A stretch of DNA of 62,087 bases, filler included. It is 4 parts of 4 records of this genome, joined end to end, with 100 filler letters (N's around TTAATTAATTAA, not from the genome) between each part and the next. Parts side by side here need not be neighbours in the genome. Positions count along the whole stretch, not along the records: positions 54,895 to 62,087 come from SRR31156797_4531; 3 more parts are not named here. One strand, given 5' to 3'. A model generated the notes under the pieces. It was not told the DNA's origin. It saw nothing but the letters and a program-made list of their open reading frames with translations, and ran no database searches. A program made the position numbers and the translations under genes. Shown here one piece after another: positions 1 to 62,087 of this stretch (the stretch's first letter is position 1; the number at the start of each line of letters is the position of its first letter).

Positions 1-30
1 GGGTTTAAGAATCCCAAAACCTTTTATTAG
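1..30. repeat. Fragment of an intergenic repeat at the contig edge
   Basis: Reverse complement (ctaataaaaggttttgggattc) resembles 30379-30396 (ctactaaaagttttggga) at the other end of the same contig. Confidence 0.45.
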
Positions 31-55
31 TTTAATTTTCGTTTTTATTGATAAA

Positions 56-874
56 TTACTGCCTTACTTCATGAGTATGGCGATGAGATAGCTCATGTTC
101 GTAATCAAGTGCTTCCAGGTCTTCCACTGGATGGATCACCGGGCAGCCTTTGCGCATTTCGATTTCAACTTCTACGCCGTATACCTGTTCGATTATTTCC
201 GGGCTGACGGAATCCTTGCCTCCGCAGCCGTAGACCGTGCCATTCTTGAGAAAAATGAACTTGTCCGCATAGCGCAGGGCCGTGTTCAGGTCATGCATGG
301 TCATGATGGCTGAGACCTTGTGCCCTTTGACCACTGCCCGCACCGTACGCAGGATGTCCAGCTGGTTCTTGAGATCAAGGGAACTGGTCGGTTCGTCGAG
401 CAGGAGCACATCCGGTTCCTGCACAAGAGCGCGGGCAATGCTGACCTTTTGCAATTCTCCGCCGCTGAGTAGGTCGATGTAGCGTAGTGAAAGATGGTCC
501 AGTGAAAGTCTTTTCAGGGCCGCGTCTACAATTCGGATATCGTTATCGCGGACCCGCCACTTGATGTGCGGTTTGCGGCCCATGAGCACGGCATCAAAGA
601 CCGTTAAACGGGCTGGTTCCACCCGCTGCGGCACGTAGCCGATCAGGCGGGCTATATCGTCTGAAGCAAGCTTGAAGACATCCTTATCCTTGACCAGCAC
701 CGATCCTTTTCCCGGTCTGTGGATGGCGTTCATGCATTTGAGCAGGGTGGTTTTACCCGCTCCGTTGGGACCGAGGATAGCTAGCAATTCGCCTTGGTCT
801 ACGGTGAAGTCCACTCCCTCTAAAACCGGGATCCCGTTGTAGCTGAAATTTATGTTGTTGACCTTGATGTTCAT
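56..874 (-). CDS. ABC transporter ATP-binding subunit, FecE/BtuD-like (metal-complex uptake), His-rich C-tail
   Basis: Walker A GPNGAGKT, signature LSGGE, Walker B LLLDEPT, MHDLN; overlaps permease stop. Confidence 0.93.
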   Translation of the reverse strand: MNIKVNNINFSYNGIPVLEGVDFTVDQGELLAILGPNGAGKTTLLKCMNAIHRPGKGSVLVKDKDVFKLASDDIARLIGYVPQRVEPARLTVFDAVLMGRKPHIKWRVRDNDIRIVDAALKRLSLDHLSLRYIDLLSGGELQKVSIARALVQEPDVLLLDEPTSSLDLKNQLDILRTVRAVVKGHKVSAIMTMHDLNTALRYADKFIFLKNGTVYGCGGKDSVSPEIIEQVYGVEVEIEMRKGCPVIHPVEDLEALDYEHELSHRHTHEVRQ

Positions 875-1938
875 TTGCTCCCCCTGATGATCAGCCAGAT
901 GAAGACCGGTGCGCCGAGAAATGCAGTTAGTACGGAAACAGGCAGCACATTGGGAGCCAGCATAAGCCTTGCCGCAGTATCTGCAGCCAGCAGTAATATT
1001 GCACCGACTATGCAGGACGCCGGAAGCAGGAAACGGTAATCGTCACCGATCATGCGCCGGACCATATGCGGGCAGACCAGCCCTACGAAACCGATTATGC
1101 CTAAGAATGAGACGATGACCGCTGTAACCAGCGAGGCCAACAGCATTCCGGTCAAGCGGACCCGTTCAACCTTTACGCCAAGCCCCTTGGCTGTTTCGTC
1201 TCCGGCTTCGATGGCATTGAAGTTCCAGCGGTTGGCCGTGAACCAGATGTAGGCAATGACAGTTACTGCGCTGATTATTCCCAGTTCTGTCCAAGTTGCC
1301 CGGGCCACATCTCCGAAGGTCCAGAAGACCATGGCAGCCAGTTGCACGTCATCCGCAAAATATTGCAGGAACATTGTCCCGGCAGTGAAGAGTGCGCCAA
1401 GGGCGACTCCGGTCAGGACCATTACTTCCGGGGTGGCCCTGCGGGTACGCGAAATGGCGATAATGGCAAAGGTGGCAAGAAGGCTGAACCCGAAGGCAAT
1501 CATGGTGGTCAGGTAAGGAGAGTTGATGGTCACCGCGCCTACATTGGAGCTGGCCATGGTTCCGAGGTCCAGCAGCATGACCGAGACTGCGGCACCGAAG
1601 GCTGCTGCATGGGAGATGCCCAAGGTGAAGGGTGATCCCAGCGGGTTGCGCAGGATGGCCTGCATGACCGCCCCGGCTACGGAGAGTCCTGCTCCCGCAG
1701 CCAAAGCGGTCAGAGCCTGCGGAAGCCTGATGTTCCAGATGATCAGGTCAAAACGTTTGGAAACAGTATCTCCAAGCAGGGTCAGCAGGGCTTCTTGGGC
1801 TGAGATGGATACCGGGCCCATGCCGATGGAAGTTATCAGCATGGCTCCAGCCAGCAGCAGCCCCGCTGCTATGAAGAATGACTTCTGTTTGATGTGTCGC
1901 GAATATTCCGCGGGAATCTGTCCGTCATCAAAATGCAT
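871..1938 (-). CDS. FecCD/BtuC-family ABC permease
   Basis: IRLP, QAILRNPL..P.TLGIS, GIIGFVGLVCPH, GAPVFIWL motifs; hydrophobic. Confidence 0.93.
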   Translation of the reverse strand: MHFDDGQIPAEYSRHIKQKSFFIAAGLLLAGAMLITSIGMGPVSISAQEALLTLLGDTVSKRFDLIIWNIRLPQALTALAAGAGLSVAGAVMQAILRNPLGSPFTLGISHAAAFGAAVSVMLLDLGTMASSNVGAVTINSPYLTTMIAFGFSLLATFAIIAISRTRRATPEVMVLTGVALGALFTAGTMFLQYFADDVQLAAMVFWTFGDVARATWTELGIISAVTVIAYIWFTANRWNFNAIEAGDETAKGLGVKVERVRLTGMLLASLVTAVIVSFLGIIGFVGLVCPHMVRRMIGDDYRFLLPASCIVGAILLLAADTAARLMLAPNVLPVSVLTAFLGAPVFIWLIIRGSK

Positions 1939-1941
1939 AGC

Positions 1942-3051
1942 TTAATTCAGCTCCAGCTTTTCAAAACCTTTGACGCTGAAAGCCTTGGTCATGGTTGCAA
2001 GGACCGGAGCACCGACCATGAAGGAATATATGGCATCGGCCTCGGCAGCAGGATCAATGTCCTTGAATCTTTCAGGGTAGAGAACCTTACCTACATAATA
2101 GGCGTCGGCAATAATGGAGCCGTAGTTCCGGGAATACCAGTTGTAGGGCAGTACGGTATAGACCTTGTCGGAAGCTACCGCATCAAGGGACTGGTAAGCC
2201 GGGTCGGTCTTGATTTCGTGAATGGCGCCGGCATTTTCGCCCAGCTGGGAGGTGGAAATGTCTACAAAGAGGATTTCCGGGTTCCAGGCTACAATCTGTT
2301 CCTTGGAGACATTGGCATGCTGCAAGGGTTTGCCTTTTCCCTTGGGCGGGCAGGCTACGTTTAACGCATTTACGAAGCGGAAAGGCGGGTAGGCAGGTTC
2401 GGTGGATTGGAAGCCGTGCGGACCTTTCTTGGCAATACCACCAACGTAGCAGGGCTTACGTTTATCTTTGGGGATGTCTGCGGTTCTTTTCTCCAGATCA
2501 GTAATGTGCCCTTCCATGAAGTCACACACTGCCTTGGCTCGTTCCTGTTTGCCGATGACATCACCCATTAGTTGCAGTGATTTGTAGATGACGTCCCGTT
2601 TGGCGGCGAGGCTGGCATAGGAAAGGCAGATCACCGGAATTCCGGTCTTGACTTGAAGTTCGTCCGGGTCGTAGCCCATGTCTTTGTAGGTTTTGAAGAT
2701 TACCTGCGGCTGAGGTTCAAGGCCGAGAATCAGCTCCGGGTTATCATGTCCGCGGAACTCACCGATCAGTGGCATTTTTTTGAATTGTGGATTGGCTATG
2801 GCGTATGGGCGGGCATCAAATCTTGTTTTGCGGTGTTCAATGGAATCCACGCCCACAATCATATTCTGTCCTTGGAGATAGGTCAGGTAGCGCAGGCTGC
2901 CTGGACCGGAACAGATCACCCGTTCCACATTGTCCGGTATCTTCACCGTACGTCCGGCCATATCTGTGATGGTTCTGGTTCCGCAGTACGCGGGTAGAGA
3001 TATGCACAGGGTGATGAGCAGGGAGAGTGTAAGGGAAAAGAATTTGTTCAT
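1942..3051 (-). CDS. Periplasmic binding protein of a metal-complex ABC transporter
   Basis: Signal peptide, TITDMAGRTVKIP..VERVIC, NPELIL; ATG at 3051 with GAGGTG RBS. Confidence 0.9.
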   Translation of the reverse strand: MNKFFSLTLSLLITLCISLPAYCGTRTITDMAGRTVKIPDNVERVICSGPGSLRYLTYLQGQNMIVGVDSIEHRKTRFDARPYAIANPQFKKMPLIGEFRGHDNPELILGLEPQPQVIFKTYKDMGYDPDELQVKTGIPVICLSYASLAAKRDVIYKSLQLMGDVIGKQERAKAVCDFMEGHITDLEKRTADIPKDKRKPCYVGGIAKKGPHGFQSTEPAYPPFRFVNALNVACPPKGKGKPLQHANVSKEQIVAWNPEILFVDISTSQLGENAGAIHEIKTDPAYQSLDAVASDKVYTVLPYNWYSRNYGSIIADAYYVGKVLYPERFKDIDPAAEADAIYSFMVGAPVLATMTKAFSVKGFEKLELN

Positions 3052-3116
3052 GACCACCTCAGATTTGCTTTGTTGTTCGCGGTTGCGGCGATATTATTTT
3101 ATGTAAATATGTGTTT

Positions 3117-3145
3117 GATGTATACGCAACAAAAAATCGTGTCAA
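3117..3145 (-). promoter_or_regulatory. Putative sigma70 promoter of the ABC operon
   Basis: TTGACA-17 bp-TACATC on the minus strand. Confidence 0.5.
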
Positions 3146-3156
3146 CGCAGGAGCAT

Positions 3157-3192
3157 AAAAAAGCCCGTCTGAAATCATTCAGGCGGGCTTTT
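3157..3192 (-). terminator. Rho-independent terminator
   Basis: aaaaaagcccgtctgaa-atca-ttcaggcgggctttt downstream of the RHH gene. Confidence 0.8.
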
Positions 3193-3215
3193 ATATAGTT
3201 TTATATTACTCTGTA

Positions 3216-3482
3216 TCAGGCAGACTTGTTCACCAGATAGGTTGTACAGACAACACGCAGTAATGAGGCGAAGTTAGATATCTCTCCATTAAGGCTGTAA
3301 GCCTCGTTATGAAGGGTTGAGATAAATTTGCCTGTGCTGGTTTGTTCTTCAGCTGCCAGTTCATCAAGGATCTTCCAGAATCTACGCTCAATGCGAATGC
3401 TGGTAACAGCTCCGTTGATTCTTATGGAGCGGGTTATTTGTTCATATTCCGGCGGGGGGGTGGAAGCATATATTTCACACAT
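3216..3482 (-). CDS. Ribbon-helix-helix (RHH_4-like) DNA-binding protein
   Basis: RSIRINGAVTSIRIERRFWKILDELA...NFASLLRV pattern; follows PfpI gene. Confidence 0.8.
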   Translation of the reverse strand: MCEIYASTPPPEYEQITRSIRINGAVTSIRIERRFWKILDELAAEEQTSTGKFISTLHNEAYSLNGEISNFASLLRVVCTTYLVNKSA

Positions 3483-3522
3483 GGGATTCCCTCGCGTGCT
3501 TTATCCCGCCTTTCGGGGCTGA

Positions 3523-4080
3523 TTAACCGATGCGGTCGACCAGCAGGCGCAGCCATTTGGGATGGGCGGGCCATGCGGGAGCAGTTATGAGATTGCCGTC
3601 GCAAATGGCATCATCAAGTTCGATTTCAACATATTCCCCTCCGGCAAGTTTTACCTCGGGGGCGCAGGCCGGATAGGCGGATACTTTTTTACCTTTGAGT
3701 ATTCCGGTTGCAACGAGAAGTTGTGGTCCGTGACAGACTGCTGCAATGGGACGTTCTGAAAAATCTTGAACCATATCGAGCACTTTTTCATTGAGGCGCA
3801 AATATTCTGGAGCTCTGCCGCCGGGAACTACCAAAGCAGCATAATCCCCTGTATTCACGCTGTCAAAGTCTGCATTAAGGGTAAAATTGTGACCGGGGCG
3901 TTCAAGGTAGGTCTGCTGGGATTCGAAATCGTGAACCGCAGTAGCGACCTGTTCTCCGGCTTTCTTGTCAGGGCAAATTGCATCCACTTCAAAGCCCATA
4001 GCCTGCAAAGCTTGAAAGGGAACCATTACTTCGTAGTCTTCCACAAAATCACCGACGATCATCAAAATCTTTTTAGCCAT
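3523..4080 (-). CDS. DJ-1/PfpI family protein
   Basis: [26 protein letters not shown] nucleophile Cys, [12 protein letters not shown] 4080 with AGGAG RBS. Confidence 0.92.
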
Positions 4081-4325
4081 TGTTTTCTCCTTTTGCATTG
4101 TTGATACCAAGAAACTAGCAGAAGGCGTAATGAGAATGGTAACAGCCGTGTACTACAGATTTTCAATTTGCTGCGGTTACTGTTTGATATTCGACGTGAT
4201 AAACACTGAATTCATCGGTGTTAAAGTTCTTGAGTATTGGAATGATAATTGCTTTATGTTTCTTAATGTTTTTTGTCAGGCAATTATTACCATTCGTCCA
4301 GTGTGGATAAACCAGGAGTATTTAG

Positions 4326-5105
4326 ATGAGTATTTCAGGAATTGACGGCCCTGAAAATTCGCAGGTGAGTGCGGATTATGCTCCCGATGAATCAAGGATC
4401 TTAGAGCAAAGGCAACAGAGTGATTTCCTTGATTCATTAATGATATCAAAAGATAAGGATAGTAACGGTATCCTTACTCTTGATGAGTCAGGGTTACGCA
4501 AGGAAGAGTTCTCTAAGCTTGATGCAGACGGTAACGGCAGTGTCACTCCTTCCGAAGTGCAGGCTGTTCTTGAGAAGATGCAAAAGGAAAAGGGTGAACT
4601 GGGCAAACTTGATGTTCAGATTCAGCAGGCGGAAGAATCTGCCGCTGAAAGCCCAAGAGCAGCTTCTCAGAAGATGGTCAACCTCGAAGATAGCGGATTG
4701 GATGAAAAAACATTCAATATGCTTGATTCTGACGGAGACGGCAAAGTCTCGCAGGCTGAGATTGACTCCTTGAGAGATTCCGAAGAGCGGGCTCAAGAGG
4801 GGAGTTTGTTTTCCGAAGCCCTGTCGGAATTCCAAAAGAATTTTTTCCAGAAGGAAAAGGATGACGAAGAAAAGGATTTAAATGGAGACGGCATCGTTTC
4901 TGAGGAAGAAGAGGAGCTGGCAAAGCAGCAGGAAGCGCAGGTTACTGGAGTTAATGCTGAAGAAAGTAAAGATCCTGCCACTAATACCGAACCACAGGGA
5001 AAAAGATTTTCAGCAAGGCAGATGGCTGGAGTCCGGGCCTACCAGAATCAGGCCTCGGAGTTTTTTGACGCAGTTTCAAAGTCTTCGGTTAGTTTCCAAT
5101 ACTAA
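4326..5105 (+). CDS. Acidic multi-EF-hand protein
   Basis: DKDSNGILTLDE, DADGNGSVTPSE, DSDGDGKVSQAE, DLNGDGIVSEEE loops; AGGAG RBS. Confidence 0.82.
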   Translation: MSISGIDGPENSQVSADYAPDESRILEQRQQSDFLDSLMISKDKDSNGILTLDESGLRKEEFSKLDADGNGSVTPSEVQAVLEKMQKEKGELGKLDVQIQQAEESAAESPRAASQKMVNLEDSGLDEKTFNMLDSDGDGKVSQAEIDSLRDSEERAQEGSLFSEALSEFQKNFFQKEKDDEEKDLNGDGIVSEEEEELAKQQEAQVTGVNAEESKDPATNTEPQGKRFSARQMAGVRAYQNQASEFFDAVSKSSVSFQY

Positions 5106-5142
5106 ATCCTGATTTTCAAATAAGGATCATTTTCAAAAAACA

Positions 5143-5173
5143 AAGCCCCCTGAAGGAACGCTTCAGGGGGCTT
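5143..5173. terminator. Terminator hairpin between convergent genes
   Basis: aagccccctgaag-gaacg-cttcagggggctt. Confidence 0.8.
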
Positions 5174-5197
5174 ATTTCGTCTGTGCGGAAGTAGAAA

Positions 5198-5704
5198 CTA
5201 TTCAGCAGGTGCGTTGAATACGCGGGTGGACAGTTCCTTGTCGAGGATGAACATGCCGTTGCCTTCTCCGTTGAGCAGGCGCAGCTTGTTCAGCACTGCG
5301 TTTACGCTGTCTTCCTCTTCTACCTGCTCTGTTACAAACCACTGCAGGAAGATATTGGTGGCGTGGTCTCTTTCATCAATTGCGAGGTTTACGAGGTTGT
5401 TGACCAGAGAAGTAACATGCTTCTCGTGCTCAAGAACAGCCTCAATGCAGGCCAGTGGGGATTCCCACTCAGTCTTGGGTGCCTCGATGGCGGTGAGGAG
5501 TACACGGCCGCCGCGTTCATTGATGTAATCGTAGAACTTCATGGCGTGGAACTGCTCTTCTTTCGCCTGTACCCTCATCCAGTTGGCAAAGCCGTCCAGT
5601 CCGATGTCGCTGAAGTATGCAGACATGGAAAGGTAAAGGTATGCAGAGTACATTTCAGCGTTGAGCTGTTCGTTAAGTGCTTTTTCAAGAACCTTGTTAG
5701 ACAT
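5198..5704 (-). CDS. ftn: Non-heme ferritin
   Basis: LNEQLNAEMYSAYLYLSM, EEQFHA, LEHEKHVT, LQWFVTEQVEEE ferroxidase residues. Confidence 0.95.
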   Translation of the reverse strand: MSNKVLEKALNEQLNAEMYSAYLYLSMSAYFSDIGLDGFANWMRVQAKEEQFHAMKFYDYINERGGRVLLTAIEAPKTEWESPLACIEAVLEHEKHVTSLVNNLVNLAIDERDHATNIFLQWFVTEQVEEEDSVNAVLNKLRLLNGEGNGMFILDKELSTRVFNAPAE

Positions 5705-5736
5705 TTCAGTTGTTCTCCGTAATTGGATTCAGTTTG

Positions 5737-6750
5737 CTAGTAGCCCAGATCTTCATCGGTGATCTTGGTTGCAAATACTTTATGCATCCAGAACTGGTAA
5801 CCGATAACGATGGGGACCATGATCAATGCGACTGTTAACATGATCTTCAGAGTCAGCTGACTTGAAGCAGCATTTTGGATGGTGATGGAGTATGCCGGAT
5901 TAATGCTTGAAGGCAGCAGGGCCGGGAATAGTCCGATCACGCCAAACATGGTGGTGGATACAATAAGCACAGCAGAGCAGGCCCATGCTTTCCACCATTT
6001 GCGGGCTGCGATAAGGGTGCGAACCTTGACGATTGCAAAGATCGGGACCAACAGGATCAGCATCAGGGCCGGGTAGGCCAAGTAGTTGCTGAGCAACTGA
6101 GTGTATACCCCGGTTAGGGCCAGGAAGGCAATATAAACTGCTGCCAGAATCGGCCAGATGGTTGCAGCAAGGTTCCCGGCGCGTTCATTGAGTTCACCGT
6201 CAGTACGTACTGCCAGCCAGAGGCAGCCGTGCTGGGCAAAGAGCAGAACGAACAGAATGCCGCCGCCGAGACCGTAGGGGTTGAGCAGGGTAAAGATGTT
6301 GCCTTGAAATACGCCGTTTTCGTCAATAGGAATACCCATGAAGATGTTGGCAAAGGCAACGCCGAGGAGCAGTCCGGGTAGGAAGCTGCCTACTACCATT
6401 GCTTTATCCCAGAGTTTGCGGGCCCATTCGCTTTCAACCAATCCTCTGAATTCAAAGGCAACACCGCGAATGATCAGGGCGATGAGCAGCAGCATGAGTG
6501 CGGTGTAAAGGCCACTGAACATTACTGCATATGCCTTGGGAAACGCGGCAAAGGTTACACCACCTGCGGTGATGAGCCAGACTTCGTTACCGTCCCAGAA
6601 GGGGCCTATAGATTTATATATTGCTTTTCTGTCTTTCTCGTCCTTGGCCAGAAAGGGCATCACAGACCCTAACCCCAGATCATACCCGTCGAGCATGAAG
6701 TAGATGGCCCAGAGTAAGCCCCATAACAAGAACCATATGGATTCCAACAT
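5737..6750 (-). CDS. cydB: Cytochrome bd oxidase subunit II
   Basis: LDGYDLG, IGPFWDGNEVWL, RGVAFEFR. Confidence 0.96.
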   Translation of the reverse strand: MLESIWFLLWGLLWAIYFMLDGYDLGLGSVMPFLAKDEKDRKAIYKSIGPFWDGNEVWLITAGGVTFAAFPKAYAVMFSGLYTALMLLLIALIIRGVAFEFRGLVESEWARKLWDKAMVVGSFLPGLLLGVAFANIFMGIPIDENGVFQGNIFTLLNPYGLGGGILFVLLFAQHGCLWLAVRTDGELNERAGNLAATIWPILAAVYIAFLALTGVYTQLLSNYLAYPALMLILLVPIFAIVKVRTLIAARKWWKAWACSAVLIVSTTMFGVIGLFPALLPSSINPAYSITIQNAASSQLTLKIMLTVALIMVPIVIGYQFWMHKVFATKITDEDLGY

Positions 6751-6776
6751 AATTATCTCCTTGTTTTACAGCTTTC

Positions 6777-8090
6777 TTAAGCCTTTTCAGGTTCAGGGCC
6801 TCTGCGGGCAAATCTCGCCAGGAGATAAATTTCGCACGCTCCCAGAAGAGTATATAGAGTGGTCAGGGCGATAAATGAGAAAGCAACCTGACTTGTGGCA
6901 ATGGGTGAAACCGCATCACTTGTCTTCATAATTCCGTAGACGATCCACGGCTGACGACCGACTTCTGCAACTGCCCAGCCGGCCCAGATGGCAATGTAAG
7001 GCAGGGGGATGGCGCAGAGCATGAGGCGCAGGTAAAGCTTGTTTTCAAGCAGTTCTTTGCGTTTCATCCAGCCCCAGATGCATAGCAGCGGGAAGAGGGT
7101 TCCCAGTCCGACCATGATACGGAAGGCCAGGAAAGTAATAGTCACAGGAGGGCGGTCTTCTTTGGGCCATTCCTTGAGACCTTTGACCGGAGCGTCAAAA
7201 TCGTTGAAAGCAAGGAAGCTGAGTGCTCCGGGAATTCCCAGAAACTCGATGGAGTTCTTTTCATTTTTTTCGTCGGGCATTGCCAACAGATACATGGGTG
7301 CACCGTCTTCATGGGTATCCCAGAGAGCTTCCATTGCGGCCAGTTTTTCGGGCTGCATCTTGGCGACTGTCTGGGCGTGGTGGTGGCCCTGCGCAGCAAC
7401 AAGAATGGAGAAGATAAAAGCTACGATTAAGCCCATCTTGAAAGACTTGCTGAAGAATTCAACTTCATTTTTACGCAGCAGGTGATAGGCACTGATACCC
7501 ATAACAAAGAAGCTGGCAACCATGAATGCAGCAAAGCCGTTGTGCAGGAACTGGCCCCATGCAAAGGGGTTGGTGATAACTTCGGTGAAGCTGTCCAGTT
7601 CAGCACGGCCGTTTCTGATTACATAGCCGACAGGATTCTGCATCCAGCCGTTAGCAAGAATAATCCAGACCGCGGAAATATTTGAGGCAATTGCCACAAT
7701 CCAGATACAGGCTGCGTGCATTTTGGGGGAAAGTTTTTTCCAGCCGAAAATCCATGCAGCAAGAAAAGTCGATTCCATGAAAAAGGCTACTGTCGCTTCA
7801 ATAGCCAGCAGTGAACCGAAAATGTCACCTACGTATTCGGAATAGCGGGACCAGTTGGTACCAAACTGGAATTCAAGAGTGATTCCAGTAACGATTCCGA
7901 GAACAAAGTTAATGACGAACAGCTTTCCCCAAAATTTAGTCATGCGCAGGTAAATGTCTTTTTTAGTGCGCACATACATGGTTTCCATAATGGCAACCAT
8001 GATGGAAAGCCCCAGTGTGAGCGGTACGAAAATGAAGTGGAACATTGTTGCCATGGCAAATTGCAGCCTTGACAGCATCAGAACATCCAT
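6777..8090 (-). CDS. cydA: Cytochrome bd oxidase subunit I
   Basis: SRLQFA..FHFIF, FQFGTNW, QPEKLAAME, EVGRQPW. Confidence 0.96.
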   Translation of the reverse strand: MDVLMLSRLQFAMATMFHFIFVPLTLGLSIMVAIMETMYVRTKKDIYLRMTKFWGKLFVINFVLGIVTGITLEFQFGTNWSRYSEYVGDIFGSLLAIEATVAFFMESTFLAAWIFGWKKLSPKMHAACIWIVAIASNISAVWIILANGWMQNPVGYVIRNGRAELDSFTEVITNPFAWGQFLHNGFAAFMVASFFVMGISAYHLLRKNEVEFFSKSFKMGLIVAFIFSILVAAQGHHHAQTVAKMQPEKLAAMEALWDTHEDGAPMYLLAMPDEKNEKNSIEFLGIPGALSFLAFNDFDAPVKGLKEWPKEDRPPVTITFLAFRIMVGLGTLFPLLCIWGWMKRKELLENKLYLRLMLCAIPLPYIAIWAGWAVAEVGRQPWIVYGIMKTSDAVSPIATSQVAFSFIALTTLYTLLGACEIYLLARFARRGPEPEKA

Positions 8091-8117
8091 CATCCCTCTC
8101 CTTGTTCAAGTTGTTAA

Positions 8118-8816
8118 TTAAATTCCGGAAATTTTATCCAGAGCTTCCTGAGCCAGCCTTCCCACCGTTACAGACTGCAATAAAGAGTCCTTATAAATAT
8201 CTATAACAGTATCATTATCCGCCAAAGCTTCAAGCTTTTTAACGGATTCCGATGACTTCAGACCTCCCAGCGCCCAGCAGGCTGTACCTTGTATGACCGG
8301 GTCGGGATAGGAAAGAAAACGGATAAGGTCGTCCGCGGCTTGAGCCGCGATTTGCGGTCGAGTCTGCGCCATCCGAGCAACTCCCCAAACTGCCCCACGG
8401 AGCAGGGTGGGGAATTCAAGATAGTTCTCCGGGCCTTCTTCATCCTCGTGGCTGTAGCTTAAGAGGATTTTTCCGTATTCAGCGGCCATCTGATTGTTCA
8501 CCGCAGCGATTTCTCCCATGGCTTCGGGCACACCCCAGGCACAGCCTCCGGATTCCTCATTGAGCATCCACATGATTCTGCGCATGACAATGCGGGCCTT
8601 CGGTGCGTCTTCTTTCACCATGCGGGAAAGGACCTTGCCGAAGCAGGTTACTCCATGCCAGCGGACAATTACCGTGGTCGCACAAAGGGAAGCGAAAAGA
8701 GGGGCTACGAGGTTCTGCATGGAATATTTTCCCATTAATTCTTCAAACCTGCTTTCCCAGTTATCATCAGCCAGTACGGCCATGACTTCCTTTTTGATCC
8801 TGCGTCCAGTAGCCAT
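8118..8816 (-). CDS. HEAT-repeat protein (DVU0298-like family)
   Basis: RRIMWMLNEESGGCAWGVPEAMGEI motif and HEAT-like helices. Confidence 0.7.
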   Translation of the reverse strand: MATGRRIKKEVMAVLADDNWESRFEELMGKYSMQNLVAPLFASLCATTVIVRWHGVTCFGKVLSRMVKEDAPKARIVMRRIMWMLNEESGGCAWGVPEAMGEIAAVNNQMAAEYGKILLSYSHEDEEGPENYLEFPTLLRGAVWGVARMAQTRPQIAAQAADDLIRFLSYPDPVIQGTACWALGGLKSSESVKKLEALADNDTVIDIYKDSLLQSVTVGRLAQEALDKISGI

Positions 8817-8954
8817 ATGCGATCCTCCTTTAAAAGAGTGACGCTAAAAAAAACTATTATTGATAATGTTGTAACAGCTTCCTATTTTTGCGTTTTCAAT
8901 TTCTTGATAACATAAAATTGAAGGTTTTGTGAACCAGTTTTTGAAAATGGATGG

Positions 8955-8983
8955 TCCCGGACGGAGTGGACTCCGTCCGGGAA
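8955..8983. other. Stem-loop downstream of roo
   Basis: tcccggacggagt-gg-actccgtccggga; no U-tract on the coding (minus) strand. Confidence 0.6.
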
Positions 8984-8989
8984 AATTAA

Positions 8990-10195
8990 TTATTTGTCGG
9001 TTTTTTCTTTAATTGCTGCAGCAATGGAAACACCGAGCTGGAAGCATTCTTTGAGAGTGTCGTGGTCAGGGCGGTTCTTGGCTTTGATCTGGGGTTCGAT
9101 AATATCGCAGCCCATTTTCTCAAGCCATTCGTTGAGGATTTTTACACACTCACCGGACCAGCCGAAGGAACCAACTGCTGCACCGATCTTGTCTTGGGGA
9201 CGCAGGCCTTTAACGTAGGTCAGGGCGTCGGCCATTCCGGGCAGGATTCCGTTGTTGTGGGTCGGTGAACCGATAACAATAGCGGCGGAGTCAAAGACTT
9301 CGCTCATGATGTCGCTATGGTGGTTGGCCTTTACGGACATTACTTTCACGGAAATGCCTTCGGATACGAGACCGGAAGCAACAGCATTAATCATGCGTTC
9401 GGTGGAGCTCCACATGGTATCGTAGAACAGGGTCGCCTTATTTTTGGGTTCCTGTTTTGCGAATTCCATGTATTTTTCAAGAGCAAATGCGCAGTCTTCA
9501 CCGCGGAACATGAGGCCGTGGTCCGGGCAGATCATGTCTACATCAAGGTTGAGGCCCGCGAAGGTCTCAAGGGTCTTGATAACCTTGGAGGAGTATGGGG
9601 TGATGATGTTTGCATAGTACTGCTGCATGTGGTCTTCGACCATTTCTTTGCTCATTTCATCTACCCAGCGTTCACTGGCGGCAATGTTTTGGCCGAATGC
9701 GTCACTGGTGAAGAGCAGTTTGTCTTCGGGACAAAAGGTGAACATGTTGTCAGGCCAGTGCAGCATGCGGGTTTCATAGAAACGCAGGGTACGCTTACCG
9801 ATTGAAACTTCTTCACCGGGCTTTACTACGTGGACAGGCCAGTCTTTGCTGTCAAAAAACGTTGCAATATTTTTTCCGCCCATTACGGAGACAAAGATCT
9901 TTTCGGGCTTGCAGAGCTCGACCATTTTTTCGAGACAGCCAGCGTGGTCAGGCTCGAGGTGGTTGACTACGATGTAGTCGATCTCTTCAGGCTTGGTCAG
10001 GTGGGAAAGGGAGCAGAGAAATTGGCTCTCAGATCCTTTGGAAACAGTATCCACCAGAACTTTTTTTTCATCTTCAATGTAGAAAGCATTGTAGGTGGTT
10101 CCGTTCGCGGAGCGGGCATAGCCGTGAAAGTTACGGCAGTTCCAGTCCACAACTCCGATCCAATGTACGCCTTCTTTAATTTCAACAGGTCTCAC
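8990..10195 (-). CDS. roo: Rubredoxin-oxygen oxidoreductase (flavodiiron protein, FprA family)
   Basis: GTTYNA, NHLEPDH, MLHWPD, SDAFGQ, PDHG, flavodoxin domain TMWSSTE...GSFGWSGE. Confidence 0.95.
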   Translation of the reverse strand: MRPVEIKEGVHWIGVVDWNCRNFHGYARSANGTTYNAFYIEDEKKVLVDTVSKGSESQFLCSLSHLTKPEEIDYIVVNHLEPDHAGCLEKMVELCKPEKIFVSVMGGKNIATFFDSKDWPVHVVKPGEEVSIGKRTLRFYETRMLHWPDNMFTFCPEDKLLFTSDAFGQNIAASERWVDEMSKEMVEDHMQQYYANIITPYSSKVIKTLETFAGLNLDVDMICPDHGLMFRGEDCAFALEKYMEFAKQEPKNKATLFYDTMWSSTERMINAVASGLVSEGISVKVMSVKANHHSDIMSEVFDSAAIVIGSPTHNNGILPGMADALTYVKGLRPQDKIGAAVGSFGWSGECVKILNEWLEKMGCDIIEPQIKAKNRPDHDTLKECFQLGVSIAAAIKEKTDK

Positions 10196-10237
10196 TTGAA
10201 TATTCCTAATATAATTTTGTTGGTTTATTTATGCGCA

Positions 10238-10265
10238 GAAAGCCGGGACATGAGGCCCGGCTTTC
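10238..10265 (-). terminator. Hairpin or partial terminator between rubredoxin and roo
   Basis: gaaagccggg-acatgagg-cccggctttc. Confidence 0.55.
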
Positions 10266-10299
10266 CGTTATTATTTTGGATGAAGTAAAAGATTAGAGC

Positions 10300-10458
10300 T
10301 TAATCTTCTGGCTCGAAATCATCCTTGCCTGCGCCGCAGACCGGGCATTCCCAATCCTCGGGGATATCTTCAAATTTGGTACCGGGAGCGATTCCGCCAT
10401 CCGGGTCACCTTCAGCAGGATCGTAAACCCATCCACAAATAGTACATACGTATTTCAT
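10300..10458 (-). CDS. rub: Rubredoxin (52 aa)
   Basis: [14 protein letters not shown]...WECPVCG; start corrected to ATG 10458. Confidence 0.95.
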
Positions 10459-10481
10459 CTCTTCTCTCCGTGATGGTTTAG

Positions 10482-10661
10482 TTAGCCTAAAGGCTTGAAA
10501 GATTTTTTGCTTGCGCCGCAGACCGGGCATTTCCAGTCTTCAGGCAGGTCGGCAAAAGCTGTACCCTTAGGGGTTTTGCTTTTACGGTCACCCTTGTCAG
10601 GGTTGTAAATATAGCCGCAATTGTTAATCTGACATTGATACATGTCTTTAGGTTCAGCCAT
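10482..10661 (-). CDS. rdl: Rubredoxin-like protein with CX4C...CXXC motif (59 aa, absent from ORF track)
   Basis: Hand translation: [59 protein letters not shown]. Confidence 0.9.
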
Positions 10662-10675
10662 ATTATTATCCTGCC

Positions 10676-11059
10676 TTATGCCTTCCAGAGGCCGTGCAGG
10701 TTACAGTAAGCACGGGCAGTGACCGGGCCATCGTCAAACTTGCAGCCGCAGAATTCAGCTTCAGGGGCTTCACCGGGGTTAAGCTGCTTGAAGTAACGGT
10801 TGTTGCCGGAAACCAGTTCGATCCATTCGATCCAGTGTTTTTCATCCATGGGGTGGGCAACTTCGCCAACCTTCACTTTGTAGCCGTCTTCGATCTTTTC
10901 GATAACCGGAACGTGCTTTTCCTTCGCTGCATCAACGGTGTTTTCAGTCATGAGGACCATGTCTGATCCACAGCAAGCAAGGTTGCCGGGACCGGCATGA
11001 AGAACCAGAGTGATGTTACCGCAACCTTCGCATTTATATACTTCGTACAGTTCAGCCAT
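10676..11059 (-). CDS. dfx: Desulfoferrodoxin (superoxide reductase)
   Basis: [33 protein letters not shown]. Confidence 0.96.
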
Positions 11060-11090
11060 TTTAATACTCCACTGGGGTTAAGGTTATCGA

Positions 11091-11666
11091 CTACCAGTTC
11101 TCACAGACTACTTGAAAATGTGCCTGAGGATGGTCACATGCAGGGCATTTGTGCGGTGCGGAATCACCTTCGTGGGTGTATCCACAGTTCTGACACTGCC
11201 AGATAATAGCGTTGTCCTTTTTGAATACCTTGTCGTCTTCAATGTTCTTGGCAAGAGCAAGATATCTTTTTTCGTGAAATTCTTCGGCTACTGCGATTGC
11301 GCGGAAAACTGTGGCAATTGCGCTGAAGCCTTCTTCTTCTGCAATTTTGGCGAATTCGGGGTACATTTCTTCCCACTCGTGTCTTTCGCCACCGGCAGCT
11401 TCTTTGAGGTTGTCAATGGTGGAACCGATTACTCCAGCAGGGAAGGATGCAGTTACTTCCACTTCGCCGCCTTCAAGAAGTTTGAACAGCCTTTTAGCGT
11501 GCTCTTTTTCCTGATTAGCAGTTTCTTCGAATACGTTGGAAATCTGCACATAACCTTCCTTTTTAGCCTTGGAGGCGAAGTAGGTGTAACGGTTACGGGC
11601 CTGAGATTCTCCTGCGAATGCGGTCAGGATATTTTTTTCTGTTCTGGAACCTTTGAGTTGGGACAT
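11091..11666 (-). CDS. rbr: Rubrerythrin
   Basis: AFAGESQARNRY, EKEHA, EEFHE, CQNCG..CPACDHP; ATG 11666 with AGGAG RBS. Confidence 0.96.
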   Translation of the reverse strand: MSQLKGSRTEKNILTAFAGESQARNRYTYFASKAKKEGYVQISNVFEETANQEKEHAKRLFKLLEGGEVEVTASFPAGVIGSTIDNLKEAAGGERHEWEEMYPEFAKIAEEEGFSAIATVFRAIAVAEEFHEKRYLALAKNIEDDKVFKKDNAIIWQCQNCGYTHEGDSAPHKCPACDHPQAHFQVVCENW

Positions 11667-11827
11667 GAGCTTCTCCTTATCTCGCTGCCTTGCGCAGCAG
11701 ATTGTATAGACGAAATAGCTACTGCAATATTTAACAGTTAATAGCGCCGCTGTCAGGTTTTTAGACAAAAAAATAACATCTCCATATTTAAGTACGGGTA
11801 TTAAATGAAGATGTTATTTAAAAAAGA

Positions 11828-12217
11828 TTATTGTATTTTAGTTTGGCATTCCGGACATAAGCCGAAATACTCAATCGAACATCCTTTTACATCGTACCCT
11901 CTGGCGTCAACTTCGTTGATTTCAGGGGCGATGATTTCATTCATGACATCATCTACCTTACCGCATTGTATACATCTGATATGTGGATGCGGTTCGGCAT
12001 TTCCATCAAATCTGTTCTTTCCACTTGTCTCAATTTTGAGGATGACTCCGTTGTCCGCCATAAGTTCTAAGTTGCGGTATACGGTGCCCAAACTGATGTT
12101 GGGGAGTCGTTTACGTACTCTTTCATATAGCTCATCCGCAGTGGGATGGCAGGTCAGTCCTTTGAGTTCCTCAAGAATGAGTTCTCTTTGTTTTGAACGT
12201 CTTTGTCCTATTTTCAT
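11828..12217 (-). CDS. perR: Fur-family peroxide stress regulator
   Basis: HPTADELY, ISLGTVYRNL, HPHIRCIQCG, CPEC; heads the rbr cluster; ATG 12217 with GAGGTG RBS. Confidence 0.88.
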   Translation of the reverse strand: MKIGQRRSKQRELILEELKGLTCHPTADELYERVRKRLPNISLGTVYRNLELMADNGVILKIETSGKNRFDGNAEPHPHIRCIQCGKVDDVMNEIIAPEINEVDARGYDVKGCSIEYFGLCPECQTKIQ

Positions 12218-12234
12218 GTGCACCTCTTGCACAT

Positions 12235-12263
12235 AAAGTAGTAATAGTTCCTGTTTGTGTCAA
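12235..12263 (-). promoter_or_regulatory. perR sigma70 promoter overlapped by a putative PerR operator
   Basis: TTGACA-17 bp-TACTTT; 19-bp imperfect palindrome AGTAGTAATAGTTCCTGTT at 12237-12255. Confidence 0.65.
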
Positions 12264-12409
12264 CTGTTTTTAAGGTGTTGATTGTGGAGATATCACACTT
12301 GAAAGGTATGATAAAGCGGGGGGTAGTTGAAAAGAATAGATACTTGCAGTCTGCCCGAATTCAAGCTATCCCTTGAATAATTGGATTAATTGTAATCGCC
12401 GGAGTTTCC

Positions 12410-13276
12410 TTGCCCAGCCTGAAGACCCTAATTCTACACCCGGACGCCGAGATCCGCACTGCTATCCGCGAAGCCCTTAGCGGGGTCAAGCTGGTGCGCG
12501 TGTTGGGCGAAACCGTTTGCGCTGATGAAGCTTTAGAGCTGCATAAGGCCGTGGGGTACGGGATCATTTTTCTTGGCTTTGACTATAATGAAGGCATAAG
12601 CGGTGCTGAGCTGGCCCAAGCACTGGGAGCGAGTAAGCACAAACCCGGACTAATCTTTATTGCCGGGGATGAAACCAAGGCTTATGAGGCTTTTGAGCTG
12701 GGAGCTGTTGATTATCTTATCTGGCCTCCGGATGAAGAACGTATGCAGAAGACCTTGGAGCGTATTGCCCGATTTAAGAGCCATTTCCGGGAAATTCCTG
12801 AACCTTCGGACTGGAAGGAGTCCGGGACCGGGGTGGAGACCGGGGAAGAGACCCTACAGCTTTCCCTTGGCGAGGATGAACAGGACAAATTTCTTTCCGC
12901 ACTCAAGAATGCATGGGATTTTTCCCAGACCCGCCAGCCGGAGATAGAAAAGCTTCCGGTGAATCAGGACGGGCGCATGATGCTCATCCCTTATACCCAG
13001 ATCATTTTTGTGGAAGCTTATGAAGATTACTCTTACGTGCACACCGCCAATCAGAAATTTCTTACCTCGCACAGGTTGAAAAACCTTGAGGAGCGCCTTG
13101 GCCCGCACCGTTTTTTCAGGGTGCATCGCAAATATCTGGTAAATTTGGAAATGGTTACAGAAATTGCTTCCCTGCCGGGTAGTAACTTCATGCTCCGCAC
13201 AGCAGGCCGTACAAGGATCGAACTGCCCATCAGCCGTAGGCGGATCAGTAAACTCAAGCAGATTCTGGGGATGTGA
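12410..13276 (+). CDS. LytTR-family regulator with atypical receiver domain
   Basis: C-terminal FFRVHRKYLVNL...LPISRRR LytTR domain; receiver-like N-terminus lacking conserved Asp/Lys. Confidence 0.88.
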   Translation: MPSLKTLILHPDAEIRTAIREALSGVKLVRVLGETVCADEALELHKAVGYGIIFLGFDYNEGISGAELAQALGASKHKPGLIFIAGDETKAYEAFELGAVDYLIWPPDEERMQKTLERIARFKSHFREIPEPSDWKESGTGVETGEETLQLSLGEDEQDKFLSALKNAWDFSQTRQPEIEKLPVNQDGRMMLIPYTQIIFVEAYEDYSYVHTANQKFLTSHRLKNLEERLGPHRFFRVHRKYLVNLEMVTEIASLPGSNFMLRTAGRTRIELPISRRRISKLKQILGM

Positions 13277-13277
13277 C

Positions 13278-13313
13278 CATGCCGCTTACCGATACACTCA
13301 TGCCGTTTGCCGA
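13278..13313 (+). promoter_or_regulatory. Putative LytTR binding site (direct repeat, 21-bp period) upstream of acs
   Basis: CATGCCGCTTACCGA (13278) and CATGCCGTTTGCCGA (13299). Confidence 0.6.
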
Positions 13314-13432
13314 ATATGGGCTGCATTGTCCGCACCGAGTACGTACATATAAAATCGGACAAACCGTTCTTGGGGTTAAGCAAGTTTTAAATTTCGAGGT
13401 GTCTTTGGCTGGATTAACGAATGGAGGGCGTA

Positions 13433-15301
13433 GTGGATCATAAAGAAACACTGGACAGCCTGTTGCATGAAGAGAGGGTTTTCCGCCCCCTGCCTCAGAT
13501 GCTTATTGATGCCGGGGTCAATCCGCAGGACCTGCGCGCTGCGCGAGAATTGGCGGAGGTGGATCTCTGTTCTTATTGGGAAGAAGCAGCTGAAGAATTG
13601 GACTGGTTCAAAAAATGGGAACATGTATGCGATGTTTCCGATGCCCCCAATTACCGCTGGTTCAGCGGCGCTCGCTGCAACATTGTCTATAATGCTCTTG
13701 ACCGCCATATCGAGACAGTAAACAAGAACCGTCTGGCCTTGATCTGGGAAGGTGAGCCGGGAGATTCCCGTCAATACACCTATTATGAACTTTACCGGGC
13801 AGTGAACCGTTTTGCCAATGGACTTAGAGGGCTTGGTGTCGGCAAGGGGGACCGGGTCGTCCTTTATATGCCCCAGCTTCCTGAAACTGTCATCGCCATG
13901 CTGGCCTGCGCCCGTATCGGGGCAGTGCATTCCATGGTCTTTTCTGGCTTTTCTGCGCGGCTGCTGCGTGAGCGTGTTCGTGAGGTTGATCCCCGAGTGG
14001 TGGTTACTGTGGACGGTTTTTACCGCAATGGTCAGGTTATCCGTCTCAAAGAGGAAGTGGACCGCGCTCTGCTGGATGATCCTGCACAGACCTTGGAGTC
14101 TGTTGTTGTGGTCCACCGGGCTAACGTGGACGTGAATATGGATTCAGCCCGTGACTACTGGTACGAGGATCTGGTGCGGCATGAGCGTTCTCATGCCCCT
14201 GCGGAGATAATGGCTGCTGATGATCCTCTATTCATCCTGCACACTTCCGGCACCACCGGAAAGCCTAAAGGCTTGGTCCATTCTCACGGCGGTTACATGG
14301 TCGGAGTACACCGGACTTTTAAATGGGTTTTTGATCTCAAGCCTACTGATATTTTCTGGTGTTCCGCTGATCCGGGATGGATCACCGGACACAGTTATCT
14401 TGTTTACGGTCCGCTGCTGGCCGGGACCACCACGGTTATGTATGAGGGCCATTCCCTCTATCCGCAGGCCGACCGTCTCTGGAATATTGTTTCCAAGTAC
14501 GGGGTTACCATTTTTTATACCTCGCCAACCCAGATCAGGACCCTTATGCGGTTCGGGCACCGTTATCCGGAACAGCACGATCTTTCCTCTCTGCGCATTC
14601 TCGGTGCTGTGGGTGAGCCGTTTAACACCGAAGCATGGCTTTGGATGTATGAGAATATCGGTAAAGGTCAGTGTCCGGTCTTGGATACATGGTGGCAGAC
14701 TGAGACCGGAATGATTATGATCAGTCCGTTGCCGGTATCCGTCCTTAAGCCCGGTTCTGTAACCAGACCCCTGCCCGGTATTGAGGCCGATGTCGTCGAT
14801 GTTGAGGGTAATTCCGTGCCGGAAGGCAAGGGCGGTCTGTTGGTCATTAAGAAACCTTGGCCGGCCATGTTCAGTGATGTGCTCGGGGACCGTAAAGAGG
14901 TCATGGATCATTATTGGAAGCGCATTCCGGGTATGTTCTATGCCGGGGATGTGGCCCGCAAGGATGAAGACGGTTATTTTTGGATTCAGGGCCGCGCTGA
15001 CGATGTTCTCAACATTTCAGGACACCGGATTGGAACCGCCGAGGTGGAGTGCGCGTTGACCAAGCATCCGCAGGTTGCGGAAGCTGTTGTGGTTGGGGTT
15101 GTGGATAAGATTAAGGGGCAGGTCGCCAAGGCTTATGTTACCTTAAACCATGGTTTTGTAGAATCCGACGACTTGCACCGGGAACTGAAAGAGCAAGTCC
15201 GCCGAGAGCTTGGTCCCATCGTTATCGTGCGTTCTATTGAATTTAGGGACGAGTTGCCCAAGACTTCCAGCGGGAAGATCAAGCGCACTGAGTTGTGCTG
15301 A
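13433..15301 (+). CDS. acs: Acetate--CoA ligase (AMP-forming)
   Basis: HTSGTTGKPKG, ADPGWITGH, DTWWQTETG, GRADDV, LPKTSSGKI; GTG 13433 with GGAGG RBS. Confidence 0.9.
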   Translation: MDHKETLDSLLHEERVFRPLPQMLIDAGVNPQDLRAARELAEVDLCSYWEEAAEELDWFKKWEHVCDVSDAPNYRWFSGARCNIVYNALDRHIETVNKNRLALIWEGEPGDSRQYTYYELYRAVNRFANGLRGLGVGKGDRVVLYMPQLPETVIAMLACARIGAVHSMVFSGFSARLLRERVREVDPRVVVTVDGFYRNGQVIRLKEEVDRALLDDPAQTLESVVVVHRANVDVNMDSARDYWYEDLVRHERSHAPAEIMAADDPLFILHTSGTTGKPKGLVHSHGGYMVGVHRTFKWVFDLKPTDIFWCSADPGWITGHSYLVYGPLLAGTTTVMYEGHSLYPQADRLWNIVSKYGVTIFYTSPTQIRTLMRFGHRYPEQHDLSSLRILGAVGEPFNTEAWLWMYENIGKGQCPVLDTWWQTETGMIMISPLPVSVLKPGSVTRPLPGIEADVVDVEGNSVPEGKGGLLVIKKPWPAMFSDVLGDRKEVMDHYWKRIPGMFYAGDVARKDEDGYFWIQGRADDVLNISGHRIGTAEVECALTKHPQVAEAVVVGVVDKIKGQVAKAYVTLNHGFVESDDLHRELKEQVRRELGPIVIVRSIEFRDELPKTSSGKIKRTELC

Positions 15302-15302
15302 T

Positions 15303-16169
15303 CTATCCCTTCAATCCCATTTCAGAGCTGATAAAATCTGCAAATGACGCGACAACCTTGGAACTGCGTCCGGGAGGGTAGCGCAGGGCCAGGTGTACCG
15401 GTGCAATTTCCGGCAGTCCGTCCATGGGGCTCGCATGACGGCATCCTTCAACCTGCGTATCTTTGGTCACCGGGGCAATGGCAATTCCGGCTTTGACAGC
15501 TCCTGTAACTCCTGCAAGGCTTGGGCTGCGGTATATGACTCTATGTTTTCGTGAATTTTTCTCCAGCGCTTGCAATGCATTATGGCAATAGCAGCAGTCC
15601 TGGTGGTATAATGCCAATGGCAATACCTCGTGATCAGCAGGGTTTATATGTTCAGACATGATCCAGACCAGATCAAGCGGGATTGAATTTGCTGAACTCT
15701 GGCTTTCAGTTGTAATCATCAAATCAAGTTTCTTGTCATTAAGCAGGGGGTCCAGCTTGTAGGTGTCATCGCAAAGGACTTCTACCTGCACCATAGGGTG
15801 TGACATGGCGAACCGTTTTAGTGCATTGGGCAGATGCTGGGTCGCATAATCGTCCGGTGCCCCGATGCGCACATGTCCGCTCAGTTCGGGCTGAACTATG
15901 GCCGCAACTGCTTCATCATATAAATCAAGAATCTTACGAGCATACCCGTAGAGGACTTTTCCTTTCGGGGTTAATGTTGCCTTCCTCCCTTCTCGTACAA
16001 AGAGATCAAAACCAAGCTCTTCCTCCAATCGTTTGATCTGCAGGCTGACAGCGGCCTGAGTGCGAAAAACTAGTTTAGCGGTTTGAGTAAAGCTGCCCGT
16101 ATCAGTAACGAGTATATATGAACGCAATATGTCCGGCGGAAGTTGTCCAAGGATATTTTGATTAGCCAT
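15303..16169 (-). CDS. LysR-family transcriptional regulator
   Basis: GSFTQTAKLVFRTQAAVSLQIKRLEEELG HTH and substrate-binding domain. Confidence 0.92.
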   Translation of the reverse strand: MANQNILGQLPPDILRSYILVTDTGSFTQTAKLVFRTQAAVSLQIKRLEEELGFDLFVREGRKATLTPKGKVLYGYARKILDLYDEAVAAIVQPELSGHVRIGAPDDYATQHLPNALKRFAMSHPMVQVEVLCDDTYKLDPLLNDKKLDLMITTESQSSANSIPLDLVWIMSEHINPADHEVLPLALYHQDCCYCHNALQALEKNSRKHRVIYRSPSLAGVTGAVKAGIAIAPVTKDTQVEGCRHASPMDGLPEIAPVHLALRYPPGRSSKVVASFADFISSEMGLKG

Positions 16170-16171
16170 AT

Positions 16172-16186
16172 TTATGCAATATATAA
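16172..16186. promoter_or_regulatory. LysR-type T-N11-A operator
   Basis: TTAT-gcaatat-ATAA immediately upstream of the lysR start, between divergent genes. Confidence 0.5.
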
Positions 16187-16267
16187 AAACGATTAATTTG
16201 TCTAATCTGCTTTGCTGGAGCATATTCTGATTTAAGGAATTCATGTTGATAAATCAGAGAGTACTAA

Positions 16268-16534
16268 GTGAAACAACTCGTTAAAATACGGCTGCTTCAA
16301 ATTGTTGCAGAAAAAGAATTGATCAGCTCAGATACCCTTTTCGAAATCATCGCTCAGGAGTATGAGGGGGAGAGCTTCGTAACGCCGGATACTTTAGATG
16401 AGTACCTGCGTGTATTTTCCATGCGGGGGTTGTTGGAAACGAGGCAGACAAATTCAGTCACATTTGACGGTGTAGACCAGAAGATGTGCCGTGTAACTGA
16501 TATGGGGAAACGAAGCTTAAAGGCTTTGTTGTAG
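16268..16534 (+). CDS. Small hypothetical protein, possibly winged-helix
   Basis: 88 aa; GLL...VTDMGK wHTH-like end; directly upstream of the SMR gene. Confidence 0.55.
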   Translation: MKQLVKIRLLQIVAEKELISSDTLFEIIAQEYEGESFVTPDTLDEYLRVFSMRGLLETRQTNSVTFDGVDQKMCRVTDMGKRSLKALL

Positions 16535-16567
16535 TGAAATTACAACCGAGAAGGAAATCAAATAATA

Positions 16568-16900
16568 ATGACCGCCTATATAAATCTTACTATCGCAATT
16601 GTATTTGAAGTTGTGGCAACCAGCGCCCTGAAAGCATCTGAAGGGTTTACCAAGCTGGTTCCCAGCATTATCGTGGTTTTAGGGTATGTTGCTACTTTTT
16701 ACTTTTTTTCACAGGTACTCAAAACCATGCCGGTTGGTGTTGCTTATGCCATCTGGTGTGGATTGGGGATTATTCTGGTTACCCTTATGGGTATTTTCCT
16801 ATATGGGCAGACTCCTGACTTACCTGCTATTTTAGGTATGGCTCTTATTTTGATCGGCGTATGCGTCATTAACTATTTTTCCAAAACCATTGTTCATTAA
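16568..16900 (+). CDS. SMR-family small multidrug efflux protein (EmrE/QacE-like)
   Basis: AIVFEVVATSALKASEGFT, PVGVAYAIWCGLG; four TM helices. Confidence 0.93.
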   Translation: MTAYINLTIAIVFEVVATSALKASEGFTKLVPSIIVVLGYVATFYFFSQVLKTMPVGVAYAIWCGLGIILVTLMGIFLYGQTPDLPAILGMALILIGVCVINYFSKTIVH

Positions 16901-16920
16901 ACTTTCTTCCTCCCTTATAG

Positions 16921-16963
16921 CAAAGCCCCTCCTGCAAACATCAGTTCGCGTGGAGGGGCTTTG
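16921..16963. terminator. Terminator hairpin between convergent genes
   Basis: caaagcccctcc...ggaggggctttg. Confidence 0.7.
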
Positions 16964-16992
16964 TCATTCTCTCTATTTAAAGAACTATTATT

Positions 16993-17670
16993 TTATCTTG
17001 CAATCATAGCACGCAGCATGTCGGCACAGGTCTCAGCCTGGTGCGCCATTTCGTTAAGGCAGTCTACGAAGTGCGTGAGCTGGTAGATATTTTTAAAATC
17101 CATGTCGGAATTGTAGATTTTCTTGGTCAGTTCTTTGCGCATTTCCATTGAACGAGCATAGTGCTTGCGGACTTTGCGGAACTTGTTTTTGGTGCCTTCG
17201 CGGTCAATGGACTTGCCGTCATTGAGGGCAATGGTTGCCTTCAGGGCGGGGCCGAGGCTGGTGGTGGTGTCGTTGACTTCGGAGAGTAGCAGGATCAGGT
17301 CTTTCTGGTATTCAGAGGGGATGGCTACCTTGCGCATAGCTAACCAGTGCAGTGCTTCCTGTGCATTGTCCAGAATGTTGTCCTGACTGCGGGTGTAGTT
17401 GAAGAACAGAACCTTATCCACGGACATGAACATGGAGTGCGGCAGGTGGTTGCGGATGGAGCGTTTAATTTTATCTGCCTGACCTTCAACGGTATCAATC
17501 TGTTCGATCAATTCACTGAATTCGCGGCAGGTGTCGTTTCCGGCAACATAGCACTCAACTGAATCGTTGATAATGTGGATGCACTCAGCGATTTTGTTGT
17601 AGTGCTTGACCAGCCCGTCCATGGGGTCCTTGTTAACGATGAGGCCTAAGAAAGGAAGACGAAAGTGCAT
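16993..17670 (-). CDS. DUF47/PhoU-like phosphate transport regulator
   Basis: EGQADKIKRSIR...QDNILD...ETCAD pattern; directly downstream of a PiT transporter. Confidence 0.85.
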   Translation of the reverse strand: MHFRLPFLGLIVNKDPMDGLVKHYNKIAECIHIINDSVECYVAGNDTCREFSELIEQIDTVEGQADKIKRSIRNHLPHSMFMSVDKVLFFNYTRSQDNILDNAQEALHWLAMRKVAIPSEYQKDLILLLSEVNDTTTSLGPALKATIALNDGKSIDREGTKNKFRKVRKHYARSMEMRKELTKKIYNSDMDFKNIYQLTHFVDCLNEMAHQAETCADMLRAMIAR

Positions 17671-17689
17671 AGTGTTCTCCTTGTTTTAT

Positions 17690-18925
17690 CTAGATGAAAG
17701 CCCATTTAAGCAGGCTGAAAATTGTTATACTTGTGATCGCGGCAATGGGAACGGTGAGTACCCAGTAAAGCACGATTCTTCCGAGGATTTTAAAGTTGAC
17801 CGCCGAAAAGCCCCTTGCGAGACCAACTCCGACAACCGCGCCGACTGCTGCGTGGGTGGATGATACGGGCAACCCAAGGTTGGATGCTGTCAGTACGGTT
17901 GAAGCTGCACCGAAGTCAACAGCGAATCCGCGAGTGTTGGTCAGTACGGTGATTTTTTCGCCCACAGTGCCCATAACCTTGTGCCCCATGAGAGAAATAC
18001 CGACAGCGATTCCCAGTCCGCCCATGACCAGCAGTCCGATGGGAACATCAGCTTGAGCCATCAGCACATGTTCCTTGGAGATAAGGTAAATGGCTGCTAC
18101 CGGGCCGATGGCGTTGGCAACATCGTTTGCACCTTGCGAAAGGGCTACGTAACAGGATGTTCCCACCTGCAATTTCCTGAAGGTTGCTTCCACAGCTTCA
18201 GCCCCATCTTCGGGGTCACCAACCAGTTTGTTAATAGCTAGACGTCCTGCAAACCAGACCGCAGCGGCAATGGCAAAGCCGAGAGCAAGCGATCCCAGAA
18301 AGGGAAGCTTCAAGCTTTTACCTACCGGAGTTTTATATAAAAAGGATAGGGAAATCAGCAGAACTGTCAACCCCATCCAGATAGGAGCCCATTTCTTGGC
18401 TTGATGGATAAAATCCTTTTTAAAGAGGATTGTTTTCCTGATATGGGTAAAGATGGCAAAGGCGATTGTTGCGGCAAAGAACGGTGAAATAATCCAAGAC
18501 ATTACAATGCCGACCATTTTCAGCCAGTTGACTACGTCCGGGCCGCCGGCCACAAGACCGAAGCCGAGGATTGCGCCCACAATGGAGTGGGTGGATGATA
18601 CAGGCAAGGCCGTAAACGTTGATATGAGTACCCATAGTCCCGCTGCCAGCAGGGCCGAAAACATACCGATCATGATTATTTTGGGATCGGCAATTGCGGC
18701 AGGGTTAATGATCCCTTTACTGACCGTTGCGGTCACATGGGAGCCGAGGAATACTGCTCCAGCAAAGTTCAGGGTCCCTGCGATCAGTACTGCCTGCCGG
18801 ATGGTGATGGCTTTAGCTCCTACGGCCGAAGCCATGGAGTTGGCTACGTCGTTTGCGCCAAGGTTAAAGGCCATCATGAACCCTGCAAACAGGGACATGT
18901 AAAAAAACAGATCGTAAATATCCAT
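17690..18925 (-). CDS. pit: PiT-family inorganic phosphate transporter
   Basis: Two GANDVAN repeats and two LPVSSTH motifs. Confidence 0.93.
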   Translation of the reverse strand: MDIYDLFFYMSLFAGFMMAFNLGANDVANSMASAVGAKAITIRQAVLIAGTLNFAGAVFLGSHVTATVSKGIINPAAIADPKIIMIGMFSALLAAGLWVLISTFTALPVSSTHSIVGAILGFGLVAGGPDVVNWLKMVGIVMSWIISPFFAATIAFAIFTHIRKTILFKKDFIHQAKKWAPIWMGLTVLLISLSFLYKTPVGKSLKLPFLGSLALGFAIAAAVWFAGRLAINKLVGDPEDGAEAVEATFRKLQVGTSCYVALSQGANDVANAIGPVAAIYLISKEHVLMAQADVPIGLLVMGGLGIAVGISLMGHKVMGTVGEKITVLTNTRGFAVDFGAASTVLTASNLGLPVSSTHAAVGAVVGVGLARGFSAVNFKILGRIVLYWVLTVPIAAITSITIFSLLKWAFI

Positions 18926-20745
18926 TAGAGATAATCCCCTTGTTGTGAATTCCTTTCGAATTCAGAAGCTTGTTCAGCTGCTACCGGGAGTTTCACACAA
19001 AATGAAGAACCGGTACCTGTTGCTGCGTCAACCGGGCTTTCCACCCAGATGTCGCCGTTAAAGTTACGTGCAAGACTGCGGCACAAGGCCAGTCCCAATC
19101 CGGAACTGCCGTGTCCCACAGCGTTCTCATCCAGTTTGAAAAATCTTTCGAAAATACGTTCCTTGTCAGCAGGCGCAATTCCCGGACCTTCATCAACAAC
19201 TCTGATTATTGCGAATTCATGGTCTGTTTCAGCCTGAACTTTCACATCGGTGTTTTCAGGCGCATACTTGATGGCATTCTCAATGAGGTTGTCGAAAATC
19301 TGAACCAACCCTTCGCTCGTTCCGGTGATATTAATTTGCGGTATTTCACTTCTGCTGAGACTAATACTCTTGTTTTCGGCGAGAGATTGCAGGTTGGTCA
19401 TGCTTAGTGCAATACATTTTTGCAGATCAGTAGGTTTGGTGCGCAGTTTCTTTCCTGAATATTCGCTGCGGGCCAGTGCGAACATGCCAGTGATGACCTT
19501 GGACATGTGGTCTGCATTATCACGGATAGTTCCGAGGAAATTAGTCAGTATTTTCTGATCTTGCGGCGGGTTGTCGATCAATGTTTCGGAATAACCCTTG
19601 ATACTGGTCAGCGGGGTGCGTAGCTGGTGGGAAGCGTTGGAAACAAAGTCGCGAAGGATTTTTTCTATGCGGCGTACTTCGCTGATGTCATGAAAAACGA
19701 GAATCAGTTTGCGGCGGGCTTTGTAATCTTCATAGGAGCAGATGGTTACGTTCATGGACCTGCCGTCCGCAAGATCAACAATCAGGGAGTCAGAATCGTT
19801 GTCGCTGCCGTGCTTGAGGATTTTATCCACTGCATCCTGAATCTCATGGCGGGTCAGCACTTCAAGGGGGACCCTGCCAACAAATTCATGCGTATCCGGG
19901 ACAAGCTCAGTCATGGATTTGTTGACTGATTCAATTTTACCCTGCGGGTCGAGAACCATGATGCCTTCAGTCATGTTTTCGAACATGGCGTCAAGCTGGT
20001 TGCGCTGATCTTCAATGATGCGGATGTGGCCTTGAATCTTCTTGGCCATGGTGTTGATGGAATTTGCCATCAACTTATATTCTCCACCGGGAATTACTCT
20101 GATGCGTTTGCTGTAGTCACCTTCTCCGATTGCGTGTGCGGTGGCGGAGACTTCCTGCACTGCTGAGGTCGTGCGTTTGCCGATGAAGATCAAAAGAATT
20201 GCAGAGCCTACAGCCAGCATGGCAAGGAGCACTGAAAAGTGGATCATAACCCGGTCCAGCCTTTCTCCTATTATGGAGTAGGGCAGGGCCAATCTGATGA
20301 ATTCACCGTTGTTTCCCATTGATTTGGCGACGTAGAGCATACGGGTTTGCAGAGTTTTGCTGTAGCGGGTGTTCTTTCCGGTTCCGCTGGCTTCTGCGGC
20401 GATAACTTCCGGGCGGTTAGAGTGGTCATCCAGTTCAGGAAGTCTGCTCGCTTCCACACTGGAGTCAGCAAGGACTTTACCCTTTTTTATATATGTAATG
20501 CGGACATCAAGATGCGAACCGAGTTCGGTTATTTCATTTTGAAATGCGGGAGTGCCGGGACTGACCGGGCTGTGGCTGATTTTCCAGCGAACGTAATTCA
20601 GGAGTCTGGAGGTGTTTTGCCTGCTGGAAGATGTAAGCTCTTCTGACACCGTTCCATAATAGAACCAGAAGGTCAGCAATAGGGCGCATAGCAGTACTGC
20701 CCAGCCCCAAAGCAGAATCTTCATATGTAGTGATGTCTTAGGCAA
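18925..20745 (-). CDS. phoR: Phosphate-regulon sensor histidine kinase
   Basis: DDHSNRPE periplasmic motif, HAMP, PAS, DFVSNASHQLRTPLTSIKGY, NAIKY, GLGL; coupled to pit. Confidence 0.85.
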   Translation of the reverse strand: MPKTSLHMKILLWGWAVLLCALLLTFWFYYGTVSEELTSSSRQNTSRLLNYVRWKISHSPVSPGTPAFQNEITELGSHLDVRITYIKKGKVLADSSVEASRLPELDDHSNRPEVIAAEASGTGKNTRYSKTLQTRMLYVAKSMGNNGEFIRLALPYSIIGERLDRVMIHFSVLLAMLAVGSAILLIFIGKRTTSAVQEVSATAHAIGEGDYSKRIRVIPGGEYKLMANSINTMAKKIQGHIRIIEDQRNQLDAMFENMTEGIMVLDPQGKIESVNKSMTELVPDTHEFVGRVPLEVLTRHEIQDAVDKILKHGSDNDSDSLIVDLADGRSMNVTICSYEDYKARRKLILVFHDISEVRRIEKILRDFVSNASHQLRTPLTSIKGYSETLIDNPPQDQKILTNFLGTIRDNADHMSKVITGMFALARSEYSGKKLRTKPTDLQKCIALSMTNLQSLAENKSISLSRSEIPQINITGTSEGLVQIFDNLIENAIKYAPENTDVKVQAETDHEFAIIRVVDEGPGIAPADKERIFERFFKLDENAVGHGSSGLGLALCRSLARNFNGDIWVESPVDAATGTGSSFCVKLPVAAEQASEFERNSQQGDYL

Positions 20746-20794
20746 AATATTTCTCCCTGAGGATTGTCCATAACAGAAGTGTAACTTCGCTGAT

Positions 20795-20943
20795 TGTCAC
20801 AGGGGAGTAACAAGCATGTTAATATGGTTAGGTCAAGTTTTGTTACAAAAGTACATTTTTTCTGTATCTCTTTGAAATGTTAGAGTAAAGGCCTGTGTGT
20901 CTTGATTTGGCTAGCTAAATGTGATTGTTACAATACAGTGACA
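20795..20943. promoter_or_regulatory. Putative Pho boxes (11-bp period repeats)
   Basis: GTCACA/GTAACA/GTTAAT at 20796/20807/20818 (+); TGTCAC-tgtat-TGTAAC at 20943-20927 (-). Confidence 0.55.
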
Positions 20944-21092
20944 ATTGGCTTTTGTCAGCAGAGTGTGCATGTGATGGATTGAATCAACATGATATCTTTG
21001 AAACACGCAGATGGAATGTTGAACGGAGTTGAGTTTTGGTTTATTAGAGCTCAAACAGGTTCGTTAACTGATAATGAATAAGGCTGAAGGTA

Positions 21093-21335
21093 ATGTCGGA
21101 AAAAGTTGATAAAGCAATTCAGGATCTGGTTATGAATGGTCCGGTGCCCTTGGAAGAGTTGGCCGAACGATTGGGAAAGACTCCTAAAACTTTGGCCCGT
21201 GAAGTTAATCCGGATGACAAGAAAGCCAAGCTGGGTGCCGAGACCCTTGTGGAAATCATGCGTATTACCGGCGGTGTTGAGCCGCTGCGCCTTATGGCTG
21301 AGGAGCTGGATCTATCGATCGAGTCGCTTGATTAG
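21093..21335 (+). CDS. Phage CII-like regulatory protein (orphan)
   Basis: LAERLGK...LAREVNPDD..AKLG...IMRITG..PL..MA pattern typical of this HTH family. Confidence 0.7.
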   Translation: MSEKVDKAIQDLVMNGPVPLEELAERLGKTPKTLAREVNPDDKKAKLGAETLVEIMRITGGVEPLRLMAEELDLSIESLD

Positions 21336-21355
21336 CGTGGTTGTATGGTTAGGGA

Positions 21356-24031
21356 TTACAATATCGGCAAAAGCCAGATCTTGCTGTTGTACTTGAAATC
21401 AATGGATAGCCCGGAATAGTTGTCATATTTGGTCTTAATCATCCTCTTCTCGTTAAGATAGATTCCCTTCATTTCCACAAAATAAGATTTTTCCGGTTTG
21501 GCTGTGCCGTTTGAGATGCCGTTTAATCTCTGGGCGGTATCTATGAGCCGTGGTGAAATTTTAGCTGCGGCAAATTTTTGCAGCGCATGTTTTCTTTCTT
21601 CGCCGGTCATCGAGGAGAATATTTTGCCCAACTCTACAATTTCACCTGCCTCAGGATTGCTGTCCAGAGCTTCGTCATAAAGGTCATCCGCTTCTTCAAT
21701 CTCGCCTAAGGCAAGATTCACGCAGGCTAGATTGTTGAGCAACCTGCCTTTGTCTCGCTCATTCAAATCCACAGCCAGAGTGTACAGGGATTCTGCCCGT
21801 TTCAGGGTGGTAGTGGAGTTTGTATATAAGCCGACAACTGCAAGGGCGTCTGCTTTCAGGGCAACAGCTTCTTCTCTGCTTGAGGTATCTGAAAAGCTCG
21901 ATCTTCCAGCTTGCTCCAGAGCTTTGGCTAGCTCTGCGGAAGGGGCAAGAGCCATTTCCCGGATCAACAGATTAAGTTGCAGAAATCTCGGTTTCAAGCC
22001 TGCTTTGACGGACATGGGGCGTGAAATGAGCTTTCTGGCTTCTGTCCTGTTGGTAGAGTTTGTGGAGAAGTAAAGGCTTGCTGTCAGAATTTCAGGTTGT
22101 TCACCCATCTCGGTATCAAGCCGCATAGTCTGGTGGAACATATTTTCAAATGCTTCTGCATTGCTCATGGCAGGGTAGGCCAGCCACTCTTCCAGAACTT
22201 TTATTCCTGCCTTGATCAGCCTTGCCTGCGGACGGTTGAATACTTCATAACCAGTAGCAAATTCAAGAGTTTTGGGCAGGATAAATCTTGTGGCTGATGC
22301 TTCTTCTGAATTACGTCCGTCAATCCTTATGGTCGGCAGTGCTTCAGCTGTTATGCGCTCCAGCTTATAGGCCAGAGCCAGTTCATAAAAATAACGGTCT
22401 TTGTTCTTCATGCGTTCAGCCCGTTCAAGATATGGTCTTACCGAGAGCAGGCTGCCTGTGCGTTGAAAGGCGAGACGTGCAAGCCCGGTGAAAGGTCTGG
22501 CGTCATTAGGTCTTATTCCGTTAAGTTTGTGGAAAAGCGGCTCCGCAAGGTCGGGTCTGTCCAGCAGGATGAGTGCATTTCCTTTTTCCAGTTGTAGGTC
22601 AAATACGTCTTGATCAGTTATGGAGAGTACTGTTTCGCAGAGATTTGCCCTGCGAGGCAGGGAACCTATCTGGCGGCGAAGTTCATCGTCCAGTTCAGGG
22701 TTGGCTAGCAGTGGCTTGAGCTGGGTAGAAGCTGTTCCTCCGGCTTCAATATCAAGGTTACTGTATTGTGCCTTGGCTGTTGTCAGCAACATTTCGGGAG
22801 CTACTGGGAGCGATGAAACTGCAATGGCCCCGCTTAGCAGGGGGGCAGCGCGGGTAATGTCTTCCGCTTTCAGGGCCTGTCTTCCAAGGGAATACAAAAT
22901 CCAAGGGACAACCGGGGAATGAATGCGATCATGGAAAATACGGGAAGAGAGTATCAGTTGTGCTTCCTGCGCTGTTCCATATGCTTGAGTGAGAAATTCA
23001 ATGCGTTCGAGGTTTTTTTCCAATGTGTGCGGGCCGCTGTTATTCTGATTAAAGCTCTGCTGCAGTTTTTCAGAGATAGTGCGGATTGTGTGTAAATCCA
23101 GCATGGAACAGAGTTTCATCAGGATTATGCACATATCGCGGCATGAGGCATCATGTACAGATATGTTGTTCCTGATGGCTGCGGCTACAGCTACCAATTC
23201 TTCCACATCGTCCATATTGAAGCGGTGCTCGCTATTACGCAACCGAGTCAGGATGTTCTCGGCACGATAGGCTAGATATCCACTACATGTTGCGTTGCAT
23301 AGTCCGGGGAATTGGTTTTTGGAAATGGCCGGAAATTCGGGAAGGGGTAGGTCTGCAGGGCCGAGAATGTTGTCCAGCATGGCCTTGCCGGGACCGGGCA
23401 TGTTGGCAGGAATGATGGAATCCCTTTCCCTGACAGAAATTTTTACTTTGCGTCCGTCCGGTCCGGGAGTCAGATAGATACGGACCTTTTCAAATAAGCC
23501 GCAGTTTTCAAGAATGATCCGGGCAGCGATAATTTTTTGTGGGGTGGCTTTTTCTCCGGGTAGGATCTGAGCCAGTGCCATTACAGCGTTGGGAGTAAGC
23601 CGGGAATCTCCGCTGACATCAATTGAGGCAACAGATTGGTTTGAGATCAGCCGTGCTGTCGACTCTGCAAGCCTGATGGCAGCGGGTTCGGAACTGCTGC
23701 CGCCGATCTGTTTTCCCTTAATGAAAACATCCGGCTCAAGGTGAAAACTATCGGTCAGTAAAGCTGAGAAGGATGTTCCCTTCTCGTCCCTGACCATTAG
23801 TCCGGAAAGAGTGTATCTTGACTCAGGAGGCTGTGTTGTGCAGTTTGCGCAGCTCAGCCCTGCAGCAGTTAAGCGTTGTTGGATAATCGTTTTAAATTCC
23901 GGTGATGGCTGGCCGGAAGGGGTTAGGAAATCTCCTATGGATATATGCGTGGACGAGGCTTCAGCTGCTGCGGGCAGCAGGTAAATAAAAAAAGCTAGAA
24001 AAAGAAGTTTTACTAAAATTGGAAAACGCAT
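21356..24031 (-). CDS. Exported protein with one POTRA-like domain and TPR repeats
   Basis: Signal peptide; SIDVSG...GLFEKVRI...VKISVRE; TPR-like LLNNLACVNLALGEIEEADDLYDEAL. Confidence 0.7.
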   Translation of the reverse strand: MRFPILVKLLFLAFFIYLLPAAAEASSTHISIGDFLTPSGQPSPEFKTIIQQRLTAAGLSCANCTTQPPESRYTLSGLMVRDEKGTSFSALLTDSFHLEPDVFIKGKQIGGSSSEPAAIRLAESTARLISNQSVASIDVSGDSRLTPNAVMALAQILPGEKATPQKIIAARIILENCGLFEKVRIYLTPGPDGRKVKISVRERDSIIPANMPGPGKAMLDNILGPADLPLPEFPAISKNQFPGLCNATCSGYLAYRAENILTRLRNSEHRFNMDDVEELVAVAAAIRNNISVHDASCRDMCIILMKLCSMLDLHTIRTISEKLQQSFNQNNSGPHTLEKNLERIEFLTQAYGTAQEAQLILSSRIFHDRIHSPVVPWILYSLGRQALKAEDITRAAPLLSGAIAVSSLPVAPEMLLTTAKAQYSNLDIEAGGTASTQLKPLLANPELDDELRRQIGSLPRRANLCETVLSITDQDVFDLQLEKGNALILLDRPDLAEPLFHKLNGIRPNDARPFTGLARLAFQRTGSLLSVRPYLERAERMKNKDRYFYELALAYKLERITAEALPTIRIDGRNSEEASATRFILPKTLEFATGYEVFNRPQARLIKAGIKVLEEWLAYPAMSNAEAFENMFHQTMRLDTEMGEQPEILTASLYFSTNSTNRTEARKLISRPMSVKAGLKPRFLQLNLLIREMALAPSAELAKALEQAGRSSFSDTSSREEAVALKADALAVVGLYTNSTTTLKRAESLYTLAVDLNERDKGRLLNNLACVNLALGEIEEADDLYDEALDSNPEAGEIVELGKIFSSMTGEERKHALQKFAAAKISPRLIDTAQRLNGISNGTAKPEKSYFVEMKGIYLNEKRMIKTKYDNYSGLSIDFKYNSKIWLLPIL

Positions 24032-24198
24032 CTAAGCCTCTTGGTAAATATAAGTAAGATATGGCTTAATAAGTAACCTATCATGACCATTTAATCCAGT
24101 CCCACATGTTTCGACTTGGAGGGAGAACTCTGGTACAGGTAGCCAACATAACAAACATGAATTTTTTGAAAATATAGATTAGGAACCGGGATCAGCAA

Positions 24199-26133
24199 AT
24201 GGATAACACATATGAGTCAGGCCTGAATGTCTTTTGCCGCAAAAATTGGGCATTGCTGCTAGGTCTGCTGCTTCTCTTTTCAGCCGTAGTTTCCTTTTAC
24301 GGAACATGGCTGAATTATTTTTACGATATTGACGAACCCAAATATGCTCGCGCTGTGTATGAAATGATCCACAGCGGCAACTTTCTGGCTCCCATGTTTG
24401 ACGGCATGCCGCGGATGGAGAAACCGCCGCTGACCTACTGGGTAATGTTTCCATTTGCTTGGCTGGCTTCACTTGACGGTTTTAGTGGCAACATTCTGCC
24501 CTTGCTTCGTCTGCCCGCGGTAATTTGTTCCGTGCTTATGGTGCTGGGAACCGTCTTGACCGGGCGTAAGCTTTTCGGTCCTGCCACTGGGCTGCTGGCC
24601 GGAATGATCTTGCAAAGTTCAGTGCTTTTCAAATTTATGACCGTGATGATGAAGGTTGACGTGGTTTTCGCTTGTTGTGTCACTTGGGCCACTTATTTTT
24701 ATCTACTGCGTTATCTTGGAGAGAAAAGTCCACGCGTAGCAATAGGCGGGGCAGTGCTGACCGCATTAGGTGTGCTGGCTAAAGGTCCGTTCGCTTTCCT
24801 GCCTATGGCCGGGTATGCCTTGGCTGTGGGAATACGTCATAATGTTAATAAAAAGCATGAGTCCGGCGAATCAGCATCTTTTCTTTCCGCCATGAATATC
24901 AAGGGACTGGTTGCGGCCAAATGGGCTGATCGCAACATCCTGTTGCTTTGGTTTGTTGCCGGATGCGTTCCCTTTTTTCTTTGGCTTTACGGGGCATGGC
25001 TTAGCTCCGGCTTTGACTATACTCAGGGGTTGGTCGGGCAGTTCTTTCATAACACTGCCTCCACAAGTTCCAAGGTTACGAATAAGTTGGGTCATCTTGA
25101 TCCTTATTTCGATACCCTGACGGTTATATTTTTCCCCTGGGGCGGTTACGTGTTTGGGACTGTTTATGGCATCTGGCGCACTGTCAGGGAAAAGTTCAAT
25201 GAAAAGTATGTCTTCATGGCCTGCGTTTTTTTAGTCTACCTGATAGTATTCACCCTGCTGTTTAAGCTTAAGTCCAATCGCTACATGTTGCCGATACTGC
25301 CGCTGCTTTCCATTCTGGTCTGTGACTGGCTGATCAATGCCAAGCGGGATAAAGCATACCGCACTCTTTTTGAGATGGGCTTTATCTGGATTTTGTCCAT
25401 GGCGGCCATGCTCGGTTACCGTTCATTCAAATCCATGAGTGTTTCGGTCAACCTTGCAGACCGGGTCCCTGTGGGGCCATATATGGAGATGATGTTTCCA
25501 TTCTTTGTTGCTCTGGGCGGTTTTTTTCTGGTGATGCTCATTGTGAGTATTAAGCAATCCCAGCGTCCGGCCTTGCACATTGTGGTCGGTTCATTGGCAA
25601 TCTCGGCGGTGATGCCTTTTTATTTCAAAGCTCTACCTTCCTATGCTTCGCTGACTGAGAATCGCCCCCTGCCAATACTTGGGCAGGCTTTGACTGATAG
25701 GATTGCGGAGTTTTCAGACGGGGATACCCTTGTGCTGCACCGCCCCTTTTTCATTAAGTCCTTTTCGGATGTGGGCTACTATTTGAAAAAGCTTGATAAG
25801 GATGGAAACTGCATGTACTCGCTCGGTTCCGGGGTGCGTCCTGGTGAACTGATGCAGGCTCTGGCGACTCCTCAAATCGCGGCGGAGCTGTTTAAAAAGG
25901 AACATCCGGATGCGGAAAAATATCCGGTTTATCAATATCTGAAAAATAAGAAGTTCAAGAATGCGGTTCTGCTGCTTTCTTCAATTGATTACTATAAATT
26001 AAAACCCTTCATCGATTCCCTGCCGCCCATGGTCCGAAACCTTGTGGAAATAGAAGAACGGGAGTTGCTGACTATAAAATGGATTAAGGACAAGGTTTAT
26101 ATTGTCCGCTTTAGTCCCGGTAAAATGAAATAA
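24199..26133 (+). CDS. ArnT/PMT-family (GT-C) membrane glycosyltransferase
   Basis: DEPKYARAVYEM, EKPPLTYW, LAKGP, K..RYMLP; many TM helices. Confidence 0.88.
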   Translation: MDNTYESGLNVFCRKNWALLLGLLLLFSAVVSFYGTWLNYFYDIDEPKYARAVYEMIHSGNFLAPMFDGMPRMEKPPLTYWVMFPFAWLASLDGFSGNILPLLRLPAVICSVLMVLGTVLTGRKLFGPATGLLAGMILQSSVLFKFMTVMMKVDVVFACCVTWATYFYLLRYLGEKSPRVAIGGAVLTALGVLAKGPFAFLPMAGYALAVGIRHNVNKKHESGESASFLSAMNIKGLVAAKWADRNILLLWFVAGCVPFFLWLYGAWLSSGFDYTQGLVGQFFHNTASTSSKVTNKLGHLDPYFDTLTVIFFPWGGYVFGTVYGIWRTVREKFNEKYVFMACVFLVYLIVFTLLFKLKSNRYMLPILPLLSILVCDWLINAKRDKAYRTLFEMGFIWILSMAAMLGYRSFKSMSVSVNLADRVPVGPYMEMMFPFFVALGGFFLVMLIVSIKQSQRPALHIVVGSLAISAVMPFYFKALPSYASLTENRPLPILGQALTDRIAEFSDGDTLVLHRPFFIKSFSDVGYYLKKLDKDGNCMYSLGSGVRPGELMQALATPQIAAELFKKEHPDAEKYPVYQYLKNKKFKNAVLLLSSIDYYKLKPFIDSLPPMVRNLVEIEERELLTIKWIKDKVYIVRFSPGKMK

Positions 26134-27185
26134 TGTCAGATAAAAATAGAATGATAGACATACTTGATTTGGAATACAGCGAGCTTGAATCTTTTGTCTC
26201 GCAGGAGCTTAATGCTCCCCGTTTCCGCACAGACCAGATCTGGCAGTGGCTCTGGCAGAAGGGTACTGCGGATTTCGATTCCATGACCAACCTTGCCAAG
26301 AATCTGCGCGAGGATTTGAAGAGTAAAGCGATTATTAATCATCCGCAGGTGGATGTGGTCCAGACCAGTAAGGACGGCACCATCAAGCTGCTCCTACGTC
26401 TTAATGACGGCGCTCTGGTGGAGACCGTGCTTATCCCTATGGAAGGGCGCTACACCCAGTGTCTGTCCACTCAGGTGGGCTGCGCCATGGCCTGTACCTT
26501 CTGCAATACCGGGTTGATGGGCTTTGAGCGCAACATGTCTATGTCTGAAATGCTTGGTCAGGTATTGGCGGGCCGCAAATATCTGCGTGAAAATAATCTT
26601 GATCCGCTCAAGAACCTTGTTTTCATGGGTATGGGTGAACCCTTGCTCAATCTTGATAACTTGATCCGTACCCTTCGGAATCTCAACAACCCGGATGGGC
26701 TTTCCTTTGTGCCCCGGCGCATAACCGTTTCTTCTGTGGGCTTTGTCAAACAGCTTGAAGAACTGGGGAAGACCGGGTTGACCCTTCCGGCAATCTCCCT
26801 GCATGCTCCCACACAGGAGCTGCGCGAGAAGATTATGCCCAAGGCCGCTAAGACACATATCGAAGATCTGCTGGCAGCCATGGACCGTTTTCCGCTTAAG
26901 CCGAGGGAAAAGGTCACTTACGAATATTTGCTGTTGGGCGGGGTTAACGATTCCATTGAACATGCCAAGCAGTTGGTTAAGTTGCTCGGACACCGTCGCT
27001 GCAAGGTTAATCTCATTGCCTACAATCCCGGCGATGATCCTCTTTACGAGGCTCCTTCAAGGAATAAGGTGCTGGCATTTGAAAAATATCTTTGGGATAA
27101 GAAGATAACTGCAACTATCCGCAGGTCCATGGGACAGGATATTAAAGCGGCTTGCGGGCAGCTTAAGGCTGATCAGATAAAATAA
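26133..27185 (+). CDS. rlmN: 23S rRNA A2503 / tRNA C2-methyltransferase (radical SAM)
   Basis: CLSTQVGCAMACTFC, FMGMGEP, ISLHA, DIKAACGQL. Confidence 0.96.
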   Translation: MSDKNRMIDILDLEYSELESFVSQELNAPRFRTDQIWQWLWQKGTADFDSMTNLAKNLREDLKSKAIINHPQVDVVQTSKDGTIKLLLRLNDGALVETVLIPMEGRYTQCLSTQVGCAMACTFCNTGLMGFERNMSMSEMLGQVLAGRKYLRENNLDPLKNLVFMGMGEPLLNLDNLIRTLRNLNNPDGLSFVPRRITVSSVGFVKQLEELGKTGLTLPAISLHAPTQELREKIMPKAAKTHIEDLLAAMDRFPLKPREKVTYEYLLLGGVNDSIEHAKQLVKLLGHRRCKVNLIAYNPGDDPLYEAPSRNKVLAFEKYLWDKKITATIRRSMGQDIKAACGQLKADQIK

Positions 27186-27187
27186 AT

Positions 27188-27222
27188 AAAAAGCGGGGTA
27201 GTTAAAACTACCCCGCTTTTTT
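27188..27222. terminator. Bidirectional Rho-independent terminator
   Basis: aaaaagcggggtagtt-aa-aactaccccgcttttt between convergent genes. Confidence 0.88.
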
Positions 27223-27934
27223 ATAGTTCTGTAACCAGTATGGTTTCAGCTTGATCCGGTCTCAGGTGCAAGCGTAAGCCCTCTTTGGTCATTATGATTA
27301 TTCGTCCGGCATTACCCATCCGTACGTCTCTGGCCGGTTCTACGGATTCAATGAATATTTCCGCTCCCTTCTTGATCCCGATATCTGTAATGGCCTTGGA
27401 TGCCCTCGGGCCGCCCAATATGTTTTTAACTGCAAAAGGGCGGCCTTTACCACAGGTTGCCAGCTGGCAGGCTGTGCCATCACATTCCCCCCAGACTTTT
27501 GCGGCCATCCCTTCAGTAATAGAGGTCTGCTTGCCATCTACCACTGTCTTGTAGGTCATTGGAGGCAGGCAGCGGATCAGCTTAATGTTGTCACCCTCGG
27601 ATATCCCAAGAATCTTGAGACTTTTTTCCAGCTGTGATCCGGCGGTCAGTCCTTCAATGTGCCCTTGCTCACCGGGACTCATTTCAAATATCGGGGTCTT
27701 GTGCCCGTCATCGTGGTGGACAATAACTTTGGAAGCCATGCCGGCCGCAAGGAGCACTTCTCCCTGTGGACCTTGGATTCTTACCGGATGCTGGACGGAA
27801 TCTTCGGACATGACTTCGAGTTCTGAACCTGTATGTAGCCCCATGCGTTCAAGGCGGTTCTTCAGACTGTCGCTGGTCACGGCCTTGAGCATCAGGTTTT
27901 TCTCTACAGGTGCATTTCTTAATGTCAGGGACAT
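27221..27934 (-). CDS. Protein with three FeoA-like domains
   Basis: RLERMGLHTGSELEV, LKILGISEGDNIKL, ITDIGIKKGAEIFI repeats. Confidence 0.8.
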   Translation of the reverse strand: MSLTLRNAPVEKNLMLKAVTSDSLKNRLERMGLHTGSELEVMSEDSVQHPVRIQGPQGEVLLAAGMASKVIVHHDDGHKTPIFEMSPGEQGHIEGLTAGSQLEKSLKILGISEGDNIKLIRCLPPMTYKTVVDGKQTSITEGMAAKVWGECDGTACQLATCGKGRPFAVKNILGGPRASKAITDIGIKKGAEIFIESVEPARDVRMGNAGRIIIMTKEGLRLHLRPDQAETILVTEL

Positions 27935-30054
27935 TATTGATTCTCCTTTGCGGACTCTTGCGGTTTGTTCATCGCTGACGTTTTCATAGCGGCGTAGCCG
28001 AGTATGCCTACGGTACTCAGGTTGTGGGTCATAGCCGCAGCAAGAGTGGATATTTTACCCATACCAGCCAGCAGAAGGGTGGCGGAGTTGATGCCTACCG
28101 CAGACCACAGGCAGTGACTCAGGGTTTCGCGGTTTGTCAGAGCAATGCGGTGGGCTTCCACAAGGGTGAGCATGTCTTCATTGAGCATGACCACCTGTGC
28201 GGATTCACGGGCAAGGTCGGCTCCGGAAGGCATGCAGATGCCCACATCGGCGCTGACAAGGGCCGGGGTATCGTTAACCCCGTCTCCGGCAAAGGCGACT
28301 TTGGCCCCTCCGTCCTTGAGTTCTTTGACGATGTTGGCCTTGTCCTCAGGTTTGAGTTCCCAGTGAACAGCGTCCACCGGGGGCAGTTGAGCTGCAAGGG
28401 CCAGTGCTGTCGAGCGGTGGTCTCCGGTGAGGATTTCAATACGTTTGATTCCAGCTGCCTTGAAAGCTTCGAGGGCTTCAAGGGCTTCGGGTCGGAGTTC
28501 ATCACGCATGGCAATGACTCCGATGAGCTCCTCATCCATGGCTACAAAAAGCAGGTTTTTTCCGGCATTGCGCAGTTGGCGGGCTTTTTTCTCCATGTAG
28601 GAGCAGTCCACGTGCTCATCTTCTTCAACAAAATGTTGGCTGCCCACAAGCACGCGTTTACCGTCAACATAGGCGGAAACGCCGTGGGCCACGATAAAGT
28701 CGACCCCGCTTACTTCCGGCAGTTCAATTCCTTGCTCTTTGGCTTCGTTAACTACAGCCTTGGCCACTGGGTGGGCATAATGCTCCTCGGCTCCGGCAGC
28801 TATTGAAAGCAGCTCTTCCTCCTCATAGAGGGGCATAGGGACGATGTCAGTGACTTTTAGTTCCCCCTTGGTCAGGGTACCGGTCTTGTCAAACACAATG
28901 GTGTCCACAGCGGCTAAGTTATCAAGAGCCTGGCCGCCCTTAAGCAGCACACCAGCCTTGCTTGCTGTGAACATGGAAGTACGGGTGGCAACCGGGGTGG
29001 AAAGTTTGATGGCGCAGGAATAGTCCACAGTCAGGACCGATGCAGCACGTGCAAGGTCTCCAGTGAGTGCATATACTCCAAGTCCGGCCCCGAAGGTCAG
29101 GGGAACCAGCTTATCAGCAAGTTCTGCTGATTTGATTTGACTTTTAGACTGGGAACGGAGGGAACTTTCTAAATAACGGTTGATGCGGGCTATGCCTGTT
29201 TCAGAACCGACTTTGTCCGCCCGTATTTTTAAGGTTCCTTCTTCAACTACCGCGCCGGAAAGGGTTGCGTCTCCGGGCTGCAGGTGTACAGGTACGGATT
29301 CTCCGGTAATGGAGCTTTGGTTTACTGAACCGTCACCGTTAATAATGGTTCCCTCAATGGGGATAAGTTCACCGGGACCGCAGACCACAATGTCGCCTAC
29401 TTGCAGAGCGTTAAAGTCGATCTCAAGCTCGCGTCCGTCCTTTTCGATCCAGATTTTTTCAACCTGCGGTTTGAGCAGGGTCTTGAGCAGATCTGTGGAC
29501 TTTTGTTCGGACTGGTCTTCAAGGTATTCACCGAGACAGAGCAGGGCACCAACGGAGTTGGAGGTGAAGTAATCACCGCGTAACAGGGAAAGTGCTTTAA
29601 CCGTACCGTCCAGCACTTCAATTTTGACCCCGCGGGTGAATAGGGTTTCAAGTCCGCCCACAATTCCCGGAATGCCCAGCATCCAGCTTGTTGCTGCCTG
29701 CACGGGAAGTGGCAGGAAAGGTGTTGCCGCAGCTGCTGCGGTCCGTGCACCAACGTCAATTAAGTCCACATTGTGTTCCCGCTCGTTGTTCTTTAGGAAA
29801 GCTTCCTGCGGGATATGGTCCAGTGCTTCTAGGATAGCTGCACGCACTTTGGGAGTTCCGTTATATTCAACGGCAATGGAAAAGGCCGGACCGTTTATCC
29901 TGACAGATTCGACCCCATTTAAGGATTCCACGCTGGCTTGCAGATAACTGTGGTCCAAATCAGGGGCAAGCAGGACCAGCGATTTCAGCCTGATCCGTTT
30001 CGGCAGTTCGTGGATTATTTTAAAACGTTTTCTTGTATTCGGAGTTCCGATCAT
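27934..30054 (-). CDS. Heavy-metal P1B-type ATPase with SCA motif
   Basis: TGES, DYSCAIKL, FDKTGTLT, HP, GDGVND, HNLST. Confidence 0.93.
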   Translation of the reverse strand: MIGTPNTRKRFKIIHELPKRIRLKSLVLLAPDLDHSYLQASVESLNGVESVRINGPAFSIAVEYNGTPKVRAAILEALDHIPQEAFLKNNEREHNVDLIDVGARTAAAAATPFLPLPVQAATSWMLGIPGIVGGLETLFTRGVKIEVLDGTVKALSLLRGDYFTSNSVGALLCLGEYLEDQSEQKSTDLLKTLLKPQVEKIWIEKDGRELEIDFNALQVGDIVVCGPGELIPIEGTIINGDGSVNQSSITGESVPVHLQPGDATLSGAVVEEGTLKIRADKVGSETGIARINRYLESSLRSQSKSQIKSAELADKLVPLTFGAGLGVYALTGDLARAASVLTVDYSCAIKLSTPVATRTSMFTASKAGVLLKGGQALDNLAAVDTIVFDKTGTLTKGELKVTDIVPMPLYEEEELLSIAAGAEEHYAHPVAKAVVNEAKEQGIELPEVSGVDFIVAHGVSAYVDGKRVLVGSQHFVEEDEHVDCSYMEKKARQLRNAGKNLLFVAMDEELIGVIAMRDELRPEALEALEAFKAAGIKRIEILTGDHRSTALALAAQLPPVDAVHWELKPEDKANIVKELKDGGAKVAFAGDGVNDTPALVSADVGICMPSGADLARESAQVVMLNEDMLTLVEAHRIALTNRETLSHCLWSAVGINSATLLLAGMGKISTLAAAMTHNLSTVGILGYAAMKTSAMNKPQESAKENQ

Positions 30055-30317
30055 CTGGTTGTCCTCTGCGGTCTTCTGGAAACCGCCCAGTGCAAAGCTG
30101 TAAATCCGACAAAGGCAAAAGAAGCCCAGAGATGCAATGGTTTTGCACCCTTGAACTTGAGCACGCCGGAAGCCGCCGAGGCCCCGAGCGTGGCAACCAT
30201 TCCCACCTTGGCAGCTGTTTTAGTCCTACTGGGAGTAAGAGGGCAGTCTTTGCACTGGCGGAATGTTTTCTTTTCTTTAGTTTTAATCAGGTCAGTATTT
30301 TCAGGTAAGGCGTTCAT
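30051..30317 (-). CDS. Small membrane protein with CxxC and His-bearing helices
   Basis: CKDC, AKVGM, LHLWASFAFVGFTALH; GGAGG RBS; overlaps the ATPase start. Confidence 0.7.
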   Translation of the reverse strand: MNALPENTDLIKTKEKKTFRQCKDCPLTPSRTKTAAKVGMVATLGASAASGVLKFKGAKPLHLWASFAFVGFTALHWAVSRRPQRTTR

Positions 30318-30359
30318 TTTAAGCCTCCTCCGGGGTATCGATGCGCTCGCACAATCGAT

Positions 30360-30412
30360 TTTGAATAGTGGCGAAGCCCTACTAAAAGTTTTGGGAGAGT
30401 CCAGAGAACCTT
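30360..30412. repeat. Truncated intergenic repeat at the contig end
   Basis: ...aaaagttttgggagagtccagagaacctt runs into the gap; similar to the reverse complement of 1-30. Confidence 0.5.
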
Positions 30413-30512
30413 NNNNNNNNNNNNNNNNNNNNNNNNNNNNNNNNNNNNNNNNNNNNTTAATTAATTAANNNNNNNNNNNNNNNNNNNNNNNNNNNNNNNN
30501 NNNNNNNNNNNN
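30413..30512. other. Artificial contig spacer
   Basis: N-run/TTAATTAATTAA/N-run (stops in all six frames). Confidence 0.98.
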
Positions 30513-30541
30513 GGTCCCGCTGAAAGCGACCGCCGGTAGGC

Positions 30542-31465
30542 CTACGTATTACAGCCGTTCGCGACATCATCGACTTCACGACAAAATTCACTGAGCACCT
30601 CAAGAAAGCATTTGAGCGTCGGGGACTTGTCGCCCTTGCGCCAAACAAGCTTGAGGGGAGTGTTGTGCACTTCGCCTTGAAAATCGAAAGGAATCATACG
30701 GACACAATCGGGAAGCGCGGCACACATACGCTCGGGTACAAAACCAATGCCCATACCTGCGGCGATGAGTGAAAGCTTTGTCTGATGCGTCTTGGCTTCC
30801 TGTACAATGCGGGGCTGAACGCCATACTTGTAATAGCGACCAATGGCACGGTCATAAGCTTCGGGGTAATGCTGCCGCGAGAACATGATGAACGGTTCCT
30901 TGTCGATGTCCGGATAGCCCGCATGTCCCTTGGCAACGAGCGGATGCTCATGATGCACTGCCAGGAAATAGCGATCGGCCATGAACGTTTTGGCTTCGAG
31001 ATTGTAGTGATTGGCATAGCAGTGATGCGACAACCCGACATCAAGATCACCTGCGCGTAGGGCGTTGTTCTGGTCGGAAGACTGCATCTCGCGGATATCC
31101 AGCATGATGCCGGGATATTTTTTTCGAAACGCGGTCACCCCTTTGAAAAAATCAGTGTGCAACCCGGAACTGAGAAAACCGACCCGCAACTTACCAATAA
31201 GGCCCTCGGCCATCATGTGCATTTTCTCGATACCGCCTTCAAGCGTACACAAGGTGTCGCGTGCCACGGCAAGAAACATACTGCCTTCGTCTGTGAGTGA
31301 CACCTTCCGGCTGGTCCGTTCCAACAAGATGACACCGAGTTCTTCTTCGAGTCGCTTGATCTGCTGGGAAAGCGGCGGTTGCGCGATATGGCACCGCTCG
31401 GCGGCCCGCCCGAAATGCAGTTCCTCTGCCACGGCAATAAAATATTTGAGCTGTCTGAGTTCCAT
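30542..31465 (-). CDS. LysR-family transcriptional regulator
   Basis: MELRQLKYFIAVAEELHFGRAAERCHIAQPPLSQQIKRLE. Confidence 0.94.
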   Translation of the reverse strand: MELRQLKYFIAVAEELHFGRAAERCHIAQPPLSQQIKRLEEELGVILLERTSRKVSLTDEGSMFLAVARDTLCTLEGGIEKMHMMAEGLIGKLRVGFLSSGLHTDFFKGVTAFRKKYPGIMLDIREMQSSDQNNALRAGDLDVGLSHHCYANHYNLEAKTFMADRYFLAVHHEHPLVAKGHAGYPDIDKEPFIMFSRQHYPEAYDRAIGRYYKYGVQPRIVQEAKTHQTKLSLIAAGMGIGFVPERMCAALPDCVRMIPFDFQGEVHNTPLKLVWRKGDKSPTLKCFLEVLSEFCREVDDVANGCNT

Positions 31466-31560
31466 CATCAAGAGGTACAACATATCAATCAAGGTGTAAA
31501 TATGTATTGGACATATTGATGCCTCACTCCTAGTTTCTGAGCATACCTAGGAGACTCTCA

Positions 31561-32040
31561 ATGCAAAGAACAATGAATCGCCGACTGTGTGTTTTAGGAT
31601 TGGCCAGCCTGCTTATCATCCTTGCCGGAATCACCGTGGCATATGCGCAACCGGTCAAAAAAACGACAGACTTTGCCTGCCCGAACCGAGCCGAACCAGT
31701 CGGATTGGTCATGGATAACCGGTCAAACGTGTACACCGCATGCGGCCAGACAGGGCAAATATTTTGCCTGCCTTCAGGCGGCGAATCCATCATGTATGCG
31801 CAGGTAAAGGACACCCCCACGGTATTGGCGGTGGACAACAAACAAACACTTTACGTCGGCACGGATTCTGGACGAATCCATGCTGTACTGCGGGATGGAA
31901 ACGTTCGCGAGGCTTACCGATGCGAAGGACGAGTTGTCGGACTGAGCGTTGATCGTGACGGCGGACTGATCATTGCTATGGAAAACGGCGCAGTCATTGC
32001 TGTTAAGCGAAAAGAATTGACGCTGAAAGAAAGTAACTAA
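31561..32040 (+). CDS. Exported protein with NHL/beta-propeller-like repeats
   Basis: Signal peptide; PVGLVMD.., PTVLAVD..LYV, GLSVDRDG; divergent from LysR. Confidence 0.65.
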   Translation: MQRTMNRRLCVLGLASLLIILAGITVAYAQPVKKTTDFACPNRAEPVGLVMDNRSNVYTACGQTGQIFCLPSGGESIMYAQVKDTPTVLAVDNKQTLYVGTDSGRIHAVLRDGNVREAYRCEGRVVGLSVDRDGGLIIAMENGAVIAVKRKELTLKESN

Positions 32041-32909
32041 AAGCTCAAGTCGTGGATTTTTTTGGCAGGCTTGCCTTTGGCGGGTGCTTTTTTCGTCGCA
32101 CTAAAAATCTTTGGCTCTGCTCTCTTCATGAGTTTTTCGGCCGCGGTGTTGAGTGGGTTGCGATCTAATGCCGCCTTGGCATTATTGAAGACTTCGCCCC
32201 ACTCGCGCCGGGCGAAATGAAGCTTGGCCATCCGCAGGTACAACCCTTCGCTCGGACCGAGCCACCGCATTGCATCCTTTATGGCTGCCATGGCTTTTCC
32301 CGTTTCATGCATCCCCTCATAACTCAAGATAAGTGCATTGTGAGCACGGGCGTCATTGTTCTGGGTCTCAAGAGCCTTTTGCAAATATGGCACGGCCTCG
32401 GAAAACATGCCGAAGGTGGTCATCCTATTACCAATGTCCGAATTAATCCCCTCAATATCCTGAAAATATTCTGAAATTTTTGAATATAGTTTCCGAGCTT
32501 CAAGGGGACTACCGGCCTTGACGAGATTGGCGGCCTTGATCAAATTGTCGTCCAATACGCCCAGCCGTTTCCGCATCTTGACGACACGGGCCTTTTCCAT
32601 GGCCTCACCCAGCTTTTTGTGCAGCCGCATGAGAGTCTGATAAAAGGCCTTTTCCTTGCCCTTTTCACACTTAAGCCCCTTGGGAAAAAGCTTGCGTATC
32701 ATCTTCATCTTATTGAGATCGCGCAGGGCTTCATCCAAATGGGCATGAATCTCGAACTTTTCAGCACCAAAGACCTGACTGGTTACCAGCCCCTTGATGG
32801 CACCGGCCAAACAACTGAGTGTACGCAAATAGTCACTCTTTTTGGCATAAGCACGAGCACGGGCTATGTTTTCCCGAATTTCTTTGGCAGTCATCTTCAC
32901 ACGTGGCAT
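32037..32909 (-). CDS. TPR-repeat protein
   Basis: EAVPYLQKALE, AKAALDRNPLN helical repeats. Confidence 0.75.
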   Translation of the reverse strand: MPRVKMTAKEIRENIARARAYAKKSDYLRTLSCLAGAIKGLVTSQVFGAEKFEIHAHLDEALRDLNKMKMIRKLFPKGLKCEKGKEKAFYQTLMRLHKKLGEAMEKARVVKMRKRLGVLDDNLIKAANLVKAGSPLEARKLYSKISEYFQDIEGINSDIGNRMTTFGMFSEAVPYLQKALETQNNDARAHNALILSYEGMHETGKAMAAIKDAMRWLGPSEGLYLRMAKLHFARREWGEVFNNAKAALDRNPLNTAAEKLMKRAEPKIFSATKKAPAKGKPAKKIHDLSF

Positions 32910-33114
32910 GAACTTCGATTCCTACGTCAAATATGTTGAGATTCTTACGTAAAGTACATCAGCCTATAGATTTTATCAAGAGCATGGAAAAACGTTCCAG
33001 CTTTCCCGACATGCTCTGCCCCTTTTTCTGTACAGCAGTTGACGCACAACACTCGGTCGGGCTAGCTTACCCGACCATCCAATCAAGTGAAATCATCCCA
33101 TTCAGGAGCCTGAT

Positions 33115-34353
33115 TTGAACATATACTTCGCGGTCATTATCACTTCTCTGATCATATCATGGCTGCTCGGCGTTATCTCTGATTTTCTGAATGCACGGGC
33201 CATGACACCTGCCCCGCCTAATGAATTCCGCAATGTATTCGACGCTGACACATATCGACAGTCGCAAGAATACACCCGGGCTTCCATGAAATTTTCTTCT
33301 CTGACCGACTCGTTCAACACCGCAATCATTCTCATTGTCATCCTCTTCGGCGGCTTCAACTTACTAGACCAAATAATCCGCTCGTTCGGCTTGTCCGCGC
33401 TTTCTACCGGCCTGATATATATCGGAGCACTCGGACTCATCAGCGGGACCATGAGCCTCCCGTTTGAAGCCTATCATACATTTGTGCTGGAAAAGGAGTT
33501 TGGCTTCAACACGACTTCCGTAAAGACCTTTATTACGGATCGCCTCAAGGGGTTATTCCTGACCGGCCTGATCGGCGGTATCTTGGTGGCCGCGATCCTG
33601 CTCTTTCTACGAGAAGCCGGACAATACGCATGGTTGTATTGTTGGGGCTTTGCCGTGGCAATTTCGTTGGGGCTGACATACATAGCCCCGACGTGGATTT
33701 TGCCGATGTTCAACAAATTTACTCCGCTTGAAAAAGGCGAACTGCGATCGGCACTCGAAACATACGCCAAATCAGTGGGCTTTGAACTCTCTGGAATATT
33801 CGTGATGGACGGTTCTAAACGATCCACCAAAAGCAACGCATTTTTCACGGGATTCGGCAAACGTCGCCGTATCGCTCTGTTTGATACGCTCATCAAGGAA
33901 ATGACTGTAGACGAAATCGTCGCGGTGCTGGCGCACGAAGTCGGACATGCCAAGCTTGGACACATCAAGAAACGACTGTTCACCGGCATTCTCAAGACCG
34001 GGGCCATCTTCTATCTCATGCCCCTGTTTCTCGACTCTCGTCCGTTATTTGATGCCTTTGGCATGGAGCAAATATCCGTCTATGCGGGACTCGTCTTTTT
34101 TGTCTTGCTGTACACACCGTTGTCACTGGTCCTGTCTGTAATCTCCAACAAAATTTCCCGTGCCCATGAATATGAAGCAGATGCCTTCTCCGCAACAACA
34201 ACCAAGCATTCCGGCAGTATGATCTCGGCTTTGAAAAAACTCTCAGCCAGCAATCTGTCCAATCTGACCCCACACCCGCTAACAGTCTGGCTCGGATACA
34301 GTCATCCTCCGGTCCTTGACCGTATTCAGGCACTGAAAACGCACAACAAATAA
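33115..34353 (+). CDS. M48 (Ste24-like) membrane zinc peptidase
   Basis: DGSKRS..NAFFTG, LAHEVGH, EYEAD, YSHPP. Confidence 0.93.
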   Translation: MNIYFAVIITSLIISWLLGVISDFLNARAMTPAPPNEFRNVFDADTYRQSQEYTRASMKFSSLTDSFNTAIILIVILFGGFNLLDQIIRSFGLSALSTGLIYIGALGLISGTMSLPFEAYHTFVLEKEFGFNTTSVKTFITDRLKGLFLTGLIGGILVAAILLFLREAGQYAWLYCWGFAVAISLGLTYIAPTWILPMFNKFTPLEKGELRSALETYAKSVGFELSGIFVMDGSKRSTKSNAFFTGFGKRRRIALFDTLIKEMTVDEIVAVLAHEVGHAKLGHIKKRLFTGILKTGAIFYLMPLFLDSRPLFDAFGMEQISVYAGLVFFVLLYTPLSLVLSVISNKISRAHEYEADAFSATTTKHSGSMISALKKLSASNLSNLTPHPLTVWLGYSHPPVLDRIQALKTHNK

Positions 34354-34420
34354 CATTCGATTTCTTCATGCCATTATGGCAATATTCGGGATAGTGATAC
34401 CCCTAACCCGGTGAGTTATT

Positions 34421-34912
34421 ATGCGCGAAGTACCCTTTGATCCAGATAATGACGACATCATGGAACGATTGAAAAGCGTTCCGGCCTTTGACAACCTCCC
34501 TGAGAACCATATCCGCGAAGCCATGCGTGCGGCTTCCATTCGCCGATATGAGGCCAATGAAACCATCATTCAGGAAGGGGAATTCGACAATCAGGTTTTC
34601 TTCCTGATCTTCGGGCGTCTTTCAATTTCCGTGCAAGGTACCGAAGTCGGTCAATTGAAACGACTGGGCGATGTGTTCGGTGAAATGGGCATCATCGACG
34701 GCAGCCCAAGATCGGCAACCATTACCACAAAAAAAACTTCACTGGTCATAAGTATGGACGACACGGCCATTGGTTCATTGGGCGAGACCAGTAAAATTTT
34801 CACTCAGGCAGTCATGTACCGAGTCTTCGCCGAAGTACTTGCGGTTCGCTTGCGGGATGCAAACCAAAAAATTGCAGATATGCAGGCGGAACTGGATGCG
34901 GCAAAAGAATAA
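34421..34912 (+). CDS. Stand-alone cyclic-nucleotide-binding domain protein
   Basis: IIQEG, FGEMGIIDGSPRSAT. Confidence 0.9.
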   Translation: MREVPFDPDNDDIMERLKSVPAFDNLPENHIREAMRAASIRRYEANETIIQEGEFDNQVFFLIFGRLSISVQGTEVGQLKRLGDVFGEMGIIDGSPRSATITTKKTSLVISMDDTAIGSLGETSKIFTQAVMYRVFAEVLAVRLRDANQKIADMQAELDAAKE

Positions 34913-34929
34913 TCAGGACGGAGGCGTAT

Positions 34930-35430
34930 ATGAAAGAAATCCCCTTTGATCCAAACGATAAGGAAACACTGACAAGGCTGCGACAAATGCCTGTCTTTGG
35001 AGCCATGGCCGAAGACCGTTTGCCCAAGGTTCTCGGGATGGCAACTCTACGCCGCTATGAAAAAGATGAAACCATTATCCGGGAAGGGGACACAGATCAG
35101 GCAGTATATTTCCTCATAATGGGCAGCTGTACCGTTGCCATCGAAGGAGTGAAGGTTAATTCCATCAATAAAATCGGCGATCTCTTCGGCGAAATGGGCA
35201 TCATTGACCAAAAACCTCGCTCTGCAACCGTCAGAGCGGAAAAACCTGTGCTCTGCTTAGTACTGGACAGCAATTTCATGGAACGCCTTGAAGGTGTGGA
35301 CAAACTAGCGGCTGAAGCACTCTTCTATCGCATATTTTCCGAGATGCTGTCAGCTCGCATCCGAGACGCCAATGGCCGCATACTCTATCTGGAAGAAAAA
35401 TTGGAAGAATGCTCCATGAACTACTCCTGA
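34930..35430 (+). CDS. Stand-alone cyclic-nucleotide-binding domain protein (tandem paralogue)
   Basis: IIREG, FGEMGIIDQKPRSAT. Confidence 0.9.
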   Translation: MKEIPFDPNDKETLTRLRQMPVFGAMAEDRLPKVLGMATLRRYEKDETIIREGDTDQAVYFLIMGSCTVAIEGVKVNSINKIGDLFGEMGIIDQKPRSATVRAEKPVLCLVLDSNFMERLEGVDKLAAEALFYRIFSEMLSARIRDANGRILYLEEKLEECSMNYS

Positions 35431-35516
35431 TCCCGACACACACGACCAGAAAAAACGGCGCACCATGTTTAAAGATGGTACGCCGTTCCTCTTCATAAAC
35501 TCCGTTGAAATACAGA

Positions 35517-37904
35517 TTAACCCGCAGCCCTGGCAGCAACCTTGGCGGCTTCTTCGGCTTTGCCTTGCGCTTCAAGCGCTTCCACAAGGGTATCCCAATA
35601 GGCATCAATGCCGGGAGAAAGGGCCGAGGACTGACGAGCCAGAACTTCGGCGATCTGCGGATCTTCGCCCTGATCAAGATAAAGCTTGGCAAGCATGTGC
35701 ATGGCCTGATGATCGTTGTGGTCGGCATTCAATGCGAGATGTAGGTACTCACGAGTCCCTTCGACATCTCCTTGTTTGTAGGAGACACGAGCCAATGACC
35801 GAAAGACCATACGTTCGCCACCGGGTTGTTCGGCTGCTTTCGTATAAAAAGCTGCCGCTTTTTTAAGATGGTTGGCCTTTTCTTCAATAGACCCCAATCG
35901 CATGAGAGAATAGACATGCCCCGGCTCTGCCTTGAGGCATTGGCGATATGCCTTGCCTGCGCTGTCGAGATCGCCAAGACGATGGTTGGCCCAACCAAGG
36001 TTGTACAGCGCAAGCACATCTTTCTTGTCCAAAGACACCACGGTCTCAAACTCATGTCGAGCTTCCTCGAAACGTCCGAGTTGTGCATAACAAATGCCGA
36101 GAGAGTTACGGGCAAGCAAATTATTTTCATCATCCAACAAAGACAGCTTAAATTCTTCAATGGACCCATAAATATCACCGTCCATGAACTTACGGTCCGC
36201 AGACAGATTCATGGAAATCGAATTAAAAACAGCCACTCGCGGATCGGGCAGCAACAATGCATGCTCAAGAGCCTTCCGGCAATTGTCCAAGACATCAGCC
36301 CTATCAAAATTAAGAAAAGGATAACAACTTGCACCAACGGACACCTTGATGCCCAAAGCATCTTCGGCCTGTGTCTCTATCTCCAAGCACCGCTCCATGA
36401 GCGTTTCCCGATCGATATCCTCCTGAAAGAAAATCATTCCGTTAAGACCATACCGGCCGCCAGTCGCATGTTCTCCAAAGGCCCCTTGTGCCAATTTAGC
36501 CACGTTCAAGGCCATCTGGTCCATACCGTCTTGATACCCTTCGGCTTGTTCATCAGGTTGGTCGAGAATACGTATAAGAGTAAGTCCAAAGGATTCAGGC
36601 GTCAGCCGTGCCTCGGAAAACCAAGAAATAAATTCAGAATATCGGTAGAGTTTGGTAGCTGCGTCCTTACTTGGCATGGCGTCGTCCTTTGCTTCCTCCG
36701 TATGGGCGAAAAGACTTTCCTCGCCTTCAATAAGTTTAAGTCGATCATTCTCTTCAATACTCCAAGCCGCATCACCCAAATGCAATACTTCTGCAAAAGC
36801 AATATCGTCCCGGACTTCAACCAACACGACTTCACCTTTGAATGGCAGCGTGGCCGATTTCTGTCCGCCCTTGGGAGCTCGCACGAGAAACCGTTGTCCG
36901 ATCTTGGCGCCCGACGCTTCGCCCAAAGTAACGCTCATTCGATTCATGGGCAGGACTTCAAGCACACGCCCGCCCCGTGCCAAGATATCAGCATAGCCAA
37001 AGACCCGGTTACGCCCCTGATCCTTGGCCACGGCCATAGCTTCCCGGGCCTTGCGCACGATCATCCGTGCCTGCTCGGACCCCGAACGACGAAACTGTGC
37101 GCCTTCAAGCCCCTGAGGATAACAAACATATCCAAGACTGCCGGAAACCCGGATGGTATCGTTGGTCACATCATCAATAAAAGAGAGTTTACTGATCCCC
37201 GAACGAATGACTTCGGATAATTGAAAACAAGCCCGAGGCTTGGCATCCGGCACCAGAATGGCGAACTTGTCGTTAGCGAAGCGGGACACGGTTGTATACT
37301 TAGGGCACACCATGTTGAGCAACCGACCTATTTCGGACAGGATATCGTCACCGGTCAGATAACCATACCGCTCATTTACAGGCTGAAAGGTGTCCAAATC
37401 GAGAAAAATGACACCAAAGGTACCAGAAAAAGTCAGGTCTGCATTACGAGCCTCAATACCGGCTCGACAACTGCCTGTTGCCAGACATCCTTGCACCTGC
37501 TCAATGGCCTGCTCCAATTCTCCAAAAAAGAAATTACGCGAATACAGACCGGTCAAAGGGTCCGTGATGGCTTTTTTATACAACGCAAGTTTTTCCAGCA
37601 CAGAACCGGCAAGCGCCATAATATATTTGGGAGCCGTGGCAGGTGCTTTCAGACGAACACCTTTGGCTATAAAAAAGCAAAGCATCTTACCCTGAAAAAC
37701 CAACGGCAAAATCAATTCCTTATCCTCGGCACGATATTCCGGTTCGGGAATATCCGTTGCCTCTTCTCTTGGAAAGAAAAGGCTGTAGGAGGTAAAAGGA
37801 AGAAATTCAGCGATGCAATCCTTGATGGTATGCTCGAAATCGATCAACTCCTGAGGAGTGAACGAAATGGCCCCGTCCGCAAAGATGTCTTTTTTTGTCC
37901 TCAT
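35517..37904 (-). CDS. Degenerate GGDEF-like domains plus C-terminal TPR repeats
   Basis: TDPLTGLYSR, LDLDTFQPVNERYG, RFANDKF; second copy RYGLNG; TPRs ARNSLGICYAQLG, YNLGWA. Confidence 0.85.
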   Translation of the reverse strand: MRTKKDIFADGAISFTPQELIDFEHTIKDCIAEFLPFTSYSLFFPREEATDIPEPEYRAEDKELILPLVFQGKMLCFFIAKGVRLKAPATAPKYIMALAGSVLEKLALYKKAITDPLTGLYSRNFFFGELEQAIEQVQGCLATGSCRAGIEARNADLTFSGTFGVIFLDLDTFQPVNERYGYLTGDDILSEIGRLLNMVCPKYTTVSRFANDKFAILVPDAKPRACFQLSEVIRSGISKLSFIDDVTNDTIRVSGSLGYVCYPQGLEGAQFRRSGSEQARMIVRKAREAMAVAKDQGRNRVFGYADILARGGRVLEVLPMNRMSVTLGEASGAKIGQRFLVRAPKGGQKSATLPFKGEVVLVEVRDDIAFAEVLHLGDAAWSIEENDRLKLIEGEESLFAHTEEAKDDAMPSKDAATKLYRYSEFISWFSEARLTPESFGLTLIRILDQPDEQAEGYQDGMDQMALNVAKLAQGAFGEHATGGRYGLNGMIFFQEDIDRETLMERCLEIETQAEDALGIKVSVGASCYPFLNFDRADVLDNCRKALEHALLLPDPRVAVFNSISMNLSADRKFMDGDIYGSIEEFKLSLLDDENNLLARNSLGICYAQLGRFEEARHEFETVVSLDKKDVLALYNLGWANHRLGDLDSAGKAYRQCLKAEPGHVYSLMRLGSIEEKANHLKKAAAFYTKAAEQPGGERMVFRSLARVSYKQGDVEGTREYLHLALNADHNDHQAMHMLAKLYLDQGEDPQIAEVLARQSSALSPGIDAYWDTLVEALEAQGKAEEAAKVAARAAG

Positions 37905-38014
37905 AATCCGGGAGGGTACAACGGAGAGTGTTTTTTCTCAAATGAAAGTTTGAGAAGCCCACACCTGACGGTGTGTTAGCGTCCCCCCCTTATAGCTGAT
38001 TTCAACTTCACCAT

Positions 38015-39679
38015 TTAATTGAGAACATCCATCCCGGCAGCCACAGGCACAACACCAACGTCATCAGCATATTGATCCCAAGCCGCTTTCAACCGCACAA
38101 GCAATTTCGGTTTTTCCTTCGACAAATCAGTTGTTTCTCCGGGATCTTCGACCACATTGAAAAGTCGCCACTGCTCCGGTCCATACGGCCCTGGAACATA
38201 TATGGCCTTGTAGTCCCCCTGACGCATCCACTTATTGGCCCCCATTTCTCCGCCTACATACTCATCGTTTGCGTACACATTTTCACGCGCCCCGGACAGC
38301 AACCCTGTAATGGAATGCCCACGCATGGATTCCACACGTCGGCCTCTGAACTCTTCTGGATGGGCCAGATCAGCCAATTCAAGGATGGTAGGCATGATGT
38401 CTGTGACATACGAAAACGCGTCAACCTGTCGTCCGCCTATCACTCCAGGGCCAGAAATTATCATCGGGCTGCGTATCCCGCCTTCTCCGACGGTCATCTT
38501 AAAAAAATCAAGTGGCCCGGAACAAGCCGATCCCCACCCCACACCATAGGCATAGTGGGATTTCGGGCTGCCAAGGCTATCGAGACTATTGTCAAATTTA
38601 GCGAGAAACTCCCGTCCGACCTCACCAGGACTATAATCCGCATTGGTCAGAGGGTTGGAACCATTATCGCTCATGAAAATAATGATAGTGTTGTCGTACT
38701 CATTAATATCCTTGAGGAATCGAATGATCCTACCGACATTATAATCCATATTATCAACCATGCCGGCATAGACCTCCATAGCTCTGGACTCGTAAATCTT
38801 CTGCTCTGGCGTCAGGGAATCCCAAGCTGCAGCCATCGGATGCAAAGAAGCTGGCTCAATGCGCGAAGACAAAATACCTGCCTGTCTCGCCCCCTGGGAA
38901 CGCCCCGACTTCAAAGCGGCATATCCTTCATCATATTGTCCCTTATACTTACTGCGCCATGGCTCAGGCACATGCAAAGGGTCATGAGGCGCAGTAAAAG
39001 CCAGATAAGCCAAAAATGGTTTGCCGTCGTCCCGGTTCTCACGAATGAAATCCATCAAATAATCGGTATAACTTCGCGTGGCATAAAAATCTCGCGGCAG
39101 ACTCTTCAACTCTTCTCCATCAAGAACATATTTAGCCACTTCCTGAACACGAGCCAACACCCCAGACATATCACTCCAATAGCTGGCCCCGCCATACAGC
39201 ATGCTTATGGACCGTTCAAATCCTCTATCAAAAGGATAATGTCCGGCATCGTGCCCAAGATGCCATTTGCCAGCCATATACGTATGATACCCCTCTTCGC
39301 GAAGTACTTCTGCCACTGTCACCACCCGATCATTCAAATGCCCTTCATACCCCGGAACTCCAGCCAGTTCTTCGGTCAATAATTCAGCCATGGTTCCCAG
39401 TCCGGCAATATGATTGTCAGTTCCGGTCAAAAGCATGGACCGCGTCGGAGAGCAACTCATGGAGACATGAAAATCCGTAAAGCTGACCCCCTCTTTAGCC
39501 AAAGTATCCAAATTCGGTGTCTGTATCTCGCTTCCGAAACGCCCAAGGTCGGTCCATCCCATATCATCAGCGACAATGAGCAGAAAATTCGGTTTTACAG
39601 CAGCTTCATCCGGCTGAGACTGACACCCCAAAAGGGGCAGGACGATTAAAATCATCAAGCAACAAGAAAACTTCCGCAT
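38015..39679 (-). CDS. Arylsulfatase (Cys-type), predicted lipoprotein
   Basis: LLGC lipobox, ADDMG, CSPTRSMLLTG, GKWHLG, APHDP, SDNG. Confidence 0.93.
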   Translation of the reverse strand: MRKFSCCLMILIVLPLLGCQSQPDEAAVKPNFLLIVADDMGWTDLGRFGSEIQTPNLDTLAKEGVSFTDFHVSMSCSPTRSMLLTGTDNHIAGLGTMAELLTEELAGVPGYEGHLNDRVVTVAEVLREEGYHTYMAGKWHLGHDAGHYPFDRGFERSISMLYGGASYWSDMSGVLARVQEVAKYVLDGEELKSLPRDFYATRSYTDYLMDFIRENRDDGKPFLAYLAFTAPHDPLHVPEPWRSKYKGQYDEGYAALKSGRSQGARQAGILSSRIEPASLHPMAAAWDSLTPEQKIYESRAMEVYAGMVDNMDYNVGRIIRFLKDINEYDNTIIIFMSDNGSNPLTNADYSPGEVGREFLAKFDNSLDSLGSPKSHYAYGVGWGSACSGPLDFFKMTVGEGGIRSPMIISGPGVIGGRQVDAFSYVTDIMPTILELADLAHPEEFRGRRVESMRGHSITGLLSGARENVYANDEYVGGEMGANKWMRQGDYKAIYVPGPYGPEQWRLFNVVEDPGETTDLSKEKPKLLVRLKAAWDQYADDVGVVPVAAGMDVLN

Positions 39680-39889
39680 ATTTCACCTCGACCAATTTAC
39701 AATGGAGCATTCCACAATGCTCAACATATCAACATGTCAACAATTATGGCAACTCTCTCATTCTCAGACACATCCATCCTCTTAAAACTTTACACGGCAT
39801 GCAGCTATATCAATACATCTTGATATAAACATTTTGTTTGACTCCCCCCCACAAATCTGTCAGATGTTCATCATAATTTGAGAGATACA

Positions 39890-40738
39890 ATGAAAATACT
39901 CACTGATCCTATAGAACTACAAAGCCAATGCATGGCATGGCGCAATCAGGGCCTGACCGTTGGCTTGGTGCCGACCATGGGCTATTTGCATAACGGGCAC
40001 ACGTCGCTCATAGACATGGCCCGCGCCCAGTGTGACAAACTCGTTGTCACTCTGTTCGTCAATCCGACCCAGTTCGGCGAGAACGAAGACCTTGGCAATT
40101 ACCCCCACGATTTTGACGGGGATTGCACCAAGGCCAAAATGCACGGCGCTGACCTGCTTTTCGCACCGGCCCCGGATGCCATGTACGCTCCGGATCATGC
40201 CACATGGGTCACCGTGCCGACGCTTGGCAAACATCTGTGCGGAGCGTCCCGCCCTATCCATTTTCGCGGTGTGTGCACGGTCGTGACCAAGTTGTTTAAC
40301 CTTGTCCAGCCAACCAAAGCGGTGTTTGGACAAAAGGACTGGCAACAACTCGCCATTCTCAAACGCATGGTCCGCGACCTGAATATGCCGGTAGAAATCA
40401 TCGGGCATCCTATTGTCCGCGAAGCCGATGGCTTGGCCCTCAGTTCACGCAATGCCTATATGACAGATGAAGAACGGGCAGCAGCCCCAGCCATCCGCCA
40501 AGGCCTGCTCAAGCTGGCCGATAAAGTTAAAAATGGTGAGCGCGATTCCGCTGCTGCCAAACAATGGCTTGAAAAAAAATATTCATCCACCCTGCCCATG
40601 GGCATTGTGGATTATATAGAATTGGTTACTCCGGATTCAATTGAACCGGTCTCGACTATTTCATCGTCGGTACTCGCTGCTGTGGCAATCCACGTCGGCA
40701 AAGCCCGGCTCTTAGACAACATTTTGATAGAGGTATAA
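39890..40738 (+). CDS. panC: Pantoate--beta-alanine ligase
   Basis: VPTMGYLHNGH, FVNPTQF, FGQKD, GLALSSRN, RLLDN. Confidence 0.96.
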   Translation: MKILTDPIELQSQCMAWRNQGLTVGLVPTMGYLHNGHTSLIDMARAQCDKLVVTLFVNPTQFGENEDLGNYPHDFDGDCTKAKMHGADLLFAPAPDAMYAPDHATWVTVPTLGKHLCGASRPIHFRGVCTVVTKLFNLVQPTKAVFGQKDWQQLAILKRMVRDLNMPVEIIGHPIVREADGLALSSRNAYMTDEERAAAPAIRQGLLKLADKVKNGERDSAAAKQWLEKKYSSTLPMGIVDYIELVTPDSIEPVSTISSSVLAAVAIHVGKARLLDNILIEV

Positions 40739-40742
40739 TCCA

Positions 40743-41120
40743 TTGGCTCAACGATGCTTTTTGAGCGCCAAGATTCACGGCGTCGCAATTACTTGCGCAA
40801 ATCTGGAATACAGAGGTAGCCTGTCCATCGATCCCATCCTGATGAAGACGGTCGGTATCCTTCCTTATGAACAGATCGACGTTTACAATCTGGACAACGG
40901 CGAAAGGCTGACCACGTATGCCATTCCCGGTGGCCCCGGTGAGATATGTCTCAACGGAGCAGCCGCCCACAAAGGGGAAGTTGGCCAACGTGTCATCATC
41001 GCCACCTATATGTGGTTGGATGAAAATGAAGCCAAGACCCGCAAACCGCGTGTTATCGTAGCTGATGAAAACAATGGCATCGACGAAATCCTTGAGTGCG
41101 ATCTCAACCCAGATTTCTAG
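40743..41120 (+). CDS. panD: Aspartate 1-decarboxylase
   Basis: AKIH, YRG/SLSID self-cleavage site, NGERLTTY, LNGAAA. Confidence 0.94.
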   Translation: MAQRCFLSAKIHGVAITCANLEYRGSLSIDPILMKTVGILPYEQIDVYNLDNGERLTTYAIPGGPGEICLNGAAAHKGEVGQRVIIATYMWLDENEAKTRKPRVIVADENNGIDEILECDLNPDF

Positions 41121-41157
41121 ACGCTTATTACAGCAGTATCCTTAAAGGAGGACTCTG

Positions 41158-42009
41158 ATGCAAATTGAAGGCAAGTACCTGTTCACTTCCGAATCCGTGA
41201 CCGAAGGCCATCCCGATAAAGTGGCTGACCAAATTTCCGACGCCATCCTTGACGCCATCATCGGCCAGGATGCCATGGCACGCGTAGCCTGTGAAACACT
41301 GGTCACGACCGGCATGGCCTTCATTGCTGGTGAGATTTCCACCACTGCTTACGCTGATTTCCCGGAAATCGTACGTAACACCATCAAGGATATCGGATAC
41401 AACTCTGCCGACAACATGGGCTTTGACTGGCAAACATGCGCAGTTATTTCTTCCGTGGACAAGCAGTCCCCGGATATCGCACAGGGTGTCGACCGCCAGA
41501 AGCCCGAAGAACAGGGTGCTGGCGACCAGGGCATGATGTTTGGTTATGCCACCAACGAGACCCCGACTCTGATGCCTACTCCCATCTACTACGCTCACCA
41601 GCTGTCCAAACGGCTGACCGATGTACGTAAACAGGGGATTATCGATTACCTGCGTCCTGACGGAAAAACTCAGGTCTGCGTCGAGTTCGACAACGGCAAA
41701 CCCGTACGTATCGACAACGTGGTCGTTTCTTCCCAGCACGCTGAAGGCATCGAACTGGCTGACCTTCAGGCTGCTATTCAGGAAGAAGTCATCATGAAAA
41801 CCCTGCCTGAAGAATTGATCGACGAAAATCTCAAAACATATATCAACCCCACCGGACGTTTTGTCATCGGTGGACCGGTTGGCGACTGCGGTTTGACTGG
41901 TCGTAAAATCATCAACGACACCTACGGTGGAGCTGGTGGTCACGGCGGCGGAGCATTCTCCGGCAAGGACCCGTCCAAGGTTGACCGTTCCGGCGCATAC
42001 ATGGCCCGT
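41158..42009 (+). CDS. metK: S-adenosylmethionine synthetase (3' end cut by contig edge)
   Basis: [28 protein letters not shown]. Confidence 0.97.
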
Positions 42010-42109
42010 NNNNNNNNNNNNNNNNNNNNNNNNNNNNNNNNNNNNNNNNNNNNTTAATTAATTAANNNNNNNNNNNNNNNNNNNNNNNNNNNNNNNNNNN
42101 NNNNNNNNN
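42010..42109. other. Artificial contig spacer
   Basis: N-run/TTAATTAATTAA/N-run. Confidence 0.98.
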
Positions 42110-42922
42110 GAAGTGAAGAAAGCGATCACCCTGATCAGGGAAGACGACAAATACGTCCTCCGCTTCCAGGAGATCGTCCCGCCTGTGGGAGCGGATTACC
42201 TGGCCAGCCATTCGGTCAAGTCCACCATACTGGCCCTGGCCATCGGCGACAAGATGAAGCTTCCCAACCATAAGCTTATTGAACTGGGGATCGCGACCCT
42301 CCTCCACGAGGTGGGCATGCTGCAAATCCCCAGCAAGATCTATCAGAAGGAAGGCGCCCTGACGGATGCGGAGAAGAAGGTCATCAACGCCCATACGGTT
42401 CTGGGATTCCGGGCCCTGAGAGAGTTTTCCCTTCCCAGGGATATACTTCTGGGCATACTGGAGCATCATGAGCGGAACGACGGTTCGGGCTATCCCCAGA
42501 ACCTGCAGGCCGGCAGGATCTCCCTCTTCGGCAAGATCATAGCTATAGCCTGCTCCTACGACGCCCAGATCTCGCAACGTCCCTTCCGGAACTCGCGGGA
42601 CGCCCATACCAGCCTGACGGGCATGCTGAGGGAGATGCGCTCCCACTACGACGAAGAGGTGATGAAGGCCCTCCTTTCCATCCTGTCTATCTATCCCCTG
42701 GGAAGCTATGTGGTCCTGAGCAACGGCTATACGGGAATCGTGACGGAGACCAACGATGCGGACTTCCGTTTCCCCACGGTCAAGATACTGATGGACAAAA
42801 ACAAGACGGCCCTTAACGATCAGCCTGTCGTCAAGACCGGGGAGGGCAGCGAACTGAAGATCGTTTCCGTTCTAAACCAGAAGGAAGTCGCGGCCCTGCA
42901 GGAAGAGCTCCGGAAGGAGTAA
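42110..42922 (+). CDS. HD-GYP domain protein (5' partial)
   Basis: LLHEVG, HHERNDGSGYP, YDA, IYPLGS. Confidence 0.88.
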   Translation, partial: EVKKAITLIREDDKYVLRFQEIVPPVGADYLASHSVKSTILALAIGDKMKLPNHKLIELGIATLLHEVGMLQIPSKIYQKEGALTDAEKKVINAHTVLGFRALREFSLPRDILLGILEHHERNDGSGYPQNLQAGRISLFGKIIAIACSYDAQISQRPFRNSRDAHTSLTGMLREMRSHYDEEVMKALLSILSIYPLGSYVVLSNGYTGIVTETNDADFRFPTVKILMDKNKTALNDQPVVKTGEGSELKIVSVLNQKEVAALQEELRKE

Positions 42923-43013
42923 GTTCTTGACAGGATCCGACCCGGCCTATTATTTTGTTTGAGTTCCGGATTTTTCCTCCGGCATCCATACCTTACAATC
43001 GAGAGAGAAAGCC

Positions 43014-44084
43014 TTGGTTCGCAACAAGAATCTGAGCAGACTGCTTAATAAATATATCCTATTGAATGAAAACGCCCCCGAGAGGGAAGAGATCTTTCTC
43101 AGCCTGAGAAGGAACCTCCCCTCCCCGGCTCTGGCGGCGGAAGGCGACTTCATCCCCGCCCATCATCCCTTGAGGAAAGAGGCCATTATACTGTCCGACG
43201 CCTTCGAGGCGGTGACCAACGGCATGTTCAGCGACGAACTGCTGGACAATCTGGAGGAGCTTGATCCGGCAAGCCTTCTCTACCCGTGGAAGGCCCTGAT
43301 CCTCTGCGTCCGCCATTTTTATGCGGGGAACTGGAGCGAAGCGGCCCGGCAGCTCGACGCGATCCCTGCCGATGCCGCACCCCGGCGCTTCACGGCCCTG
43401 ATGGCGGCGATCTTCCAGGGGACGGCCCCTCCCGAAGAGGCGGCCGAACTGCACAGGGCTATCCTCGAGGACAACAGGGACCTGAAGGACTCTCTGGAGC
43501 TGATACAGGAAGCGGCGGGCATGGAAGACCTTCTGATGGAAACGGCGGGCCTTTTGATCAGAGACCTGCTGCCCCTTCATCGCGAAAGCGCCGAAAAGCT
43601 GACCCTCTGGTGTCTGAACCGGATACAGGACTCGGATATACTCTCCGACAAGACGGTGCTCAAGGTTCGGAATCTCTTCGGAGAGAGGGAGGGCTACCGC
43701 ATCTGCGCTCTGGCCTCTTTCGCCTACGATCCCGACAGGAGCCTCGTCTTCTGGCTCCACTCCCTCCTCTCCTATATGGACGAAGGGCGAACGGACGAGC
43801 TGAGGGTCAAGGCCTATCTCAAGATCATCCTGGATACGGCAGAGCTTGTGGAAAAGGAGTATGAGCTGGCCGATGACTACCTTCACCTGCTGGACAGCCT
43901 GGCCGAGGCGCTCAGGGACAACCTTTTCCATATCTATCCCCGTATCAGCAGAAAGGGAGAGGGCGTAGAGGGGAGTCTGAACATTCTACGGGCCCTGGCG
44001 GGAGAAAGCCCCAGACAGCTGCAAAACCGAAAGACGAGACAGAAACCCATGCCGGCCGTGCAGCTTGAGCTCTTCAGTTTTTGA
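43014..44084 (+). CDS. Hypothetical alpha-helical protein
   Basis: 356-aa ORF with codon usage like its neighbours; TTGACA promoter-like element at 42927. Confidence 0.7.
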   Translation: MVRNKNLSRLLNKYILLNENAPEREEIFLSLRRNLPSPALAAEGDFIPAHHPLRKEAIILSDAFEAVTNGMFSDELLDNLEELDPASLLYPWKALILCVRHFYAGNWSEAARQLDAIPADAAPRRFTALMAAIFQGTAPPEEAAELHRAILEDNRDLKDSLELIQEAAGMEDLLMETAGLLIRDLLPLHRESAEKLTLWCLNRIQDSDILSDKTVLKVRNLFGEREGYRICALASFAYDPDRSLVFWLHSLLSYMDEGRTDELRVKAYLKIILDTAELVEKEYELADDYLHLLDSLAEALRDNLFHIYPRISRKGEGVEGSLNILRALAGESPRQLQNRKTRQKPMPAVQLELFSF

Positions 44085-44098
44085 ACCGAGGTGGACAT

Positions 44099-44428
44099 AT
44101 GAATACCCCCATGAATGCGATTGAGATATACGAAGCGGATACCGACCCTTTTAAAACCCTGGGACTCCCCTTCGGAGCGGAATGGAAGGAGATCGAGGCG
44201 GCCTGGGACGCCCTGGCCCCGGAAACCAGAAAGGACAGCGCCCATAGCAGGGCCTACGAGATGATAGGGAGTCCCGAATCCCGGGAAATCTACCTGCTCC
44301 TCAGTCCCGCAGCTCCCGAAGACCTGGACAAGCTCCCCCGGGAGATACCGAGGAAGCCACGCTATTCGGGGCCCGGAATCTGGTACCGCACCCTAGCCGG
44401 GTGGCTCGAAAACGAGGATACTGAATAA
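44099..44428 (+). CDS. Small J-domain-like protein lacking HPD
   Basis: DPFKTLGL..A...EIEAAW..LAPE...RAYEMI...R..Y; GAGGTG RBS. Confidence 0.55.
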   Translation: MNTPMNAIEIYEADTDPFKTLGLPFGAEWKEIEAAWDALAPETRKDSAHSRAYEMIGSPESREIYLLLSPAAPEDLDKLPREIPRKPRYSGPGIWYRTLAGWLENEDTE

Positions 44429-44506
44429 GAATCCCTTCCAGAACGCCTGGATGGTACAATGGATAGGCTCAGGGAGCCCTGTTTGAATAACAAAGAGGAG
44501 ACCGGG

Positions 44507-46036
44507 ATGAAGCGCTATGCGGAACTGAATGGAAAAGACAGGAAGCTTCTGGAAGAAAGGGGAGTGGACATTCCCCTCTCCCTCTCCATCCTGGAGGACT
44601 TCAACGCGGGGAGAGCGGGCACCGCAGCGCCCGTCACCCCCAAAGGCGTACCGGAAATCGACGGGGAATCCATAGTGGATATGCGGGCGGCAACTGCTTT
44701 CGCCTGCTCCGACGAAGAGTGGGAGGCGTTGGGGAAGCGCTACCCCGAGGCCGCCGCATGCCTGAATCCCGTGGACGGCAGGGTGACCCGACACGATCTA
44801 CAGCGAGCCGGACTGGCCCTTCTCCCCCGATTCGCCTACGGCTTCCTCAACGGAGGATCGGCCACATCCTACGGAGATGAGAAGAAGAACAGAGGGTTCA
44901 ACGATGAGCTTTACTCTCTGTATGAAGGCGAATTCAAAAAACTGGCCTCCCTCTCCCGTGGACGCCCCAAGGGCGTCACACCGGCCTTCCTGCAGCCCGA
45001 CGGCACAAAGGGCCCCTCGTATATGGAAATGAAGCTCCGCTCCCTTCTCGTATTGATGGACAGGTACCGACAGGAGTTCGGAACCCTCCCCAGCCGGGGG
45101 ATCCCCTTCTTTCAGATGACCAGCGTCTCCAACGATGCGGATGTGCAATCGGCACTGAAGGACTACGCAAACAGCCCCTGGCTCAAAGGTCTGGCCGACC
45201 GCCTGGGTTATCCCTCCTTCGAGGGCCTGACGGAGATCCAGCCTCTGATCACGGCCTTCAGCCACAGCGAGGAAGGTCCTGAAAAGCAGATTTTCCATGA
45301 TCCCGTAAGGGATTTTCCCTTCATTGCCCTCCCCGGCGGACACGGACAGTGCTTCAGGGTGCTCCGGAAGAGCTGGCAGGAGCTCTACGAAAGGGGCATC
45401 CGCTTCATCTCACTGGGCAATATCGACAACCTGGGCTACACACCCGATCCAGCGGAGCTGGCCCTCCTGGCCCTGAGAAACAGGCCCGCCGGCTTTGACG
45501 AATCCTATAAAACCGCCGTGGATATCAAGGGAGGTATCCTGGTGGAAACCGAAGGGGGCGGGCTGAACTGCGTCGACCTGGGCGTGGGCATAAGCCACAA
45601 AGACGCGGCGGCCCTGGAGGCCTCGGGCAAGAAGATCCTCTTCAACTGCGGAAGCGGGCTCTTCGACCTCTCCTGGCTCCTGGAAAACCTGGACCGCATC
45701 ATCAGGGATCTGCCCCTTCGCTTCAGCGATCAGAACAAGGATGCCGGACGCTACTCCCAGGCGGAGCAGGTCACATGGGAGGTGATAGGCATGATAGAAC
45801 GCCCCCTGATCTTCGCGGTGGACAAGTACAAGCGCTTTTTGGCGGCCAAAATCCTTCTGGAGAATATGATGACGTCGGGCCTGAAGCTGGACGAGTCCGG
45901 TTTTCCGGGAGACGGTTCGGAAGGGGACCTGAAGGATACGGCCCGGAGCCTGCATAAGGGGCTGGAGGAGCTCCTTCCCCGTATCTACGGGCTGGAAATG
46001 AGAGACGGGTTCTGGACCCCTGCCGAGAAGAACTGA
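44507..46036 (+). CDS. UTP--glucose-1-phosphate uridylyltransferase, UDPGP (eukaryote-like) family
   Basis: LNGGSATS, QMTS, PGGHG, GNIDNLG, KGG, FNC, RFLAAK. Confidence 0.8.
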   Translation: MKRYAELNGKDRKLLEERGVDIPLSLSILEDFNAGRAGTAAPVTPKGVPEIDGESIVDMRAATAFACSDEEWEALGKRYPEAAACLNPVDGRVTRHDLQRAGLALLPRFAYGFLNGGSATSYGDEKKNRGFNDELYSLYEGEFKKLASLSRGRPKGVTPAFLQPDGTKGPSYMEMKLRSLLVLMDRYRQEFGTLPSRGIPFFQMTSVSNDADVQSALKDYANSPWLKGLADRLGYPSFEGLTEIQPLITAFSHSEEGPEKQIFHDPVRDFPFIALPGGHGQCFRVLRKSWQELYERGIRFISLGNIDNLGYTPDPAELALLALRNRPAGFDESYKTAVDIKGGILVETEGGGLNCVDLGVGISHKDAAALEASGKKILFNCGSGLFDLSWLLENLDRIIRDLPLRFSDQNKDAGRYSQAEQVTWEVIGMIERPLIFAVDKYKRFLAAKILLENMMTSGLKLDESGFPGDGSEGDLKDTARSLHKGLEELLPRIYGLEMRDGFWTPAEKN

Positions 46037-46136
46037 ACTCTGACCGGATACTGACTCCGGCCTGGACTCCGCCTGCGGGGAATCAGCCGACAGCGACCGG
46101 TCAACGTATATAAACTAGAGATAAAAGGAATGGAAT

Positions 46137-46520
46137 ATGAGCGATTGCCCCTTGGACTTTGAAAAGACCGGCGGCCTGATCCCCGTTATCGTACAGGACG
46201 AGGAGAGCCGGGAGATCCTGATGCAGGCCTATATCAACAGGGAAGCCTGGGATGAGGCGATAGCCACGGGAAGAGGCGTCTACTTTTCCCGCAGCCGGGG
46301 GAAGCTCTGGCGGAAGGGTGAATCCTCCGGAAACGTGCAGATCCTGAAAGAGGTGCGGGTGGACTGCGACAACGACTCGGTTCTCTTTATCGTGGAGCAG
46401 ATCGGCGGCGCCGCCTGCCACACGGGCCACAAGAGCTGTTACTACCGCAGATGGGACGGGAAAGAGCTGAAGGAAACGGATCCGCCCCTCTTTGATCCCA
46501 ACGAGGTGTACGGCTCTTGA
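46137..46520 (+). CDS. hisI: Phosphoribosyl-AMP cyclohydrolase
   Basis: [26 protein letters not shown]. Confidence 0.95.
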
Positions 46521-47011
46521 CCGACGGGTACAGGGAGATCCTGAACCGGGCGCGCAGGGAACGGAAGGAGTACAAGGCCTACTTCGCCAAGCTGAAGAAG
46601 CTGAAGCCCGGAAGGGTGGATCCCCTGATGCTGGAGCTCCACAACGAGGTCTTCGGCGAGATAGACTGCCTTCAGTGCAGCAACTGCTGCCGGGGGACGG
46701 GCCCCCTCCTGAAGGAGAGGGATATCAGCCGTCTTTCGAAGACCCTGAGCATGAAGCCGGGTGCCTTTGCAGAAACCTACCTCAGAATCGACGAGGACGG
46801 GGACTATGTGTTCCAGAGCATGCCCTGCCCTTTTATCCTGGAAGACAATATGTGCATGGTATACCCGGAGCGCCCCCGGGCCTGCAGGGACTATCCCCAT
46901 ACCGACAGCATCTCCTTTCGCAGGTACAGCTCCCAGATGCTGGAGAATACGTCCATCTGCCCCGCTGTGGCCCTTATCTTCCGCCGAATGCGAGAGCTAT
47001 TGCCCCTCTGA
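46517..47011 (+). CDS. YkgJ-family cysteine-cluster protein
   Basis: [12 protein letters not shown]...CMVY..RP.AC..YP. Confidence 0.88.
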
Positions 47012-47123
47012 ATCGAACAGGGATTGCCATGGCGTCCGTAAGGTCCCGAAACCGGAGTGTCGTTCTGTAGATAAGGATTTCAGATTCCCACGATACCGAC
47101 GGCCATGGCTGGCGATGCCTTTT

Positions 47124-48593
47124 TTAGAAGCCGGTTTTAATGTACGGATTGATCTTATCGAAATTACCGTAGGGGCTCTCATAGGCCCCTTTCAGGCGAT
47201 AAACCCTCATCTCGTAATGGAGATGGGGACCTGTGGAGATTCCCGTGTTCCCGATCCGCCCTATGGCCTCGCCCCTGTCCAGCGCCGATCCCTCGGGAAG
47301 CTGGGTCTCTTCGTGGAGGTGAGAGTAGTAGGTAGACCAGGACACGGCGTCGGGATAGAGCTTCCTCACATCCGGGGTCAACTCATGAAGCACCTCTGTG
47401 TACCAGCCGTATACCCCGTTATAGCCGTTCTCAAGGATGGACCCCTTCCATACCGACTGAACGATGCCACGCCGGCTCTCGTCCCTGAGTATATGGTTGT
47501 CCTCGCTGATGCGGGAGATGTTGTCCAGATTGATGATGTCCACAGCCAGGTGGGGCCTGACCCCTCCCGCTCCCAGGGGAGACAGGCGCCTTTCCGTATA
47601 GCCGCTGGAGATCATAAAATTGCCCTTGTCTCCCGTGTCGTCGGGGATGCGGACAGGCAGGGCCAGCCCGCGGAAAGCGGGCTCGTAATGGTTCAGGCTG
47701 TAACGGTTGTCCTTGTCTGTGGCCATAAGGGTTTCGGCCTGGTCGTTACTCTCGGGCAGCCTTGATATCTGATAGACCATCTCCCCGTAGCTGTTCGCCT
47801 CTTCGATCCGGTCCGCCAGATAGAGATAGGCCCTCTTCCGGGAGTTCTCCCGCCATGAGAAGTCGCTGGCCAGGGAGCGTATGTTCATGGCCGTCTGCTG
47901 GCGGTTGAACTCGAAAGCGTCTTTCTCCCTGTCCACATTCCGTTTGAGTTCGGCGACCTGGGCGCTGAGCTCATCCAGCTCTCCCCCCAGAACGGCGATG
48001 ACGGCGTTCTCCTGCTCCGTGCTTTTCCGGATGGATTCGCTCAGGGTCTCCACGGTTTTCAGCATCCTGCCGTACTGCAGGGACGATACGGAGACGGTAA
48101 AGATCAGGCCGGCGAGCACCAGTCCGGCCGCCGCCAGGGTGAAGGCCCGGAAGGATTGACGCTCCATGACCTGCGATACGGCCCCTCTGTCCGTGCGGCT
48201 TCCGCTGCCGACGGGCATCTCAAAGGGACCCGATTCCTTTCGGGCGCTCCCGTCTATCCGTTCGCTGAGATTGCTCAGCTCGATCCCCACGACCTCTTCG
48301 GTCAGCCCCAGCCCGTCCTTCTCGGAAAGCACAAGCTCCCAACCCTCCGCATCGGAGCGCTCGAAGATCCAGTGCCTGTGGACAAGGGCCTTTCCCTTCT
48401 CGGGAACGATCTGCTCATCCAGAATGAGAATGTCCTCCCTGAGGAAGGTCAATGAGAAACTGTAGCTGCAAGCCTCCCCGTTGATAAGGGTCTGCCCGTC
48501 TTTTCGCAAAAGGATGTGCCGCTCTTCGCCCAGCGCCGTCAGCAGCTGCTGACAGATGCGCAGGATAAGCTCTTTGTATTTTGAAATATCCAT
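47124..48593 (-). CDS. Membrane-anchored M23-family peptidase with coiled coil
   Basis: TM helix, HLAVD, YSHL, GNTGISTGPHLHYE; start moved to ATG 48593. Confidence 0.85.
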   Translation of the reverse strand: MDISKYKELILRICQQLLTALGEERHILLRKDGQTLINGEACSYSFSLTFLREDILILDEQIVPEKGKALVHRHWIFERSDAEGWELVLSEKDGLGLTEEVVGIELSNLSERIDGSARKESGPFEMPVGSGSRTDRGAVSQVMERQSFRAFTLAAAGLVLAGLIFTVSVSSLQYGRMLKTVETLSESIRKSTEQENAVIAVLGGELDELSAQVAELKRNVDREKDAFEFNRQQTAMNIRSLASDFSWRENSRKRAYLYLADRIEEANSYGEMVYQISRLPESNDQAETLMATDKDNRYSLNHYEPAFRGLALPVRIPDDTGDKGNFMISSGYTERRLSPLGAGGVRPHLAVDIINLDNISRISEDNHILRDESRRGIVQSVWKGSILENGYNGVYGWYTEVLHELTPDVRKLYPDAVSWSTYYSHLHEETQLPEGSALDRGEAIGRIGNTGISTGPHLHYEMRVYRLKGAYESPYGNFDKINPYIKTGF

Positions 48594-48615
48594 GCCTCTC
48601 TTCTCCGGGAAGAGA

Positions 48616-49668
48616 CTATACCCGATCCTTAAGCAGCTTGTGCGCCGAATAAAGAAGCTCAGAAGTAGTTTCAAATGAGATGCAGGCATCCGTAACGGAT
48701 ATGCCGTAGGCAAGCATGCTTAGGTCTTCAGGAATAGCCTGTTTCCCTTCGTGTATATTACTTTCCAGCATAAAGCCGACGATGGAATCCCTTCCCCGCC
48801 GCCTCTGATCCAGAATAGAATTCATAACCCGTTCCTGACGGTAGTACTTCTTCCCCGAGTTCTCATGACTGCAGTCAATGAGCACCACGGGATTCAGTCC
48901 CTCCTTCATGAGAACCTCTTCGGTATCCTCAATAATCTCTTCGTAGTAATTGGGGCCGTGCTTTCCTCCCCGGAGTATGGGGTGGCCCGTCTTGTTGCCC
49001 ATGGTATTGAGAACGCAGGTCTGTCCCTGCTTGTCGATCCCTATGAAGCTGTGGGGATGCATGGCCGAGCGGATCCCGTTGATGGCCACGTCCATGCTGC
49101 CGTCGGTGCCGTTCTTGAAGCCCACCGGCATGGACAGGCCGCTGGTCAGCTCCCTGTGGGTCTGGGATTCGGTGGTCCTGGCCCCGATGGCCGCCCAGGA
49201 AACAAGATCGGATATGTACTGGGGAACGATGGGATCCAGGATCTCCGAACCGCAGGGCAGCCCCATGGTATTGATATCGAGGAGAAGCTTGCGAGCCTTT
49301 CTGAGGCCCTCTTCCAGCCTGTAGCTCCCGTCCATAAGGGGGTCCAGGATCAGCCCCCTCCAGCCCAGAGCCGTACGGGGCTTCTCAAAATAAACCCTCA
49401 TGATAATGCACAGGGTGTCTTTGTAGCGTTTGCGAAGTTCCAGAAGCCGGCTGGCATAATCCATGGCGGCTTCGGTGTCGTTGATGGAACAGGGGCCGAC
49501 GATAGCCAGCATCCTCTTATCCTTCTTCTCCAGGATATCCTTTACCTCTTTCCGGTATCCGATGATCTTGGCCTTCAGGGAATCGTCTACGGGATACTCA
49601 TCCTTCAGTACTTCGGGTGCGACAAGGGGGTCTATAGAAGAGATATTAGCATCGTTGAGCTTTTCCAT
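48616..49668 (-). CDS. DAHP synthase, class I-alpha (AroF/G/H type)
   Basis: GPCSI, RVYFEKPRT, AIGARTTESQ, GFKNGTDG, DCSH.NS, SVTDAC. Confidence 0.95.
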   Translation of the reverse strand: MEKLNDANISSIDPLVAPEVLKDEYPVDDSLKAKIIGYRKEVKDILEKKDKRMLAIVGPCSINDTEAAMDYASRLLELRKRYKDTLCIIMRVYFEKPRTALGWRGLILDPLMDGSYRLEEGLRKARKLLLDINTMGLPCGSEILDPIVPQYISDLVSWAAIGARTTESQTHRELTSGLSMPVGFKNGTDGSMDVAINGIRSAMHPHSFIGIDKQGQTCVLNTMGNKTGHPILRGGKHGPNYYEEIIEDTEEVLMKEGLNPVVLIDCSHENSGKKYYRQERVMNSILDQRRRGRDSIVGFMLESNIHEGKQAIPEDLSMLAYGISVTDACISFETTSELLYSAHKLLKDRV

Positions 49669-49796
49669 TCGGTCTCCTGGACTAAGGGCTTTCTGTTTCT
49701 AAATGATAAAGCCTGAAATTTTGCCATAGGTGGTGGCAGTAAAAATAAAAATGATCTAAATTATCGAAAAGTGCAAGACATCAAAGGGGGATTCAA

Positions 49797-51086
49797 TTGA
49801 ATCGCTTCTTAATCCTTATAGTTTTAACAGTGTTTTTACTCCTTTCCTGCCGTTCCACGCCTCAGCCTGAGGAGATTGGCCAGACCGAAACAGAGACGGC
49901 CTCGAGCGAAGAGGAGATCCGGACCGCCGAATCGGAGGCCCTTACGGAGGAGAGGGAATCGCGGATCGACGCCCTTATAAATGAAATGAGCGACGAGGAG
50001 AAGGTGGGACAGCTTTTCATCCTCGCCGTCAGGCATACGGCCTATGGCAAACCCGCCCTGAGGATGGACGACTACCTCAGTTCCTTTATGGAACGCTACA
50101 GGCCCGGTGGCATCATCCTCTTCTCCATCAACTACGAATCCCCCGAGCAGACGAAGGCTCTCATATCCTCCCTGCAGGAACAGAGCGAACTGCCTCTGTT
50201 CATCTGCACCGACGAAGAGGGGGGAAAGGTCAGCCGGCTCGGCAGGAAAGAGGCCATGGAGGTATACCCCCTGCCGCCGGCCCGGACCATCGGCTCCCTG
50301 AACGATCCGGCCATCAGCGAGGAGGCGGCCTACACCCTCGGACTGGATCTGAAGGAGCTGGGGTTCAACGTGGATATGGCGCCCTGCGCCGATGTGAGCC
50401 GCCCGGGAGCGGGAGGCAGGGTCATAGGCGACCGCTCTTTCAGCAGCGATCCCGAAACGGCGGGCCTCATGACTGCCGCGGCGGTAAGGGGTTTCACCAG
50501 GGCCGGAATCGCTTCGGTCGTTAAACACTTCCCGGGACACGGCAATGTCTCCGGAGACAGCCACAACGGATTCGTACGCTCCCTGAGCAGCGGCGATGAG
50601 TTCCGCGGCGTCGACTTCGAACCCTTCAGAAAAGGGATTGGAGAGGGGGTTCCCTTTCTGATGATGGGCCATATCGCCGCGCCCTCTCTGACCGGCGACG
50701 ACACCCCCGCCTCCCTCTCGCCCGTGCTTCAGCAGGAGTTCGTCAGGAAGGAGCTGGGATTCGGGGGACTGATTATAACGGACGCCATGGACATGGGCGC
50801 CATAAAGAATAACTACAGCCCCGCAGAGGCGGCCGTGCTGGCTGTCAACGCCGGGATCGACATCATCCTTATGCCGGAGAATCCCCGGCTTGCCATGGAT
50901 GCGGTCCTGACGGCCCTGAAGGAGGGACGCATCAGCCGCGACAGACTGGATGCTTCGCTCAGACGCATTCTGAACCTGAAAATGAAGAATCTCATCCTTC
51001 CGGATCCCGAAGATGAGGTAAAAAACTCAGTTGCTACAGATAAGATTACCAGGCATAGGATGCTAAACAACTTGCTATTAAACTAA
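49797..51086 (+). CDS. nagZ: GH3 beta-N-acetylhexosaminidase, predicted lipoprotein
   Basis: LLSC lipobox, DEEGG.V.R, KHFPGHG....DSH, ITDAMDM. Confidence 0.85.
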   Translation: MNRFLILIVLTVFLLLSCRSTPQPEEIGQTETETASSEEEIRTAESEALTEERESRIDALINEMSDEEKVGQLFILAVRHTAYGKPALRMDDYLSSFMERYRPGGIILFSINYESPEQTKALISSLQEQSELPLFICTDEEGGKVSRLGRKEAMEVYPLPPARTIGSLNDPAISEEAAYTLGLDLKELGFNVDMAPCADVSRPGAGGRVIGDRSFSSDPETAGLMTAAAVRGFTRAGIASVVKHFPGHGNVSGDSHNGFVRSLSSGDEFRGVDFEPFRKGIGEGVPFLMMGHIAAPSLTGDDTPASLSPVLQQEFVRKELGFGGLIITDAMDMGAIKNNYSPAEAAVLAVNAGIDIILMPENPRLAMDAVLTALKEGRISRDRLDASLRRILNLKMKNLILPDPEDEVKNSVATDKITRHRMLNNLLLN

Positions 51087-51168
51087 ATAAAATGCAAAAC
51101 CAAGATTTATCTAGCATTTTTATCACAATATAAACAGTTTCTAAGGCAAATTCACTATTACTCTCATA

Positions 51169-51197
51169 TTGACCTCTCAAATAATATAAATTATTAT
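51169..51197 (+). promoter_or_regulatory. Putative sigma70 promoter of ilvBN
   Basis: TTGACC-17 bp-TATTAT in an AT-rich intergenic region. Confidence 0.6.
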
Positions 51198-51224
51198 TAA
51201 AAAACTTTAATAACAGGAGGCAAC

Positions 51225-52943
51225 ATGAACAAAAAACAGTGTACTGCCGCCGCCAAGTTAATCGATATATTGAAAAACCAGGGAGTGGAGTGTATCTTCG
51301 GCCTTCCCGGAGGCAACGCCATCCCTATCTACGATGCATTGGCACAAACGGATATGAAGCTGGTGCTTACCAGACATGAGCAGGGAGCCACCCATATGGC
51401 CGACGGCTACGCCAGGGCGACCGGAAAGCCCGGAGTCGTCGTCGTAACCTCCGGGCCCGGAGCGACCAACACCCTGACGGGCGTTATGACCGCCATGATG
51501 GATTCGGTTCCCATGGTCGTCTTCTGCGGGCAGCAGCTGACGGGCAATCTCGGGCTGGACACCTTTCAGGAGGCCGATGTATCGGGAATGTCCTTCCCCA
51601 TCGTCAAACACTCCTTTCTTGTCAAGGACCCCGAAGAGCTCCCCTCCATTGTGAACCAGGCCTTCCACATTGCCAGCACCGGCCGTCCCGGTCCCGTAAT
51701 CGTGGACCTTCCCAAGGATGTGACCTCCGCCATGATCGACCAGGACACCCCCGGCGAGATCAACCTCCCCGGTTACCAGATCGTCAAAGAGGGGAACCAG
51801 GACGATATAAAGGAAGCGGCCAGGATGATCTCCGCTGCGGAGAGGCCCATCTTGATGGTGGGACACGGCGCCGTTATCTCCGGAGCCTCACGCGAGATCT
51901 CCGCCATAGTCGAGAAGATGCAGATCCCCGTTGTGAACACCCTTATGGGTAAAGGATGTTTTCCCGAAAGCCATGATCTGAACCTGGGCATGCCCGGTAT
52001 GCACGGCACGGCCTATGCCAACATGGCCCTCTGCGAGTGCGATCTGATCGTCGCCATCGGGGCCCGCTGGGACGACCGCATCGCCGGCTCTCCCTCCGAC
52101 TTCCTCCCCAACGCCAAAAAGATCCATATAGACATCGATCCCGTGGAGATCAACAAGACCGTCAAGGTGGACTGCTCTGTGGTGGGAGACGCCCGCAGCG
52201 TCCTGGACTCTCTCTACGGATACCTGGACAAGGGAAACACCCAGCGCTGGATCAAGCTGATCCGCCGCTTGAAACGGGAGTATCCCCTGAAGTACAAGAA
52301 GGAAGGCAAGCTCAGAGCCCAGCACGTGATCGAAGAGATGTACAATCTCACCAGCGGCGACGCCGTGGTGACCACGGACGTGGGGCAGCACCAGATGTGG
52401 GCCGCCCAGTTCTTCAGGACCGAGAAGTCCAGACACTGGATATCCTCGGGCGGAGCCGGTACCATGGGATTCGGATTCCCCGCCGCCATCGGCGCCCAGC
52501 TGGCGGCTCCCGACAAGACCGTCGTGGCCGTCGTAGGGGACGGAGGATTCCAGATGACCCTTCCCGAACTCTCCACAGCGGTAAACGAGAAGCTTCCCAT
52601 CAAGATCCTTCTGATCAACAACAACTACCTGGGCATGGTCCGTCAGTGGCAGCACATGTTCTACGACAACCGCCTCTCGGGCGTCGACCTGGTGGGCAAT
52701 CCCGACTTCGTCAAGCTGGCCGCCGCCTACGGCTGCAAGGGCTTCCGCGTCAAACGGAGCGCCGACGTCCGCAAGGTCCTCAGCGCCGCGTTGGAATACA
52801 GCGACGGCCCCTGCATCATCGATGCTGAAGTGGAAAAGGAAGACAACGTCTTCCCCATGGTCCCCTCGGGAGCCAGCCTGGACAAGATGCTTCTGTCCAT
52901 GCCCCGCAATAAGAAACTGGACAAACCCACAGGAGGCACCTGA
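51225..52943 (+). CDS. ilvB: Acetolactate synthase large subunit
   Basis: RHEQGA.HMADGYAR, TSGPGATN, DVGQHQMW, GDGGFQM, LGMVRQWQ. Confidence 0.96.
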   Translation: MNKKQCTAAAKLIDILKNQGVECIFGLPGGNAIPIYDALAQTDMKLVLTRHEQGATHMADGYARATGKPGVVVVTSGPGATNTLTGVMTAMMDSVPMVVFCGQQLTGNLGLDTFQEADVSGMSFPIVKHSFLVKDPEELPSIVNQAFHIASTGRPGPVIVDLPKDVTSAMIDQDTPGEINLPGYQIVKEGNQDDIKEAARMISAAERPILMVGHGAVISGASREISAIVEKMQIPVVNTLMGKGCFPESHDLNLGMPGMHGTAYANMALCECDLIVAIGARWDDRIAGSPSDFLPNAKKIHIDIDPVEINKTVKVDCSVVGDARSVLDSLYGYLDKGNTQRWIKLIRRLKREYPLKYKKEGKLRAQHVIEEMYNLTSGDAVVTTDVGQHQMWAAQFFRTEKSRHWISSGGAGTMGFGFPAAIGAQLAAPDKTVVAVVGDGGFQMTLPELSTAVNEKLPIKILLINNNYLGMVRQWQHMFYDNRLSGVDLVGNPDFVKLAAAYGCKGFRVKRSADVRKVLSAALEYSDGPCIIDAEVEKEDNVFPMVPSGASLDKMLLSMPRNKKLDKPTGGT

Positions 52944-53449
52944 TGAATGAATCCCAGAACAAACACAACATAAGCTGTTACGTAGAGAACAAGCCCGGCG
53001 TCACCATCAGGATCGCCCTGGTGTTCGCCCGGCGGGGCTATAACATCGAGAGCTTCGTCGGCTCCCCTGCACAGGATCCGCGCTATTCCCGGATCAATAT
53101 CGAGGCCACCGGAGACTCTGAGACCCTCCATCTGATGCTGGCCCAGCTGAACCGCCTGGTCGACGTCATCCATGCCCGCGAATACTCCGCAGACGACGTG
53201 ATCCAGAAGGAGCTGGCCCTGATCAAGGTTCGCTGCGACAATACCACGCGGACCGAGATCCTTCAGATCGCCGACGCCTTCAAGTGCCGCAATGTGGATA
53301 TCAGCGACACCACCATGACCTTCCAGGTCACCGGCAAATCCACCAAGATCGACGCGGTCCGTAAGATGTTGGACAAATTCGGCATCCTGGAAGTGGTCCG
53401 CACGGGAAAGGTGCTGATCGCCAGAGGCGAGGAAGAGACCTCCTGGTAA
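52943..53449 (+). CDS. ilvN: Acetolactate synthase small subunit
   Basis: VENKPGV..RI..FARRGYNIES, ELALIKV, EVVRTG. Confidence 0.95.
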   Translation: MNESQNKHNISCYVENKPGVTIRIALVFARRGYNIESFVGSPAQDPRYSRINIEATGDSETLHLMLAQLNRLVDVIHAREYSADDVIQKELALIKVRCDNTTRTEILQIADAFKCRNVDISDTTMTFQVTGKSTKIDAVRKMLDKFGILEVVRTGKVLIARGEEETSW

Positions 53450-53470
53450 ACGCGAAACCCTTCACTCCTG

Positions 53471-53502
53471 AAGCCGGCAGATCAGTCTGTCGGCTTTTTT
53501 TT
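53471..53502 (+). terminator. Rho-independent terminator after ilvN
   Basis: aagccggcaga-tcag-tctgtcggc-ttttttt. Confidence 0.85.
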
Positions 53503-53675
53503 AACCTTCCGGACTGGAGCGGTAAGCGGGCTTCCCGCACTGCTTCCCGCCGTCAACGGCCCTGTTTTTTTTCGCTTGATTTTTACTTGATGAAGGGACA
53601 GAATATTCCGATCTTAAGAAAGAAGGACTTCCAGGAGAAGTCGATCCGAGATGAATCCGTCCCCGGGAGGATGAT

Positions 53676-54689
53676 ATGATAAAGAAAATAATGATTGTAC
53701 TGCTCGCCCTGCTCCCCGTTTTCCTTTCTGCCCAGGAGGGGATCAAAGCGGGTTCCGTCACCCTCTACGACAGCCGCAATTCACAGCCCTTCACGGTCAA
53801 CAGCGACGGCGGCTGGGTAGACATCACCCCCGTCTACAGCGAGGCCTTCAGCCGCCTGCAGCCCGCCCTCCCCGGCACCCTGCGCAAGTGGCGCGTCAGA
53901 ACCAGCTACATCGATGAATCCCGGAGTTCCGGCCAGAGCACTCTGCAGGTTAAACTGCGCCCCTATGACTCAACGGCCGCCGTCTTCACCCTCCCCTGGA
54001 CCGAGAAGGCCTCCCGCTGGCAGGAGAAGAACAGCAACTGGTATATCCCTTACAGCGGCAACGGCATGATCCTGGAGGGCAACGGCGTCCTCTCCGTCCG
54101 CCTGATAGCCCCTCCCCGCAGCGCCTCCCCCGGAAGGATTTACAAGATCGAGCTGGAGGCCTGGGACTTCCCCGGCGAGGCGGATATCCCCGTAAGTGAA
54201 ACGCCCGAGCTGAATATGGCCTTCTCCTCTCCCACGGATTTCAGGATACCCAGCGAAAGAACCGCCTCGGGCAACCGCCGGGAGCTCAGGGAAAAGGCTG
54301 AGGCCTTCGCCCTGGCCTTCGTGGAGGCCAATATATCAGGCGACCTCCCCGCCTTCTATAAGGCCCTCTCACAGAACCTGAAGATCCTGGAAACGGGCCT
54401 GAGCAAGGACCGCTACAGAGTGGCCCCTCCCGCCGCGGACCTGAGCGCCTACAGCCTGGCCGACTACAAGAGGAACTACCGTCCCCATATCTACAGCTAC
54501 GAGGAGTATGCCGAGCTCTTTCCCCAGTGGTTTGAGGAGGGAAGACGATGGTCTCCCGATGAGAGCTGCTACCTTTTCCTGGGAACCGAGGTCCTCCCCG
54601 GCAAGAAAGACTTTATGGACGGAGAGAACCTTGTGTTTATGATCCGTTTCAACGGCGGAGACGCCAGGATCATTGCTCTTCCCGAATAG
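53676..54689 (+). CDS. Exported hypothetical protein
   Basis: Signal peptide, GGAGG RBS, 337 aa; no family recognised. Confidence 0.75.
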   Translation: MIKKIMIVLLALLPVFLSAQEGIKAGSVTLYDSRNSQPFTVNSDGGWVDITPVYSEAFSRLQPALPGTLRKWRVRTSYIDESRSSGQSTLQVKLRPYDSTAAVFTLPWTEKASRWQEKNSNWYIPYSGNGMILEGNGVLSVRLIAPPRSASPGRIYKIELEAWDFPGEADIPVSETPELNMAFSSPTDFRIPSERTASGNRRELREKAEAFALAFVEANISGDLPAFYKALSQNLKILETGLSKDRYRVAPPAADLSAYSLADYKRNYRPHIYSYEEYAELFPQWFEEGRRWSPDESCYLFLGTEVLPGKKDFMDGENLVFMIRFNGGDARIIALPE

Positions 54690-54794
54690 GCTCTGAAGGA
54701 GCCGGCCAGCCTGCCGAAGGGTCTTCGGGACCCTCAAGGCTGATCCTGGCGATCATCCCGTCCCGCAGCTCCTTGAGGAGTAGGCGGGAGGCCC
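54670..54794 (-). CDS. 3' fragment of a probable RbgA/YlqF ribosome biogenesis GTPase
   Basis: Hand translation ASRLLLKELRDGMIARISLE...EEQ* resembles the RbgA C-terminus; only 40 codons visible. Confidence 0.5.
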
Positions 54795-54894
54795 NNNNNN
54801 NNNNNNNNNNNNNNNNNNNNNNNNNNNNNNNNNNNNNNTTAATTAATTAANNNNNNNNNNNNNNNNNNNNNNNNNNNNNNNNNNNNNNNNNNNN
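54795..54894. other. Artificial contig spacer
   Basis: N-run/TTAATTAATTAA/N-run. Confidence 0.98.
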
Positions 54895-55119
54895 CGAGGA
54901 GTCTTCGACGAAGCAGTCTCGTGTGTATAGGCGAAATAGTTAAGCTTTAGCCCCAAGGCGTTTTTAGCGTCCTTACGAGGGGATTAACCTCTCGCGGCCC
55001 GCTTCGGTTTTTATTTTTGCCTGATCTTGAATCGAAGCATATCGAAAACTATTTAATATCAATATAAAAAAGAACAACCCGCGGGCGGCCGCCGGGTGTA
55101 AATCAAGGAGGAGTTACTT

Positions 55120-55911
55120 ATGGACTGGGGAATGAAGAACAGACTAAACAGATTGGTGCAGCCCGATGGACATTGTTTCTTTTTACCGATCGATCATGGT
55201 TATTTTCAGGGCCCGACCCGCAAACTTGAAAAACCGGCTGAAACAATTGCTCCATTAGTACCCTATGCCGACGGCCTGTTCGTAACCAGGGGCGTTCTTC
55301 GCGCCGTAGTCGATCCACAGAATTGCCCTCCGGTAATTCTTCGCGTATCCGGCGGCAGCAGCGTCATCAGTCCGGATCTGGCTCATGAAAGCCTGACCAC
55401 CTCGATAGAAGAGTGCCTGCGCCTTAACGTGGCCGCCGTGGGCATGAGCGTATTTGTCGGCAGCGACTACGAATACGATTCCCTGGTCAATCTCAGCAAG
55501 CTGGTGGACGACTGCCAGAAATACGGCATCCCGGTTATGGCCGTCACCGCCGTGGGCAAGGAACTTGAAAAAAGGACCGCGCGCTACCTATCCTTGTGCT
55601 GTCGGATTGCAGCCGAATTCGGCGCCACCATAGTCAAGACATATTGGTGTGAAGAATTCGACAAGGTCGTGGAAGGATGCCCGGTTCCCGTGGTCATGGC
55701 CGGCGGCCCCAAGGTTGAAACCGAAAAAGAAGCATTCGAATTTGTCCATGATGGAATGCAGAGGGGCGCAATTGGCCTGAACCTCGGCCGTAACGTATGG
55801 CAGCACGAGCATCCGGTGGCCATGATGAAAGCCTTGAGGTCCATAGTTCATGAAAACGCCTCGGTCAATGAAGCCTTGGAGTTATTCGAAGACACCAAAA
55901 ACGCGGGATGA
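55120..55911 (+). CDS. lsrF: LsrF-like class I aldolase/thiolase
   Basis: MDWGMKNRL, DHGYFQGP, IVKTY, MAGGPK, GRNVWQ. Confidence 0.88.
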   Translation: MDWGMKNRLNRLVQPDGHCFFLPIDHGYFQGPTRKLEKPAETIAPLVPYADGLFVTRGVLRAVVDPQNCPPVILRVSGGSSVISPDLAHESLTTSIEECLRLNVAAVGMSVFVGSDYEYDSLVNLSKLVDDCQKYGIPVMAVTAVGKELEKRTARYLSLCCRIAAEFGATIVKTYWCEEFDKVVEGCPVPVVMAGGPKVETEKEAFEFVHDGMQRGAIGLNLGRNVWQHEHPVAMMKALRSIVHENASVNEALELFEDTKNAG

Positions 55912-55917
55912 CCGAAA

Positions 55918-58008
55918 GTGAATAACCTGTTTGACGATGCCGGGGCCGCCGAATTAGCCGCGCGGCTTACCGGCGTACACCGGGATTTGGCCGACCGGGT
56001 CTATACAACCCGCCTGCTTGGCGGGCAAAGCGACCTGGTTCTGCACGGCGGTGGAAACACCTCCGTTAAAATAATGGAAAAAGACATATTCGGCCGTGAA
56101 AGAGACGTTCTCTACGTCAAAGGGTCCGGCCGGAACATGGGCTCAATCAATCCTGAAGATTTTGTCGGACTGGAGCTTGAACCCCTGAGAAAACTCTTTT
56201 CTTTGAATGCCGTTTCCGACCGGGATATGGAAGACCAACTCCATGTCAACAAGGTCCGGCCTCACCCGGCTGTCCCGTCAATCGAAACATTAATTCATGC
56301 ATTTCTGCCCTATAAATTTGTCGACCATACCCACGCCGACAGCATCCTGGTTCTTACAAACCAACCAGACGGCCCCGACTTGATAAAAGAAGTCCTGGGT
56401 CCGGGCGCGGTTGTTCTGCCTTATCTTCGGCCGGGATACCCCCTGGCTGTGGGACTGGCCGATATTTATGAAAAAAATCCTGAAGCGGAAGCGATTGTCG
56501 TCTTGGGGCACGGGATTTTTACATACGGAAACGATGCTGAAACCGCTTATGCAAAAATGATCGATTACGTCAACAGGGCTGAGGAATATCTCGCTGATAA
56601 AGATTTAAAAATAATAGATGATGCTCCCGGTCCGGTTGATGAGGCCCAATTGGCCCGCCTTGCCCAGGTCGTGCGGGGTGTTTGCGCGGTCAGGAGCGAT
56701 GACGGACCGGTTGAGCGCATGCATGTGCAATTCCGATCAGGCCGGGATGTTCTGGCTGCGTCACTGGCCCCTGAAGCAGAAAATATTTGTAGTACCGGCG
56801 TATTAACGCCTGATCATGTTATCCGGACAAAAAACCGCTGGGTATACATCAATGAACTGCCGGAGGAAGACGAGGCCTTAAAAACCCTGGTCAGTAAAGC
56901 AGTTGCCGATTATTCACGGGAATATGATGAATATTATCGGCGTCATGCAGGCTCCCTGGAAGTTGAAGGTCAAAAGCTGGATTCATTGCCGCGAGTTTTT
57001 CTGGTCCGGGGGCTCGGCCTGGTCTGCCTCGGCCGGACCAGAAAAGAAGCCGGCATGGCAGCGGATATTGCCGAGCATACCCTGTCGGCCAAGGTAAGGG
57101 CCCTGGCCATTGGCGGCTACGCACCCATCACGGAAGACCATGTTTTCGAGATGGAATATTGGGGCCTTCAGCAGAGCAAGTTGGGTGTTTCCGGTTCCCT
57201 GCCCCTTCAAGGCCAGGTTGCACTGGTCACTGGAGGAGGCGGGGCCATCGGACTGGGGGTGGCGGATTGCCTCTTAAGAGCCGGCGCGGCCGTCGTTACA
57301 ACGGATATTGACCTTAAACGGCTGGAACAGGTCAGGGAAATTCTCTCCTCAAAATACAGTCCGGACCGAGTCGGCGTAATTAGTTTTGACGTGACCGATT
57401 ACAAGGCCGTTGTTGAGGCTTACAATAAAATAAGCTGTGAATTCGGTGGATTGGATATAATAGTGCCCAATGCCGGAATCGCGCACGTGGCCTCGATTGA
57501 AGACCTGGAACCCGAAAAGCTGGACCAGGTACTGTCCGTGAATCTAAAAGGGACGTTTAACGTTATAAAGGCCTCGGTTCCCGTATTCAAAAGACAGGGC
57601 ACAGGCGGGAATATCGTTATCATCAGCTCTAAAAACGTGTACGATCCAGGCGCCTCATTCGGAGCATACAGCGCCTCAAAGGCGGGCGCCCATCAACTGG
57701 GAAAAATCGCGGCCCTGGAACTGGCGGAATACGGCGTCAGGGTCAACATGATAAACCCGGATGCAGTATTCGGCTGTGGAGATGTTTCTTCAAAACTATG
57801 GGACCTGGTTGGGCCTGACCGTATGCGCAGCCGGGGCCTGGACCCGGAATGCATACAGGATTTTTACTGTCAGAGGAATTTACTAAAAGCCCGTGTATCT
57901 GCCGAACATGTGGGCAATGCCGTGGTCTTTTTCGCCGGGGACCAAACCCCGACTACCGGCGCCACCCTGCCCGTCGATGGTGGAGTCCAGGGAGCGTTTC
58001 CCAGGTAA
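55918..58008 (+). CDS. Bifunctional class II aldolase / short-chain dehydrogenase
   Basis: GGGNTSVK, PSIET..H..HTH, TPDHVIRTK; SDR part TGGGGAIG, NAG, YSASK, NPDAV. Confidence 0.92.
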   Translation: MNNLFDDAGAAELAARLTGVHRDLADRVYTTRLLGGQSDLVLHGGGNTSVKIMEKDIFGRERDVLYVKGSGRNMGSINPEDFVGLELEPLRKLFSLNAVSDRDMEDQLHVNKVRPHPAVPSIETLIHAFLPYKFVDHTHADSILVLTNQPDGPDLIKEVLGPGAVVLPYLRPGYPLAVGLADIYEKNPEAEAIVVLGHGIFTYGNDAETAYAKMIDYVNRAEEYLADKDLKIIDDAPGPVDEAQLARLAQVVRGVCAVRSDDGPVERMHVQFRSGRDVLAASLAPEAENICSTGVLTPDHVIRTKNRWVYINELPEEDEALKTLVSKAVADYSREYDEYYRRHAGSLEVEGQKLDSLPRVFLVRGLGLVCLGRTRKEAGMAADIAEHTLSAKVRALAIGGYAPITEDHVFEMEYWGLQQSKLGVSGSLPLQGQVALVTGGGGAIGLGVADCLLRAGAAVVTTDIDLKRLEQVREILSSKYSPDRVGVISFDVTDYKAVVEAYNKISCEFGGLDIIVPNAGIAHVASIEDLEPEKLDQVLSVNLKGTFNVIKASVPVFKRQGTGGNIVIISSKNVYDPGASFGAYSASKAGAHQLGKIAALELAEYGVRVNMINPDAVFGCGDVSSKLWDLVGPDRMRSRGLDPECIQDFYCQRNLLKARVSAEHVGNAVVFFAGDQTPTTGATLPVDGGVQGAFPR

Positions 58009-58025
58009 TTGAAAGGAAGGCCTGT

Positions 58026-58400
58026 TTGAAATTAAAACATATCGCCCTGACGTCGCCGTCTGAAGCTGAAAGCGATCGCTTTTTCATGGAATTATTGGGC
58101 CTTGAAAAAATCAAGAACAAAACGGTTTCCAAGGATCTTTCCAATGGACTTTTCAACCTGGAAAGAGAATTCCAGGTCATTGATTACGGAAATGAAGATG
58201 TCAGTTTCGAGGTTTTTATAGATAAATCCTTATCCGCCCCTGAACTTGCGGTGGGTCATATCTGTCTTGAGACGGGCGACAGGGATGAATTTCTGTCCCG
58301 AGCGGAAAAAATGGGCTACCAGGTGCGGCGGATGGCCAAAGGTGAAAAAGTCGTTGTTTTTGTCAAGGATTCAAGTAACAATCTCTTTGAAATAACGTAA
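58026..58400 (+). CDS. VOC/glyoxalase-family protein
   Basis: TTG start with AGGAAGG RBS; KHIAL, FEVF, HICL, FVKD..NLFEI. Confidence 0.82.
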   Translation: MKLKHIALTSPSEAESDRFFMELLGLEKIKNKTVSKDLSNGLFNLEREFQVIDYGNEDVSFEVFIDKSLSAPELAVGHICLETGDRDEFLSRAEKMGYQVRRMAKGEKVVVFVKDSSNNLFEIT

Positions 58401-58428
58401 ATAAGATTAAAAACCTGCCCTTTTCCTT

Positions 58429-58468
58429 GCCCCCTTCTAAGACTTTGTCTTAGAGGATGGGGCTTTTT
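58429..58468 (+). terminator. Rho-independent terminator
   Basis: gccccttctaagac-ttt-gtcttagaggatggggc-ttttt. Confidence 0.7.
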
Positions 58469-58698
58469 CCGATATCAAATTCCTACCTTTGCCCTCATGA
58501 ATATCATATTGAGGCCGATTTACTTTCGACTCCGATTTTTTTACCCTTAAGATGACATGATCTGTTTATTTAATGAAAGGCCGGTTAAACGAGCGTGAAG
58601 CCGGCGAAGATTTCAGGCCTGAAACTTGTGGGCATGCGTATTGATATTTAGACGCAGTGGCTTAGGCCTTCTATACAAAATTTTGTTTAGAAATAAGG

Positions 58699-58727
58699 TT
58701 GACGATACACCCAGGGGGACATAACTT
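58699..58727 (+). promoter_or_regulatory. Putative sigma70 promoter
   Basis: TTGACG-17 bp-TAACTT upstream of the sigma factor gene. Confidence 0.4.
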
Positions 58728-58787
58728 ATGTAGAAATGTCGAATTAATGGCCGCATAACTTCGGCCGCTTGGAGAAAAGAGGCAATT

Positions 58788-59981
58788 ATGGCATTAAATA
58801 CAGAAGGTTATATAGAGAGTCGAGGGTTCATCGTAACGGGTGACAACGAAATCGTTGCAACCGCCGAAGAACGTTTCAACACGGATAATGATGCCCCGCA
58901 GGAGCTCAAACAGACTAAAGGCTCCGCTCCTGAAGAAATAATTGCGCCTTACTTCAAGGAAATGAAGCAAATTCCGCTTCTTAACGCCAAACAGGAAAAA
59001 CAGCTGGGTAAGCGAATTAAAGACGCCCAGACCGAACTCCTGAGGCTGGCCCTGGCCGTTAAAACCACTTTCGAACCTTTGCGCGGCTTTCAAAAAATGC
59101 TGCGACAATGGAGAAAGAAAAAGAAAAACTCCCGTGAACCTATTGAATTTATATTCAAAGAACTGGACGACGTTATTGAAGCCATAAAGTTAACGTCGCG
59201 CCCCGGCAAGGATTTGCGGCAGTTTGCGAAAAAAGCGGACGTCCTGAGGCTCGAACTGTCCATCGCCATGAGTGAAATGGTGGAAGCCAACCTCAGGCTT
59301 GCGGTAAGCATTGCCAAAAGATATGCGCGACGCGGCCTGCCCTTGCCCGACCTCATCCAGGAAGGAAACCTGGGTTTGATGAAGGCCGTGGCCAGGTTTG
59401 ATTATACAACAGGAAACCGTTTCTCGACATTTGCCTCCTGGTGGATCAGGCAGACCATATCCCGTGCGCTTTGCGACCAGGGGCGGACTATCAGGGTCCC
59501 TGTCCATTTCCAGGAAATTCGCAACCAGTTTTATCGCTGCTTTTTCGAACTGGTGAAAGAATTCGGGCGTGAACCGACACCCGCGGAAATATCCGACCGG
59601 TCCGGCCTCAGCCTGGAAAAGATCCTGACCATACTACAAGTCAACAGGGAGCCGATTTCTTTAATGACTCCAGTGAGTGAAGATGGCGACTCCCTAGGAG
59701 ACCTTATAGAAAACCACGACGCTGTTTCTCCCCTTGAGGCGGCGGAAGAATCCGAAATGTTGAAATTGACGGAGCAGGCCCTGGCGACCCTGAGCGACAG
59801 GGAACGCCAAATACTGGCCATGCGTTTTGGACTTGGAGACCTGGACCCCTGCACGCTGGAAGAAGTGGGGGCCAGCCTGAATATATCCAGGGAACGCGTC
59901 CGGCAGCTCGAAAAGCGGGCTCTAAACCGACTGCGGCAGTCCCCGGAACGGCAGAAGCTTAAGACGAGTTTCTACGGCTAA
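58788..59981 (+). CDS. RpoD/RpoS-family sigma70 factor lacking region 1.1
   Basis: IPLL (1.2), ANLRLAVSIAKRY, DLIQEGNLGLMKAV, FSTFASWWIRQ, TLEEVG..ISRERVRQLE. Confidence 0.92.
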   Translation: MALNTEGYIESRGFIVTGDNEIVATAEERFNTDNDAPQELKQTKGSAPEEIIAPYFKEMKQIPLLNAKQEKQLGKRIKDAQTELLRLALAVKTTFEPLRGFQKMLRQWRKKKKNSREPIEFIFKELDDVIEAIKLTSRPGKDLRQFAKKADVLRLELSIAMSEMVEANLRLAVSIAKRYARRGLPLPDLIQEGNLGLMKAVARFDYTTGNRFSTFASWWIRQTISRALCDQGRTIRVPVHFQEIRNQFYRCFFELVKEFGREPTPAEISDRSGLSLEKILTILQVNREPISLMTPVSEDGDSLGDLIENHDAVSPLEAAEESEMLKLTEQALATLSDRERQILAMRFGLGDLDPCTLEEVGASLNISRERVRQLEKRALNRLRQSPERQKLKTSFYG

Positions 59982-60288
59982 ATAGCAGTAAGACAGGGCG
60001 AAATCGGGCGCCAATGTGCGCCCGATTTTTTTAGCCGGCATCGTCATCTTATGGAATGCAACTAATCCATATCCAATTTCGGCGCCGGTTCTTGGATGTA
60101 GAAACGCTTCTTCCCCCAACAGCCTCAAATAGCCATATAAATGACATATTAATGTTGCTGGCGCCTGTTTTTTCTTGTACAAATCAAGTTAGGGGCTAAT
60201 GGCTCCTGAATATTTAACGCGGGCTGGTTCAAAGAAATCATGGAACCGCGGAAAAAGGGATAATACTTATCAACCGGGTGTCAACACT

Positions 60289-62087
60289 GTGAAATCAGAT
60301 CAAAATAGTCTTTTAAGCCATATCGGCAATACTCCCCTTGTGGAAATCCGGAGCCTTTCCCCCAATCCTGATGTAAAAATTATGGCCAAACTCGAATATG
60401 CCAACCCTGGAGGCTCCGTCAAGGACAGGGTGGCCAAGGCCATGATCGAAGCAGGCGAAAGAAGCGGCGAACTGACCAGGGATAAGACCGTTATTGAAGC
60501 CACAAGCGGCAACACCGGCATAGGCCTGGCCCTGGTTTCAGCGATCAAGGGCTACCGCCTGGTGCTGGCCATGAGCGAATCCGTCAGCATGGAGCGCCGC
60601 CAGATTCTGACCGCCCTGGGTGCGGAAATCCTGCTGACTCCCGGACACTTGGGCACTGATGGAGCAATAGAGGAAGTCTATAGGCTTGCCAGGGAATATC
60701 CGGATAAATACTTTCTAACGGATCAATATAACAACCCGGCCAATATCGAAGCCCACTATCACGGCACCGGACCCGAAATTTGGGCACAAACCGATGGCGC
60801 CATGGACGTTTTTGTTGCTTCCATTGGCACAACCGGGGCCTTGATGGGCTGCTCCAAACGCCTCAAGGAATATAATCCGAACATAAAAATCGTCGGCGTG
60901 GAACCATATCTCGGCCACAAGATCCAGGGATTGAAAAATCTCAAGGAAGCATACGTGCCGGGCATCTTTGACCGTTCCCGTATCGACGAACTGGTTAATA
61001 TCGATGATGAAGACGCTTTTGAAATGGCCCGTCGCCTGGCCAGGGAAGAAGGGATCTTCGTAGGCATGAGTTCCGGGGCGGCCATGCATATAGCGGTCGA
61101 ACAGGCCCGGCAGTTGGAATCCGGCGTCGTGGTCGTGATCCTGCCCGACGGCGGCGAGCGGTACCTGAGCACAAACCTGTTTGTGCCCAAGGAAAAGACG
61201 TCCCTGAAATTCTACAATGTCCTTTCCAGCGCCAAGGAAGATTTTCTATCCATCAAGTCCGGGAAAGTCGGTATGTATTCCTGCGGCCCCGCGCTTTACG
61301 CACCCCGGCAGGTAGCCACTTATAGACACCTGGTCATGGCCGATCTGCTCAAGCGATACCTTGGTCATCGAGGTTTCGAAGTCCGGCAGGTTTTGAACCT
61401 GGTGGACATGGATGACAGGACCATCAACGCTTCCAACGAAGCAGGAATGGATATAAAAGAATTTACCGAAAAGTACTTTCAGGAATTTCTTGACGACTGT
61501 GACGAACTGAACATAAAACGAGCGGATGTGTACCCCAGGGCCAGTGAAAATGTGAAAGAAATGGTCGCATTGTCACAAAAACTGGCGGAAAAAGGGGCCG
61601 CCTATGAAAAACTACGCTCATTGTATTTCGACATCTCACGCTTCAGGGAATACGGATTGCTGTCCGGCGTGGATCTGTCAAAAATAAGACTGGGAAAAAC
61701 AGTCGACCTGGATGTGTACGAAAAAGAAAATCCCAGGGATTTCACTCTGTTCAAACGCTCAACCCTGGCTGAATTAAAAAAGGGCCTCTATTACAATACC
61801 GAATGGGGGGCTGTTCGCCCGGGCTGGCATATTCAGTGCGCGGCCATCAGCACCAGGCACCTTGGCAATGAATTCGATATTCATACCGGAGGCCGCGACC
61901 TGAACTTTCCACATTACGAAAATGTAAACGCTGTTGGGAATGCCGCATACGGCCATTCACCGGCCAGGTATTGGGTGCACAGCGAACTGGTTCTGGTTAA
62001 CGGCCAAAAAATGTCCCGCTCCCTCGGGAATGCTCCAACAATAAATGATTTGTTAAAACAAGGCTTTTCCGGCCGCACGATTCGATA
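60289..62087 (+). CDS. Cysteine synthase fused to a cysteinyl-tRNA synthetase-like domain (3' partial, absent from ORF track)
   Basis: Stop-free frame: IGNTPL, NPGGSVKDR, EATSGNTG, GTTG, GMSSGA, PDGGERYLS, then LKFYN, YSCGP, PGWHIQC, DIHTGG.DL.FPH, KMSRSLGN. Alternative ATG at 60199. Confidence 0.92.
   Translation, partial: MKSDQNSLLSHIGNTPLVEIRSLSPNPDVKIMAKLEYANPGGSVKDRVAKAMIEAGERSGELTRDKTVIEATSGNTGIGLALVSAIKGYRLVLAMSESVSMERRQILTALGAEILLTPGHLGTDGAIEEVYRLAREYPDKYFLTDQYNNPANIEAHYHGTGPEIWAQTDGAMDVFVASIGTTGALMGCSKRLKEYNPNIKIVGVEPYLGHKIQGLKNLKEAYVPGIFDRSRIDELVNIDDEDAFEMARRLAREEGIFVGMSSGAAMHIAVEQARQLESGVVVVILPDGGERYLSTNLFVPKEKTSLKFYNVLSSAKEDFLSIKSGKVGMYSCGPALYAPRQVATYRHLVMADLLKRYLGHRGFEVRQVLNLVDMDDRTINASNEAGMDIKEFTEKYFQEFLDDCDELNIKRADVYPRASENVKEMVALSQKLAEKGAAYEKLRSLYFDISRFREYGLLSGVDLSKIRLGKTVDLDVYEKENPRDFTLFKRSTLAELKKGLYYNTEWGAVRPGWHIQCAAISTRHLGNEFDIHTGGRDLNFPHYENVNAVGNAAYGHSPARYWVHSELVLVNGQKMSRSLGNAPTINDLLKQGFSGRTIR

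What the first reader, a model, noticed from the sequence alone, without database searches (positions are those of the whole stretch)
60289..62087. Hidden ORF: cysteine synthase fused in frame to a CysRS-like domain
Seen: one stop-free frame of about 600 codons that runs off the window, which is why the ORF track omits it. A full PLP cysteine-synthase domain (NPGGSVKDR Schiff-base Lys, TSGNT, GTTG, DGGERYLS; to about 61180) is joined by a few residues (VPKEKTS) to a class I CysRS-like catalytic domain (LKFYN from 61204). Known: these are normally separate genes (cysK/cysM and cysS). Inference: the fusion couples Cys synthesis to a tRNA- or Cys-binding module, for example product channelling, feedback sensing, or chemistry on a tRNA-bound precursor by analogy with SepRS/SepCysS. 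I recall similar fusions being annotated in sulfate reducers, so the architecture may not be new, but I know of no functional characterisation.
Basis: partly seen in the sequence, partly recalled or inferred. Interest (0 to 1): 0.8.

Follow-up and report, generated by a model that had tools for sequence, protein, structure and literature searches.

The report
Cysteine synthase fused to eroded CysRS
This sulfate-reducer-type gene joins an intact cysteine-making enzyme to a copy of the cysteine tRNA-charging enzyme that has lost its ATP signatures but keeps its zinc pocket and tRNA-reading residues; the family is large and I found no paper on it.

Summary
One open frame (GTG 60289 or ATG 60199, to the window end) encodes a PLP cysteine synthase joined by about 7 residues to a CysRS-like body. 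A 99%-identical 771-aa protein from an independent assembly supplies the missing 3' end, including the anticodon-binding domain.

HIGH reads QVAT and KMSKS reads KMSRS. The fourth zinc ligand is Val, while the other three zinc ligands are invariant. In the proxy, four anticodon-contact residues are conserved.

- 57 of 151 sampled Thermodesulfobacteriota genomes carry the fusion. All 57 also match the cysS model a second time.
- In 31 of these 57 the fusion is the only CysK/M-type gene, and none of the 31 has a cysE match.
- A nested clade has split the gene into two adjacent, sometimes overlapping genes.
- DPANN archaea carry a similar fusion with intact motifs.

Best reading, inferred: a CysE-independent cysteine synthase, perhaps using O-phosphoserine, tethered to a non-charging tRNA-Cys/Cys-binding module that gates it.

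This scan met the family at least eight times on other DNA. My literature searches found no description. Databases call it "cysteine--tRNA ligase".

The parts
60289..62087 (+). Fusion ORF, 3'-open (599 codons from GTG 60289). The full length is expected to be about 771 aa, by the 99%-identical P0001.
60199..60288 (+). Possible 30-codon N-terminal extension if ATG 60199 is the true start. An AGGGG lies just upstream. Not resolved.
   Evidence: Relatives' open frames range from 765 to 855 aa, with outliers at 367, 704 and 929 aa.
60316..61182 (+). PLP fold-type II cysteine synthase domain (CysK/CysM subfamily), residues 10-298.
   Evidence: Catalytic motifs are invariant in 117 of 117 homologues.
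60421..60423 (+). Codon of the Schiff-base lysine (K45, in SVKDR).
   Evidence: K in 117 of 117
61183..61203 (+). Short linker (VPKEKTS). The spacing between T295 and N310 is 15 residues in 112 of 117 homologues.
   Evidence: pLDDT below 50 for residues 293-300
61204..62087 (+). CysRS-derived module (Rossmann fold plus CP domain), cut by the window end at residue 599. The stem-contact, DALR and anticodon-binding parts lie beyond the window.
61282..61284 (+). Cys codon equivalent to the E. coli CysRS zinc ligand C28.
   Evidence: C in 117 of 117
61309..61320 (+). QVAT in place of the class I HIGH signature.
61837..61839 (+). Cys codon equivalent to zinc ligand C209 (GWHIQC).
   Evidence: C in 117 of 117
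61906..61932 (+). FPHYENVNA. H equivalent to zinc ligand H234 is kept. H235 is Tyr and the fourth zinc ligand E238 is Val.
62008..62022 (+). KMSRS in place of KMSKS.

Best explanation
Shown: the gene belongs to a large Thermodesulfobacteriota family in which an intact CysM/CysK-type PLP cysteine synthase is tethered by a short linker of fixed length to a CysRS paralogue. The paralogue keeps the CysRS fold, three of four zinc ligands, the W205/H206 equivalents and the anticodon-contact residues. It has lost the class I ATP signatures, and a canonical cysS sits elsewhere in the genome. Both halves are under purifying selection. Inferred: the PLP half is a working cysteine synthase that does not depend on serine acetyltransferase, and it probably uses O-phosphoserine or another non-acetylated donor. 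The CysRS-like half no longer charges tRNA efficiently. It binds tRNA-Cys (charged or uncharged), and perhaps cysteine at the zinc site, and so gates the attached synthase. This would supply the feedback control that the CysE-based pathway normally provides. The logic is that of the dead HisRS-like modules of HisZ and GCN2. The effector and the direction of control (activation by uncharged tRNA, or inhibition by Cys-tRNA or Cys) are not known.
For: Architecture and reality of the gene. Motif state in 117 fused homologues: last His of HIGH 0 of 117; second Lys of KMSKS 2 of 117 (Arg in 87); C28, C209 and H234 equivalents 117 of 117; E238 34 of 117; PLP Lys, TSGNTG and the Ser of GMSSG 117 of 117. 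Anticodon-contact residues (list taken from passages of PMC13449415): R427 116, W432 97 (plus 19 Tyr/Phe), D436 116, R439 117, each of 117. Against 35 canonical CysRS of the same phylum, 142 columns are at least 90% conserved. The fused set (36) keeps 61 of them and has lost 42. Many lost positions carry a new conserved residue, for example R to T in 35 of 36. That pattern is remodelling, not decay. The fused modules lie on one side of a branch from the canonical ones (SH-aLRT 100). A canonical cysS is also present in 5 of 5 genomes. All 57 carriers among 151 sampled genomes have at least two cysS-model matches. The fusion is the only cysKM-model match at E<=1e-80 in 31 of 57 carriers. cysE is found in 0 of these 31, in 25 of the 26 carriers that also have a stand-alone cysK, and in 73 of 94 non-carriers (the same pattern in 5 further genomes). 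A nested clade has the two halves as separate genes that abut or overlap (ATGA in L166) in 12 of 12 loci, among 35 of 80 loci examined. Purifying selection: 91 nucleotide changes give 11 amino-acid changes, 6 in the PLP half and 5 in the CysRS-like half. Modelled contact between the halves gave weak support: ipSAE 0.41 against a best control of 0.00. That mark was reached by 58 of 80 solved complexes and 2 of 110 mismatched pairs, but at 0.60 or under by only 7 of those 80 and by both mismatches that passed. The runs agree in at least 89% of contacts and partner pLDDT is at least 86. My own alignment was used, so the counts hold only roughly.
Against: No biochemical or expression data exist for any member, so loss of aminoacylation is inferred from motifs alone. 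Two facts weaken the motif argument. (1) The nearest intact CysRS relatives naturally read H-I-G-N rather than HIGH, with KMSKS intact, so loss of the last His alone is not diagnostic. (2) Passages of PMC5660078 state that E. coli CysRS K266A and K269A mutants kept protein-synthesis capacity in a cell-free assay. KMSRS itself is conserved (Arg in 87 of 117), which suggests the loop still does something. AlphaFold2 gives no confident domain arrangement: pTM 0.60, linker pLDDT below 50. The cysE correlation is not corrected for relatedness, the genomes are MAG-rich, and 'matches are not copy numbers' (tool caveat). The O-phosphoserine idea rests only on the absence of cysE. I could not map the known phosphate-binding residue of the M. 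tuberculosis enzyme. The window's nearest genome relative (G155) has cysE and a stand-alone cysK as well, so in this organism the fusion is probably a second route and not the only one. The window lacks the 3' third of the gene, so statements on the anticodon domain rest on P0001.
Confidence: 0.4

Rival explanations
1. tRNA-linked chemistry. The CysRS-like module holds tRNA-Cys or Cys-tRNA-Cys, with the thiol on zinc, as a substrate. The attached PLP domain performs an ATP-independent beta-replacement that makes or modifies the aminoacyl group, for example a persulfide, a thioether, or a precursor-to-Cys conversion in the manner of SepCysS.
For: Anticodon readers and three zinc ligands are conserved although the ATP motifs are lost. 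The active-site region is remodelled to new conserved residues rather than decayed. The linker length is fixed in 112 of 117. The two halves stay together as fusion or operon. Carriers without cysE resemble organisms that use O-phosphoserine, the SepRS/SepCysS substrate (PMC5424206, passages). CysRS itself has a PLP-dependent persulfide synthase side activity (PMC5660078, passages).
Against: The Asn loop TSGNTG, which in CysK/CysM binds the free alpha-carboxylate (recalled from the CysK literature), is invariant. This argues for a free amino-acid substrate and not an ester on tRNA. No enzyme that would mis-acylate tRNA-Cys was looked for or seen. The Lys residues that bind PLP in E. coli CysRS are mostly Arg or variable here: K73 equivalent is K in 32 of 117, K269 equivalent in 2 of 117. 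No confident interdomain geometry was predicted.
Confidence: 0.17
2. Still a bifunctional enzyme. The module charges tRNA-Cys with unusual signatures, and the fusion channels fresh cysteine straight into aminoacylation, as the archaeal fusions with intact motifs probably do.
For: P0001 scores 387.9 bits on the cysS equivalog model against a cut-off of 340. 18 of 18 DPANN archaeal PALP-CysRS fusions keep H[IV]GN and KMSKS. A candidate-phylum (Patescibacteria-labelled) MAG has a canonical cysK-cysS gene pair. K269A E. coli CysRS was reported to keep translation capacity. Some fused subclades read HLGN + KMSRS, which is close to active HIGN-type enzymes.
Against: HIGH and KMSKS positions vary freely between subclades (QVAT, HIGQ, HVGE, DLGL, NIND; KVDAG, KSTHI and others), while they are 97-100% fixed in 35 canonical enzymes of the same phylum. 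The window's clade has lost both His and the Gly of HIGH, the T68 equivalent and E238. A higher-scoring canonical cysS is present in every carrier checked. 42 of 142 canonically conserved columns are lost.
Confidence: 0.12
3. The CysRS-like half serves only as a cysteine/zinc-binding or oligomerisation scaffold. It might act as a product-inhibition site or a thiol buffer, with no role for tRNA.
For: The zinc ligands C28, C209 and H234 and the W205/H206 equivalents are invariant or nearly so. Feedback by cysteine normally acts on CysE, which 32 of 57 carriers lack.
Against: [quoted passage not shown] HisZ, the classical amino-acid-sensing paralogue, lacks that domain (recalled).
Confidence: 0.1

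Closest known systems
Canonical class I cysteinyl-tRNA synthetase (E. coli CysS, PDB 1LI5/1U0B; best solved hit 8QHP)
   Same: Collinear over the whole CysRS length (P0001 residues 305-769; E 5e-100 to 8QHP and 1e-90 to 1LI5). [quoted passage not shown] The zinc ligands C28, C209 and H234 and the anticodon contacts R427, W432, D436 and R439 are kept.
   Different: HIGH reads QVAT and KMSKS reads KMSRS. T68 is Val, H235 is Tyr and E238 is Val. 42 of 142 columns conserved in canonical enzymes of the phylum are lost. It is never the only cysS-like gene in the genomes checked. It is fused to a PLP enzyme.
CysM/CysK O-acetylserine sulfhydrylases and the O-phosphoserine sulfhydrylase form of CysM (PDB 2BHS, 2JC3, 2V03, 3DKI)
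   Same: A full-length match with all PLP-site motifs. It passes the cysKM subfamily cut-off at 376.9 against 344.
   Different: It falls below both equivalog cut-offs: cysM 369.8 against 394.2, cysK 334.4 against 350.95. It carries a C-terminal 470-residue CysRS-like module. In 31 of 57 carriers it occurs without any cysE match, so O-acetylserine may not be its substrate.
PALP-CysRS fusions of DPANN archaea (P0136 and P0286-P0302; source names Nanoarchaeota, Nanobdellota, Woesearchaeota), found here
   Same: Same domain order. Collinear with P0001 at 45% identity with 8 gaps over 768 residues. The linker is 14 residues against 15.
   Different: 18 of 18 keep H[IV]GN, KMSKS, T68 and HH[EQ]NE. 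Their CysRS half groups with stand-alone archaeal CysRS. In the PALP tree they sit apart from the bacterial fusions, but an AU test does not reject a single clade (p 0.39), so one origin or two is open.
HisZ (HisRS paralogue, regulatory subunit of HisG) and the HisRS-like domain of GCN2 (both recalled; the HisZ analogy is also in earlier scan notes)
   Same: A synthetase-derived module without synthetase chemistry, attached to an enzyme of the matching amino-acid pathway or response. GCN2's module binds uncharged tRNA.
   Different: A different synthetase class and family. Here the partner is the last enzyme of the pathway and the link is covalent. No regulatory effect has been shown.
Known CysRS paralogues: MshC and CysRS* of Desulfobacterales
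   Same: All are CysRS-derived proteins. CysRS* occurs in the same bacterial order (PMC5389517, passages). A 2022 review table lists only these two CysRS paralogues (PMC9437257, passages).
   Different: The MshC model scores 153.6 against a cut-off of 485. CysRS* lacks the anticodon-binding domain and sits beside selC*/selB*. Here the domain is present, and no tRNA or selB-like neighbour was seen in 13 loci.
SepRS/SepCysS tRNA-dependent cysteine synthesis
   Same: It couples cysteine formation to tRNA-Cys, with O-phosphoserine as the likely carbon donor in organisms without CysE (PMC5424206, passages).
   Different: SepCysS is a different PLP fold and SepRS is a class II enzyme (recalled). Nothing here shows a tRNA-bound intermediate.

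Membership tests
Cysteine--tRNA ligase (NCBIfam TIGR00435 equivalog) | Profile score above the curated cut-off (340 bits) | tested here: met
   P0001 scores 387.9 bits. The truncated window frame scores 276.3. Other fused members score 148-382, and canonical enzymes of the phylum about 530-605.
Cysteine--tRNA ligase (class I) | HIGH signature (H-x-G-H, or H-x-G-N in one natural subtype) | tested here: not met
   QVAT at 61309-61320. The last His is present in 0 of 117 members and the first His in 72 of 117. In 35 canonical enzymes the frequencies are H 100%, G 100%, H 97%.
Cysteine--tRNA ligase (class I) | KMSKS signature with its second Lys | tested here: not met
   KMSRS at 62008-62022. The second Lys is present in 2 of 117, against 100% in 35 canonical enzymes.
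Cysteine--tRNA ligase (class I) | Zinc/cysteine pocket: C28, C209, H234, E238 (E. coli numbering, mapped through the alignment) | tested here: inconclusive
   C, C and H are present in the window and in 117 of 117. E238 is Val in the window and Glu in 34 of 117. Metal binding is not testable here.
Cysteine--tRNA ligase (class I) | Anticodon-binding domain with GCA-contact residues R427, W432, D436, R439 | tested here: met
   Tested on the proxy P0001 and on A1 only, because this part lies beyond the window end. Counts are 116, 97 (+19 aromatic), 116 and 117 of 117. The residue list comes from passages of PMC13449415.
Cysteine--tRNA ligase (class I) | Serves as the genome's CysRS | tested here: not met
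   A separate, higher-scoring cysS is present in 5 of 5 genomes. All 57 carriers have at least two cysS-model matches. The low-scoring cases were contig-end fragments. The window's own genome is not held.
Cysteine--tRNA ligase (class I) | ATP-dependent charging of tRNA-Cys | not testable with these tools
   Needs ATP-PPi exchange and aminoacylation assays.
CysK/CysM cysteine synthase (TIGR01136 subfamily; PALP fold type II) | Profile score above the cut-off, plus the PLP-site motifs (Schiff-base Lys, TSGNTG, G-T-[TS]-G, Ser of GMSSG) | tested here: met
   376.9 bits against 344.15. The motifs are invariant in 117 of 117, with the third position of GT[TS]G reading T in 82, S in 33 and A in 2.
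CysM (TIGR01138) or CysK (TIGR01139) equivalogs | Score above the equivalog cut-off | tested here: not met
   cysM scores 369.8 against 394.2 and cysK 334.4 against 350.95. P0001 gives the same result.
O-acetylserine pathway | Co-occurrence with serine acetyltransferase CysE | tested here: not met
   cysE-model matches are found in 25 of 57 carriers, and in 0 of the 31 carriers where the fusion is the only cysKM match.
Regulatory pseudo-synthetase modules (HisZ / GCN2 type) | Synthetase fold kept, catalytic signatures lost, under purifying selection | tested here: met
Regulatory pseudo-synthetase modules (HisZ / GCN2 type) | Physical and functional coupling to an enzyme of the cognate pathway | tested here: inconclusive
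   The covalent fusion and the split operon forms show a genetic link. Modelled contact has only weak support: 0.41 against a control of 0.00. AlphaFold2 pTM is 0.60. Allostery is not testable here.
MshC (TIGR03447) | Profile score above the cut-off (485.1) | tested here: not met
   153.6 bits
CysRS* of Desulfobacterales (Mukai et al., PMC5389517) | No anticodon-binding domain; encoded beside selC* and selB* | tested here: not met
   The domain is present in P0001. No tRNA gene other than Arg or Pro was found in 13 related loci and none in the window. The neighbours are housekeeping genes.

The most novel reading that the evidence does not exclude
The module is a dedicated tRNA-Cys (or Cys-tRNA-Cys) receptor that makes the attached PLP enzyme tRNA-dependent. 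Either it would be the first bacterial metabolic enzyme switched by one specific tRNA through a pseudo-synthetase domain, or it is a catalyst of ATP-independent thiol chemistry on the tRNA-bound residue. The second case would be a bacterial counterpart of SepCysS built from different parts. In cysE-less Thermodesulfobacteriota this protein would then be the sole, tRNA-coupled route to cysteine.
Probability: 0.15. Interest if true: 0.9.

Novelty: new variant of a known kind. Interest (0 to 1): 0.7.

Why it matters
Synthetase-derived modules that have given up charging are rare and instructive; HisZ, GCN2, MshC and YadB are examples. This one would link the last step of cysteine synthesis directly to the status of tRNA-Cys.

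It is present in more than a third of sampled Thermodesulfobacteriota (57 of 151). In about half of those carriers it is the only recognisable cysteine synthase, and they have no serine acetyltransferase. How these sulfide-rich anaerobes make and control cysteine is therefore an open, testable question.

There is also a practical point. Annotation pipelines name the protein "cysteine--tRNA ligase" because it passes the model's cut-off. That name is probably wrong, and it inflates apparent cysS copy numbers.

The natural series found here offers ready-made controls for experiments: a canonical gene pair, an archaeal fusion with intact motifs, the bacterial fusion with eroded motifs, and a secondarily split pair.

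Tried and rejected
- **Own genome:** none is held for this window, so a second cysS, cysK or cysE could not be checked in this organism. The window itself has no other cysS- or cysK-like stretch.
- **Gene neighbourhood:** no neighbour is conserved across 13 fused loci beyond close relatives. The neighbours are housekeeping genes: tmk, RNase J, ftsK and lptD. In the window they are a sigma-70 factor and ilvBN.
- **tRNA genes:** none in the window. Near the fusions only tRNA-Arg(TCT) occurs, in 2 of 13 loci, and tRNA-Pro beside L058.
- **Leader region 59982-60288:** no Rfam family reached its threshold; one Hrs13 match scored 20.8 bits against a gathering score of 52. No promoter-like or terminator-like site was found.
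- **Expression:** no RNA holder was listed, so nothing can be said on expression.
- **AlphaFold2 of the full-length proxy:** the domains are confident (mean pLDDT 87.9) but the linker is below 50 and pTM is 0.60. No arrangement of the two active sites can be read from it.
- **Independent origin of the bacterial and archaeal fusions:** the quick PALP tree separates them, with starred branches forcing two changes. The AU test does not reject one clade (p-AU 0.39), so I leave this open.
- **L058:** the search had joined it as a 7-759 match, and I first took it for a split family member. It is a canonical cysK followed by a canonical cysS with HIGH and KMSKS intact.
- **P0121:** the 460-aa apparent stand-alone form is a fragment; its cluster holds a 782-aa member.
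- **MshC and CysRS*:** rejected as families.
- **CARS-type persulfide synthase site in the CysRS-like half:** the PLP-binding lysines are not conserved.
- **Phosphate-binding residue of the M. tuberculosis O-phosphoserine enzyme:** I could not map it. A literature search gave no usable passage and that chain ranked too low to be shown as an alignment.
- **Literature on the fusion:** (full-text term searches) and passages read found no description of it. Supplements were not consulted and may list such proteins.
Full report
**Observation.** One search lists a single stop-free frame on the + strand from 60199 to the window end (629 codons). P0001 is a 771-aa protein from another assembly and is 99% identical over the shared part. 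ATG 60199 is an alternative start that I could not exclude. Pfam finds PALP (residues 40-317 of the 629-aa frame) and the CysRS catalytic domain tRNA-synt_1e (351-629). NCBIfam places the first half in the cysKM subfamily at 376.9 bits against a cut-off of 344.

The junction is not an assembly artefact. A contig of a different study (X2, 2805 nt) covers 60289-62087 with 91 substitutions and no insertion or deletion. X1 is identical but may be the source of this DNA. The 91 substitutions cause only 11 amino-acid changes, 6 in the PLP half and 5 in the CysRS-like half. Both halves are therefore under purifying selection.

I aligned P0001 to E. coli CysRS (1LI5) and to the best solved relative, 8QHP. 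The match is collinear and full-length, including the DALR and C-terminal anticodon-binding domains, which lie beyond the window end. The class I signatures are gone in the window:
- HIGH is QVAT (61309-61320).
- KMSKS is KMSRS (62008-62022).
- The T68 equivalent is Val, H235 is Tyr, and the fourth zinc ligand E238 is Val.

Frequencies in 117 full-length fused homologues (A1; counts):

| Position (E. coli numbering) | Count of 117 |
|---|---|
| Last His of HIGH | 0 |
| First His of HIGH | 72 |
| Second Lys of KMSKS | 2 (Arg in 87) |
| Zinc ligands C28, C209, H234 | 117 each |
| W205 | 115 |
| H206 | 117 |
| Zinc ligand E238 | 34 |

Four residues that contact the anticodon in 1U0B are named in passages of PMC13449415. 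They are R427 (kept in 116), W432 (97, plus 19 Tyr/Phe), D436 (116) and R439 (117), each of 117. The PLP half is untouched: the Schiff-base Lys, TSGNTG and the Ser of GMSSG are present in 117 of 117.

**Comparison with canonical enzymes of the same phylum.** I took 35 canonical CysRS from the loci. These are the top-scoring ones, so they are biased toward typical sequences. I compared them with 36 fused modules.
- Of 142 columns at least 90% conserved in the canonical set, 61 are kept at 90% or more in the fused set and 42 fall below 50%.
- The lost columns cluster around the adenylate site: the residues after CGP, HIGH, the KIIK region, the GGG of DIHGGG, the GF before KMSKS, and KMSKS itself.
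- Many lost columns carry a new conserved residue, for example an invariant Arg replaced by Thr in 35 of 36. This is remodelling, not decay.
- The fused modules sit on one side of a branch from the canonical ones (SH-aLRT 100).

**A caution on 'dead'.** The exhaustive representative search shows that the nearest intact relatives are stand-alone CysRS that naturally read H-I-G-N with KMSKS intact. Loss of the last His alone proves nothing. Passages of PMC5660078 report that E. coli CysRS K266A and K269A kept protein-synthesis capacity in a cell-free system.

What argues for loss of charging is the pattern. These positions drift freely among fused subclades (QVAT, HIGQ, HVGE, DLGL, NIND; KMSRS, KVDAG, KSTHI). 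They are 97-100% fixed in the canonical set. A canonical gene is also always present.

**Distribution and paralogy.** The window's genome is not held. Among 151 genomes sampled from the phylum of G001, 57 carry the fusion, one copy each. G001 is a Desulforapulum autotrophicum MAG, phylum Thermodesulfobacteriota.
- 55 of the matches span both halves.
- One reaches residue 594.
- One is cut at a contig end.
- Four rows are flagged with one stop. For G001 the ORF is uninterrupted; the other three were not checked.

All 57 carriers have at least two matches to the cysS model at E<=1e-30 (cross-checked by hand). In 5 of 5 genomes examined in detail the second match is a separate 486-539-aa gene scoring 441-580 bits, against 148-382 for the fused module. 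The five genomes with weak best scores turned out to hold canonical genes cut by contig ends. P0001 itself passes the cysS equivalog cut-off (387.9 against 340). This explains why sources name the family 'cysteine--tRNA ligase'.

**The PLP half is often the only cysteine synthase, without CysE.** In the same 151 genomes:

| Group | n | Genomes with a cysE match (E<=1e-35) |
|---|---|---|
| Carriers with the fusion as the only cysKM match (E<=1e-80) | 31 | 0 |
| Carriers that also have a stand-alone cysK | 26 | 25 |
| Non-carriers | 94 | 73 |

- In 10 of the 31 sole-fusion genomes the listed row shows that the single match is the fusion itself. For the rest this follows.
- Where seen, cysE lies next to the stand-alone cysK.
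- Five more genomes reached from loci behave alike. Two sole-fusion genomes have no cysE, and two of three genomes with a stand-alone cysK have it.
- The window's nearest genome relative (G155, from L001, 71% identity) has cysE, cysK and the fusion.

These counts are not corrected for relatedness and rest on MAG-rich data. They still show that the fused enzyme works in organisms with no recognisable source of O-acetylserine. I infer a CysE-independent substrate, most plausibly O-phosphoserine as in the M. tuberculosis CysM type. I could not test this at the residue level.

**A natural series of linked forms.**
- (i) Split pairs. The stand-alone 468-aa protein P0124 is the representative of a cluster of 58. 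It falls inside the eroded clade. In 12 of 12 loci of its clade a PALP gene, 64-70% identical to the window's PLP half, ends exactly at the fusion junction. The CysRS-like gene starts 0-20 nt later or overlaps it, with ATGA in L166. I examined 35 of the 80 loci; the other 23 are fused. The split pairs keep H[ILV][GA]L and KMSRS.
- (ii) Archaeal fusions. DPANN archaea have a PALP-CysRS fusion of the same order, with a 14-residue linker. Its synthetase motifs are intact in 18 of 18 clusters.
- (iii) A canonical pair. A Patescibacteria-labelled MAG has a canonical cysK-cysS gene pair.
- (iv) One protein joins a hexapeptide-transferase domain to a canonical CysRS.

Whether the bacterial and archaeal fusions arose once or twice is open. 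The PALP tree separates them, but an AU test does not reject one clade (p 0.39). The recurrence of such links argues that cysteine synthesis and CysRS-type proteins work together.

**Physical coupling.** AlphaFold2 on A1 models both halves well (mean pLDDT 87.9). It leaves the linker below 50 and gives pTM 0.60. The spacing T295-N310 is 15 residues in 112 of 117.

A two-chain model of the halves gave weak support:
- ipSAE was 0.41 (runs 0.45, 0.41, 0.38) against a best control of 0.00.
- The mark was reached by 58 of 80 solved complexes and 2 of 110 mismatched pairs.
- Scores of 0.60 or under were reached by only 7 of those 80 and by both mismatches that passed.
- The runs agree in at least 89% of contacts and partner pLDDT is at least 86.
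- My own alignment was used, so the counts hold only roughly.

**Context.** Neighbours are housekeeping genes and are not conserved beyond close relatives. There is no tRNA gene in the window. No known RNA element or consensus promoter lies upstream. No RNA run was listed.

**Mechanism.** Shown: an intact cysteine synthase half; a CysRS-derived half that keeps the zinc-thiol pocket (three of four ligands) and the tRNA-Cys anticodon readers but not the ATP signatures; selection on both halves; obligatory linkage as fusion or operon; co-existence with a canonical cysS; and frequent absence of CysE.

Inferred, at about 0.4: the module binds tRNA-Cys and/or cysteine without charging and gates the synthase. 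This gives a CysE-less pathway its feedback control.

Rivals:
- tRNA-linked PLP chemistry (about 0.17). The invariant carboxylate-binding loop argues against it.
- A still-active bifunctional enzyme (about 0.12). Motif drift and the universal canonical paralogue argue against it.
- A cysteine-only binding or scaffold role (about 0.1). It does not explain the conserved anticodon readers.

**Novelty.** Full-text searches and passages read in PMC2922099, PMC5389517, PMC9437257 and PMC5424206 gave no description of this fusion. The 2022 review table lists only CysRS* and MshC as CysRS paralogues. Supplements were not available.

Earlier agents of this scan reported the same family on at least eight other genomes. 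Their main points are eroded motifs, kept anticodon readers and the HisZ analogy, and I re-derived those here. As far as those notes show, the following are new here:
- the HIGN-type ancestry and the caveats on 'dead';
- the cysE-less, sole-synthase pattern;
- the nested split operons;
- the archaeal fusions with intact motifs.

I class the finding as a new variant of a known kind, a synthetase-derived non-charging module, and score interest at 0.7.

Noticed in passing
P0136, P0286-P0302 (proteins): DPANN archaea (source names Nanoarchaeota, Nanobdellota, Woesearchaeota) carry a 760-804-aa PALP-CysRS fusion. Its synthetase motifs are intact in 18 of 18 clusters, so it is probably a true bifunctional cysteine synthase/CysRS.
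   Followed up: partly
P0165 (711 aa): A hexapeptide-transferase domain, possibly of the CysE (serine acetyltransferase) kind, fused to a canonical CysRS (HIGH and KMSKS intact). In the tree it groups with the canonical Thermodesulfobacteriota enzymes.
   Followed up: no
L165-L176 (metagenome loci): A clade in which the fusion is split into a PALP gene and a 468-aa CysRS-like gene. The two abut or overlap (ATGA in L166; a single in-frame stop plus a short spacer in L170 and L172).
   Followed up: yes
L058:9989-12276: A Patescibacteria-labelled MAG has a canonical cysK followed 17 nt later by a canonical cysS, with a tRNA-Pro(CGG) gene just upstream.
   Followed up: partly
L004:8347-8423 and L006:2523-2599: A tRNA-Arg(TCT) gene lies about 75 nt downstream of the fusion gene in two related loci.
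   Followed up: no
window 55918-58008 (+): A 696-aa ORF joining a class II aldolase domain to a short-chain dehydrogenase domain. It sits beside a DeoC/LacD-family aldolase gene (55120-55911).
   Followed up: no
window 58788-59981 (+): A 397-aa sigma-70 family factor (regions 1.2, 2, 3, 4) lies directly upstream of the fusion gene. It is separated from GTG 60289 by about 300 nt with no recognised RNA element.
   Followed up: partly
36 fused modules (loci L135-L164 plus six proteins): Four of the 36 fused modules have Asp instead of Cys at the C28-equivalent zinc ligand. Some subclades have therefore eroded the zinc site too, although it is invariant in the 117 sequences of A1.
   Followed up: no
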